From Octopus vulgaris (lineage: Eukaryota): a stretch of 64,000 nucleotides of DNA. Location of the stretch: positions 33,666,001 through 33,730,000 of the forward strand of contig OX597831.1 of the NCBI GenBank assembly GCA_951406725.2, in the 5' to 3' direction. The translations under genes and the position numbers were made by a program. Below, piece by piece: positions 1-64,000 of the stretch (positions are counted from its first letter, which is position 1; each line of letters opens with the position of its first letter). Below the pieces are notes generated by a model. The model was given only the letters and a program-made list of their open reading frames with translations. It ran no database searches and was not told the origin of the DNA.

Positions 1-610
1 CCGAGCGTTGCGAGTGTTTATTGAGCGAAAACACCTAAAGCTCCACGTGGCTACGGCAAGGGGCCGTGGCGAACCCTGCTGTACTCTTTCTCAACAACTT
101 TCTCTCACTCTTTCTTCCTGTTTCTCTTGTGCCTGCATTTCAAAGAGCCAGCCTTGTCACACACTGCATTTCTTCAAACGTTTGTTAAACTATAACATGT
201 GGGTGTTTTATTTGCGCAGTCTTTATTTTTCGTAAATTTCCACCAGATTTCCATATTTTTCTGTTGCATATACTACATGGTGTTTGAAATTATTAACAAC
301 ACTGTAAGTTTAAATATAATTTTGTATGGAATTCTTTCCTTTTTCCTTGAAATATTTTCTTGCTTCATTCCATTTTTTTTTATCTTATAGCCTCGGTCGT
401 CTGCAACTTTTGCCCCACCAGCTAAACTCTAAGAAATAAACAAATAAATATGAATAAATAAAAATTCCAATCAATTCATTAGAGAATCATCGTATCAAGT
501 GCAATTTTGCTGAAGTTCTGGTTAATTTCTCAAGAGATTTTCATCTTGTTTAGCCTTGTAAGGATTCTTTGACAAATAAATCTCTGTAAATGTCGGCCAG
601 TAGAGAATGG

Positions 611-664
<54 letters not shown>

Positions 665-1206
665 GAACTTAACGAAAACAAAAATAACACATAATTTTTG
701 TATTTCTATTGACTACACAAGTTATCAAACATAACGTTTAAACGATATCCCATCCTCAAACCCCTCCAAAACAAACAAACAAAGAAACCTCCAAAATGAT
801 TGATTGGATGGTCCTTCGGAATACATAACTAAAGTGTCGTTGTCACCAATACGGCAATAATATAGAGATAAATTTAAAGCTATATATATTCAAATACGTA
901 TTAATCATTCAGATGAAAATGACAAAAAAATATAAATAATATATGCATATATATATACATATATATGATATATCTATATATATACATACATTAATATATA
1001 TATATGTATATATATGTATATATATATACGTATATCAAGAATATACAGAAGAAGGAAAAATATTTGAAGAAAAGGAAACTCACGAAAATTTTGATTGGAC
1101 GGAAAGAAATAAGTAATTATAAAACTTCACTAAAATTGTGTATGAATATCTATATGTATGTGTATGTATGTATGTATGTATGTATGTATGTATGTATGTC
1201 TCAATA

Positions 1207-1255
<49 letters not shown>

Positions 1256-1390
1256 GTCAGTCTAAATAAATAAATAATATACAAGCATGAGCACATACAT
1301 ATATTTATATATGTATCGAGATATATATATATGTTTATATATATTCATAAAAAGAGATATATATATAATACATATATACACATATATTTG

Positions 1391-1438
<48 letters not shown>

Positions 1439-1612
1439 TATGTATATATAAATGTGTGTATGTATGTGTATATATGTGTATATATGTGTTTGTATATATG
1501 TATATGTGTATATGTGTATGTATGTGTATGTATATCTATATACACACACACAAATATACATGTATGTATGTATATATATATGTATATATATATATATACA
1601 TATGTATGCACA

Positions 1613-1692
<80 letters not shown>

Positions 1693-2026
1693 CATCTGTC
1701 TGTCTCTCCCTCCTCTCTCTATCTTAATTCAGGCACACATATACGTACATATATGACGTAATGTAATGTAATCCAGTATGTAGATTTATTCAAAATTCCT
1801 TACAAAGGCAACTCTCTTTCAAAGGTGTGATCTTGCTTCTTGAAAGAAAGTAAATTTATGGGTTGTTTGATATAAAGAACAGCGAAAAAAGTCTCTTGTC
1901 TTTGTAAGAAATATTGAATAAATCTGCATATTGGATTATACTCCACTTGATATATTTTGTACTGAGCACTTAGATTGTATGTTATGAATCATTGTCTCTC
2001 CTCCTTACTCTCTTTCTATGTATATA

Positions 2027-3143
2027 AACCGATTTTCAAAACTATAAAGTCAGAGCACTGTCTGCTTTTTTTTTTCGGTGAACTAAACCACCCAAATTCT
2101 TGAAACTCACCCCTAAATAGGAAATAGAAAAGAAGGAGGTATTGCAATATTCAGATTTATTGGAATTCGAAAATAAATTAAATAATTAAAAAATCTGAAG
2201 TTGTCATTGTTTTATGAATAGGAGCATTGTCGTGCTGAAATATGAAGTTCTCGTTTTGGAGCCTTGTTCCTTCTCTGTGAATGTGAACCCTGTCTAAAAT
2301 ATCGATGTATCGTGCATCCTTGAAACGGCCGTCCACGATGACAAGCTGTAGCTTTCTCATAGCAGATATTGCTACCCACACTATAAGGTCTTTTCCGCTG
2401 TTCTGCAACTTGGAATAACTAGAATTTTGTATACATTTATCTGCCCTGTAATACTTACAAGCATTGGGATCATCCAAATTCCATTTTCCTTATCAGAGAA
2501 CAGAACCCTGGTCTATTCCCCATCCCACGTCTGATGCTGCCAAGCAAACTCCAATCTAACAGCTTTGTGGGAAGGGGAAAACAACGAACGCCCTAGCCAC
2601 TCCTTCAGGTGGAAATCATGGTTCAAAATCACTCTTCTTACGATGGATATCGAAGCTCCTACTCCTGGTGACGGCTTGATTTTGGAAACTGAAAGGTAGC
2701 GTAACATTTTCACAGCTCTGACATTGGTCCTTTAATCCTTTTCTAATGTAGCCGTTGGACGTCCATTATCATCAACCCTGTTGTAGTTATTAGAATCTTT
2801 CAGAAAGTTGTCAACTGGCGTTGTGCTTCACTAAATCTTCTCGGCAATCTCCCTTCCACTTTCAATATAATTTGGATCACGGAGAATACGATGGAGTCGA
2901 ATATTTTCCGAAACAATCTGGAAAGATATGAATATCTATTAAGGGCTTCATAGTTTTGAAGTGTTGAGATACTAGGGAAAATCAGTTGTAATATGATAAT
3001 AAAGGTACAAGGTTTACATTTCAGAGTATTCATGATATAGCCGTTTACAATATACTATGCCTCTTAGTTCACTTAAATACAGAACTACATTTCAAAATAA
3101 CTTAAGAAAAAAACATGTGGCTTTATAGTTTTGAATAGTAGTT
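2027..3143 (-). mobile_element. Decayed Tc1-family DNA transposon
   Basis: Transposase remnants HKAVRLEFAWQHQTW, VLFSD, VWVAIS and FIFQHDNAPIH; imperfect TIRs sharing ttcaaaactataaag; TA flanks. Confidence 0.85.
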
Positions 3144-3205
<62 letters not shown>

Positions 3206-3893
3206 CCAACATTATCAGTATCAGCCACTTAATGCTTTTGTGTTGTTAAACGCTAATAGCCGTGTTATTTCGTCCTAGAGGGTGAATGTAGTTTAAAGAC
3301 GTATAGTGTTAAAAACACATTATATTTCAAAGATGAGCGAAGCGAAATCCCCCGAGTGCTCTAACCATTACGCTAAGCGGCCCCTGGCAACAAGCCCCAT
3401 CAATTTGAAAGCTGAATAATAGCTTTTCGGATATGAGAACATTTTATAAACAAACTTTGGAAATGCTGAATGTGTTTGGTATTTTACAGATAAGAGACTA
3501 AATTTCGCATAGTAAAGTTGTGAAAACAGCAGAGACAATTCAGGGTAATTGCTGTCAGGGGCCGTCTGACAAAAAAAAAGTGACAACAAAAGAGTGAGAC
3601 CTCGATATTAGGTAAATATGTGTGTGGCTAAGTGTATGAGTACGTACATGCACATATATGTTTGTGTGTGTGTGTGTGGACATGTAAATACACTTGTTTG
3701 TATGAGTGCGTACGTATGCAGACGTTATGAACGCAGGAGGTTTTATGTCTATGTATTGTGAGAATATGGTTGCGTGTATTTTTTATCTTTTATATTTTCC
3801 TACCAATTAGAGTAACTTCCCTTTTATTCTATTGCCATTAATAGCAGACGAGAATGCATTATAACAACTTACTGATTGTCCTAAGCACTACGT

Positions 3894-3925
<32 letters not shown>

Positions 3926-4390
3926 GTATATATATATATATATGGCTGTATTTATGTGTGTGTGTGTGTGTGAGTGGATGTGTGTGTATCAAAAGTAAGG
4001 CTTTATGAGTCATAGGGTCATAAAGCCTTCCGGTTTTTGTGATCTATATATATTATACACTCTACCCTTTTTAGGCTTTTGGTCTTGGTCGAAATATTTT
4101 TCGTCAGAGAAGTACTCCACGTGCCACAGTGGGCTGACATAAATGTAGTACACGAGGATATTCGTTATAGTCACATGTACTTAAAAGAGGCCAAATCATG
4201 TTTGCACTGATCCGTGCTAAGCGGTTACTTAACAACGCTAAACCCCTCTAACGGACATGCTACGCTTTGGTTTTTCTCTGATGATAATGAAGCTTCGATT
4301 AGGACCAAAAGTCTAACTAGAGAAATGACAGATGGTTATGTGTAGATCATTCTGATGCCCCAACTCTATGAATGATGCACACTGAGTTTC

Positions 4391-4608
4391 GGTACTAGGG
4401 TAAAAAATCTCCACTGGACAAAATTCCCCCCGGACAAAATCCTCCGGTAGTCAAAATCTCCTGGGGCATTGTTGATTTTTTTTTACAATAAAAGTATTTT
4501 ACGAAAGTGAAATTTCATAAAAAAATTAAAAATATTTATTAGTTAATATTTTCATGTAAAATTTGTCCGGTGGGGATTTTGTCCTCGGTGGGTGTTTATC
4601 CTGATACC
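4391..4608. mobile_element. Mutator-like MITE
   Basis: Imperfect TIRs built of ggacaaaat(c)ccc motifs; 9-bp target duplication ctgagtttc (4382-4390) / ctaagtttc (4609-4617). Confidence 0.65.
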
Positions 4609-5303
4609 CTAAGTTTCCCCTCAAATGTGATCGTTTTACGAGTTGTGAGTAACCACAGGGTCTTTGAATTTATGTCGCTGGGTATGTTGAAGGGCTGGAG
4701 GCAGCTGCTGATTACTGAATGAACGAAGAGCGCAGTGGAATATAACACGTGATCCATTTAGACAATTCACTCTGATTTGAACCATCCTTCCTCAATACCA
4801 TATTTCCTCTCCTTTTCATCTTTCTTCTAAGATTTAGAAGTGAATACATATAAGTGATGGATCGCTATTCTAAAGGCAGTACAATACAAAATATGTTGAG
4901 CGATATTTGATTTCCACAGAGAATAAAATTCAACAACTAAATGGAAAAAATAAAAAGGGAGTCTTTACGCAATCCCTCGGCACCCAATAGGCTGCTAGAC
5001 ATAATAGCCTAAGAGAAATACAAAAATGAAGACCCATTAGATAATGGAACTTGTTGTGCATTATTAAAATATAAAAAACTGATTATGATGATGATGATGC
5101 TAAATAATGGTGATTATGATGATCACGCTCCAAATGCCAGCACCAATACTACCACTATCATCATCATCATCATCATTACCGTTATTATCATCATCATCGT
5201 TATCTTTAACATCACCACAACCAACACCTTCCACCAGTCCCCTCTACTTTAACATCATCATTATCATCATCACTACGAAGAAGAAGAAGAAGAAGAAACA
5301 CAG

Positions 5304-5381
<78 letters not shown>

Positions 5382-5826
5382 GAAGAAGAAGAAGAAGAAG
5401 GAAAAGAAGAAGAAGAAAGAGGAGGAGGGGAGGAGATGTAAGCTAGTATTGCTATCCACTAACAATGACGAAATACCCGGGATGCTTAATATAACAAAGG
5501 GGATACATGAATCTGAGAAGAAAAAGAATTCAAGACGGCTATGCTAATAGGAAGAGCCTGTTGTGTTAATAGCTGGCAATATCATTCACTAATTTTTTTT
5601 CTTGTAAGAATGAGTAGAGCAAATGTATGGCTGGTTATGTAATCCAGAAGGAATATTAAGAAAAACTTAAACAAATGTATGTATGTATGTATGTATGTAT
5701 GTATGTATGTATGTATGTATGTATGTATGTATGTATGTATGTATGGATGGATGGATGTGCGTATCTGTATGTGTATACATGTAACTATCTATCTCTAAAT
5801 GAATGTACATGTATACATAAAAGTTT

Positions 5827-5862
<36 letters not shown>

Positions 5863-5909
5863 GTACATGTGTATGCGTGTGTATATATATATCCGTGCGT
5901 GCACGATTG

Positions 5910-5960
<51 letters not shown>

Positions 5961-6000
5961 GTCTGTCTGTCTGTCTGTCTGTCTATTCATCTTTGTCTCT

Positions 6001-6041
<41 letters not shown>

Positions 6042-6522
6042 AATATAATCATATATATACATATATATGATTATATATATATATATGTATATATATATAT
6101 AGATAGATATATAGATATATGCAAGCTTACACACACATACACACACTCAAACACACACATATATATACACATACACATATATACATCTACATAATTTGTG
6201 AAGTTGGAAATACTTCGGGATTTACTCAGTGGCCGTGAGCTTCATGTGTAACATTCTTCAAATTAAACTTAACATTTCCTGGGAGTTCTATTTATAATTT
6301 GGACACAAAAATCGATAGAATATTCTGGAGAAAAAGGAAAAGGTAAAAAAAAAAGGAGTTAATGTCACGTGATGACAGTACATACATTTAAAATGTCAGA
6401 AATAAGATCGGTACATGGGGAATGAGAGGAGGAATGGCGTAGCAATGAGTGCGAATAAACAAGCATAAATGTTTAAGTTCATAGTTATACACATAGACAA
6501 ACATACACAAAGATACACACAA

Positions 6523-6570
<48 letters not shown>

Positions 6571-6814
6571 TCAAAATATAGTCACAAGCACACACACACA
6601 GATATGTAGACACAGAATGTATGTGTGTATATATATATATATATATATGTATGTATATGCGCATGCGTGCGTAAATAGATATATAGTAACAGTGATATGC
6701 GTACAAGTTGGTGTGTGTGTGCGTGCGTGCGTGCGTTCACGTGTGTGTTGGTACACAAAACAACAATTGCTGCACGTAATATTATGTTTATGCGTGTGTG
6801 TGTTTGCACGTGTG

Positions 6815-6864
<50 letters not shown>

Positions 6865-6913
6865 TATATATATGCATGTATATATATATACATACATATA
6901 CATATATATATAC

Positions 6914-7038
<125 letters not shown>

Positions 7039-7119
7039 AGGAACTGATGCGTTTGTGTGTGTGTATATATATAGATGTATACATATTTTATATATATGAA
7101 ATATATATATATTAATATG

Positions 7120-7185
<66 letters not shown>

Positions 7186-7331
7186 ATCTCGCAAATTTAT
7201 ATAATTTAAAGTAAACATATTTACATTACATATAAATTATATGCTCTTTATATTTATATATATTTAAAATTATATATAAATTATATGCATAGCAGTTTTA
7301 TTTATTAGATTTGGAGCAAAAGAAAACGTGG

Positions 7332-7370
<39 letters not shown>

Positions 7371-7630
7371 TATTCTAAACAGTATGACGCAAATATCGAC
7401 ATTTCATATAAGTGAACTTCACACATGCACTAGAATGGGCGCTCGCGCGCACACGCACACACCATTATGTGTATGCATATATAATGCACATACGTGTATA
7501 TATACATCTATAAGAAACACGCACAGCTCTGTATATGTACACACCTGCCTGTATATTTAAGTATATATATATGCATATATCTATCTATCTGTCTGTCTAT
7601 AGCTATTTGTATATATATATATACATATAA

Positions 7631-7683
<53 letters not shown>

Positions 7684-8040
7684 ATCTGTGGTTCAAACTG
7701 CTGAGTTTAAATCGATAGGCTGTGAAATCGATTTCCAAACTGGCTTGTGTGTTTTCTTTGATCAACGCATTCCTTTTCCCGTTTCCCAGTACTCTCAGAT
7801 GAAAATGGACACCTACGAAGCTGGAGCACACTCTTACGACGGACAGATGGATCGGTCATTAATTATACAATACCCCAGTCACTTCTTTTTACGGTTGGTC
7901 AGGCAAATCACTGTGTTGCTGATTAGCAGGTCATGTGTTGCCCATGTCTTCAGTAGTAGATGTCCATTGCTGTTGGTCTTGCTAACTCCGTTCCTTGCAA
8001 TGACCACCCCACCATTTCTGGCAGTCTGCACCAACTCTAA

Positions 8041-8092
<52 letters not shown>

Positions 8093-8221
8093 GTCATCAT
8101 CATCCTCATTATTATCATGATCATCATGATCATCATGATCCTGATCATCATCATCATCATCGTCGTCGTCGCCATCATCAATGTGTTTTGCTTCCGTTTT
8201 CCCATGGGTGTATAGGTTAGG

Positions 8222-8380
8222 CGACTTAGGTACAGTTGCTACAAGGGCTTCCAAGTCTTCATGAAACTTGTCTTTGATCTCCTCATAGTGGGGGTGTAGG
8301 CACTGGTAATTGTGGCATGGTGATTTCTTCTAAGAGGAAGCCGCAGAAACATCAATCGGTCATTCAGTCCTTCGGGGAAG
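8222..8380 (-). mobile_element. RTE-clade LINE endonuclease fragment (inverted 5' segment)
   Basis: Minus-strand translation GLNDRLMFLRLPLRRNHHATITSAYTPT...DLEALVATVPKS resembles the RTE/BovB APE domain. Confidence 0.75.
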
Positions 8381-9634
8381 GTCATGGAAAAGTTCGGGTA
8401 CGCAGACAAACTCATCAGTATGGTACGTTAGTTTGATGACGGCATGCTTGCTCTGATGTTGGACAGTGGAGATTCTTCCGACGCGTTCCCAGTTACTAAC
8501 GAGGCTGTCTACTCGCGGCTACGCTGTTCAGCATGATGTTCTCAGACACGCTGACGGATGCCTTCTGCAAGATCGGTTAAACGGGCGTCAAGATCAAATT
8601 GAGAATCGATAGCAGTCTACTCAACCTTCAGAGACTCCAGACCAAAAACCAAGGTGAAAGAGGACTCAGTGCATGACTTTCTGTTTACACTCGATTGCGC
8701 ACTCAACGCCACAACAAAAGCTCAGACACAGCAGAGCAAGAACTACTTTTCCACTGCCTGCAACAATTTTGGCCAAACAATCAATACTCAAAAGAATGAG
8801 GTCATGCACTAACTTGCCCCGCAGAAGCAGTATGTGGAACTAACTATCACTGTCAAAAGGAAAACTTCGAATGTTGTTCATAAGTTCACGTGCGTCGGTA
8901 GCACGCTTTCCAAACCGGAGAACATTGACGATGAAGCCGACACATGCATTGCAAAGGGAAGGTCAGCATTTGAGTAGCTACATGAATAAATATGGAGAGG
9001 AAAAGCATTAGGCTGGCCACCAAGTTGAAGGTGTACCAAGAGGTTCTACTCCCGACACTACTGTATGCCTGCGAGACTTGGACGGTTTACGAACGCCACG
9101 CCAAACGGCTAAACCGATTCCACATGAACTATATGAGAAAGCTGTTGAAAACCACCTTAAAAGACGAGGTCTCAGACACAAAGGTCCTCTTTCGAACTGA
9201 GGAGAGCGCAGGTCAGGTAGGCAGGACAGATTTTTCGAAAACCTGACACACGACTCTTCCAAAGACTGTATTACAACGAACTGGTAGAAGGAAAGCACAA
9301 AGTGGACAGAAAAAAAAACGCTTCAAGGATTCACTCAAAGTCTCACCGAAGTGCTTTCAGATCAACTCAAACACCTGGGAAATGCAAGGACAGGACTGCC
9401 CTGCCTGGCGTAGCTGCACCATCAGCGGTGTCACATCCTATGAACAGAACAGAATCGCAGGATCACAATGAAAACGCAAGCTGCGCAAGCCCAAAGGCAA
9501 TTCCTTGCCTGCATTCCCAACGGGCCACCAGTACCCAAGCTGCAGTAGCGCATTCCGAGCACGCATCCGGACGCACCATCACCCATCATCTCTCATGTGA
9601 TATCCTTTGATATCGTCAACAATGATGGATGAAC

Positions 9635-9635
<1 letters not shown>
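8381..9635 (+). mobile_element. RTE/BovB-like LINE, reverse transcriptase region to 3' end, pseudogenised
   Basis: MEKFGYADKLISMVR, AFPVTN, TKLKVYQEVLLPTLLYACETWTVYERHAKRLNRFH; 3' end followed by (TTA)n. Confidence 0.9.
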
Positions 9636-9690
<55 letters not shown>

Positions 9691-9693
9691 TAC

Positions 9694-9771
<78 letters not shown>

Positions 9772-9775
9772 GCAA

Positions 9776-9992
9776 GGCGGCTGGCTGGTAAAATCGTTAG
9801 CACGCCGGGCGAAATGCTAAGCGGCATTTCGTCTGTCTTTATGTTCTGATTTCAAATTCCACCGAGGTCGACTTTGCCTTTTATCCTTTCGGGGTTGTTA
9901 GATTAAATACCAGTTGCGTACTGGTGTCGATCTAATCGACTGGCCCCCACCTCCCCACAAATTTCAGGCCTTGTGCCTATAGCAGAAAGGAT
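9776..9992 (+). mobile_element. SINE family C
   Basis: ggcgg..ctgg..aaa.cgttagcacgccgggcgaaatgc head and gaggtcgactttgccttt.atcctttcgggg core. Confidence 0.8.
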
Positions 9993-10213
9993 TATTTTTA
10001 TTATTATGTATGTGACCGTGTACATACGTGAGTGTGTATGTATGTGTGAAGAATATGCGATGGCTAGTCACCCAGTTAGCGTATCAGAACGAAAAAATAT
10101 CTTGTCCAAATGACGCCTCTTTGAGCTTTTATGGTTTTAGCAACTCGTCTCTTAAGAAACTCATAAAATGTGTAGAAAGCAAATATACAGAGTTCGATAT
10201 AAATCGTTTAAAA

Positions 10214-10444
10214 CAGTGATTCCGAAAGTGGAAAGATCCAGGGTGGGGTCATTCAAGAAATGTAGGGCGATAATGAGGTGGCCAAAACAGCAAAATAATG
10301 GGTTAATTATGTTAAGTTTTACGTTAATTATGGCTTACTTGCGTATCATTAATTACGGCTGTTTTGAATTTGCTATGTTTGTGGTGGTGAGTATGCGGAG
10401 GAATGTCAAGGGGGCGGCAACCCGTAAAAGTTTGGGAACCACTG
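10214..10444. mobile_element. hAT (Charlie-like) MITE
   Basis: TIRs cagtgattccgaaagt / cagtggttcccaaact (reverse complement); 8-bp flanks gtttaaaa / gtctaaag. Confidence 0.7.
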
Positions 10445-10587
10445 GTCTAAAGCATTTAAAGACGATACTCCAGAATGGAATCAATGAAAGAACAAGGAAA
10501 CAATGCATCGTAATTAACATCATCAACATCATAATCATCATCCTCATCCTCCTCCTCATTATTATCATCATCATCATCCTCATCATT

Positions 10588-10641
<54 letters not shown>

Positions 10642-10948
10642 GTCGTCATCATCATCCTCATCATTATTATCATGATCATCATGATGATCGTGATCCTGAT
10701 CATCATCATCATCATCGTCGTCGTCGTCGTCGTCGTCGCCATCATCAATGCGTTTTGCTTCCGTTTTTCCATGGGTGTATGGGTTAGGCGACATTTCTGG
10801 TGTAGCGTTTTGCAACTGGGTGCTTCTTCCTGTCGCTGATACATTTAATCATCTCTTACGCCACGCAGAGACACAGTACATCTATTCTAAAATCGGCATA
10901 AACACAGCAATTTAATCGTATATATGTATATATTTATTTGTATGTATG

Positions 10949-11126
<178 letters not shown>

Positions 11127-11478
11127 TAATAACAACAACAACAATAACAATAATTTATGCTTAAACATCACCATACACCCATTGACAAATTGATGTATCC
11201 ACAAATATAAGGATTCAGAACTGAAATTAGAACAAGTTATTAAATAGAAGCTAAAATTGAATAACTTTAAAATTGAAAATAAATAAGAAGAAAACAACAA
11301 CAACAACAACAACAAATATACACAAAAATATAAATTTCTTCGGAATAAAATCGAATGAAAACCGATCCTCATATTAACAGCTTTCTATATGCGTATTTGG
11401 TTTTGTTATACATATATGTATGCTTGCATACAAACATACATACATGCATACATACATACATATATTTATATATATATA

Positions 11479-11541
<63 letters not shown>

Positions 11542-11543
11542 GC

Positions 11544-11578
<35 letters not shown>

Positions 11579-11991
11579 TGTAAATATGGTTGTATATGTT
11601 TGTGTTTGTGCTTGTACGCATGTATGTGTAGTCATATATTTTATGTATATATGTATGTATATATGTATATATATGTATCTACACAACAAGCATTTTCTAT
11701 GTATATACATTCATTAAATAGACTCACTTGCGTTGAATAAATTCTCTTTCACTTGTACTATATATACATACATACATACATACATACATACATACATACA
11801 TACATACATACATACATACATTCATATATATATATATATATATGTATATAAGTTAGTTTAGTGTTTGTCTATACATACATTCACATATAAATATGCATAC
11901 ACACGCATGCTTATTTATAAATATAATTACAAATTTATATACCTTTATACACATATACTTATCTATAAATACATGCATATACAGATATATA

Positions 11992-12026
<35 letters not shown>

Positions 12027-12365
12027 GCATATATATATACCTATATATGTATGTATATATATTTATATATGTATGTGTGTATATATGAATGTGTACAAAA
12101 GTTATAGATGTATAACATACACAATAACTTTAGCATTGCTTTCATATGTTCTACTTTAACTATTCTCAACACAAATACACATTCTATTTTAGTTTCTATT
12201 GAACATTTTAATTATTTTCTACGTTATTAACGAAAGAAAAATTAAAATATAGCGGAGTATATTTATTCAATATTAAAACTGACGCCATTTTCTTGTACAA
12301 TTGTGTTTCTTGTACTTTATATAGTTAAGGAAAAATAACTTATTTTGAAGGTTTTTAACATTTTG

Positions 12366-12468
<103 letters not shown>

Positions 12469-12489
12469 GTAATAGTAACTATTATTATT

Positions 12490-13512
12490 ATATGAAAACT
12501 CACAGCTTATTTTTGCAGGGTATAATGGAATGTGTCAGCTGTCCACAGCCAGCAGACTAAGATGAAACTTGTTTACTTGTCATGTTTCAAGAACCCTGCG
12601 AAGAATTTTTGCAGGTCCAAGCAATGCTGATGTTTGCGGCTGTTCCACCTTCACACTTGCACCGATCTTTTTCAGCCATGTTGGCAGCTAAGTGCGCCAA
12701 TTACTAATGGTGTCACATTTACTCTCTTCATTGACTACAACCTTCGTATTTCCCACTTCGAATCGTCATACTTCTTTATTTTTTTCTTCTTCTTTCACAT
12801 TGATCCTGTTTCAGGTTTTCGATGTCTGGTCGGCTGATCGCACTGAATCACTGCATCCCACTGAATTTTGCAATTTCTCATTTCCGGTGACTCCTTCTGG
12901 AGTGTGCTCATGCCACGTCTTTGCACTTTATAGGCCGTGATTTCCACAGAGCTCCCAATGGATCGCTTTTGGCACATTGTCATATCGTCTTATGTCTTCG
13001 CGTTGTGCCAATTTCGGAATTCGCTAACGATGTGCCATATCGTTTCACGCCTCCCATCACACATTCTGCATTTGTCGCTATCGGTAGTGTAGTCTATTCT
13101 GCGCGTCATATAGTTGGTCCTTAATGCTTGTTCCTGAGCTGCGCATATGAACGCTTTTGTCTCAATCTTCAGGTCACTCCTTCTCATCCGTAGCCACCGG
13201 TCCTCTGTGTCTGTCTTAGCTTTCACATCTCTTGCAAACTGCCCTTACATTTTCTTTTCCTTCTACGTTTTTTCTGTTTTCTTTTGCTCAATTCTTGTTT
13301 AATATTTTCTTTAGTTACATAATTTTCCATGTGGATGACGCCGGTCTTCTTCGTGTGTTTCAAGAATGGTTCCACGGCATTTTTTATATACTACCCAAGG
13401 CTCTTTTCTTCTGTATTTCGATACAGTCCTGGCAACTGATTAAAACTCTCCTACGCTTTCTTCTGGACAAGTACAGCGCATCTGTGTCACTCTTTGGGTG
13501 GAAGGCTCCGTG

Positions 13513-13513
<1 letters not shown>
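12490..13513 (-). mobile_element. R4/Dong-like non-LTR retrotransposon 3' fragment (zinc finger + restriction-like endonuclease)
   Basis: AAQEQALRTNY...KCRMC...ETIWHIVSE, WDAVIQCD..RHRKP, PLVIGAL; set between TAA/ATT repeats. Confidence 0.85.
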
Positions 13514-13596
<83 letters not shown>

Positions 13597-14072
13597 TGCT
13601 CTTATTAGTATTATCTTGGTATAAAGATGGGCTGTCTTGGTATAAAAGATAGGCTACAGCAAATATTATGCTCAATACCACAGATTTGCTTGTCAGTTGT
13701 GTGACCTTAACTAGTTGACCATGTCTCTTAGTGACTGACGATATGTGCAACTCTGATCACGAGCAGAAGTAGTAGGGGAGCATCATAGCCATGTGTTAAG
13801 AGGAATTCTTGGAGGTTTGGATAATTCACCTTTGGAAACATGGGTGGTTCGTTCAACATCCTTAAACAATCCTTAATCAGAAACCTTCTGAGCGGGATGG
13901 GCTACTCGACCTGAAGAACATTCTAACAGGGCCCCACCTGCAAAGTCATGAGCTGTTTATCTTGACATGAGATCACCATGTCGCGCACATCTGGTTGTGA
14001 TGCATGTGCCTGGTGTACCCATATCAGACGGATTGTCATGATGAGTATACTGGGCTTCGTATATTATACCCC
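13597..14072 (-). repeat. Unclassified dispersed repeat with TTA tail; second copy at ~45035-45446
   Basis: Long shared sequence (cagcaaatatt..ccacagatttgcttgtcagttg..gagcagaagtag..ggccccacctgcaa) at both sites. Confidence 0.75.
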
Positions 14073-14084
14073 TATTTGCTATAG

Positions 14085-15335
14085 GTTATTTTCCGTATTT
14101 CTCCTGACGTCTTTGGTGCCTTGTATTTGTCTGCATGTTTTCTGACCGTATCTAAAGTACCTAACATTATACAAATTGTTCCTATTTTCGAACCCCGCTT
14201 TCAGTTTACCTCTGTTTTCCAGATTTTAGTACTTGGTTACTGTCTTCATCTTAAGAGATATGTTATCATCTGAGGAGACTAATATGCTGATTAGAAGGCA
14301 TTTCTTTTACTGATGTCCTTCACAACAATATCAGGTCCATTAGTCCATTAGTCTTGATCTCGTTGTATGTGTGTATTGGTATATCTTAGATTATGGTTAC
14401 TCTGCTATTTTGAGAGCCTTTTCTGATGTACCCCTGTGCCATCGGTATAATGTGCAGTAGATGTAAGTTCCAACTTTGTCATATCTGTGGATGTATTCTT
14501 TTCTGTCTAAAACTGGGAACCTAGAGACCAAGTGGTTAATCCGATTCAGCACCATCTCCACGTATTCTGCAGTTACTGTATTCTGTTTCATTAAGCGCTT
14601 TTCATAGTTTCTTATGGGAGAGTTTTGCTCCTGTAAAGCTATAAAAAACACATCGGGGACTGTTTCGAGACCCGTATTTAGGGAATTCTCTATGTCAATT
14701 TCCATTTGGATCAGCTTTTTACAGCAGTTATCCTGTAATGGCTTTTCTTGTAATCGTTTCGTCATAGCATTCCGTAGTCCCAATTTTAATTTAGAATTGA
14801 GATGTTTCACAATTTTTGTCATCTACATTTTCTACATTTCTTTATAGCTTTCTTCTACATTTTATTTATAGCTATCTGTCACTTCAGCTTCTGTTTTGTA
14901 ATTTTTCCTTCAAGGCAGAGAAGAGTTCTTTGTTTTGTTCATATCTTCGTAGCTATTTGTATTAATTTTCATGGTTCTGTACTAGATATTATCATAGTCC
15001 TTTGTGGTTATTCTGTAAAAATTTCCTGGTTCTATAAGATTAAATTCTCTCCCACAGTGTCATCGTAGTAAATAAGGTGTTTCAATGTTAGATTTTAGGT
15101 GATGTTATCAAAATGCAGTCATTATTTTGCTTGCCTTTGCATTTCAGTTGAGAATATTAACACTTTAACTTATTACTGGGGCAGTTAAATTATTCATTCC
15201 ATTACCTTAGTTTTCGTATATAGCTCTGTTTTAAGTAGTAATCTAATGTGTCTATAATATTGCTTCCGAATCTTTTTTGTCATTTGTGCGTGTTATATGC
15301 TGTCTAATTCATGGATTCCTAAGTATTTGTATGTA
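14085..15335 (-). mobile_element. Old R4/Dong-like LINE fragment
   Basis: YKYLGIHE, FFIALQEQ, INHLVSRFPVLDRKEYIHRYDKVGTYIY. Confidence 0.75.
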
Positions 15336-15746
15336 TGTGTGGCTGAGTGGCTGAAATCCACTTCAACAGGAGTATCAGAATCCAAATAAATAACATGGAA
15401 GCAAATATTCATGAAACAGATTAGAAATAAAAGAAACATCTCAAATTTCGATAAAATCAATAATAATAATAGAACACGCCAAACAACAACAACAACAACA
15501 GCGTAATATGACAAACGTTACGTAGCTGAAATCAAAGAATTACTAAGAGTAGTGGTCAGGTTGTTGCATGCACGATCGTGGGTTCCATTTCGGGATTGGG
15601 TGGTACGTTTTGCTTCATTTCACGTTACTCTGTGCTCACCTCGACGTCCGACGTGTGGTACAATGTGCACCTGCACAGGTAATGGCGATTTGATGGAGAG
15701 AGTCACCAGGTGTGCAGCACAAACATTTGATCGCAGAAAACAAACA

Positions 15747-16107
15747 GGCGCAGGAGTGGCTGTGTGGTAAGTAGCTTGTTTGCCAACCACATGGTTCCGG
15801 GTTCAGTCCCACTGCGTGGCACCTTGGGCGAGTGTCTTCCACTATAGCCTCGGGCCGACCAAAGCCTTGTGAGTGGATTTGGCAGACGGAAACTGAAAGA
15901 AGCCCGTTGTATATATGTATATATATATGTGTGTGTGTGCGTGTATGTTTGTGTGTCTGTGTTTGTCCCCCTAGCATTGCTTGGCAACCGATGCTGGTGT
16001 GTTTATGTCCCCGTTACGTGGCGGTTCGGCAAAAGAGACCGATAGAATAAATACTGGGCTTACAAAAGAATAAGTCCCGGGGTCGAGTTGCTCGATTAAA
16101 GGCGGTG
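15747..16107 (+). mobile_element. tRNA-derived SINE family B
   Basis: Head ggcgcaggagtggctgtgtggtaag..gggttcagtccc, internal TA/TG tract, tail with gcggttcggcaaaagagaccg. Confidence 0.85.
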
Positions 16108-16330
16108 TGTGAAAGAGTAAAACGCTTTTGTAGATACTAAGACAACGATATACTGTTGTTGGTCAATTCCTGGTGCAACACATGTCCTGAGTTTTAGATA
16201 AAACTGACGTAACGCGAAAGATCATTGTTCATTTTGATATCTTTGTCAGTGACCATGGTGGACTGGTCCTGTCGTAAACTACAAATGAGGATTTCGGATT
16301 CGGCAACTCCTTGCTGAACGACCTGCATAG

Positions 16331-16747
16331 ACTCTTTTACTCTTTTACTCTTTTACTTGTTTCAGTCATTTGACTGCGGCCATGCTGGAGCACCTCCTGT
16401 AGTCGAGCATATCGACCCCAGGACTTATTCTTTGAAAGCCTAGTACTTATTCTATCGTTCTCTTTTGCCGAACCGCTAAGTTACGGGGACGTAAACACAC
16501 CAACATCAGTTGTCAAGCGAAGTTGGGTGGGGGGAGAGACAAACACAGACACACACACATATATATACATATACATATATACGACGAGCTTCTTTCAGTT
16601 TCCGCATACCAAATCCACTCACAAGGCTTTGGTCGGCCCGAGGCTATAGTAGAAGACACTTGCCCAAGGTGCCACGCAGTGGGACTGAACCCGGAACCAT
16701 GTGGTTGGTAAGCAAGCTACTTACCACACCGCAGCCACTCCTGCGCC
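16331..16747 (-). mobile_element. SINE family B, full length
   Basis: Reverse complement of family B including the (taaaagag)n tail. Confidence 0.85.
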
Positions 16748-16929
16748 TATATTATTTGCATATATTACTTTATGTGGTGTCGATCATTTCAGCCCCTGCT
16801 GCATTGTGTATTCAGCGGATGTGTTGTTTGTACGAGTAATATGCTTGTCTGTACGTATGCATCTTTTATATAAAAGTACGTACGTATATGACTGCATACA
16901 TCATGTTGAACCGTTGATCCCTAGACATT

Positions 16930-17110
16930 CTTTTTTTCGCTCGGATTTTTTTCGATCTCTCTCCATTTTTCTTCTATTAATCCTTTCTGTCGAAGAGCAC
17001 AGGCTCGAAATGTCAAAGACTTTTCCATTCTTCCCCAGCGTTAAACTAGTACACCTGCTTGTTTTACCTCCACCTGTCTTCGTCTTTTGCTTTCTGTAAA
17101 TTTGAACTAC
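16930..17110 (+). mobile_element. Related Penelope-like repeat with mutated hammerhead (16983-17018); partial minus-strand relative at ~39465-39573
   Basis: CUUU-CUGUCGA-A-GAGC-ACAG-GCUC-GAAAUGUC/AAAG with core A6>U; ends in a microsatellite. Confidence 0.5.
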
Positions 17111-17140
17111 ATACACACACACAAACACACACACACAAAC

Positions 17141-17188
<48 letters not shown>

Positions 17189-17420
17189 ATGTGTGTGTGT
17201 TATCTTTTACTTGTATCATTCATTAGACTGCAGCCATGTTAGGTCACCACCTTTAAGGCTATAGTCCAAGAAGTTGACCTCGGCACGCATTTTATATTTT
17301 AATTGTTTTTTTAAATTTTATTTTAATGTGGTATTTATTCTATGCGTTTCTCTTTTTTACCGAATCGCTAAATTACGGAGACGTAACCAAATAAACAGTG
17401 GGTTTGAAGCAATGTAAGAG

Positions 17421-17484
<64 letters not shown>

Positions 17485-17580
17485 CCTACCTACTTACATA
17501 TCCATATATCCAGCCATTCTTCCATCCATCCATCCATCCATCCATCCATCCATCCATCCATCCATACATATAAACATACA

Positions 17581-18560
17581 TACAGAGTGCTCGAGCTAAA
17601 TTATGACAGTTTGCATAAAAAAGAGGGACGCACAGTATCCCATCCAAAAATAATAGTATTTTCAAAAAAACCCAGAAAATCAAGTATGACTGGGAGATAA
17701 TAATTTATTCAAAGTGGCCACCTTCAGCTTTCACCACAGCCTCAAGACGGGCTTCGGAACATGGTGCATACGTTCATCACTGTAACCTTGGAAAGATCTT
17801 TCGAGCCCCTCCATTCCCAGTCACTAACGGTGTGAAGCAGGGCTTTATATTCGCACCTAGTCTGTTCAACATGATGTTTTCGAACATGCTGACGAGTGCC
17901 AAGATCAGATTCAGGACTGATGTCAGGCTCTTCAACCGGCAGAGACTACAGGCCAAGACCAAGAGGAATTCCTGTTCGCGTGACTTCCTGTTCGGCCTTG
18001 ATGTTGCAGGTAGAACGGTTGATGTCTTTCTCAACCACGCCTCACACACAATAATCCATGGGATTACAATCGGAGGAATTGGGAATCTGGAAACTTGGGC
18101 TGATGAAATAGTAGAATTTCTTCGATAATCACTTCTGACTTCTTCCAGAAGTATGACAAGGAGCTAAATCCTGCTGCCACACATATGGCCTGCCAGCGGC
18201 ACTACTCTCCAGCCAGAGTTTGACAACAGTGTCCTGCCAGCGGCACTACTTGTCTGAATTGAGCCTAAAGCACTGTCCAAAGATGTGGGGATGAATTGTG
18301 GCATGTGGACGCAGTCATAATGCCCTCCGTGTCCCTTCGTGGTGGCCATGGCTTCATAGTCTCCATTGCAGCTGGCTATGTCACTGCTTATTGCCCTTAC
18401 AGTGTTCACAGAGCATTGAGCAACAGTCATGATGACTGCACTTTGATACCCAACATAAACCATCATTATACAGGTACCATTTTTATAATATCCAGTCGGC
18501 TTCCAGTCCTTGACATCAGCTAATTTTTACTCAACTAAAATTTTTATCTTCATGCTCTCC
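17581..18560 (-). mobile_element. Decayed Tc1/mariner-superfamily (maT-like) transposon interrupted by an RTE fragment
   Basis: AAGRPYVWQQDLAPCHT, PNSSDCNPMDY and C-terminal RLEAVVKAEGGHFE; left end lies at a TA. Confidence 0.7.
17800..18010 (+). mobile_element. RTE reverse-transcriptase fragment
   Basis: FPVTNGVKQGFIFAPSLFNMMFSNML...RLFNRQRLQAKTK. Confidence 0.8.
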
Positions 18561-18581
18561 AGTGTCATTCACAGTTTACCA

Positions 18582-18678
<97 letters not shown>

Positions 18679-19112
18679 ACGGGCTTCTTTCTGTTTCCGT
18701 CCAGCAAATAAACTTACAAGGCTATGGTTGTCCATGGGCCAAAGGATATAGTACACTTGCAGTGGGACTGAACCCGGAATCATCTGCTTGGAAAGTAAAC
18801 CAGTAAACCTCTTGCTACATAACCATGCCTGCGCCTATATATATATATATATATATATATAGATGTATGTATGTGTGTGTGTGTATATGTGTGTGTGTGT
18901 ATGTGTATTTGTGTGTGTTAGTCTGTGCGTATTATATCCATACACACACAAATATATATATATATATATATATATACGCACACACACACCAGACATTTAA
19001 CAAGTCCGGCTTTAATTTACTTTCGTCTGCGACTCCTATTTCATCATCATTATTATCACATTATCCCCAATTTACTCTGTCTTCTCCGTAGCTCCTCCCC
19101 GTCTCGTACATC

Positions 19113-19143
<31 letters not shown>

Positions 19144-19632
19144 TTTCACCACCACCATCGGCACCATCTTCATCAGAACCACCACCACCACCACCACCAC
19201 TACCGTCATCACCACTTCAAACACCACCGACAGCTGTCTCAATTTCGCCTTGTCGTACCATACAACCGCACACATAAATAGATTCACACACACACACATA
19301 TACATATATATACATGCACATTTATACACATGCATAAACACACACGCACACGCGCGCGCACTCACACACACACACACACACACATACAGAGTCACAGGAA
19401 AGGAGTAACTGTCATTGAGAGTTATTGAACTGTCAAACCGAATCCATTTATCATTCGAATGACATTCTCTCCCCTTGATGTCGATCTTTAGGACGTCATA
19501 TAACGAAATCTTGTGCGAGGAATAGTGTCTGTGTTTAGCATCGAAATTTCTCGGAAATTCTAAAGTTTCCAAACAGTGTACATAATTTAGGTTGTTATGT
19601 ATGTATGAATGTATGTATGTATGTGTGTGTGC

Positions 19633-19699
<67 letters not shown>

Positions 19700-19731
19700 C
19701 ACAATATATATCTATATATATATATATATAC

Positions 19732-19775
<44 letters not shown>

Positions 19776-19792
19776 TGTATGTATGTGTGTAT

Positions 19793-19900
19793 GTCATTGT
19801 TCAGTTTTATTTCCAGATTTCTTGCCAATCGAGAAAGAGCCGGTTTCTAATCTAGATTCAAGGTTCCTTCATTTGAATTTCAACATCAATAGCGTATTTT
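19793..19900. repeat. Short dispersed repeat embedded in microsatellites; second copy at 43867-43978
   Basis: Shared gtcatt.ttcagttt.atttc.agatttcttgcca..gagaaaga.ccggtttctaa. Confidence 0.7.
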
Positions 19901-20104
19901 TGCATGTATGTATGCATGTATGTATGTATGTATGTATTTATTTATGTATGTATGTATGCATGTATGTATGTATGTATGTATGTATGTATGTATGTATGTA
20001 TGTATGTATGTATGTATATATGTATGTATATGTGCAGAATTTGAAGTTAGCGCATCTTCAGATATGTATGTTTTGTTTTATGTATGTATTCTTACGTATA
20101 TAAT

Positions 20105-20345
20105 TGCATGTCAAGGTATTCACATATTTATTTAAAGGACAAACTTCTGGAAAATTGTACAGATATTTTACAGTTCCACTAATGGATAGGATCTGTAATC
20201 TTCGAATCGGCTTTCTCCTTCGTGGTTTTCAGAAGTCTTATTTCTCAAAATTGGTATTTAGGCAGTGTGTTACATATCCCAGGCCTCCAATAATTACAGG
20301 TATAAACCTGAACTTGTAATCTGGATAGAATAACTCTAGATTTGT
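20105..20345 (-). mobile_element. 3' tip of a restriction-like-endonuclease LINE inside (ATGT)n
   Basis: YPDYKFRFIPVIIGGLGYV...RRLQILSISGTVK. Confidence 0.6.
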
Positions 20346-20476
20346 ATGCTTTGGTTTATGCATGTATGTACGCATGTATGTGTGTACGTATGGATGTTTG
20401 TATGCATGCATGTATCTATGTATGTACGTACGGACGTATACTTGAGTCTGTGTATGTATCTATGTATGTGTGTATA

Positions 20477-20792
20477 GGGCGCGTGGGTTAGTGGTTAGGG
20501 CATTCGGCTCAAGATCGTAAGGTCGTGAGTTCAATTCCCGGTGTTGTATCCTTGAGAAAGACACTTTATTTCACGTAGCTTCAGTCAATTCAACTGGCAA
20601 AAATGAGTAGTGGCTGTATTCCAAAGGCCCACCCTTGTCACACTCTGTGTCACGCTGAATCTCCCTGAGAACTACGTGAAGGGTACACGTGTCTGTGGAG
20701 TGCTCAGCCACGTGCACGTTAATTTCACGAGCAGACTGTTGCGTTGATGGTATCAGCTGGGACCCTCGTCGTCGTAACCGACGGAGTGCTCC
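20477..20792 (+). mobile_element. tRNA-derived SINE family D; related head at 38490-38707(-)
   Basis: A-box tgggttagtggtt and B-box gagttcaattccc; tail ccttgtcacactctgtgtcacgctgaatctccc. Confidence 0.75.
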
Positions 20793-21006
20793 TTTTTTTA
20801 TATGTAAATGTGCATGTGTGTGTGCATGTATATGGATTTATGTATGCATGTATATATATATATGAATATCTGCATGCGCGTATGTCTGTGCATGTATGTA
20901 CGTATGTAGTTATGTATGTCTGTTTATAAATATGCATGCATGTTTGCATGTATGTATGTATCGGCGTGCACGTTTGCAAGTATATATATATATATATATG
21001 TATATG

Positions 21007-21039
<33 letters not shown>

Positions 21040-21510
21040 ATGTGTGTAGCTCTGTGTGTGTTTATGAGTTTGGCTGTATGCGTATATATGCATATATATG
21101 TTAGTCAGTCTGTATCTATACATATATGTGTGTATACAAGTATGTTTACATATGTGAATCTGTACATATATGTCTGTCCGTATGTAGACAGGTGAGGTAC
21201 GAATGTAGGTGTCTCAGGGTCTTAAAACTTCTGGGTTGGCGTCAGGTGCGCTGTAAGGCCACTGAGTGTAAGGCAGCTCCTACTAGTCACCAAAACTTAT
21301 TTCAAGAAGGTTAATCTGATATATAACATCCATTGGAGATTATCTTGGATGTCTATGTATACAGCTTTTCCTATTATGGGAGAAAATATTTTTCCACATA
21401 CACACACACATACATATATTTGTATCTAGCTATGTGTGGATGTATGTATATATGTATGTATGTATGTATGCATGTATGTATGTATGTAAGTATGTATGTA
21501 TGTATGTATG

Positions 21511-21571
<61 letters not shown>

Positions 21572-21578
21572 CCCCTTC

Positions 21579-21622
<44 letters not shown>

Positions 21623-21700
21623 CTGTCTATCTGTCTGTCTGTCTGTCTGTATGTCTGTCTTTCTGTCTGTGTATGTTTGTATGTATCTATGTATCTATCA

Positions 21701-21748
<48 letters not shown>

Positions 21749-21836
21749 CCCCTCCCTTCCCCCTCTCTCTCTATCTATCTATCTCCCCTCCCTCCCCCTC
21801 TCTATCTAGCTGTCTATCTCCCCTCCCTCCCTTCCT

Positions 21837-21886
<50 letters not shown>

Positions 21887-23175
21887 CTACTTATCTATCT
21901 ATGACATATAATATCATTCAACACGATTTCGAGCAAGACCTTCGTTTGATTATCTCCTTAAAGCAAAAAGGACGGGGACTTTCAGTCCTGCTAGGGATCT
22001 GCAGGCTTTTGGACGCCTCTTACTACCCACGCCTTCATTTCATCGAGAAATTTTTCAATGAGTATTTCGGAATTTTCGGCTACAGTCATCCATAGTATAT
22101 AACACATAATAGAAATGTCAAAAAAAAAAAAAACAACAAAGAAAAAGAACAAAAGAAAAACCCAAAACGTGCGACGCATATACTTGAAGTGTTTGAAAGA
22201 GAGTAAAAGATTTGCTCAGAACCTGTCCCACCCTTTAAAACCCCTATGCTTAAAAAAGAACTAGTCTACATCATTGGTTGCAAACAAAGTCGCAAGTGTT
22301 AGTCAGAGTTTTCCTTTTCTTAAAGAAATGTTTACACAAAGACGAAGCAATAACAACGCAGAGACGCATGCGCCCTACAGTCCAGTGACGTCACATTCTA
22401 CCCAGAATAGAATGCGCGTTTACACAAGTCCAGGTGGAAAATTTTCTATTTGGATTATTCTTGCAGCCTCAGATCTTATCATTGCCAATTACAACCGAAC
22501 GTGTTTGCACTCCCCCCAAACACAGACACACTGAAACACACACGCACGCATACAAACACACACACAGAGACACATACATACACACGATCAGAAGAATGCA
22601 AATGGGGTTTTAAATTTACGATAGCTGTTTCGGTAGTAGTTTATTGATGCATTGATAAACTACATCAAATTATATATCCCCATTATCCTTTTGATTGAAA
22701 CAAATAATAGAATGTGTAAACATGCAAGGTTAAACGTTGAAGAAGATGAACTATCCGAGAACTAATAGGATAAAGAAGTGATATTTTAAAAACGAACAAT
22801 CGAATTTATAGAGAGAATTGGAGAAATAAACGTTCTAGGAGGAAAGACATCAAAGCAATACCATTTTCCAAGTTGTTATCTTAAGTAGTTTATGCCCTGA
22901 CTCGCAGTGAAGAAGAGCAGGAAGGAGGCAGACCATCCAAAACAATTCTAGGAATATTCAGAAAGACAAGTCATCAGGTTTTGGGGCTGTAGAACGACAC
23001 AAAACGGTCATCACCACTCCACGCAAACACACACAAGGTCATATAGACATACATTCGTTTACATTTGTAGATAAGAATACACTACACACGCACACACATA
23101 CACACACACACACATTCATGTATGTGACCATAGATAGATAGATACATGCATATATATGTGTGTGTGTATATATAT

Positions 23176-23217
<42 letters not shown>

Positions 23218-23238
23218 TATATGTATATATATATACAC

Positions 23239-23380
<142 letters not shown>

Positions 23381-24745
23381 ATGTATGTATGTAGTGTTGT
23401 CCACAATGTATTTACCGTTCTGAAATGCAATGAATATAAATCAAGATAAAAACGAAGCTTTCGCTTGACAGCTTCAAATCGAGAAAGCAATATTTTTTTT
23501 TAAAGAAAAAGAAAAAAAAATCGCTGGTGGATTTCACGTTATTAATCTGTAAACCCCGCCCCCCACCCAAAAAACAATATATTTCAATGAATTTATTGAT
23601 GCCTAGAGATAATCTCGTTGAAGAAGACAGAGTGGAACTTCTACATTGTAACAAACCATTAGTGGATATTCGACAGACGACAAATAACTTATACAGGATT
23701 CTGCCAATAGTCCGTAAATTAAGACATCCCTGGAGTGCAGACGATACATTATTCATCACCCCGCTCTCCATTTACTCCTCATAGAAAATAATTTATTTTC
23801 TAATCAGTTGATTCATACCGTTTAAATGAAACATATGATGAATTCCTGCCATATAATTTCTAGAAGTTTTCCAGGAGATCAGTTAACTACGACAACAATG
23901 TATCATTAATTCGTCTCTTGCTGTATACATTCTTTCCTCTGTAGGGATTAAGTTAACACGCTTCTTTTTTAAATTTTACATACATACTGTAAGTCAATAT
24001 GCGTGTTGTTGACATGTCGGCAGATAAAAGAGGAGAGTAAGAGAATATTTAAGATTAATTGAAGGAATCTATATATATGCTATTCAAGTTGATGAAACAT
24101 CGGGTGCAATTGAGAAATGTTACCTTATGGGATTTGTTCCGTTTATTCAGGAAGGTGATATATGCAATCCAGTAACTTAAAACAACTGAAATCGTTGCAT
24201 TGTGGGTGGTAAAGGTTGAGTGTAGAAGCTTTGCATGGTTCACTGTTAAGAGGGGGATTCGTATTTTGGGTGTCGTTGGACGTGAAGCAAATTTGAGGGG
24301 CAGCAAAGAGGTAGGTTAGTACGAATAAGAACTTTGAAGGTGGTGCCTCCGAATAGCTGAAGTCCAGTGACTGAAACAAGTAACAGATAAAAAAAAAAGG
24401 AAGAGAAAGTTACTGTGGCTGTTTACACGTAGGTCAACCCTCATTGAAAAGACTTAAAACAATCCAACCTTGCCCATTCCATCTTTTTTATATTAATTTC
24501 AAGCAGTGTGCATCAAGGACAGTATTATTCAAAGTTCCTTCCTTTTAAGCTGCTAGGATTTTGATAGAAGTCCAATTACGCTGCTATTTCTTGTATGTCG
24601 GGCGACCTCTTTGTGGTCTTCTTTTCTCCTCTTTTCCCCAAAGATGAGGCAATAGACGTGAGTGAAAAATATATTTTAATTGTTTGAGCTCGATCATGAA
24701 ACTTGAGTGATGCGCCCGATTAAATTTTTTTAATGCCACCTGAGA

Positions 24746-24800
<55 letters not shown>

Positions 24801-25499
24801 TTTCTTTCTTTTTCTTTTTTTCTTTCTTTCTTTCATTCTTTCTTTCTTTCCGTATAAAATATAAAATTCATTAAAAAATATGTGAACAATAGCGTCGGTG
24901 GGTATAGGCTTCTAGCGAACCACTTACCGATTCACTGCATTTTTGACAGAAATATTTGACGATGGAGTATCTGTAACATGGCGTAGAGTTAATATCACAA
25001 GAGACTTCTTTGTTTCTCGGTTTTCACACTGATATTCACATAAGCTAAAGACACACACACACATTTACATAAGCACATACACACACACACGTCCTCACCC
25101 CACACGTATGCACACATGCGTAAACATAGAGAGTAAGCTTTCGTAAATCTTCTACTTAGTAATTTTCCTGTTAAACAGCTGTTGGCAAATCTCAGGATTG
25201 TCCAGTGTGGCACGGAAGCTGGTCAAAACTAAAACTAAACGGATATTGTTTTGAAGTAATTAGCATTGAGTGAAGAAAACCCTTTATCACTACAGTCCTG
25301 TAAAAAGGTATTTTTCTTAATTTGAATAGTCGAAGGCAGAACGAGTTTTTCTTGTAGGTTACAGGAATCAGAATGTAGTTGAAAAACATTCCAGAAAATG
25401 AACATAATGATATTGACTATTATTTAGCGAGCCATATATAAATAATTAAGCCATGGAGAAAACCATTATCGATCGACCAATCCATCTATTCACCAGTAC

Positions 25500-25712
25500 A
25501 TACATGCATGACCGCATGTGTACCGTTGGCGATTATTTTACCTCCGTCTTCCCTTCCTTGGATCTTTCCTTTTCCTATGTTTCTGACGAAGAGCTCCGTT
25601 CGAAACGTTAAATCCGCCTTCTTTCTTTCCTTTCCTGAGCATCCAATAACACTATACTTGTTCCATGTCCTCGCGTTCTTGTGTTTTCTCTTTGTTCATG
25701 TTTGGATTAACT
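25500..25712 (+). mobile_element. Penelope-like pseudo-LTR-type repeat with minimal hammerhead (25579-25613)
   Basis: GUUU-CUGACGA-A-GAGC-UCC-GUUC-GAAACGUU/AAAU; runs directly into (CTAT)n. Confidence 0.55.
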
Positions 25713-25734
25713 ATCTATCTATCTACCTACCTAC

Positions 25735-25833
<99 letters not shown>

Positions 25834-25846
25834 GCTACCTACCTAC

Positions 25847-25889
<43 letters not shown>

Positions 25890-25921
25890 AATCTATCTAT
25901 CTATCTATCTATCTATCTATA

Positions 25922-25978
<57 letters not shown>

Positions 25979-26037
25979 GGCTGAGAGACAGAAAGAAACT
26001 ATAGAAAAGTGTGTGTGTGTGTGTGTGTGTCTGTCTG

Positions 26038-26103
<66 letters not shown>

Positions 26104-26408
26104 CATCTATCTATCTATCTAGCTAGCTAGCTAGCTATCTATCTATCTAGTGGAAAGGCAACTAACAGCACGAAAGACAGGATAATATTTGTTATTATTA
26201 GTTGTACGCCTCTAGAAATAGAAAAGTTTTCAATAATTCAGAGTTAAATTGTTCATTTGGAGAGACAGAAAGAAACTATAGAACAGATTAGGAAAAGCGT
26301 ATAAACAATTACGAGACGGTTATGTAATACACCCATTACTTCTTTCGCTACCCTTTATTATTTCAGTAAAGCACTGAACCAATTTATGTATGTATGTATG
26401 TATATACG

Positions 26409-26491
<83 letters not shown>

Positions 26492-26492
26492 A

Positions 26493-26583
<91 letters not shown>

Positions 26584-26886
26584 TTATCCCCCAAAAGAAA
26601 AGCTCTACCTTGTAACTTGTCCCATCTGTGTGCAGCCCTGTGTGGCCAATAAAGAAACTTATCTATCTATCTATCTATCTTTCTATCTATCATATTATCA
26701 CACACATTTGCATCAAACTTTATCAGATTACCTAACGCAAGTACAGACAGACACAGGTACACACATGAATATAAATGTGCAGACACAAATGCACGTGTGG
26801 GTATACACATTTATATGTATGTATATTTGCATATGTGTATACATATATATATATATTTGTATATAAATATATTTATATATGCACGT

Positions 26887-26971
<85 letters not shown>

Positions 26972-27144
26972 CATATATATATGTGTGTATATACATACGT
27001 GTATATATAATAGACATTTATAATAGATAACAAGACGAATGTCTCACACCTTGTAGCTTACTAGTAAAGCACAATCACTTTCAAAGTAGTTAATAATAGA
27101 TTCTCGTACATTCCATCTTCCATCTTTCATTTGCCATAAACATG

Positions 27145-27229
<85 letters not shown>

Positions 27230-28084
27230 CTCATATACATATATGTGTACGTATGTATACATACATACCCACGCGCGCGCACACACAAACACAATCATAT
27301 ATGCACACGCATACACTCCTATAGGCATACAGACTCAGATATACACGTATACTTACAGAGACAGACGTGTACGTGCCCGCACACAAACACACGCACACAC
27401 ACGCACACGCACACACACAAAAACAAACACACACCTACATTCTTACTGTCATATAGACACTCGGAACCGACCTACAAAATTAGAGTTAATTTAATTCATA
27501 TAAGGTTTGAAATTAATGGCGTCCGTACCGAAATCGAATTGTCGGTGGATGATTTGGTTCGTCTCCGTAACATACACACACGTCTGCTGCAACGGCTTGG
27601 CTTACAATCGAATTTATTAGGATGCAATTTTATAAGTTATACAGAACAAGAAACATGAATACTACACACAAAATATAAGAAAAAATACAAACAAACAAAT
27701 ACCATTTTTGTTACCATATTTAGCGTTGTTAGTATTGTTGCTGTAGTTTTTTTAGCCATAGGCCAACTTTGTCTGAATAGATTAATGGCGAAAATCATTT
27801 GAGATAAGAACGTTCTCTTTTTGTCTGCATTGTCGAATGACTTTGGCTTTTAAGGTAATGTTGTGTACTTGTGTGGAAGGATTAGCTGTTGTTTCTCGCA
27901 CGAAGAGTGACTGCAAAGAAGCCCATTTCTATTTCTATGTCTTGTTGTTTCCTGTTTTTATTTATGTTTAGCTATTTATTTATTTGTTTGTTTTTCTTAT
28001 GTTTAAAAGGAAATGTGTGAGTATATGTGTGTCTGTGTGTGCGTATACAAGAGAGCTATGTCAGACTTTACAGAATCCTTGTCC

Positions 28085-28255
28085 TCTACCGGATCGATTC
28101 CAAAATCTAATGAGATTGTGTCAGTCACAAGGGTCAAACATCCCTGAAAGTTTCATCCGAATCCAACCTGCGGTTTGAGATATCATGTCCACGGCAAACA
28201 AGCAAACAAACAAATGCGACTAAAAAAACAATACCTCCGGCTTCGTTAAGCTGGA

Positions 28256-28260
<5 letters not shown>
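28085..28260 (+). mobile_element. Non-autonomous Helentron/HINE-like 3' fragment
   Basis: aaagtttcatccgaatcc..tttgagatatc motif, (CAAA)n and terminal hairpin tacctcc..ggaggta. Confidence 0.45.
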
Positions 28261-28305
<45 letters not shown>

Positions 28306-28344
28306 TGATGATGATGATGATGATGATTATGATGATAGAAGTAG

Positions 28345-29070
28345 TAGTTGTTTTTCCTTTCTCGTTTTTTTTTGTAATTCCTGGCGTCTTGCATGCGTAG
28401 CGAGCTTGCTACCTGCAGCCTACGGTATTATGCTATCTTTTCTTTTCAACTATCTTATATACTTTCCTGATTATTCTGGCCATGCCAAGGAGGCAAACCT
28501 TTTGTAACAACTCTACTGGGCATTCTATACCGATATCGTTCATATTCCTCTTGATGTTTTCCGATACTGTTCCCAAGGACCAAGTAATAATTCACACTAT
28601 CTTCATCTTCTTCGTTTTCAATAGCCGGGCTATTTCGTATTTAAGAAGATTGTATATATATATCTATTTTATTGTATACATCTTTGACTATTCGCGGGTC
28701 AAAGGGGCACGCAACATCAAGTATATAGCACATGTGGCGCATATTGTCCACCATTACGGGATCCAGTCTGTTATGCTCTAGCACCTGGTCTGTTTGGATT
28801 GGAAAATCTCAGAGGATTTTGCAGGTCTCCGACTTCGCCACACTCTGTGTTTTGTGCTCATAGCACGTCTTGCCTCTCTCTGGTCCTCACTTTTCGTACA
28901 GTTTCCAATGTAGCACTTTCGCTACTTGGTTGTGTCGCTACAACTTGTAGTGGTTTTGGACAAGTCTAGGGCATTCTTACGCGAAATGGGCAATAGCTTG
29001 ATCCATTCTATTACATGTATTACAGATGCGGAAAAATGGAGACACTTGTTTATTCCTAAGGTTGACCCTC
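28345..29070 (-). mobile_element. R4/Dong-like LINE 3' fragment
   Basis: ECPRLVQNHYK..RHNQVAKVLHWKL and LQKVCLLGMARIIR; adjoins TTA repeats. Confidence 0.7.
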
Positions 29071-29124
29071 CAATAATAGTTGTTGTTGTTGTCGTCGTTG
29101 TTATTGTTGTTGTTGTTATTATTA

Positions 29125-29179
<55 letters not shown>

Positions 29180-29180
29180 G

Positions 29181-29233
<53 letters not shown>

Positions 29234-29259
29234 CATCATCATCATCATTATTATTATTA

Positions 29260-29339
<80 letters not shown>

Positions 29340-29342
<3 letters not shown>

Positions 29343-29962
29343 TAGTTTTACTTTTATAACGTGTTTTCACTTCACTACCGAGCGCAGCTATGTGTGCCTT
29401 GGGTATGTGGTGTGATTTGTTGTGATGCTCTGATGGTTATTGTATGGAAAGTGTTCTGCGTAGGATGTGTGCAGTGCCTAGTAGTGCAATTTTCTGTATG
29501 TTATATGTGTTTGTAAGTCCTGGTGTTTTTGTTATGTACTTGTCTGAATATTTTCTTATCATGTCTAATGCACCTACTATGATAGGAATTGTTTCTGTTT
29601 TTAGATTCCATATTCTGGTTACCTCTATTTCCAGGTGTTTGTATTTTGAGAGTTTCTCCATTTCTTTTAGAGACACGTTGTCATCAGCCGGTATTGATAC
29701 ATCAATTAGAAAGTTTTTTTTTCTTCATGATCTCTGACAACTATATCTGGTCTGTTGGCCTTAATTTCTCTATCTGTGTGTATCGGCATATCCCAGAGTA
29801 TGGTTGCTTTCTCGTTTTCTGTGATCTTTTCTGGTGTGTGCCTATACCATCTTTTTTCTGTTGTTATTCCATAATGTTGGCATAGCTTCCAATGTATGTA
29901 GGTTCCAACTCTGTCATGTCTGTGAATATATTCCTTCTTAGCCAGAACTGGGCAGCTATAGA
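29340..29962 (-). mobile_element. R4/Dong-like LINE 3' fragment with well-preserved endonuclease domain
   Basis: [25 protein letters not shown]...[22 protein letters not shown]...KEMEKLSKYKHL...PIIVGAL...QKIALLGTAHILRRTL; (TTA)n on both sides. Confidence 0.92.
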
Positions 29963-29988
29963 TTATTATTATTATTATTATTATTATA

Positions 29989-30060
<72 letters not shown>

Positions 30061-31226
30061 GTTATTATTATTATTATTATTGCAGAAGATATTTTAGTAC
30101 TTGTAGTGGTCACAGTGTAGATGCTACACCGTTTTTGTCCGCCCATCAATTCATCCACCCATCCATCCATCCATCCATCCATCCATCCATCCATCCATCC
30201 ATCCATCCATCTTGTTGGCGTCGTTGTTGCTGTAGCTGTTGTCTTGTTACATTCCTTACCATCACAGCCGTTGATTACATTGTTGTCGTTGCTCCTGTTG
30301 TCTTTGGTTTTTATTGTTGCTATTGCTCTTTATATATTCTTTGTTCACTTAGTTTGTACTCTTTTTTTTTGCCGTTGCTATTTCTGTTGTCATTGTCGTT
30401 ATTGTTATTCTCTTCGTGGTTTCAATTGTTTCTGTATACAAGATGAGGTAACCTCATGGCCAATGTCGGACAAACGTCAAGACATTTAAAAATAGAATAA
30501 AGGAACGAAACAATAAAAATTACAAAAGTATAGTAAAAAACCGTAAAACAAAATAAAAACAGATAAAAACAAGCAAAAACTTACAACGTACATATACAGT
30601 TTTGTATATATCAAAATGCATAAGTTGATATGAAAAAGAAAAGCGGCGTGGCAAAATTCCAAAGACGCCATATTAAATTCATTATAGATTGAAATTTCAT
30701 CTCAATTTTTCGGAGTTCAAAATAAATCAATAATATAAAACTAAAAGAATATTGATCCGTGTGTTTGTATTTATGCTTGCGTGTGTGTCTGTGTGTGTAT
30801 GTGTGTGTGTGTGATTGTGTCTGTGTGCTTGTTTGCTTGTGTGTGTGTATGTATTTGTGTTTGTGTGTGTGTCTTTTTACGCTCATGTGTGACACATAAA
30901 TTTTTTTTTTGCTCTGTTATTTGCCCATAACGCAATTACAGGACCATCGTATGTCATTCTGTCAAGAATGATCTTAACACAATGTGCTACGCTAAGTAGA
31001 ATGACACACTGCTATAAATAACAGTTCACCAACCCTGGACATTGTACATATTAATATCTTCTACCAAGTAAAACTATTTTTAAAAAATTGCTATATCTTA
31101 AGAAATGCTATATATATATATATATCGAATATGGTCCTTTTCCATACCGAAATACTACTAGGTGAAATTTGTTGATTTTATTAAATTAATTATCTTCCAC
31201 CCTATATCTGTAATAAAGTATATATA

Positions 31227-31390
31227 CTAGCAGTATCACTCGGCGTTGCTCGGGTTTATTTCGACCCTTTAGAATTGGAATTTTTGAGAAGTAAAAGTTT
31301 TGCATTATGTAGCTTGTTATTCTCTTTAAGTGAACATCTTTCTGGTTGAAATACACCGAAAATGCCGACACAGCAGTCAAAAAGGTGGTG

Positions 31391-31392
<2 letters not shown>
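31227..31392 (-). mobile_element. Non-autonomous Helitron 3' end
   Basis: Reverse complement of ccgagcaacgccg..gatactgCTAG followed by T; same terminus as the 42135-42667 element. Confidence 0.65.
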
Positions 31393-31437
<45 letters not shown>

Positions 31438-31559
31438 CTCTACTACTGCTGCTGCTACTACTGCTGCTGCTACTACAACTACTACTACTACAACAACTAC
31501 TACTAGTAGTACTACTACCAGCAGCAGCAGCAGCAGCACCGCCACCACCAATACTGCTG

Positions 31560-31650
<91 letters not shown>

Positions 31651-31678
31651 AACTACTACTACAACAACAACAACAACA

Positions 31679-31736
<58 letters not shown>

Positions 31737-32601
31737 TAACTGGAACGCATCCTGCAGAAGGGGACGATGAAATAGTCACCCGTATTATTGATTGGTGTCT
31801 ATTTTATGAAATCCAGAAAGACGAATCTTCGAAGAAATCCGAGCGAAGGTCAGCAGAATTTTTTACAAGGTCGGTCGAAATGCTAGATATAGCAACATGA
31901 AAAAAAAAAAAGAAAAAAAAAAGAAAAGAAAAAAAGAAACCCATCCGCATGAAATCCTTATATTCCCTCTGAAAATGGAACGAAAGGATATTTAAGATAA
32001 TGTATTCTTTAGTCACGGGTGTATCTAAATAGACGGAAGCATGTTTCAAGGCTAGAACAGCTTTGATCATATATTTCATCGATAAGAACGGAAATGACTT
32101 GAAGCTAAACAACGTCGACGTCGACGACCACTTCATTATCAACAACAACAACAACAAAAACAACAGCAGCAGCAGCAACAACAACAACAACAACAACCAG
32201 AATGAAAACGATGACGATGCCAGTAGCGTCAATGATTATAACAGCAACACTGTCAGGAACAATAGCGACTTCAGAAACGCAGAAGTGAATTCAAAGATAT
32301 CTCTTTTCAGAACTTTAAAAGCTAAATAATGCAAGGTCATCCGTTCATCCTTCCACCCAGCGAATTCGTCCCTCCATCAACCCACCCACTCATCCATTCA
32401 TCCATCCATCCATCCTCCCATCCATCCATCCTCCCATCCATCCATCCATCCATCCATCCATCCACCCACTCTTCCATCCACCCATCCATCCATCCATCCA
32501 TCCATCCATCCATCCATCCATTCATCCATCCCTCGCTCCCTCTCTCCCTCCCTCCCTCCCTCCATCCGACCACCCACCCACCCTTCCATTAATCTATCCA
32601 T

Positions 32602-32637
<36 letters not shown>

Positions 32638-33149
32638 CCATCCTTCCAACCATCCATCCATCCATTCATCCATCCATCCATCCATCCATCCATCCGTCCT
32701 TCCATCCATCAATCCACCTACCCATCCATCCATCCATCCATCCATCCATCCCGCCCTCCCTCCGTCCCGCCCTCCCTCTCCCCACCTATCCATCGACTCG
32801 CTAATCCCATAATCTCATAATCGTTATTATTTCTGAAGATTTTGTCACAAGGGCAAACATTATAATTTCTACATTAATTGATTATCATTAAATATAATTA
32901 CATGAGTTGGAAATTATATTATTACTAAATCAGATTAATTAATACAAGAACTATGTTCTCACTAATTGCTTCTAATATAGACACAAGGCCAACAGTTTTA
33001 GTGGGGGATGGGGGTTAATTGATTACATCGATCACTGTACGTGTGTTGGTCTGGTGCAACAGGTCCCACGGGCCAAATATTGAAAGACAACAGAGTGGGA
33101 TTGGCTCTGCATAAAACCATGCCATTATAATAATTATTTCAATTTTTTG

Positions 33150-33914
33150 CCGCAAGGCAGCTTGGGGCAAAGTGGGGAGGAGTCGATTACATCGACCCCA
33201 GTGTTCAACTGGTACTTATTTTATCGACACCGAAAGGATGAAAGACAAAGTCGACTTCAGCGGAATTTGAACTCAGAACGTAGCGACGTCATGCTACTAT
33301 AATAATATTCTTTTCTTAGGCGGCGAGCTGGCAGAAACGTTAGCACGCTGGGCGAAATGCATAGCCGTATTTCGTCTGCCGTTACGTTCTGAGTTCAAAT
33401 TCCGCCGAGGTCCACTTTGCCTTTCATCCTTTCGAGGTCGATAAATTATGTATCAGTTACGCACTGGGGTCGATGTAATCGACTGAATCCGTTTATCTAT
33501 CCTTGTTTGTCCTCTCTGTGTTTAGCTCCTTGTGGGTAGTAAAGAAATAGGTATTTTGTCTGCCGTTACGTTCTAAGTTCAAACTCCGCCGAGGTCGACT
33601 TTTCCTTTCATCCTTTCGGGGTTGATTAAATAAGTACCAGTTACACACTGGGGTCGATATAATCGACTTAAACCCTTTGTCCTTATTTGTCTCCTCTATG
33701 TTTAGCCCCCTGTGAACAATAAAGAAAGGCCCGAAATTTTTGGGGAGGGGGCCAGTCGATTAGATCGACCCCTGTACACAACTGATACTTAATTTATCGA
33801 TCTCGAAAGGATGAAAGGCAAAGTGGACCTCGGCGGAATTTGAACTCAGAACGCAACGGCAGACGAAATACCGCTGAGCATTTCTCCTGGCGTGCTAACG
33901 ATTCTGCCAGCTCG
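33150..33914. mobile_element. Cluster of SINE family C copies in alternating orientation (-, + with internal duplication, -)
   Basis: Core motif and its reverse complement repeated; + copy starts at 33319. Confidence 0.8.
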
Positions 33915-34067
33915 TATCGGTTTCTTTGGGGTAAATAGCTAAGTTACAGGGACGTAAATAGACCAACACCGGGTGTCAAGTTGTGGTGGGGCACAGAAAC
34001 ATTCACACCTACATAATACATACATACATACATACATACATACATACATGCATACATATATATATGC

Positions 34068-34139
<72 letters not shown>

Positions 34140-34413
34140 CAACAATTGAGGGTAAAATTAATTAATTATTAATCAATTTCACCAAGTGTTCAGTATGCAA
34201 AGGGACCATTTAAGGCGAATTCAAATTATTACATTATATAAAAGGGCTTAGTAAAATAAATTACTTTGCCGCATACTGAACTCATTAGAAATAGCAGCTA
34301 AAAAACTTTTTTAAAACTATTTCTAATACTTAAAGAAAATCTCTCTCATATAGTGTTTGCTTAATTCAACTCACAAAAGTTTGGGGGTAAGGACATCAAA
34401 AAATCAAATGCTA

Positions 34414-34482
34414 AGGTTATTTGAGAACGTACGTTTCAAGATTAGTCAAAACGACACTTCTATCATCAGCTCAGAAACTCCT
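34414..34482 (-). ncRNA. Hammerhead motif, array unit 1
   Basis: Reverse complement of the 36821-36889 motif (aacgtacgtttc ... tcatcagctca). Confidence 0.75.
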
Positions 34483-34974
34483 TGGTTTGGATTTGGAAAC
34501 ACTGAAAGTAAGAACATACCCTTTCGGCTTCTCATCGCTTTCGAAGATCTGCTCGTAACTAACAGTGCCAACAAACTCAAATAAGCAAGCGAAGAATTTC
34601 TGTTCTCCCCCTTTCCACCAGCGTGGGTTAAAATCATCAAACACTATGCTTATTTCGGTAAAATCCGAAGCATTAATTAGAGGGAGATTAATTATAATTT
34701 CAACAATTGAGGGTAAAATTAATTAATTATTAATCAATTTCACCAAGTGTTCAGTATGCAAAGGGACCATTTAAGGCGAATTCAAATTATTACATTATAT
34801 AAAAGGGCTTAGTAAAATAAATTACTTTGCCGCATACTGAACTCATTAGAAATAGCAGCTAAAAAACTTTTTTAAAGCTATTTCTAATACTTAAAGAAAA
34901 TCTCTCTCATATAGTGTTTGCTTAATTCAACTCACAAAAGTTTGGGGGTAAGGACATCAAAAAATCAAATGCTA

Positions 34975-35043
34975 AGGTTATTTGAGAACGTACGTTTCAA
35001 GATTAGTCAAAACGACACTTCTATCATCAGCTCAGAAACTCCT
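34975..35043 (-). ncRNA. Hammerhead motif, array unit 2
   Basis: Same sequence as in unit 1. Confidence 0.75.
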
Positions 35044-35533
35044 TGGTTTGGATTTGGAAACACTGAAAGTAAGAACATACCCTTTCGGCTTCTCATCGCT
35101 TTCGAAGATCTGCTCGTAACTAACAGTGCCAACAAACTCAAATAAGCAAGCGAAGAATTTCTGTTCTCCCCTTTCCACCAGCGTGGGTTAAAATCATCAA
35201 ACACTATGCTTATTTCGGTAAAATCCGAAGCATTAATTAGAGGGAGATTAATTATAATTTCAACAATTGAGGGTAAAATTAATTAATTATTAATCAATTT
35301 CACCAAGTGTTCAGTATGCAAAGGGACCATTTAAGGCGAATTCAAATTATTACATTATATAAAAGGGCTTAGTAAAATAAATTACTTTGCCGCATACTGA
35401 ACTCATTAGAAATAGCAGCTAAAAAACTTTTTAAAGCTATTTCTAATACTTAAAGAAAATCTCTCTCATATAGTGTTTGCTTAATTCAACTCACAAAAGT
35501 TTGGGGGTAAGGACATCAAAAAATCAAATGCTA

Positions 35534-35602
35534 AGGTTATTTGAGAACGTACGTTTCAAGATTAGTCAAAACGACACTTCTATCATCAGCTCAGAAACTC
35601 CT
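35534..35602 (-). ncRNA. Hammerhead motif, array unit 3
   Basis: Same sequence as in unit 1. Confidence 0.75.
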
Positions 35603-36093
35603 TGGTTTGGATTTGGAAACACTGAAAGTAAGAACATACCCTTTCGGCTTCTCATCGCTTTCGAAGATCTGCTCGTAACTAACAGTGCCAACAAACTCAA
35701 ATAAGCAAGCGAAGAATTTCTGTTCTCCCCTTTCCACCAGCGTGGGTTAAAATCATCAAACACTATGCTTATTTCGGTAAAATCCGAAGCATTAATTAGA
35801 GGGAGATTAATTATAATTTCAACAATTGAGGGTAAAATTAATTAATTATTAATCAATTTCACCAAGTGTTCAGTATGCAAAGGGACCATTTAAGGCGAAT
35901 TCAAATTATTACATTATATAAAAGGGCTTAGTAAAATAAATTACTTTGCCGCATACTGAACTCATTAGAAATAGCAGCTAAAAAACTTTTTTAAAGCTAT
36001 TTCTAATACTTAAAGAAAATCTCTCTCATATAGTGTTTGCTTAATTCAACTCACAAAAGTTTGGGGGTAAGGACATCAAAAAATCAAATGCTA

Positions 36094-36162
36094 AGGTTAT
36101 TTGAGAACGTACGTTTCAAGATTAGTCAAAACGACACTTCTATCATCAGCTCAGAAACTCCT
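36094..36162 (-). ncRNA. Hammerhead motif, array unit 4
   Basis: Same sequence as in unit 1. Confidence 0.75.
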
Positions 36163-36820
36163 TGGTTTGGATTTGAAACACTGAAAGTAAGAACATACCC
36201 TTTCGGCTTCTCATCGCTTTCGAAGATCTGCTCGTAACTAACAGTGCCAACAAACTCAAATAAGCAAGCGAAGAATTTCTGTTCTCCCCTTTCCACCAGC
36301 GTGGGTTAAAATCATCAAACACTATGCTTATTTCGGTAAAATCCGAAGCATTAATTAGAGGGAGATTAATTATAATTTCAACAATTGAGGGTAAAATTAA
36401 TTAATTATTAATCAATTTCACCATAGCTTTAAAAAAGTTTTTTAGCTGCTATTTCTAATGAGTTCAGTATGCGGCAAAGTAATTTATTTTACTAAGCCCT
36501 TTTATATAATGTAATAATTTGAATTCGCCTTAAATGGTCCCTTTGCATACTGAACACTTGGTGAAATTGATTAATAATTAATTAATTTTACCCTCAATTG
36601 TTGAAATTATAATTAATCTCCCTCTAATTAATGCTTCGGATTTTACCGAAATAAGCATAGTGTTTGATGATTTTAACCCACGCTGGTGGAAAGGGGAGAA
36701 CAGAAATTCTTCGCTTGCTTATTTGAGTTTGTTGGCACTGTTAGTTACGAGCAGATCTTCGAAAGCGATGAGAAGCCGAAAGGGTATGTTCTTACTTTCA
36801 GTGTTTCCAAATCCAAACCA

Positions 36821-36889
36821 AGGAGTTTCTGAGCTGATGATAGAAGTGTCGTTTTGACTAATCTTGAAACGTACGTTCTCAAATAACCT
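36821..36889 (+). ncRNA. Type I hammerhead ribozyme motif (Penelope/retrozyme-type, palindromic stem III)
   Basis: Stem I UGAG/CUCA; core CUGAUGA 36834-36840; stem II AGA..GUC-GUUUU-GAC..UCU; GAAAC 36866-36870; GUAC loop; predicted cleavage after GUU at 36877. Confidence 0.75.
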
Positions 36890-37364
36890 TAGCATTTGAT
36901 TTTTTGATGTCCTTACCCCCAAACTTTTGTGAGTTGAATTAAGCAAACACTATATGAGAGAGATTTTCTTTAAGTATTAGAAATAGCTTTAAAAAGTTTT
37001 TTAGCTGCTATTTCTAATGAGTTCAGTATGCGGCAAAGTAATTTATTTTACTAAGCCCTTTTATATAATGTAATAATTTGAATTCGCCTTAAATGGTCCC
37101 TTTGCATACTGAACACTTGGTGAAATTGATTAATAATTAATTAATTTTACCCTCAATTGTTGAAATTATAATTAATCTCCCTCTAATTAATGCTTCGGAT
37201 TTTACCGAAATAAGCATAGTGTTTGATGATTTTAACCCACGCTGGTGGAAAGGGGAGAACAGAAATTCTTCGCTTGCAGTTTGTTGGCACTGTTAGTTAC
37301 GAGCAGATCTTCGAAAGCGATGATAGGGTATGTTCTTACTTTCAGTGTTTCCAAATCCAAACCA

Positions 37365-37432
37365 AGGAGTTTCTGAGCTGATGATAGAAGTGTCGTTTTG
37401 ATAATCTTGAAACGTACGTTCTCAAATAACCT
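37365..37432 (+). ncRNA. Hammerhead motif, last array unit
   Basis: CTGATGA at 37378-37384 and GAAACGTACGTT at 37409-37420; 1-nt deletion in stem II. Confidence 0.65.
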
Positions 37433-37589
37433 TAGCATTTGATTTTTTGATGTCCTTACCCCCAAACTTTTGTGAGTTGAATTAAGCAAACACTATATGA
37501 GAGAGATTTTCTTTAAGTATTAGTTTTTTAGCTGCTATTTCTAATGAGTTCATATGCGGCAAAGTAATTTATTTTACTAAGCCCTAATT

Positions 37590-37670
<81 letters not shown>

Positions 37671-38061
37671 CATATATGTACACATGTGGAGGCACATGGC
37701 CTTGTGGTTAGAGCAGCGGGTTCGAATCTCAGACCGGGCGATGTGCGTGTTTATGAGCGAAACACCTAAGCCCCACGCGGCTCCGGCAGAAGGTAATGGC
37801 GAACTTCTACTGACTTTTTCGATACAACTTTCTCTCACCGTTTCCTCCTGCATCTTGCAGCTCACCTGCGACGGGCCGGCGTCTCGTCCAGGTGGAGAAC
37901 CCATACGCCAAGAAAATTAGAAAACCGGCCCTTATGAGGCATGGCTCGAGAAGGAACAAACATATGTACACATACATAAATACTTACGTTCATACATACA
38001 TGTCTACATTCATACAAACCTATATACACATACATACATATATGCATCGGACTGGACACTT

Positions 38062-38460
38062 TACGTGATCTGCAACCTGGACATCAAAACTAGAAAGGTA
38101 CTGAACACCACTGGCAACTTCCATATCAACAGCGACGCTGATAGGATTTATATGAGACGAAGTGATGGCGATAGAAACTTAAGGTCAGTCCAAACAACCT
38201 TTGAATGTTTTATTGTATCATTCAGACAATATCTGCTGAACAGTAAAGAAATACATTCCATGCATACTCAAAAAGGAGAACACCTTCAGAATTGGAGAAG
38301 GCTTACTGAGCAGGTATTCTGAGAATACAGCTATCTCATGCAACTCAAAGGAAGCTGGACTGGCCTACTTAGACAAAAGCTTGGCGGAGAAGCAGGCATC
38401 ACACCAGCAAAAAGTAATGATGGTACATATTCCATATGCTATAGGTTAACAACAGTATTA
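38062..38460 (+). mobile_element. R4/Dong-like LINE internal fragment
   Basis: LDIKTRKVLNTTGNFHINSDADRIYMRRSDGDRNL matches the conserved post-RT motif of this clade. Confidence 0.7.
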
Positions 38461-39002
38461 AAAGGAAGAGAGGATAAAAGATCCTTTCTAAGTCGGGTTC
38501 GAATCATCAGGCCGGTTTCCGTGACGCACATATATTCTGCAGCTGGATGGGACGCTAATCCATCGCAAGATTACTAATTTTTAACATCTGAGTGGACTGG
38601 AGCAAGGTGAAATGAAGTTTTTTGCCCAAGAAGACAATGTATCACCCAGTCCAGGAATCGAAACCACAATCTTACGATCATGAGTCCAAAATCCTAACCA
38701 CACGCCTATATTCAATTGCATATAGCAGACTTTTATTCAGCCGGGCGGCAATTCGCAACATTAGTGAACGTTTTATTCACTTTTTCCTATATTAGAAACG
38801 ATGAATTCTCGCCCGAGCATGTGGTTGTCTGCAAGTAGATGCTATGGAAAATGACTGAAAACGGTTGGAATACCTCTGGCTCTCTTGCCGGCCGCCGCTG
38901 GGACGAATCTCAGGACAAGTACTGCAGTAACTGGTCAATTTACAATATATATATATTTATAGCGAGGTTTAACATTGTTAAACCTCGCTAAGATAAATAT
39001 TT

Positions 39003-39079
39003 AAATTACCTGAAGATTGACTGTAACCCTAACTCGAATTATTACGAATTGGACAGCCATGAAACGATCGTAGTGTTTT
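39003..39079 (+). ncRNA. Hammerhead motif in a separate ~570-bp repeat (approx. 38730-39302)
   Basis: UAC-CUGAAGA(39010-39016)-U-UGACUGU...ACAGCCA-U-GAAAC-GAUC-GUA/GUG; predicted cleavage after 39072. Confidence 0.6.
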
Positions 39080-39296
39080 ACTCTTTTATCTTTTATTAAA
39101 CTTTTAATACTTTTGATATATATTTAAAATAATATAAATTAATTATTTTTATGTATTGGCTTATGTTTTTCATTGTTTGATTTGCCTAATAGTGGTTTTA
39201 TCTCTAATTTAATATAATATAATATTTTACTATAAAATTGGATTTAATCCAAAATCTGATTTTTCCCTGTAAGTTTGGATTTATTCCCTAATATTT

Positions 39297-39357
<61 letters not shown>

Positions 39358-39405
39358 TGTATGTATGTATGAATGTATGTATGTATGTATGTATGTATGT
39401 ATGTA

Positions 39406-39465
<60 letters not shown>

Positions 39466-39572
39466 GTGAGAATTTACGAAAAAACAAAAGGCGAAGACGG
39501 GTGTGTAAGCAACAAACAGATGTATTAGTTTAATGCTCGGGAAGTGAGAAAGCCTTTTCAGTTTCAAGCCTC

Positions 39573-39607
<35 letters not shown>

Positions 39608-39608
<1 letters not shown>

Positions 39609-40292
39609 GAGAGAGATTAAAAAAAATTGTACACGCTCTTGTTTTTTCAATGTATTTACACGAAAGCAGGGGATAAACAAGTATGTCATTTTTCTGTATA
39701 ATCTCCTTCCTTTTCGATGCACTTGGTCCACTGGTCCACAAGTTTGCGTATTCCATCCAAGAAGGTTTTCGGTTGGTCGTGCAGTCATTTGTGCACCGGT
39801 TCCTTCACATCTTCATCCACAGGAAGCGGTCCAAAGATAAGATAGTCGGGAGGGGCGAGATCCAAGCTGTAGGCAGGGTGTTTCCTGCCCCTCAAAACCC
39901 AATTGGTTAATGGTTTCAACGGTTTGGGCAGTCGTGTGTGGGTGTGCATTGTCATGCAACAACAAAGCTTTCTTTGACAATAGGCTTCGGCGTTTGGTGT
40001 GAATTATTGGCTTCAGTTTGTTGGCCAGCAAATCACAGTATCTTGCACTGTTGATCATACACTTCTTTTCCAGAAATCAGATCACTGATCTTTGTTCTTC
40101 TTTGGTGTACATTGCTAGTGGAGCGGCCATGCTTACACCGTAAAGCCAGAAAGAAAAATGGCGCGATCTTGCTCAAATTTCGATCACGTGACAATAATAG
40201 TACCAACTATAAGTACGCATGCACAGAAGGTAGTGTGATAATAATAAAGATATGTTATGGTGAAAGTGCGGATAATTTTTGGCTTCCCCTCG
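39608..40292 (-). mobile_element. Internally deleted mariner element
   Basis: INSARYCDLL...LLLHDNAHPHT...PAYSLDLAP; imperfect TIRs starting cgag and TA flanks. Confidence 0.85.
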
Positions 40293-40622
40293 TATATGTA
40301 TATGTATTTATATATATATCACTGTCACCGTGACCGACCAGGCTATCAGATGTCGCTACACATCGCTGGTCACAATACGATTCGCATTGTTTTAGCCTTC
40401 AAATGACGCCACCCCGCTGGCTAAGCCAGCAGGCCAACAGTAGAAAGAGTGAAAGAAAGTTGTGGCGAAAAAGTACAGCAGGGATCGCCACCACCCCCTG
40501 CCGGAGCCTCGTGGAGGTTTAGGTGTTTTCGCTCAATAAACACCTACAACGCCCGGTCTGGGAATCGAAACCGCGATCCTCAACAGCGAGTCCGCTGCCC
40601 TAACCACTGGGCCATTGCGCCT

Positions 40623-40735
<113 letters not shown>

Positions 40736-40879
40736 GTGTGTAAAGGTAAGATCCAAAGATCAAGGTGTAGGTAGTTAGGGAGTTTAAAACAATCCGTAGA
40801 AGCATTTCGATCGAATCCCCGGCGAGTTCACATGGGATAGCCCAAAGACAGTGTAAACTTCATATAATCAAGGATCCTT

Positions 40880-40964
40880 GGCCTGAAGAGTAGCTTGCCG
40901 TCCACTTCACGTTTGGTCAATTTACTAACTCCGAGATTCCGCTAGCTTTGAAACATATGTAGTC
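40880..40964 (+). ncRNA. Hammerhead motif with long stem II
   Basis: GGC-CUGAAGA(40883-40889)-GUAGCU...AGCUUU-GAAAC-AUAU-GUA/GUC; predicted cleavage after 40961. Confidence 0.5.
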
Positions 40965-42134
40965 TGTATTTTATCTATTCCATTCCCTAATTTTGGGATA
41001 TACCCATCTCTCCTCCTTCCACGTGATCAGTGTCCGGCCAGCCATGATCTTTCTTGGCCTGACTACTGACCGCCAACACCTCTTATGTCCATCTCATATG
41101 TTCCTGCCTTTAGGCTTTCACTTCATACACACCAGCCTAATTTGATTTGTTCTCAGTCGAAAGACACCTGTTGTTATTTTCTTGCTGTTTGTATTCGTGA
41201 TTGTGTACCATGTTCTGTTCTCCGTACACATTCGCTAGCTTTCTTACAAAGGGGTCTAATGCTCTTAGCTTAGACTTTTTTGGAGGCAACCAGATCGAAC
41301 TGTCTCAAGTGTAAGTGCCCGAAACTGTCGTGACTTCTGGTACTTGACTGAGGATAGAAGGCCACGAATGACACGTCTTTTTTTGCCTGTCCTTCTAATT
41401 GTTGTTTCTCATGTCCGCCTTTGTATCGTCTGTCTGTCCGAATGATTTAATGTCCTCTATTGCGTTTTTGTTCCGCTTTTATATATACATACATACATAC
41501 ATACATACATACATACATAGATACATAGATACATACATACATACATAGATACATAGATACATAGATACATACATACATAGATACATACATACATTCATAC
41601 ATACATACATACATATACACATACATACATACACACATACACACACACACACACGCATATATATATAATATGATACATAGATGGCAATATGATACATAGA
41701 TGGCAAAAATGTAGAAACTATATTTCTGGTTCAAAATAGAAAAAAAGTTAAACTTAATTATTGTTAAATTATCACTAATTCAAATTTAATAATGCTGAAA
41801 CTAAATTATAACTAATTTGTTATACTTCGCTAGTATCGCCACTTCCTTTTTGTTCTTCCTCCTTTTATCTGTAATAAAACATCCGCTGTCGTCATCTTTC
41901 TTTCATCTTCACTCCCCCCTCTCTCTTCTGTCTGGCTGATCTTGGCACTGTGGTCTCTTTTCTCTCTCAACTTCTTGACTGTTTTCTCTGAATAAAGTGA
42001 TTCACTTAGACACACACACACACACACACACGCGTTCACACGCACACTCACAGACACACATGAACGCACACACACGTGCACGCAAACACAAAATCGTGCA
42101 CACAAACGTACACTCTCATACACAAATTTACATA

Positions 42135-42667
42135 TCTATATATATAAAACTGTAGTTGTGTGAGTGTCTGTCCCCTTCGATTTAGATTCCTAACTACTCC
42201 CACATTTTGCGGTGCAGTTTAACCAAATTCGGGTATCTTATAGTCGTGATTCATATCGAGCCCGTCTGGCTATTAGCGCGCGTCTACGATGAGTCTACGA
42301 TTTTAAAAATAATTTAACATCATTTTTTATTCCATTTTAATGCATATTTTTTCGTGTGTCGATGGCGGCGGAGTTGGCGTCCATGCTCACAGCTGCACCT
42401 GTGTTGCTTCTCCCCCTTCTTCCCTCCCTCGTGAATCTGTGGGGAAGGGAGTGTAAGGAAATCAACATCGTAAAGCGTTGTCAAGGAGACCAGCGTTGTT
42501 TTAGAACAACGACTTCATGGCTTGAAGACACTGAGTCAACGATTTAAAAAAAAAATTACCATAATTTTTTATTCCATTTTTAATGCATTTTTTTGCTATA
42601 ACTCCCTAAAAATGCTTATATAGTTATTTCCCTTACAAATCCGAGCAACGCCGGGCGATACTGCTAG
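42135..42667 (+). mobile_element. Full-length non-autonomous Helitron
   Basis: 5' TC after host A; 3' GC hairpin then CTAG before host T; internal ~60-bp direct repeat at 42291 and 42533. Confidence 0.8.
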
Positions 42668-43598
42668 TAGACATATAGCCATACAGTTACCACAGGAAGT
42701 GATCCACCGATATAATATATGGTAACAAGACCAAACGAGGAAACTTCTTCACGCTTCTTCAGTCGATCTGCTAGAAATAGCAACCAAATGCCTATTTCAA
42801 ATCACTCCCACCTCAATGTCGACTTACATGAACAACAATAAACTGCAAAATATAGATGTAGGTTCAGAAACGGTTGAATGGTAACTGTGAGATCATAAAT
42901 TTTTCTGAATCGGTGCTGATCAAATGATTTAATTCGTCGCCCCGTTTTGTATTACCAGCTGGCTCTCGGGTGCCTTTCGAGGAGTTTGCTCCGTTGCAAG
43001 CATTCGAGTGAAGTTTCCGTTTTGGGGATAACATCCTTCATCTCACCAATCTTGGAAGGCCTGAAAAAATAGGTAAAAAATCACCTGGAAAAACGTCAAC
43101 AATAATAACAAACAAACGACAAACCAGAATAGCGATCAACACTTTTCTCCGAAGTGTTCGATTATTTCCGTTCGAATATTTAATAAAGGGAATCTTTCCC
43201 GAAACGTAATCGACGACATTAGTCAGCCTTTGCGAGGTAATGCCTTCCTGTTTGTTTTCATTGATATTATAATACATATTTTTCGTAACTTATCTACATT
43301 ACTCAAACGTATTTAAATATTCAAAAATATGAATAACATCAAATAGCTTTTAAGTTCTTATATAGGCACAGGGGCCGTGATATGTAAAACAAACGGGTAC
43401 GAATAAGAGAGCGGTTTATGAACATTTTAAAGAACACAGATGACGTAAATGAGTAAAAAAGCAGGAACTTAATATTTTGATGCCGCAACGAACATCAAAA
43501 GGATTTGTGAAAAAGAAAACAAAAAACAAAACAAACTAAAATTTATTAGTTTCTTATTCACACTTTCATATTAACCACGTCTGTCTGCCTACCTACCA

Positions 43599-43745
<147 letters not shown>

Positions 43746-43746
43746 G

Positions 43747-43805
<59 letters not shown>

Positions 43806-44047
43806 CAACTATCTATCTATCTATCTGCCTGTCTGTCTGTCTGTCTGTCTGTCTATCTGTCTGTCTGTCATTATTCAGTTTATTTCAAGATTTCTTGCCA
43901 GTAGAGAAAGAACCGGTTTCTAACTGGATCGAGGGTTCCTTCATTGGAATGTCAACATCAACAACAGGGTATTCTTTTATGTATGTATGTATGTATGTAT
44001 GTATGTATGTATGTATGTATGTATGTATGTATGTATGTATGTATGTA

Positions 44048-44150
44048 TGTAGATCTTTAGCTGGGCTAAAAAGTCACATTCGATCACAGCACCAGTAACA
44101 GTTAAGCTTCGTGCAATGGCCATACTCGATAACGATGGAGCAGCCATAAA
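44048..44150 (+). mobile_element. Heavily 5'-truncated RTE 3' end in (ATGT)n
   Basis: [16 protein letters not shown] then a short 3' UTR and ATGT tail. Confidence 0.6.
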
Positions 44151-44375
44151 TGTATGTATGTATGAATGTATGTATGTATGTATGTATAAATGTATGTATG
44201 TATGTATTTATGTATTTATGTGTGTGTATGTATGCATGCATTTCCGTATGTATGCATATATGTACGTATGTTTGTATGCACGTTTGTATGTACGTATGTG
44301 GTGTGTATGCATGTGTGTACGTATGTATGTGTGTATGCACTGTAAATGTGTGTACATGTATGAGTATACAAGCAT

Positions 44376-44453
<78 letters not shown>

Positions 44454-44567
44454 TCATGTATGTACGTGTGTATGTATGCATGTATAATCGTATGTATGTA
44501 TGAATGTATGCCCATACAGACATATATGTATGTATATCGCCAACATTTTCCAATCCTTCCCCTTCTT

Positions 44568-44630
<63 letters not shown>

Positions 44631-44987
44631 TTACTTTGCTTCTTGACGGGGGGCGGGATTTAATTGTACATTAGTAAGACAAGTGGACTCGGAAGGGAAG
44701 TGAGGAGAGGAGAGGAGTTAATACTTTGAGAATGCAAATCTTTTCCATTGTAAAGTCTTAACGTGAGGAGATGAAAGGACATACGTGAGAACGCATTAGA
44801 ATTGGTGATTTAAATTCTTTTGTAAAATTGGTAAGTACTAATGGCTTTCTGTGTGATTGACCTTCACTGGACAGGGATATGACTAGGGATTTTATGATTA
44901 ACGATTGATCGAAATGAGAGCAGTTTGAAATAAAAATAGAAAAAAGATGTATAATTGAAAAAAAATGAGTGTACAAATAAAAATGGA

Positions 44988-45035
<48 letters not shown>

Positions 45036-45446
45036 TGCCCTGATGCAGTACCAAACAGTGGCTCTCATGGCTTCTGATCTTAACTGATTGGAAGTGTTAT
45101 CATGTACTATGTTTTGTCTTGGTATAAAAGATGAGCTGCAGCAAATATTCTGCTCCATACCACAGATTTGCTTGTCAGTTGTTTGACCTTAACCACTTGA
45201 GCATGTCCGTTAGTGGCTGACGACACGTGCATCTCTGATCATGAGCAGAAGTAGTGGGGGAGCATCATAGCTATGTGTTGAGAGGGATTCGTTGGGGTTT
45301 GAATAATTCACCTTTGGAAACGTGGGTGTTTTGTTCAACATTTTTAAACAACCCTTATTTAGGAACCTTTTGAGCAGGATGGGTTATTCGACCTAACTGG
45401 GCCCCACCTGCAAGGTCATGCGTTGTTTATCTTGATATGAGATCAC

Positions 45447-45820
45447 AAACTATGCTGGATCATAGACATAGTATGTCCAGCTGACAACAAAGTATGCTAT
45501 AAGGAAGAAAGAAAGGTCGAGAGATATGACAGTTTAGCTTGGGAAGTCAAGCAGTTGTGATCGATGAAAAAAAGGCAGCAGTAGTAACAATAACTGTCGG
45601 AGCCCTGGGAACAGTGAGCACAAATGTCGAGAAGCACGTGGAACAAATAGGGGCTGCAATAAAGGTGGAGCATTTGCAGAAAACAACACTGCTTGGTACC
45701 GCTCGAATACTCCGGAAGGTGCTCGAAAAATAAGAGGTGTTATCTTAGTTTACTGGTGGTGAACAGCTGACACTGTAGTACACCTCCAGCGTTAGAAGCT
45801 GTGCAAAGGCAATACTACTA
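45447..45820 (+). mobile_element. R4/Dong-like LINE 3' end
   Basis: IIDIVCPAD..KEERKVERY..TVGALG..LQKTTLLGTARILRKVLE; (TAA)n tail. Confidence 0.85.
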
Positions 45821-45823
45821 ATA

Positions 45824-45881
<58 letters not shown>

Positions 45882-45886
45882 TAATA

Positions 45887-45942
<56 letters not shown>

Positions 45943-45944
<2 letters not shown>

Positions 45945-46470
45945 TATTGACATGAGTATTCCTTGTGATCACAATCTGGCGGCGAAAGAATTTGACAAGA
46001 TTAGTAAATATAAAGACTTACTCATAGAAATTGAAAAAATGTGGCATCTTAAGGCGACTACAGTACCAGTGATTGTATGATCTGTAGGAATGATTAAAGA
46101 AGGTTCTGAAACCTATTTGAAAATGATACCAGGCTTACCATCCCTACAGTACCAGTGATTGTAGGATATTTAGGAATGATTAAAGAAGGTTCTGAAACCT
46201 ATTTGAAAATGATACCAGGCTTACCATCCCTACAAGAAGAAGTGCAAAAAATCGTGTTAACAGGAACGACTCGTGTACTGAGAAGAGCATTATCGCTGTG
46301 AAAACAACATCCATTCATGAATTTATTTATTTATTAATTTTTTAAATACATATTTTACCTGTGAATTTGCGTGTGTAATCTGGGAATGCATACAATGAGC
46401 TTCTCTGCCCTAGGTGTACGGAAAACACTCGGCGAGAAATGGAAGAAAATTTGAAGAAAGAAGGAAAGCA
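45943..46470 (+). mobile_element. R4/Dong-like LINE 3' end with an internal 86-bp tandem duplication
   Basis: IDMSIPCDHNLAAKEFDKISKYKDLLIEIEKMW...VQKIVLTGTTRVLRRAL; duplicated block starts at 46058 and 46144. Confidence 0.85.
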
Positions 46471-46712
46471 ACAACAACAGCAACAACAATAATAATAATC
46501 TTTTCTACTATATGTACAAGGCTTGAAATTTTGGAGGAGGGGGTCAATCGATTTGATCGACCCCAGTACGCAACTGGTCCTTAATTTATCGACCCCGAAA
46601 TGGATGAAAAGTAAAGTTAACCTCGGCGGAATTTGAACTCAGAACGTAGCGAAGGGTGAAATGCCGCTAAGCACTTCGTCCGGCGCGCTGACGTTTCTGC
46701 CAGCGCGCCGCC

Positions 46713-46816
<104 letters not shown>

Positions 46817-48626
46817 TTCATTTATCGGCCACTAAGGCCGACATATAGGGGACAAACTAGTAGATGGGGACAGTGGGGTTTTTACTCAAAACAACGAGTA
46901 AACAGTTAAGAAAATAATAACAAGAAATATTAAACAAGAAAATACAACAATGAGATTTCCCCAATAGAAGACCCTACTCGGTCAAAGGGGAAAAGGATTA
47001 AAAAGGAAGAAGTCGAGCAATGATAGTTGCCCTCCGAAGGACGCTAAGGCTTCGGGAGGTGGGGGTGAGATTCCGGACAAAGCGGAAGAGCTCCACCCTC
47101 CCGAAGTCAGGAAGAAAAGAAAAAAAAGAAAGAAGGACTGGTCATCGCAGGGGGTAGATGATGTGCCGTCTGCATGTCCCGAAGTTGTGTCACCCGCGGC
47201 GGAAGAAACGACTCTAATCCTTAAAGATAATGAATTAATTATTTTTTCTACAAGGGCGGGGAGGTGGAAAAATAGTAGATAGCTGTGGAGGTCATAATGT
47301 TTCCCTCGTGGGAAAGGCTTAAAGGATTTGGGGTGGGGTGTCGCATATGGCTGGGTGGCCCTTACACGACTTACACGTTCTACATGAGTGAGGTATGAGA
47401 AATGGCGGGATACAGGACTCAAGCGGCATTGAAGATAATGATGAATATATCGATGGATATATCGATGAGTAGGAGGTGAAAAAGCCTCTTAAGAGGGTTT
47501 GAAACCTCATCTTATTGTATTATTTGTAGTGGTTTATAACCTCAATTGTGTGTTTAAAAAAACATGTTAAGAGGTTTTAGTTTCTCCCTCTTGTAAGAGG
47601 TTTGAAACCTCATATTGATTTTTAAAAAAAGAAAATATGTTTTCGAGAAAATTCCAATCGGCCGGTGTTGGGTTTCGTCTCTCATTTATTCATTTTATTT
47701 CATTTTCATTCATTAATGTTTGTCCAGCCCGCAAAGCTACACAATCTTTGTACTGTCTATATGACAAATTTTATGAAATAAATAAGCTTGCTTACCAGCC
47801 ACATGGTTCAGGGTTCAGTCCCACTGCGTGGCACCTTGGGCAAGTGTCTTCTACTATAGCCTCGGGCCGACCAAATCCTTGTGAGTGGATTTGGTAGACG
47901 GAAACTGAAAGAAGCCCGTCGTATATATATGTTTGTGTGTCTGTGTTTGTCCCCCCAACATCGCATGACAACCGCTTGTGTTGTTGGTGCTTGTAAGGTG
48001 GGAAAGAAGCAAAGGGAATTTATTTTCATACGTTCCGCGAGTGCAATTGTTGTTGCTGTTGTTGGTGCTACAGCGGTCACTGCCTTGTGCAACTTGGCTG
48101 TTCTGTCTTGCGGATAATCCGCTGTCCGTTTCAGTGGACGGACGGTTTTCGTTCGCAATCTTTGATTTTAGCGAAAAAAAATTAGGGCTGTCGTAGCCCA
48201 AATAAATCCCAAAATAGCCCCTAAGGGCTACAAATGGGCGGGGGGGAACTAATCAGTTCTCCAAGGTCCTGGCTTGTTTAACTAAATAATTACAAATGTA
48301 CAATGTAAAACAATGTATAATGATGTGGATAATAACAAACTATACGCATCGATGTGCGGCACGTGTCGATAGACTAACAACAACAACAATAACGATTTTT
48401 TTGTCTTTTACTTGTTTCAGTCATTTGATTGTGGTCGCGCTGGGGCACCGACGTGAATGGTTTTAGTCGAACAAATCGACTCCAGGACATATTTTTTTTA
48501 AAGCCTAAGAAATATTTTATCGGTCTCCTTTGTCGAAGTGCTAGAAACGGGGACGTTAACATGGTAGCACAGGCTGTCAAGCGGGGGTAGGGGACGAGCA
48601 CATATACAAAGACACAAACACACAAG

Positions 48627-48699
<73 letters not shown>

Positions 48700-48986
48700 A
48701 GGCGCAATGGCCTAGTGGTTAGGGCAGCGGTTTCGATTCCCAGACCGGGCGTTGTGTGTGTTTATTGAGCGAAAACACCTAAAAGCTCCACGAGGCTCCG
48801 GCAGGGGGTGGTGATCCCTGCTGTACTCTTTCACCACTCTTTCTCTCACTCTTTCTCCCACTCTTTCTTCTGTTGGCCTGCTCACTTAGCCAGCGGGGTG
48901 GCGTCATTCGAAGGCTAAAAAACAATGCGAACGCATTGTGACCAGCGATGTGTAACAACATCTGATGGTCCGGTCGGTCACGTGAT

Positions 48987-48992
<6 letters not shown>
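48700..48992 (+). mobile_element. tRNA-derived SINE family A; relatives at 1-165(+), 37690-37960(+), 40320-40621(-), 49437-49684(-)
   Basis: A-box tggcctagtggtt and B-box gtttcgattccc; shared gagcgaaaacacctaa..ctccacg core. Confidence 0.8.
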
Positions 48993-49046
<54 letters not shown>

Positions 49047-49951
49047 GCGGTGGTCCCAATCGGATATGCAATTTATGTGGGTGTCTGGTTTAAAAAGCCA
49101 CATTAGATGCCATGATGGTTCTAAGGTGTTGGTACAGAAGGTGGTCTAACTCCACATAAGGAATAGACAACCACTTTATATCGCTGCTGTTATGCATCCA
49201 AAACGTCGCTTTTTTTTTCAGAAAACGGAAAATAGTTTCACCATTCCATAGCAAAAACCATTGTACTAGACTTTGACAATTTTCATATCTTGGCATCTGA
49301 TGTAGCTTGAGATATGATACTTTGATCAAAAGAACCGGCTGTTGCAAGCAAAACTAAATATTGGAAAGACAAAAACCGCATTTCGCCAAATTTGGACATA
49401 TGACAGTTTAACATAATAGTAATGATATCTATCGTGGCACTCAGTCGGTTATGACGACGAGGGTTCCAGTTTGAGCTGATCAACGGAACAGACTGCTCGT
49501 GAAGTTAACGCGCAAGTGACCGTGCACACCACAATCGGGGAGATTCAGCGTGACACAGAGTGTGACAAGGCTGGCCCATTGAAATATAGGCACAACAGAA
49601 ACAGGAAGAAAGAGTGTAAGAAAGTTGTGGTGAAAGATTACGGCAGAGTTCGCCACCACCACCTGCTAGAGCCTTGTGGAGCTTTATACAAATGATTGAA
49701 ACAAGAAAAAAAAAAGAATAAGAATATAAAAAACTCCAAGGAAATCACAATAAAAAGTAAAAAAAATATTAGCGCAATAAAATATATGAATATAAAATGC
49801 AATAAAAAACAAGTTATAAAAGAATGGATTACAATACAAAGTGAACTCCCCAGACACAACAGAATATCAATATTAACATTATGATTAAAATAAAAACACC
49901 ATTTCTTATGTGATAATCAATGATTTTTCTTTTAATATTAATTATAAAGAA

Positions 49952-50441
49952 AGGCACTGAGCTGGCAGAAACGTTACCACGCCGGGCGAAATGCGTAGCT
50001 GTATTTCGTCTACCGTTACGTTCTGAGTTCAAATTCCGCTGAGATCGACTTTGCCTTTCATCCTTTCGGGGTCGATTAAATAAGTACCAATACGCACTGG
50101 GGTCGATATAATCGACTTAATCCATTTGTCTGTCCTTGTTTGCCCTCTCTGTGTTTAGCCCCTTCTGGGTAGTAAAGAAATAGGTATTTCGTCTGTGTTT
50201 ACGCTTTGAGTTCAAATTCTACCGTGGTCGACTTTACCTTTCATCCTTTCGAGGTCGATAAATTAAGTACCAGTTGCGTACTGGAGTCGATTGGCCCTTT
50301 CCCCACAAAATTTAGAGCCTTGTGCCTTGAGTAGAAAAGAATATATTTTTAAGGCGGCGAGCTGGCAAAATCGTTAGCACACTGGATGAAATGCTTAGCG
50401 ATATTTCGCTCGTCGCTACGTTCTAAGTTCAAATTCCGCCG
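49952..50441 (+). mobile_element. Dimeric SINE family C plus an extra head; other copies at 46500-46712(-), 53465-53822(-), 60805-61172(-)
   Basis: Repeated family C core. Confidence 0.8.
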
Positions 50442-50444
50442 GGT

Positions 50445-50999
50445 TGCAATCTGGGGAGTTAGGTTGTCAGATGTTAGGGGTGGTGTGGTCGCAGAAATTG
50501 TCTGACAACCATGACTGGGTTCTCCTGCTTGTGTGACATGGTCCTGTTGCAGAGTCCTGTTGCTAGATAATAGGGTCTTCCAGCAGCCAGCCTCTTGACC
50601 CAGGGCAGCACTAACTCCTCCAGGCACTTGATGTAGTCCTCCGAGTTGAGTCTGAGGCCGTGTGGGCAGTTGAACGGAGGCATTAAGTCGTCATCAACAG
50701 TGATCATTCTAAACACCATGATGTTGACTGGATGTTTGATTTTCACTACTCTAAGTACATCTCTTCAGATTGGCACCCAAACACGCTGAAATGTTTGTAT
50801 TGGATCTTCTGGCGCTAATGCCAGGCAGTTCAGCGTATCGTCTCCAAATTTCTGACAGAGTGAATCGTGTCATTGTGATTTTTTTCTCACAGACGGTGCC
50901 CAACTGACCCTACTATACTATGTAGCCGACAAAATAAAAAACAAACTATGCGCATGCGTTAAATAAAGAATATAAAATGCGACAATTTACCCATCGCAG

Positions 51000-51001
<2 letters not shown>
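50445..51001 (-). mobile_element. maT-like (Tc1/mariner superfamily) transposon fragment
   Basis: KHPVNIMVF...LMPPF..PHGLRLNSEDYIKCLEELVLPWVKRLAAGRPY; ends at a (TA)n run. Confidence 0.75.
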
Positions 51002-51040
<39 letters not shown>

Positions 51041-51083
51041 GTGGATATGTGTATGTGTTTGTGTATATGTGTATATATATATG

Positions 51084-51119
<36 letters not shown>

Positions 51120-51501
51120 CATACACATATATACACATGTATATACATACACACATACATATATGTTGGATAATATCGTTCATAGTACAGAATAACTTGC
51201 AACGAAATGTTATGCCCATGGATGAAATAGCTTTGTACATAGATGTCTTCGAACAGGGCCAACCTGGGTCTAAACAATGTCACTATTTTATAATCAGAAA
51301 AAGAAGAAAGAAGAAGAAAGAGAAAGAAAAAGAGGAGGAGAAGAGGGAGAAGAAGGGGAAGAAAAAGTACCAATATTGCTGCTGCTGTTGATGATGATGC
51401 TGCAGCTGCCTTCCCATCTTCATCTATGCTAAATTGCCTTTGGGAATAAGCTTTGGCAATTTCAGATTTCGAAAATCGAAAGCATTGTCTGGTTTAGTGT
51501 G

Positions 51502-51533
<32 letters not shown>

Positions 51534-51617
51534 TGTATGTATGTATGTATGTATGTATGTATGTATGTATGTATGTATGTATGTATGTATGTATGTATGT
51601 ATGTATGTATGTATGTA

Positions 51618-51786
<169 letters not shown>

Positions 51787-54163
51787 ATCTCTCTATTTAT
51801 CTATCTATCTATCTATGCATATTGCTACAGGTAAGGCCTGATGGTTAAGAAGCTTGTTTCGCAGCCAGTAGTCCCAGGTTCGATTCCTCTAGGTAGAAAC
51901 TTAGAAAGTGTTTTTTCCCTATAACATCGGGTTTAGCCAAGTTTGTAAATGAAATTGGCTTCACGGAAATTGTGCGGAGGCCCTCCAAAAGACTTGTGCA
52001 AGTGATAATAAGGGCCCATCGTTCTTACACTAAGTGTTACGTTGGTTTGAACTGCGAATTATGTAATGGGTTCACGTGTTTAAGGAACGCTCGCCCTTTA
52101 CACATGAATAGTATGAGCCATTTGTTCAGTTGATTGAAAAACTGTCGAAATCATCGTCGAAAACGACGGAGGATTGCACCTCGTGTATGTGTAAAAGCAC
52201 GTCTGTGTATGAATGTGTATATGAGCGTATTTTGTATGCGTTTGGGTATTCGTTTGTGTACGTGTATGTATGTGTTTGTGCTGTTATTGTGTTCCTTCGA
52301 GTGTATGTGTGTTGTTTTATGTGAGTGTGTATTAGTGTGTCTGTGTGTGAGTTTCTGTACGGGTGTGCGTGTGTGTTGTATATGTGATTGCATAAGTGTG
52401 TGTGTTTGTGTGTGAGTTTGTACCTGTGTGTGTGTGTATATATCTGTGTTTTGTATGTATGTGTGTGTGCTTGCATATGAGTTTGTATTTACGAGTGTGT
52501 ATATGTCTGTTGCGTTTGTCTGTGTATAAGAGAGAGTTTGTGTGTGTGTGTGTGTATGTGGTGTTTGTCTGTGTTTATACGTGTTGTTTGTTTGTGTATA
52601 TGTGTGTTTGTGTTTGTTTGTGAATGAGTGTCTTCTGTGTGTGTGTGTATTTCAAAGTGTTGTGCATGTGCGTATGTATGCATGTGTGTTCTATATGTGC
52701 ATATGTGTATGTGTGTATATGAGTGAATGTGTATGTATGAGTGTATGTGTATGAATGTATGTGCGTACTAAATTGTTGTGTGTGTGTGTCTCAATGTATG
52801 TGTTTGCGTGTGTATATGTGTGTGTTTGCGTGTGTGAGAGTGTATATGTGTGTGTGTGTATGTGTGTATAGATGGCCACATAGTTTGGGCGGAGGACCGC
52901 AATCGTCGTGGTCGGGCCCCACCTATCCTTCAATAAACGATCCTTCGATGTCGTCTATATTCAAGCCACACATACCTGACCACTACTTCAATGTCTTAGT
53001 ACTACCGCCGCCACCACTGCCACCACCACCTCCACCGCATCTACCACCTCCACCGCCTCCACCATGCCACCATCATTGCTACTTCTATCGCCGACACTAA
53101 TCTATGCACCCATCATCTCCAATCACCGCCACTACTCCTATACTCCATCACTACCATCACCGCCCTCCAGCACAAGCACGACAGCGGCAACGCCCCTCCC
53201 TTCTCCACATCGATATTAGTCGTGTTATACACTGGAACATATTTTTCCAAGGAATAATCGATTACATCGATCGAAGTACATTTTTTTTTCTCATCGTCTG
53301 TTACTATTTTATCGATTCCGCACCGAACATACACCCACCAGAGTAGAGAAGGATGGGCGTTGAACACATAAACTGCAAAGAACAAGGTAAAAAAAGGAGG
53401 GGAAAAATTCTTGAAGGCGGTGCCTCAACATGGTCGCAGACTAATATTTGAAACAAGTAAAAAAAATTGAACTCAGAACGTAGCGGCAGACGATATACCG
53501 CTAAGTATTTCTCCCGGCGTGCTGGCGATTCTTATTTCTTTATTGCCCACAAGGAACTAAACATAGAGGGGACAAACAAGGACAGACAAAGGGATTAAGT
53601 CGATTACATCGACCCCAGTGCGTTACTGGTACTTAATTTATCGACCCTGAAAGGATGAAAGGCAAAGTCGACCTCGGCGGAATTTGAACTCAGAACGTAA
53701 CGGCAGACGAAATACTGCTAAGCATTTCGCCCGGCGTGCTGACGATTCTGCCAGCTCGCCGCCTATTGAATTTGAAAAGGCGAAATTTGAACTCAGAACG
53801 TAAAGACAGACGAAATACCGCTTAGGGTTAAACAAAAGAATAAACGTGGTCAAGATAACAAAGTATTTTATACAGCGCTCAACCGATTCGGATGGTCACA
53901 GAACATAAAATATCCATCCATCCACAAAAAGAATATATAAACGGGATTTCTCATTTTCTTTTACTTCAGATCAGTTGTTCCCAAACAGAACCCTTAAGTG
54001 GGGTACGTCAGTACGCCGACACATTTTTAAAGATATAATTTTAGTCTTTTAAACATCCGTATTGATGCTTTAGAGTCTTTGGAAACATAAACGTAATATT
54101 CATTATTTTGATTACACAAATGTGTAATTAATTATATAAGATAAGCAATAGGTTATTTATATA

Positions 54164-54450
54164 CGAGGTCTGATCAAACCGTTTTGGCACTGTTGCTATG
54201 GTAACGGAGGTAAAGTATGCAAAGTAAAGCCGCTTGGTACAGATTGACCTTGATATCTGTCACGCACGTGCACTAAGTTATAACGCTTTCGCTCACTTGT
54301 GTTCTTTATAGCAGTGCTTAAAAGTAAAGTGTGTAGAGTGTGGTCGTCTCAAACAGAAGATCAGGTTTCAGCTACACAGGTTCTCGTTGATTGTTTTAAA
54401 GAAGACAAAGAACTTTTGAAAACGGTTTTAACAGGTATCGAATCGTGTCC
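54164..54450 (+). mobile_element. Mariner 5' fragment
   Basis: TA-cgaggtctgatcaaa start; ELLKTVLTGIES resembles the first catalytic motif (ITGDESW). Confidence 0.55.
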
Positions 54451-55279
54451 TCCAAGCCACAGAAACAGAAGAAGGAGAGTGGAAAGGAAGGACACTGAAA
54501 CTAATTATTCAGGCGGAGGAGGGTCAATTGGAGAACTTGGAAAAGGCGGTGACGTTGGAGGAAATACTGCTGAGGGTGTGGGTAGAGGGCAGAGAAGCAC
54601 GTTGTTTTAAATGTTGCCAAAAGGGTCACATTAGAGCATACTGCCCTCTACAGAGGACAATGTCTGAAGATATAGTTGTGGAGACAGAAGAGAAAAGAAG
54701 AAAAAAATAGACGGAGGAAACGAGAAAAAGGAGGAATAATGGAAAGCTACAGAGAGCAGAAGGAGAAAGAGGAAAAAAAAGAAAAGACACTGAGTATGAT
54801 GTGGTACCCCAGTCCAACTCCATCCCACCTAAGATCACTCAGACCCACCCTCCCCATACAGACACCAAGCCCACCCACCCCATTTCTCCACAAGAAAAAA
54901 AAAAAGAAAAAAAATGAACGGGCACCACAAAATTTAGAAGATATCCCTCCCGGTGAAAAAGGTTACGAATGCATGGCTGAGAGAATGTTGTCACTAAGTG
55001 ATGGAGAAAGGGGGAAAGGGATTAGACCGAAGGAGAAAAAGCACCTAGGACCCAGAGGTAGCGAGTGGTGCTACTCCGTGTGGGGTGAGTAGCACACTCT
55101 TCATAATATCATTTTCAGATATCATTCATATTATATTTTAATTTGTTCTTCATGTTCATTTTCATGTATCATTCATTATATCATATTCTATTTTTATATT
55201 CTTAATTGTTATATGTCCCCACATGTGTTGTAGTGTCCCCCTCTGTGTATTGCCTTTATGGCAAAATCATTGAAATAAA
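54450..55279 (+). mobile_element. Deleted L1/Tx1-like element: ORF1 zinc knuckle plus 3' tail
   Basis: VWVEGREARCFKCCQKGHIRAYCP (CX2CX4HX4C); tail tgtccccctctgtgt...aataaa. Confidence 0.6.
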
Positions 55280-55675
55280 GTAGCTTGCTTACGAACCACA
55301 TGGTCCCGGGTTCAGTCCCACTGCGTGGCACCTTGGGCAAGTGTCTTTTACTATAGCCTCGGGCCGACCAAAGCCTTGTGAGTGGATTTGGTAGACGGAA
55401 ACTGAAAGAAGCCTGTCATCTATATGCATATATATATGTATGTGTGTGTATATGTTTGTGTGTCTGTGTTTGTCCCATCAACATCGCTTGACAACCGATG
55501 CTGGTGTGTTTACGTCCCCGTAACATAGCGGCTCGGCAAAAAAGACCGATAAAATAAGTACTAGGCTTACAAAGAATAAGTCCTGGGGTCGATTTGCTCG
55601 ATCGACTAAAGGCGGTGCTCCAGCATGGCCACAGTCAAATGACTGAAACAAGTAAAAGAGTAAAAGAGTAAGAGT
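55279..55675 (+). mobile_element. SINE family B
   Basis: High identity to 15747-16107. Confidence 0.85.
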
Positions 55676-55681
55676 ATATAA

Positions 55682-55812
<131 letters not shown>

Positions 55813-56025
55813 TGTGTGTGGTATGTGTGTGTGTGTGTCTATTTTAATATTTCGTTTCTAATAACCTGGTGTTAGAACTCAATATATATATATACTGCCG
55901 AATGAAGCATTACGCGAGTACAGAGCATAATATGAAATTCAAGAAAATACCAAGGGAACAAAATTATGTACTTCTCATTGCTTTAATTTCATATTATGCT
56001 TGTGTCTATACATACATAATATACA

Positions 56026-56057
<32 letters not shown>

Positions 56058-56118
56058 CATATACATATGTTTAAAATAATACATATATATATATATACAC
56101 ATATATATATATATATAT

Positions 56119-56524
56119 CTTTTACTCTTTTACTTGTTTCAGTCATTTGACTGCGGTCATGCTGGAGCACCGCCTTTAGTCGAGCAAATCGACCCCGGGA
56201 CTTATTCTTTGTGAGCCCAGTACTTATTCTATCGGTCTCTTTTGCCGAACCGCTAAGTGACGGGGGACGTAAACACACCAGCATCGGTTGACAAGCAATG
56301 CTAGGGGGACAAACACAAACACGCACACACACACACATATATATATATATATACATATATACGACAGGCTTCTTTCAGTTTCCGTCTACCAAATCCACTC
56401 ACAAGGCATTGGTCGGCCCGGGGCTATAGCAGAAGACACTTGCCCAAGATGCCACGCAGTGGGACTGAACCCGGAACCATGTGGTTGGTTAGCAAGCTAC
56501 TTACCACACAGCCACTCCTGCGCC
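56119..56524 (-). mobile_element. SINE family B, full length
   Basis: Reverse complement of family B. Confidence 0.85.
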
Positions 56525-56608
56525 TATATATACACACATATACGTATATTTATATATATATATATGTATGTATAAATGTGTATATATATGTATATGTGCA
56601 TCAATCTA

Positions 56609-56674
<66 letters not shown>

Positions 56675-56676
56675 TA

Positions 56677-56731
<55 letters not shown>

Positions 56732-57356
56732 ATTCAATATTGAAACGGCTTTTACTTTCCAATTTCTATGCAAAAAGCACCAGAAACTCCTTTTTATTTG
56801 ATGTTAAGTGCGTCAGTAAATATTTTTTATTTGATATCCTGACCGCCATTAATTCATTTTTATTTCATCTCCAGGGCGCCATATTGTCGAAAAGTTTCAG
56901 AACCACGTTTCATGACTAAAGAGATTTTTGTAAGCAATACTTCAACTTAAACAAAACATTTGCCAATTTTACAGTGTATGTCTCCACAACACGAACGACA
57001 TCTTAGAATATCAGAATAAACTATACTTCCTTTTTAGTCTGTGGTAGTTATATTTTTATAACCTAGTCAGGGAAGTAAAAGACTACACCCATAGAATTTT
57101 GCTGATAATTTAATTTTGTACGGGAATAGAGATGAAAAAAGACCCACTCCTCATAGATTGTTATAAGCCGTGCACATCAAGATATTGAGTAATTTTCAGT
57201 TTGGAGATCTTAGTTCGAATAAGTGCAGCAGAGCTGACTCACCTAAAGTCACTCGAAGATTAGGTGGTAGCATTAAGCTGGGCAATAGATTTATTGTGTC
57301 TCTCACCGTAAGAAGAAGAAGAAAAAAACAATCGAATCCAACATATTTTCTGAATA

Positions 57357-57760
57357 GGCGTAGGAGTGGCTGTGTGGAGGCGTAGGAGTGGCTATGTGGT
57401 AAGTAGCTTGCTTACCAACCACATGGTTCCGGGCTCAGTCCCACTGCGGGGCACCTTGAGCAAGTGTCTTTTACTATAGCCTCGGGCCGACCAAAGCCTT
57501 GTAGACGGAAACTTAAAGAAGCCCGACGTATATATGTATATATACATGTATGTGAGTATATATGTTTGTGTGTCTGTGTTTGTCCCCGAACATCACTTGA
57601 CAACCGATGCTGGTGTGTTTACGTCCCCGTAACTTAGCGGTTCGGCAAAAGAGACCGATAGAATAAGTACTAGGATTACAAAGAATAAGTCATGGGGTCG
57701 ATTTGCTCGATCGACTAAAGGCGGTGCTCCAGCATGGCCACAGTAAAAAAATGACTGAAT
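57357..57760 (+). mobile_element. SINE family B with duplicated head; further partial or old copies near 17200, 18680, 47785, 48400, 60327, 61190, 62070
   Basis: ggcgtaggagtggct.tgtgg occurs twice in tandem, then the family B body. Confidence 0.8.
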
Positions 57761-57892
57761 ACTTGCATACGGATGGACTCCTCTAAAGGCGTCTAGTTGA
57801 TGGTATTAAATTGTACAAATAGTTATGTCTACCATCCCTAAAACAAGTACGGTTAATCATAAGGAGTGTGTAGAAGTGGCGACCTTGATATG

Positions 57893-58375
57893 AACACTTG
57901 CATACGGAGTAGACAACATTACAGGTGCCAGTTGATGCTATTATTTTGTACGAAAGACATACACTTCCATCCCAATAACCGATACAGTCCAAGGCAACAG
58001 ACCTTTTCTGTACATGTTCTGTCTACCAAGGTAAAGTGTCAATGTTGATGTGGACCCGAAGGTATGGTAGAAGGCGCTTACTTATAATATCAGGTGATAG
58101 TACAAAAATATTTCTTAAACAACACTTGCGTACGGAGTAGACATTATAGGTGCCAGTTGATGGTATTATTTTGTATGAAAGACATAGACTTCCATCCCAA
58201 CAACCGATACAGCCCAAGGCAACAGACCGTTTCTAAACATGTTCTGTCTACCAAGGTAAAGTGTCAATGTCGATGTGGACCCGGGGGTAGGGTAGAAGGC
58301 GCTTACCCATAATATCACGCGGTGGTACCAAACACAGAACCAATCAGGTGATAGTACAAAAATATTTCTTAAACA
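57893..58375. repeat. Two-copy tandem duplication with ~228-bp period, preceded by a diverged partial third copy
   Basis: acacttgc.tacggagtagaca...atcaggtgatagtacaaaaatatttcttaaac occurs twice. Confidence 0.85.
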
Positions 58376-59215
58376 CACGGCCACGCTCCTGTCCATAACC
58401 CCGATTGACACGAGCATATTTTGCTTGTGACATCTTAAATATTTTCATTTGTGGTACAGTTTACACAGTGAAGTTACTCTAATCGAATCTGATTCATCGA
58501 CCAATGGATTTCTGAAACGAGCGATAACCCAGATCGGTACGAACCTGTTACGCTCATCATATCTTGACTATCTTCGTATGTGGTACAGTTTACACAGTTG
58601 AGGTACTCTGATGGAATTTGAAACATTGATCGGCGTATTTCTTCAGTGCACTCTCAAATAATCGTACGCATAACTGAGATCGATACGACTCTGTTTTGCT
58701 AGTGACACTTACAAAACTTTTTTCGTTTTCTTCGCTTACACAGTCGTTGTACTCTAATCAAATTTGAAACATCGATCATTTACTTTGCCAATCGTCTCAA
58801 TTATTCGTTTTCATCAAACTTAACTTTCTCAATAGAAGCAATATCCAACTATGTTTTCCTTTTTATCCCTTCTTTCTTTTGTTTTATTTACCTTAAACTT
58901 CTTGTATTCTTGTTTGGTTTCTTTCAATAATGGTCTGCAAGACAGCTTAGTCTAAGAACATCGTCTCTTTCAATGTCAGATTAAATTTCAATTCACAAAT
59001 GTTTATATAAAAGGCTTTTGTTCATCTTTTTCATCGTTTGTTTATTATTTTTTCATGTATTTTTTAATCAATTGTCTCTGACACTTAAATACATAACCTC
59101 GTCTATTGAGAACACATTATCGCAAATTATAATTTTTACAACGTAATATACACATATCAATGAAATAAAAGTTGGTTAGTCTATTTGTCTGCATGTCCCT
59201 CCATCCACCCACCCA

Positions 59216-59284
<69 letters not shown>

Positions 59285-61440
59285 ATCTATCTATCTATCT
59301 ATCTGCATGAAGTATGACTACTGCATGAATTAAACTGCAGAATGCTTCGTTCGACTCAAATCATCGACCGAAACAAATGCGGGGCTGACCAAATAAAGAG
59401 ACTATATAAATATAGAAAGTGACTAAAGAACAATCCAGAACACAAGGATAAATTTGGGGTTGAAAATTTCTATACCAAGGGCTTGTCTGTTCTTGCGTCG
59501 CGTTACAAAAATACAACAGATGTATTTTAAAATGAATACATCATATACGTTTTCGCAAGAAGAGATGAGTGGCTTTCGTAATTTACTGACGGTATCACAG
59601 AGACAGTAACTTAACCATCTCTGCTCTGCCGGGACAATTCTCAGAAGCAGGTGCCTATACACAAGTATATTTACCACTTCTCCACTCACGAATACGCCAC
59701 AAAGGTAAGATAAATCAATAAGTTCGCAGCAACTATGGAGCCACTGGGGATGCCAGATATTGGTTAAGTACAACCGTACTCATCTACCTTAAGGTCCCAC
59801 CCGCTGGAATTTCTGTAGGTGTTTACTAATCATTAGAGTGGGTATGGTTTGTACAAATCTAGTCCAACTTCCTCGTCTTTCAACCTTGTGTTGCTCAGGT
59901 GCAACAAGTACCACGATCTCAGTAGTTAACAGGATGCAGGATTTGTATGGCGTTAACTTCGCTTTGATGAACAGCAAAAGAGGTGAAGGGCCCTATCTAA
60001 CCTAGATATGTTGGGGTACCTGTGTGACCTTCTTCCGGGGGAAATTCTATGACATGCTAATTAATCCATAACTGGGTTAACTGCCAGGTGTTACTACTCC
60101 GAGTCAGAGTAAACTTCGAGTCAATAGTGGCTGAAAGAGGGTCCCACACTGCCCAAAATTCTGGAACTTCCAAACTAGGACCTCTCTACCGGATGTAGTT
60201 GAAAGTCATATCCGGGACATAAGGATAGAGAGTCACATATGAATGTTTTTAGTTGTAATAGGATTATGTTCATAGGAATATATTCGAAAAATATAAGAAA
60301 AGTACTGAGGTACGGGAATGGAGGGTGTGGGTAAGAAGCTTGCTTTGAAACAATGTGGTTTCGAGATCAGTCCCACAGTACCTTGGTTAATGGGGTAGCC
60401 TCAGGCCGACCTGACGAAAACTGTATGGAAGCTCGTCTTGTATATAGATATAAAACACGTACATATATGTGCGAGTTTGTCGTCCTCGTAACTTAGCGGT
60501 TTGGCAAAAAAGGTACTATAAAATTATTACAAGACTTAAAAATGTGTACGAGGGAGGATTTGTTCGACTAAGCTCTTCAAGGCTGTGCCCCAGCTTGATA
60601 TCAACCTAACGACCGAAACGAGAAAAAGGAAAATGAATGCCAAAACGTGTGGAAACCTCTATGTGTGGCAGTGATACAAATACTGCTGTTAGTGTAACAA
60701 TAACCGATATAAATTTCGGTTGGTGAGTTGGTTGTGTGTGTTTGTGCGTATACAAATATATAGAGGAGTAAAATTTAGGCAAGTCGATGTACAAAATACA
60801 TTATTTTCTACTCTAGACACAAGGCACGACATTTTTGCGGAGGGGGCCAATCGATTAGCTCGATCCAGTACGCAACTGGTACTTAATTTATCAACCCTTG
60901 AAAGGATGAAATGGAAAGTCAACCTCGGCAGAATTTGAACTCAGAACGTAAAGGCAGACGAAATACTTATTTCTTTACTACCCACGAGGAGCTAAAGATA
61001 GAGTGGACAAACAAGGACAGACAAACGGATTAAGCAACTGGTACTTATTTAGTCGACCCCAAATGGATGAAAGGCAAAGTCGACCTCGGCGGAATTTGAA
61101 CTCACAGCGTAACGGCAGATAAAATACCGCTAAGTTTCGCCCGGCGTGCTAATGATTCTGCCAGCTCGTCGCCATAGATATATATTTATGTGTGTGTGTC
61201 TTTGTATCTGTGTTTGTCCCAACCCCATCATCGCTTGACAACCGATCTTGGTATGATTATGTCCTCGTAGTGTAGCGGTTCGGCAAAAGGGATCGGTACA
61301 ACAAATACCAGGCTTACAAAGAATAAGTCATTGGGTCGATTTCTTCGACTGAACCCCCCCCCCCCCCCATAAAGCGTTGCTCCAGCATGGCCGCAGTCAG
61401 ATGCCTGAAACAAGTAAAAGAAAAGAATACACAGACAATG

Positions 61441-61479
<39 letters not shown>

Positions 61480-62229
61480 TATACATACATATGCACATTA
61501 ATACATACATACATACATACATATATGCGCTGGAAATAATAAAAAAGTAAATAGTTATCTACTTATTAATCTGATAAAACCAACACTTGAACAACAATTT
61601 TCTCATTTCGCCTTCAGCTCATCACCGGCTTAGGAATAACGAGTGTATTGAAGACGCGTGTAGGCGGCCAATTCATGAATATAGAAACGAAAGCGAAGCA
61701 AGTTTAAAAATGAACATTGTAAAAAAAAATATAAAAAATACAGAAAGAAAGCGTAAACAAACGGTTTTGAATTCGATATCGGGGAATACCATCCGTTTAT
61801 CTTCTCTACATATGTCAAACGCAATTTATTTTTCTAGATCCGTGGTTAACATCTATGAACAAGAAATTGAAATCAACCCACACGCTTACAAAACTAAGGA
61901 CAATTTTGGAAAGATATGTTATGGATGTAATTTAGGCATTAATCTAGTTTGTGATACGAGTAATAGAGTGAATTAGTTCTAACTTACACCAAGGAAATTA
62001 TTATTTTTTTTTTAGGAGAGTTTCAACTGGCACTTGAAACCCTGCGATTGTTTATAAACCAGTGGGTCGCGCAAGAATGGCTGAGTAGTTAGAGATTTGC
62101 TTCCAAACCACTTGGTTCCGGGTTCAGTCCCACTGCGTGACACCTTGGGCAATTATCTTCTGCTACATTCTCAAGCCCATCAAAGCCTTGTGAGTGAATA
62201 TCGTAGACAGAAACTGAGAGAAGCCCGTC

Positions 62230-62275
<46 letters not shown>

Positions 62276-62554
62276 TATGTCGCTGTAACTTAGCGGTCCG
62301 GGAAAAGAGACCGACAAAATAAGTACCAGGGTTAAAAAATATTACGTGCTGGGTTTGATTCGTTCGACTAAAAATCCTTTACAATGGTGCCCCAGCATGG
62401 CCGCAATCTAATGACTGAAGCAAGTAAAAGATAATATGTACATGATGTAGAAGTAACGCAAAGAATAAATAAGGCTAAAACTACATTTAGAAGAAAAAGA
62501 AAGAAGAGCTATTCGTTCTAAGGGACATAACTCTGAAGCTGAAACTGAGGTTAA

Positions 62555-63050
62555 TAAACTGCTATATTTGTGCCGATCGTCCTCAACTGGGTAGAGAATT
62601 GGACAATGTCCAGAGTAATGGCGATGGAGATGCATGCCTTTGATATATGGGTTGGAATAAGCTGGAAATGCAGGTTAACAAACGCTGCAATTTTCTTTTA
62701 TACTCTAGGCACAAGGCCCGAAATTTTGGGGGAGGGGGCCAGTCGATTAGATCGACCCCAATACGCAACTGGTAATTAATGTGTCGACCCAGAAAGGATG
62801 AAGGGCAAAGTCGTCCTCGGCGGAATTTCAAACGCTGCAATATTAGAAAAGCTGTAAGTCCAAAGACATCCATTGTGAAGAATCAATTCCACAAAGCTAT
62901 GCGTGACTGTTCAAGACCATTCTGTCAGGAAGTACAGAGGTAAAAGAGCAAGAAGCCGCCAAAAACGTTTGTTGGCTGACATCAAAGAACGGAACAAGAG
63001 CCCGGCTGATTATGTGCATGCAATACGAAACGGAGGGAGCAGGTATGTCT
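62555..63050 (+). mobile_element. RTE-like LINE 3' fragment interrupted by a SINE
   Basis: FVPIVLNWVENWTM..HAFDIW..ISWKCRLTN, then RGKRARSRQKR..DIKE after the insertion. Confidence 0.6.
62692..62828 (-). mobile_element. 5'-truncated SINE family C with 13-bp target-site duplication
   Basis: caaacgctgcaat at 62679-62691 and 62829-62841. Confidence 0.85.
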
Positions 63051-63297
63051 TTTCAAATCTACCGCTATACATAGAGAGGGTACCTGGCTCATGATATTTG
63101 ACTATAATCAGGAGTGAATTTTCTTGATAGAGGCCATCCGTAAGTACAAGTCAGCAGGTTTTAAAATCAACGTAGAATCAACAATCCAACTGTGTAATTG
63201 GTTTTGGTTGAGTCATGACTTCCCATACTAAAATCGAAGATGGTCACTAGGTTTCTTACTTATTCATAACTAGCTTCATATTTGATAGTGTAAGTTA

Positions 63298-64000
63298 CGA
63301 AGTGGTACCAAAACGTTATCAGATTAGTCATGTAGCGCGCAAACGGACAGCAGCGCACGGTTGCGTGCATAGTGAGAGCTAGCAGTGGCCTTTATGAGGC
63401 AGTGTGCCGAGTGACATCGCTGATTTCACTCCGCAAGTTGGGAAATTTGTGTTTTTGTGATCGTGTGGTATGCTGTAGTCTGCGATTTTGTCATGGACAG
63501 GAAGATGAAACAAAGAGCCGACGTGAAATTTTGCGTTAAACTTGGGAGATCGGCTAAAGAGACATTGAGCATGCGTCGACAAGCTTACGGCACCGAGGCA
63601 ACGGGTCGTGCACAATGTTTCAAGTGGCACGGGTGTTTCGAAAGCGGAAGAACGTCCCTGCAAGACGTTGAGTGATCTGAAAGACCTACTGTGAGCGTCA
63701 CCCACGGAAGGGTGGTATTGTGCATCGTGCCCCTCCAAGTTCAGACGGTCAATCGAGAATTCTACAGCGAAGTTTTGAAGCGAAAGTGACCGGTTCTGTG
63801 GAGCGTGAAGAATTAGATCCTTCTCGACGACAATGCACCCTATCACTGAGCAATCCTCACGCGTGAGTTTCTCGCCAAAAACAACATGGTATCGCTTCTG
63901 CACCCTCCCTATTCGCCAAATTTAGCACTTGCGGACTTCCGTCTCCTCCCAAAGATGAAAATGCGAAGGTCACCATTTTAACACCGATGTCGAGATCGAG
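63298..64000 (+). mobile_element. Decayed mariner transposon (runs off the window)
   Basis: MKQRADVKFCVKLGRSAKETL..AYG..FKWHGCFESGRTSL helix-turn-helix, DNAPYH and HPPYSPNLALADF motifs; TA at 63296. Confidence 0.9.

Follow-up and report, generated by a model that had tools for sequence, protein, structure and literature searches.

The 560-bp repeat present in the window (the whole stretch of 64,000 nucleotides of Octopus vulgaris DNA that was analyzed) is a young, dispersed, mobile, ORF-less, non-autonomous retrozyme of Penelope type, and in nearly all of its simple two-armed insertions, in which the arms lie back to back with their 3′ ends outward, one arm ends at one fixed position of the unit and the other at a second. 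In the reading preferred here, the copy in the window is one ORF-less insertion, for which a Penelope-like reverse transcriptase (RT)-endonuclease supplied in trans would have primed synthesis at both sides of a staggered cut, using as template a circle likely generated by the hammerhead; taken as a whole, this reading is modestly favored. The strongest evidence for the mechanism comes from the inversion and the pair of fixed 3′ ends, neither of which was noticed in the preliminary description of this DNA (made from the sequence letters).

Architecture of the insertion

The repeat occupies positions 34136–37597, between two (TA)n runs that represent the target microsatellite (34016–34137 in the left flank, (TA)n-rich, and 37590–37677 in the right flank). 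The preliminary description had read it as about six near-identical units, each with UGAG-CUGAUGA-[stem II]-GAAAC-GUAC-GUU/CUCA, in a single head-to-tail tandem array. The units and their motifs are seen as described, but the array inverts at 36423/36424, with the hammerhead on the − strand to the left (four cores) and on the + strand to the right (two cores). The insertion (locus L149) thus comprises 4.1 units on the − strand and 2.1 units on the + strand, placed head to head inside (TA)n, with 5′ ends inside and 3′ ends outward. The left arm (34136–36423, − strand) ends at a position designated site B (u559) and contains the full units 34136–34696, 34697–35256, 35257–35815 and 35816–36374 plus 49 bp; the right arm (36424–37597, + strand) ends at site A (u~465) and contains a partial unit (36424–36607), a full unit (36608–37166) and a last partial unit (37167–37597). 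Unit coordinates u1–559 correspond to the full unit at 36608–37166, which serves as reference. At the inversion junction u511 meets u376 with an overlap of 1 nt. The full units are 559–561 bp long and 99.6–100% alike, their differences being almost all single-base indels; the last partial unit is 92% alike and has six deletions, one of them in stem II, which may be real or assembly errors.

The six cores in the window all have the sequence CUGAUGA...GAAACGUACGUU and a stem I of 4 bp, and cleavage is predicted after u270 (position 36877, following GUU, in the + strand copy at 36830–36881, which has a palindromic stem III and, at the base of stem II, a U.U). The second motif on the + strand (37374–37424) has a 1-nt deletion in distal stem II; the four on the − strand lie at 36102–36153, 35542–35593, 34983–35034 and 34422–34473. 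Read-through transcripts had been expected to be cut at every unit; the six cores are there, but one transcript would meet four or two ribozymes, not six. Six-frame translation of a unit dimer gives short open stretches only, there are no LTRs, and GC is 0.33. Pfam searches with 110 of the 129 open stretches of the window revealed no host gene, the matches being limited to weak traces of transposase and RT-associated domains, and Tandem Repeats Finder, with its period limit of 500, missed the array.

Dispersal and target sites

There are 2,126 exact matches to the core pattern in the genome, against 1 for the reversed control; the first 100 of these represent 38 loci, from which ~800 loci are extrapolated, and a word from the 3′ module of the unit has 3,404 matches against 0 for its control. 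The best 40 full-length copies are 98–100% alike and spread over 13 contigs, subfamilies of the repeat reach 86–97% identity, and up to 12 consecutive cores occur at other loci. TA-rich sequence lies on both flanks in 55 of 65 loci. Target duplications of 13–17 bp were recognized by eye in 6 of the 27 loci with a nearby interruption of the TA run (L143, L129, L148, L012, L238 and L237), and in the remainder the interruption is absent on the other side or lies too far out; a script had flagged 12 loci, of which 6 were dropped by eye as element ends or uninformative.

The suggestion of a recent event, and of a young mobile family of non-LTR-retrozyme type with a conserved and probably dimer-capable hammerhead motif, is supported by this dispersal of near-identical copies. 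Spread by Penelope-like machinery, likewise proposed, is supported by the dispersal, the (TA)n targets, the target duplications, and the combination of a tail with inverted arms. The search of the genome with the unit found many dispersed copies, but no linked Penelope ORF bearing its terminal sequence. Part of the unit also occurs in 20 database records (8 studies, 5 organism labels). Contigs of four runs cover 29–30 of 30 unit bins, but as the runs are only guessed to be RNA and the contigs carry neither ends nor strand, this coverage is counted neither for nor against transcription.

These observations bear on a reading in which DNA-level amplification and inversion of a satellite, or an error of assembly, produced the array, and the hammerhead is a relic. 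Some arrays are indeed long and uniform (in L132, 14 pieces show no differences), there are signs of duplication at the DNA level, and the last unit in the window has many small deletions; such an origin is made very improbable by the dispersal and the preference for (TA)n, by the target duplications, by 3′ ends that are fixed while the 5′ ends are scattered, by junctions specific to each locus, and by the covariation of the hammerhead described below.

Two fixed 3′ ends

The ends of the arms were analyzed in a sample of 55 loci, of which 18 come from the best hits and 37 follow one another along one contig (C1). Simple two-armed insertions make up 39 of the 55, all with their 3′ ends outward, and 37 of these 39 have one A end and one B end; the combinations AA and BB do not occur, and two loci are unclassifiable. 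Among the loci taken in order along C1 the rule holds in 24 of 24. The site B end lies near u559 and the site A end near u460–472 (~465), with one at 439; in the window the former is on the left and the latter on the right. The remaining 16 loci have a single arm, are complex, or have an end that cannot be read. In a further 18 loci chosen via the 3′ module, regardless of the hammerhead, the rule is kept in all 10 that are clearly two-armed (two of which look like mutual duplicates), with 2 unclear and 6 one-armed. The end counts leave out L146 (a divergent sister), one short separate match in L140, and the automatic end calls for sister families, which are unreliable. The 5′ ends are scattered over the unit; an apparent pile-up at site A (11/90, nominal p 0.011) disappeared after scan correction (P 0.64).

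The tail and inverted-repeat signature of Penelope-like elements is thus present in an element that has no ORF, and these insertions, in which a 5′-truncated tandem is accompanied by an inverted copy and a tail at one end as in non-autonomous Penelope-like elements, are unusually clean evidence for two-ended priming. Where the arms meet, 27 of 45 junctions have overlaps of 0–9 nt, 15 have 1–6 added bases and 3 have longer inserts (L147, L010, L239 (likely duplicate), L228, L231 and L233 (junction unclear) were left out of these counts).

The junctions also allow evaluation of a different origin for the second arm, in which a single cDNA primed at site B would fold back and prime a second arm on itself, and the other DNA end would capture this arm at the TATA-like site A. 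Self-priming has been inferred from palindromes at inverted Penelope junctions (PMC3846280), and junctions that are symmetric modulo unit length are more frequent here than expected (10 of 45 vs 2.0). A fold-back copy cannot exceed the arm from which it is made, yet in 21 of 45 loci it is the A arm that reaches further (in one case 3,307 bp, against 128 bp for the B arm), and 35 of the 45 junctions are asymmetric, so that this origin is judged improbable. At 8 of the 45 junctions the two arms stop at one template position, a pattern that would suit either a linear fragment or fold-back; six of the eight come from the short-insertion set, in which chance agreement is higher.

The 3′ module and sister families

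The conserved 3′ module of the reference unit (36975–37166, + strand) is common to sister families and ends at site B (37166). Its predicted fold consists of a hairpin (u368–412), a long stem (u414–507) and a second hairpin (u512–542), followed by site B. Site A (37067–37079) is a predicted unpaired AU-rich stretch inside the long stem, after a stem ending in CCC, and site B likewise follows a predicted hairpin, the second, that ends in CCC. The consensus structure has 23 pairs, of which 6 are changed on both sides in one or more sequences, and G-U swaps are numerous; one alignment row (L047) took in flanking sequence, which lowers its pair counts. The variant pattern of the module found in sister families has 6,251 matches, against 0 for its control, and the sister-family units, of 567–594 bp, also occur in tandems.

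The hammerhead motif

The proposed check against the Rfam hammerhead models gave no support: at E ≤ 10 no hammerhead match was obtained for 36430–37580, and none is among the whole-window matches listed (150 of 242). The assignment rests therefore on the core pattern and on covariation. A type I core (CUGANGA / GAAA / NUH) with three covarying helices is present, and over 11 variants, drawn from the 560-bp repeat and the sister families, 90.9% of cells are paired, against 25–41% in slid controls. By stem the values are 95.5% for stem I and 77.3% for stem II, stem III being invariant, and changes on both sides occur in 8 of 13 pairs. Since the shuffle control ignores relatedness, weight is placed on the slid control and the pair types. 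Seven of the 11 variants come from loci found without a hammerhead query, and in both module-chosen copies that reach the hammerhead (n = 2) the core is kept. To judge from this pattern of substitution, the motif is under selection.

Stem III is kept as ACG...CGU, with loops of 0–4 nt that are mostly palindromic. Position 10.1–11.1 is U.U in the 560-bp repeat, and G10.1–C11.1 is found in only 3 of 11 variants. The core variant U3–A8, described for Penelope-like elements (PMC4209133), is present in sister families. The stem III 10-mer is predicted to be stable only as a duplex (−11.6 kcal/mol, vs 0 as a hairpin), and the lowest-energy fold of the monomer is not the active hammerhead (z −0.09), a weak predicted fold that weighs against the preferred reading. 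A similar axolotl ribozyme cleaves 22% per hour as a monomer and better as a dimer (PMC7229834), and in a 2026 preprint 8 of 9 tested dimers showed no cleavage (bioRxiv 10.64898/2026.07.22.740005), a further point against the preferred reading.

The template of copying

Divergence between units is 0.24% within the same arm, 0.50% from arm to arm and 5.3% from locus to locus, and in a comparison made within each of 23 loci units of opposite arms are as close to each other as units of one arm (0.48% for the same arm vs 0.47% for opposite arms, p 0.36). Both arms carry in common 23 variants that are private within the sample, although source loci outside the sample may carry them. Arms cross one cut site in 70 of 90 cases and two in 25 of 90; 5′ ends near the cut site number 4 of 90 (3.4 expected), and no gap at the cut site is found in 164 pieces. 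Because the arms run through the cut site with neither pile-up nor gap, the template was not a cut linear monomer, contrary to the idea that self-cut linear monomers are mobilized; it was likely a circle or an uncut multimer. That a conserved ribozyme leaves no trace of its cut is best explained if the cut RNA is ligated into a circle, as PMC4209133 and PMC7229834 propose, and a circle is, by a slight preference, taken to be the template that was copied. The predicted stability of the circular fold (z −4.7) was rejected as a sign of a circle, as the opposite strand equals it (z −5.0).

The main competing account retains two-ended Penelope-like priming but places it on an uncut linear multimer, or a fragment of one, transcribed from an existing array, with the hammerhead trimming occasionally and length arising from the source array and from unequal exchange. 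In vitro the hammerhead is dispensable for insertion and uncut RNA is the main substrate, start sites are alike on both strands, and no reads end at the cut site in anole (PMC11167929); these in vitro results weigh against the preferred reading. Two variants of L111 common to both arms at an offset of one unit fit a heterogeneous linear template, shared-variant patterns of period 2–3 occur in four loci (L135, L136, L124 and L142), and the eight junctions at which both arms end at one template position and the weak predicted fold of the monomer point the same way. The period 2–3 patterns also suggest duplication at the DNA level. Mirror-ordered variants are absent from the 18 multi-unit loci listed, and loci are near-homogeneous yet about tenfold more different from one another, implying repeated monomer bottlenecks; nor does a linear multimer explain a hammerhead kept by compensatory changes yet without 5′ ends at its cut. 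This account is considered possible but rather unlikely.

For the preferred reading, with a circle as template, the sequence of events would begin with transcription of tandem copies. Neighboring hammerheads would then pair via the palindrome in stem III and release monomers of ~560 nt, which would be ligated into circles, as suggested by the conservation of the motif and by the retrozymes of other animals. A borrowed enzyme, presumed from the target preference and duplications observed, would bind the structured 3′ module and cut the strands of (TA)n ~13–17 bp apart, after which one DNA end would prime at site B (u559) and the other at site A (u~465), a presumed division of priming that corresponds to the end rule observed. 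Each cDNA would be of variable length, running past the cut site and often over more than one unit, and the two would be joined mostly at an overlap of 0–9 nt or with a few added bases, as is seen in the arms and junctions themselves. Long arrays may later be lengthened at the DNA level, as four loci suggest. Cutting, two-site priming, copying and joining, taken together, are regarded as highly probable.

Search for a partner enzyme

A Penelope-like protein has been found to cut and extend both strands and to start at two internal sites (PMC11167929). Of 6,136 candidate GIY-YIG copies in the octopus genome 150 were scored, and one family, whose enzyme is of the kind required, has intact 781-aa ORFs (RT, CxxC linker and GIY-YIG; median 0.8% apart) that, on account of the linker described in PMC8557442, is called Neptune-like. 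It is inserted in (TA)n and has short and long 3′ ends ~35 nt apart; the only locus that displays both ends has one short and one long. Its 3′ end aligns with the unit no better than shuffled sequences do (86 of 200 as good). The 3′ module was absent from this and the other GIY-YIG families examined, and was not found on an autonomous element in 70 GIY-YIG stretches, which represent 66 distinct loci among those 150 scored candidates, or in module-bearing loci. Extension of sister families and tblastn of repeat loci gave nested or unrelated neighbors only, and an RT and GIY-YIG ORF between pLTRs was found neither in the unit nor in the window nor in the loci of the 560-bp family. That no autonomous element with the 3′ module was found weighs against the preferred reading.

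Comparison with known systems

Elements of this kind, the non-LTR retrozymes, have already been described, in coral, mussel and axolotl (PMC7229834) and in a 2026 preprint that derives them from Penelope-like pLTRs in 35 genomes (31 vertebrates, 3 insects and 1 anthozoan; bioRxiv 10.64898/2026.07.22.740005); cephalopods are absent from the main texts of both. Shared features are an ORF-less tandem unit without LTRs and of low GC (33%), a single type I hammerhead in each unit, target duplications of more than 4 bp, and Penelope-like elements in the same genome; axolotl HHR_Amex2 in addition shares with the 560-bp repeat a 2-bp stem III with a tetraloop and the U.U with which stem II begins (PMC7229834). 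The unit here has 560 nt, compared with 170–400 nt in tested retrozymes, and falls within the 51–972 bp of the preprint. Back-to-back arms, double fixed 3′ ends and (TA)n targeting are not met in the parts of those texts consulted. Expression and circles have been demonstrated for known retrozymes, whereas the 560-bp repeat is known here as DNA sequence; use of the circle as template has been proposed for retrozymes but not demonstrated (PMC4209133, PMC7229834).

Endonuclease-bearing Penelope-like elements of the Neptune clade (PMC8557442, PMC3846280, PMC11167929, PMC4209133) share with this family partial tandems, an inverted 5′-truncated copy, a tail at one end, a preference for (TA)n, and a hammerhead in which stem I is short, stem II long and stem III palindromic, the U3–A8 variant being represented here in sister families. 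Unlike them, the 560-bp repeat has no ORF, its tail is ~90 nt rather than 30–40, and more than one unit can be present in both arms. A tail and an inverted pLTR have been described before in Penelope-like elements (PMC3846280, PMC8557442, PMC8969392); the one-end-each rule is counted here (37/39), whereas the Neptune-clade papers, in the parts consulted, describe the tail as optional or often at one end, and according to PMC8557442 the way in which the tail and the tandem or inverted ends arise is still undefined. Chlamys elements such as MRC1 (PMC8557442) are likewise non-autonomous Penelope-like derivatives in multicopy head-to-tail insertions, but most are without a canonical hammerhead, and they resemble an autonomous partner at the 3′ end, such as was not found here.

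Two-ended priming in the 560-bp repeat also differs from the twin priming of LINE-1. In that process two cDNAs are made from the two target ends, giving an inversion joined at microhomology; it is occasional, uses variable internal sites, and produces arms that do not repeat each other. In the 560-bp repeat it is the commonest outcome and starts at two fixed sites, and the two arms are copies of the same sequence.

Among cephalopods, 235 Rfam hammerhead loci have been counted in a squid genome, without analysis in the text available (PMC6962438), and an octopus repeat annotation reports active Penelope-like families and mentions neither hammerhead nor ribozyme in its text or supplement (PMC13282606). 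The literature searched holds no description of the 560-bp family and no count of the one-end-each rule, either of which subscription papers, Repbase or the supplements of the retrozyme papers may contain.

A broader model, which falls somewhat short of being probable, is that the family belongs to a superfamily of 545–594-nt hammerhead circles with two structurally equivalent RT start modules ~90 nt apart, of which a dimeric Penelope-like enzyme would use one per DNA end and then roll round the circle. If true, it would provide one mechanism for the tail, inverted repeat and tandem copies of Penelope-like elements generally, and genomic evidence for animal retrozyme circles as a transposition template. 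The family adds a retrozyme superfamily missed by Rfam and, with hundreds of insertions that are short and young, allows the end rule, the junctions and the form of the template to be counted; the 560-nt RNA, with its two mapped putative start sites, is well suited to an in vitro assay.

Arm structure and template

At the genomic loci L057 and L119 the arms end at an identical unit position and their lengths lie one whole unit apart, a difference that follows naturally from a circular template and is also possible with the rival template, an uncut linear multimer. In the window insertion the first-made copy of the plus-strand A arm (37167–37597) carries six small deletions, the other units being near perfect; these deletions represent either an assembly error or an error-prone start of synthesis.

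Sister families and Neptune-like elements

Several sister families (loci L155–L179, L181–L224, L068, L104 and L046) have the 3' module in common with the window repeat and differ from it in their hammerhead stems, stem II reaching 60–70 nt in some of them; their tandem units, where measured, are 567–594 bp long, and with 6,251 matches they outnumber the window family. Unrelated hammerhead motifs with a short stem III were encountered by chance in the flanks of L010, L057, L069, L100, L122, L129, L138, L159, L054 and L064, and the genome seems rich in families bearing such motifs.

Among the Penelope-like elements named Neptune-like from their linker, a young intact element (L091–L110, e.g. L094:768–4468) ends 3' in a U3-A8 variant of the hammerhead motif and a ~35-nt tail. 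Its 479-aa upstream frame, for which a Pfam search gave no clear match, overlaps the 781-aa RT/GIY-YIG frame, and because of this overlap the two may be joined by a frameshift or by splicing. At L104, L136, L151 and L245 the hammerhead repeats and Neptune-like elements are inserted inside each other's (TA)n flanks.

A motif resembling a 5' splice site, GG|GUAUGU, lies at window 36781–36790 (u174–183 of the reference unit) with the hammerhead ~45 nt downstream, and similar motifs occur in the sister and Neptune-like elements. In Penelope pLTRs an intron adjoins the hammerhead, as described in PMC4209133. No spliced joint for the window unit was seen in the assembled contigs of four runs (kind unrecorded, guessed to be RNA).

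Other repeats in the window

A decayed stretch at 38040–38470 gave no Pfam match in a search of 110 of the window's 129 open stretches; by a motif in its translation it resembles the C-terminal region of R4/Dong-type LINEs. At 2516–2731 (-), 63424–63672 (+) and 12993–13244 (-) Pfam gave weak matches to HTH domains of Tc1/mariner transposases and to zf-RVT, every one below its cut-off. Directly left of the 34136–37597 insertion, a GC-richer, SINE-like repeat occupies 33150–33950 as nested copies in both orientations.

Follow-up and report, generated by a model that had tools for sequence, protein, structure and literature searches.

The 559-nt tandem unit described here from Octopus vulgaris is probably a young, dispersed animal non-LTR retrozyme copied by Penelope-like machinery, likely by way of an RNA circle. 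It lies in a stretch of 64,000 nt (GCA_951406725.2, OX597831.1:33,666,001-33,730,000, forward strand), hereafter the window, to which positions without a further identifier refer. The array combines a tandem unit, a hammerhead motif, a (TA)n target and two fixed 3' ends, both held by a conserved module. This class of element is already known; the conserved module with its two fixed ends, together with a helper candidate, is the more useful finding. The locus bears on questions raised in three papers (PMC7229834; PMC8557442; PMC11167929): the enzyme behind the mobility of animal retrozymes, the signal that this enzyme recognises, and the way in which Penelope elements produce tandem and inverted insertions. 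It offers a covarying 200-nt candidate signal, two predicted start sites, a rule of one insertion end of each kind and an intact, young candidate helper; signal, starts and candidate helper occur in one genome and are thus open to direct testing in an established in vitro assay.

Array layout and insertion ends

The array consists of two arms joined head to head between two TA microsatellites, as follows.

34016..34137, no strand: left (TA)n-type target microsatellite, adjoining the left arm
34136..36423, minus strand: left arm of 4.1 units arranged head to tail; it begins at unit position 462 and runs out into (TA)n at the long 3' site (~510)
36423..37590, plus strand: right arm of about 2.2 units; it begins at unit position 327 and runs out into (TA)n at the short 3' site (~410)
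36657..37215, plus strand: reference 559-nt monomer (family A)
37590..37677, no strand: right (TA)n target microsatellite, adjoining the right arm

An earlier sequence-only reading of the window had recognised the tandem unit and assigned it 560 nt, and the computed period corrects this to 559. The last unit of the right arm is decayed (91% identity, with deletions). Since the longest ATG-started frame in the monomer, both strands considered, is 58 aa, the unit is non-coding, and its G+C content is below 50% (0.32-0.35 in the 2-kb bins covering the array). A very abundant SINE-like repeat, present in both orientations, adjoins the array at 33181-33914 and occurs at about ten other sites.

A search of the assembly (2.8 Gb, 227 contigs) with the unit returned at least 237 matches on many contigs, from 40 scored of 1454 candidates, with 96-100% identity among the matches listed. 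Of 39 distinct inverted arrays whose outer ends could both be read, 34 have one end near unit position 410 and the other near 510, no array uses one site twice, and in the remaining five one of the ends falls elsewhere; the 10 arrays in a single orientation stop at the long site in 7 cases and at the short site in 3. Nearly all outer ends enter TA repeats, which makes a target-site duplication unreadable, while the inner ends are variable and arms reach up to 12 units. Tandem copies of this kind, in which the inverted arm is 5'-truncated and only one end carries a tail, correspond to the organisation of Penelope copies in PMC8557442. For Poseidon in vitro, PMC11167929 shows that reverse transcription begins at two internal sites, which flank the 'tail'; cleavage and extension affect both strands of AT-rich DNA, a dimer is predicted for the protein, and insertion does not require the hammerhead. 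The ending of one arm at ~410 and of the other at ~510 is therefore read as this 'tail' footprint, and mobilisation of the retrozyme by a Penelope-type enzyme appears very likely to us. With internal initiation a circle could serve as template, and we regard a circular template as fairly likely.

Substitutions within the arrays bear on the template. Across 37 arrays, 14 substitutions private to one array recur in all units of the two arms (in 10 arrays), the pattern that copying of a single monomeric template would leave. Another 25 variants occur in only some of the units, several with a periodicity of 2-4 units, so that long arrays appear to have grown partly by duplication or from multimeric templates. 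In the long arrays at L186-L190 variants recur every 2-4 units, and at L190 an alternating variant is present in both arms, as expected from a dimeric circle.

Folding of the unit and its hammerhead motif

The sequence-only reading had described the monomer as self-complementary almost throughout and had listed six helices, all of which are present in the unit. The long-range helix 36657-36681/36929-36953 pairs at 21 of 25 positions (20 Watson-Crick, one G-U), against 8-13 in eight shifted registers; helices 36719-36727/36878-36886, 36976-36987/37007-37018 and 37021-37031/37104-37114 pair at 9/9, 12/12 and 11/11 positions; CACUG/CAGUG (unit 80-84/143-147) pairs with a probability of 1.0; and hairpin 37119-37151, in which G-U wobbles had been noted, has 14 Watson-Crick and 2 G-U among its 16 pairs. 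The circular minimum free energy of the monomer is -144.6 kcal/mol (z -6.2), more stable than all 60 and all 150 dinucleotide shuffles, and eight microsatellite-free control pieces of the window gave z values from -1.7 to +2.7. The fold is thus stable as claimed, but not self-complementary to an unusual extent, with 62% of bases paired against 61% in shuffles. One partner at P>0.9 (37 C) is predicted for 32% of bases, and the predicted fold is multibranched, not rod-like. Perfect helices of at least 9 bp number four in the unit (shuffle mean 1.2, maximum 6), and stability is concentrated in unit 301-559 (z -8.1), the hammerhead half reaching z -2.8.

As for the strand asymmetry implied by that reading, it is not significant by energy (plus z -6.2, minus z -5.5, a gap equalled in 18 of 150 shuffles; linear folds, z -6.8 and -6.1), and it is found instead in ribozyme polarity and in the pairing of shared variants. 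At 90 pairs with P>0.9, variants shared by at least 2 of 35 arrays kept pairing in 10 of 12 cases, compared with 19 of 50 private variants (Fisher p=0.008). The shared variants that kept pairing comprised 7 G-U, 3 Watson-Crick and no A-C (G-U vs A-C, p=0.07). Plus-strand pairing is under selection, and together with ribozyme polarity this constitutes a real strand asymmetry.

The features of the hammerhead half are listed below.

36657..36953, plus strand: long-range helix closing the hammerhead half (36657-36681/36929-36953)
36719..36886, plus strand: 9-bp helix proposed as a switch (36719-36727/36878-36886), present with P from 0.37 (37 C) to 0.86 (20 C)
36766..36782, plus strand: 17-nt insertion with the CACUG/CAGUG 'second motif', missing in a 541-545-nt subfamily
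36820..36890, plus strand: type I hammerhead motif, read from the sequence, with predicted activity
36820-36823/36887-36890 (outer) and 36830-36833/36878-36881 (inner), plus strand: hammerhead stem I, likewise a reading of the letters
36834-36840 and 36866-36869, plus strand: hammerhead core and GAAA, with a U-U at the base of stem II
stem III, plus strand: two pairs closed by a palindromic tetraloop
between 36877 and 36878, plus strand: predicted cut after GUU, an unusual site

A strict core occurs once, on the plus strand at 36834, and strict and one-mismatch searches found none on the minus strand of the unit. Rfam models gave no gathering-score match in the 64-kb window, and at relaxed thresholds only chance matches over the array, over families B and C (see below) and over the C-specific stretch. 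A genome-wide pattern search with GUC gave 4 matches, 2 of them in family A. From 169 alignments (91-100% identity), 65 distinct copies covering unit 1-300 were drawn. The core and U17 do not vary in any of the 65, and stem I is paired in 517 of 519 cells; the copies being young, this conservation is modest evidence. In the long-range helix of these copies one pair steps through U-A (37), U-G (25) and C-G (3), and a different pair is broken in 10 of 65. The 'second motif' was considered as a second hammerhead and rejected: it sits in the subfamily-specific 17-nt insertion, whose absence from the shorter subfamily indicates that it is not a conserved second ribozyme.

GUU is a weak hammerhead cleavage triplet. 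In an energy model without tertiary contacts the hammerhead fold is predicted to lie 10-12 kcal/mol uphill at 37 C, and in the circle the predicted probability of stem I is 0 at both 37 C and 20 C. A double hammerhead in the natural dimer is predicted to be 10.7 kcal/mol better than two single ones, at 17 kcal/mol above the free ensemble. The octopus motif resembles, in its weak stem III, palindromic tetraloop and U-U at the base of stem II, the axolotl ribozymes that cleave mainly as dimers according to PMC7229834. Contigs from seven runs guessed to be RNA and from one unlabelled run cover parts of the unit and are uninformative on strand, ends and level; one of them ends at 36878, an end that a graph fork explains equally well.

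A structured module shared with other tandem families

Both fixed 3' ends fall within the most stably folded part of the unit.

36966..37166, plus strand: structured module (unit ~310-510), conserved at ~70% identity in families B and C, where compensatory changes occur
36976-37018 (hairpin), 37021-37031/37104-37114 (multibranch stem) and 37119-37151 (hairpin), plus strand: parts of the module
near 37066, plus strand: short 3' end site, within a loop of the module
near 37166, plus strand: long 3' end site, just past the last hairpin of the module

At least two other tandem families share this module with compensatory changes, one of them without a hammerhead core. The first relative, 70% identical to unit 310-510, was met at a GIY-YIG search locus and belongs to family B, which has a 591-nt tandem unit with its own well-formed type I hammerhead (GUA site) and only the module in common with family A (loci L102 / L080 [G000:C6:81439726-81440482], L089 and L093). 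More than 1,000 candidate copies were found, mostly short truncated insertions. The 556-nt tandem unit of family C (L113:1478-2033, L104, L109) contains the module and both ends; neither a CUGANGA core nor an Rfam match was found in it, so that it carries another ribozyme class or none. At L206:6015-8328, an array of internally deleted, ~266-nt family C units is joined to an old Poseidon-like fragment. Family E (L138:1726-2625, minus strand) has a 495-nt unit, its own hammerhead and two ends ~89 nt apart; its kinship to the module is tentative (E 0.28 with R1, our model of the module, without sequence similarity).

Sequence similarity between A and B and between A and C reaches z of about 20, and BLAST alignments confine it to the module. 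There, 99.1% of 352 cells keep pairing (11 sequences from A, B and C), against 38-49% in slid controls. Double changes affect four module pairs, a count that taken alone was equalled in 103 of 500 shuffles, and the covariation comes from about three independent families or lineages. Reading by hand gave further double changes in the inner hairpin and in another A-like copy, leaving out hairpin H3 of family G (bulge, register shift). Compensatory changes thus occur across families; in the 9-bp helix near the hammerhead there is no double change in the 65 copies. Model R1 also found relatives at 31054-31210 of the window, L289:1960-2597, L291:469-599 and L292:913-1102, and the number of module-bearing families found at the loci scanned is a lower bound for the genome. 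The relative at L289 has its own hammerhead and is inserted into an old Hydra-like ORF.

Families B, C and E resemble A in folding or build (B z -6.8, C z -5.7) and in the one-of-each end rule, with ends 89-100 nt apart; the rule was followed in 7 of 8 cases in B (unbiased query) and in 14 of 14 in C and E, where the query favours the long end. Because folding is concentrated in the module, both ends lie inside it and it is common to otherwise unrelated repeats, we read it as an enzyme signal, and a role as a cis signal is likely. On this reading, the conserved self-pairing chiefly represents a recognition and priming structure for a borrowed enzyme, as opposed to a rod of viroid type or a switch serving the ribozyme. 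A literature search, with most subscription papers and bioRxiv supplements outside its scope, found no cephalopod retrozyme or shared priming module.

Candidate helpers, transposition and alternatives

The best helper candidate is a Hydra-clade Penelope element with a unit of ~2.6 kb and a 717-aa ORF bearing RWK, DKT and CxCX5C marks. It is under 3 kb, has a single ORF with a C-terminal GIY-YIG domain, a hammerhead and a (TA)n target; the assignment was made from motifs in the ORF and the 3' region against section 11 of PMC8557442, and a supplement of that paper lists an octopus Hydra family. All 150 scored matches, among 23,008 candidates, have 99-100% identity, which makes the element very young, and it has many unnamed relatives. 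Its hammerhead also reads GUU, it forms whole-unit tandems, and each of the 18 inverted insertions available in full (a nineteenth was cut) has one short and one long end, as do 8 of 9 that were pieced together, the two ends of the element being 67 nt apart compared with 89-100 in the retrozymes. Its 3' region has no significant similarity to families A, B, C and E (z -2.0 to 0.3) and model R1 has no match in it, so that it is the footprint that links helper and retrozyme. Among the scanned loci R1 found no module in the 3' region of any autonomous element, with weak matches at E 0.28-0.32. We slightly favour the Hydra clade as helper, as a candidate partner only. By eye, motifs in the Hydra 3' region resembled the module; this likeness was discarded as not significant, and it lies upstream of the hammerhead, not at the ends. 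At L218-L242 and L244-L262 the Hydra element forms whole-unit tandems and head-to-head pairs with up to several units per locus; its tandems suggest a circular template for the autonomous element.

Other autonomous elements were rejected as helpers. Two Neptune-like families have intact or long ORFs (781 aa and intact in one of them) and TA-repeat ends, without similarity to family A; in the inverted cases, one per family, both arms end at the same site, and a single score of z 3.7 was obtained for Neptune-1 against family E. The old Poseidon-like fragment joined to the family C array has 10 decayed matches and lacks the module, and module matches at old Hydra-like loci are separate retrozyme insertions. 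At L127-L135 an active Neptune-like element (781 aa) has a 3' hammerhead-like motif with a degenerate core (UUGAUAA), its ORF being preceded by an upstream open frame of 330-480 aa.

Taken together, transposition may proceed as follows. The retrozyme would likely be transcribed as multimers, predicted to be cut by the hammerhead, probably as a double hammerhead, and the monomers would likely be ligated into a circle. The circle would likely be copied into (TA)n by a reverse transcriptase/endonuclease of Penelope type, with the Hydra clade as its likeliest source: the protein would bind the module and nick both strands of the TA tract, reverse transcription would start internally, one DNA strand using the short site and its partner the long site (compare Poseidon in vitro), the enzyme running round the circle would generate tandem copies, and two unfinished cDNA ends joined back to back would produce the head-to-head array. 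A broader proposal, which we hold to be doubtful, is that a superfamily of RNA circles, with or without a hammerhead, uses one 200-nt fold to dock an asymmetric Hydra-clade dimer whose two reverse transcriptases would start at different sites and roll from opposite nicks, the Hydra element itself transposing via a 2.6-kb circular RNA.

Several alternatives were weighed against this reading. The unit may be a non-autonomous Penelope derivative that spreads from long linear read-through transcripts, with no circle and the hammerhead as a little-active passenger, a view favoured by the weak predicted hammerhead with its GUU site, the similar spread of family C without a core, the dispensability of the hammerhead in Poseidon insertion in vitro (PMC11167929), internal initiation working on linear RNA, and the periodic variants of long arrays. 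We consider it unlikely in view of the 14 array-private substitutions common to all units of both arms, the arms of up to 12 units, the retention of stem I and core (in young copies) and the different, well-formed hammerheads of B and E. A DNA-level satellite or foldback element, with inverted repeats acting as DNA hairpins and amplified by recombination, would account for some local duplication (periodic variants) and for several helices being perfect inverted repeats, but seems very improbable given that shared variants make G-U on one strand (7 G-U, no A-C) and that the 3' ends are fixed, the 5' ends vary and the targets are TA, all of them marks of retrotransposition. Hammerhead viroids carry ribozymes in both polarities and replicate from RNA to RNA without a DNA form. 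The sequence-only reading had likened the monomer to a viroid or retrozyme circle; the retrozyme half of this comparison holds (tandem non-coding unit, one plus-strand type I core, selected pairing), and the viroid half fails. A viroid-like replicon propagating by RNA-to-RNA rolling circle and occasionally integrated would agree with the strong folding of both strands, the hammerhead and the tandem copies, yet there is hardly a chance of it considering the branched, 62%-paired fold, the absence of a minus-strand core, the preference of shared variants for plus-strand pairing only, and the hundreds of genomic copies with the Penelope footprint of target-primed reverse transcription.

A further alternative, compatible with the retrozyme itself, concerns the 9-bp helix, which was proposed to sequester the 3' strand of stem I as a selected switch silencing the ribozyme in the mature circle, as PMC7229834 describes for plant retrozymes and viroids. 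Its probability at 20 C suggests that the helix may be populated in a cool-water animal, and its commonest variant keeps a G-U pair (16 of 65 copies). Nevertheless, when the helix is blocked by barring its upstream strand from pairing, the predicted hammerhead penalty stays the same (12.1 kcal/mol with the helix allowed vs 11.8 blocked at 37 C; 16.2 vs 15.4 at 20 C; energies omit tertiary contacts), and the predicted penalty is similar in linear precursors (9.5-10.7 kcal/mol); a 96-nt piece without the helix already misfolds (9.5 kcal/mol). The terminal pair is broken in 12 of 65 copies and double changes are lacking, helices of this length arise in shuffles, and family B leaves stem I free (P 0.68-0.96) whereas family E does not, in test stretches that each include a little flank. 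The silencing proposal thus finds no support and is improbable as a selected switch; in the circle, local misfolding and several alternative partners, not this one helix, are predicted to keep the hammerhead off.

Returning to the retrozyme, comparisons are with the accessible portions of the cited sources. The octopus unit agrees with animal non-LTR retrozymes (PMC7229834; bioRxiv 10.64898/2026.07.22.740005) in forming short tandem arrays that are dispersed, in having a single type I hammerhead in each unit, no protein and a low G+C, and in its stable self-paired predicted fold and co-existing Penelope-like elements. It differs in its GUU site, in a size (559 nt) above the 170-400 nt of PMC7229834, though inside the 51-972 of the bioRxiv paper, and in a hammerhead predicted off, where for most animal retrozyme circles the prediction left it free. 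Neither a cross-family module nor insertions that are head to head and have two fixed ends appear in the descriptions in these portions. No homology to the pLTR of an autonomous Penelope element was found in three active or recent families and 30 old Hydra-like loci, compared with 21 of 57 Xenopus families. What the unit has in common with hammerhead viroids and plant LTR retrozymes (PMC7229834) is a small, highly structured predicted circle with a ribozyme predicted inactive; the octopus unit is of type I rather than type III, has one polarity, a branched fold and no LTR organisation, and has genomic DNA copies made by reverse transcription. Penelope-like elements (Poseidon PAc, PMC11167929; Hydra, PMC8557442) share the tandem plus inverted 5'-truncated copy, the tail at one end only, two internal start sites, here inferred, AT-rich or (TA)n targets and a hammerhead near the ends, while the octopus retrozyme has no ORF, a tail of ~100 nt vs 30-40, whole-unit tandems of up to 12 units and strictly one end of each kind. 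At L165, L189, L207 and L138, retrozyme arrays and autonomous Penelope elements often share a TA tract in nested clusters.
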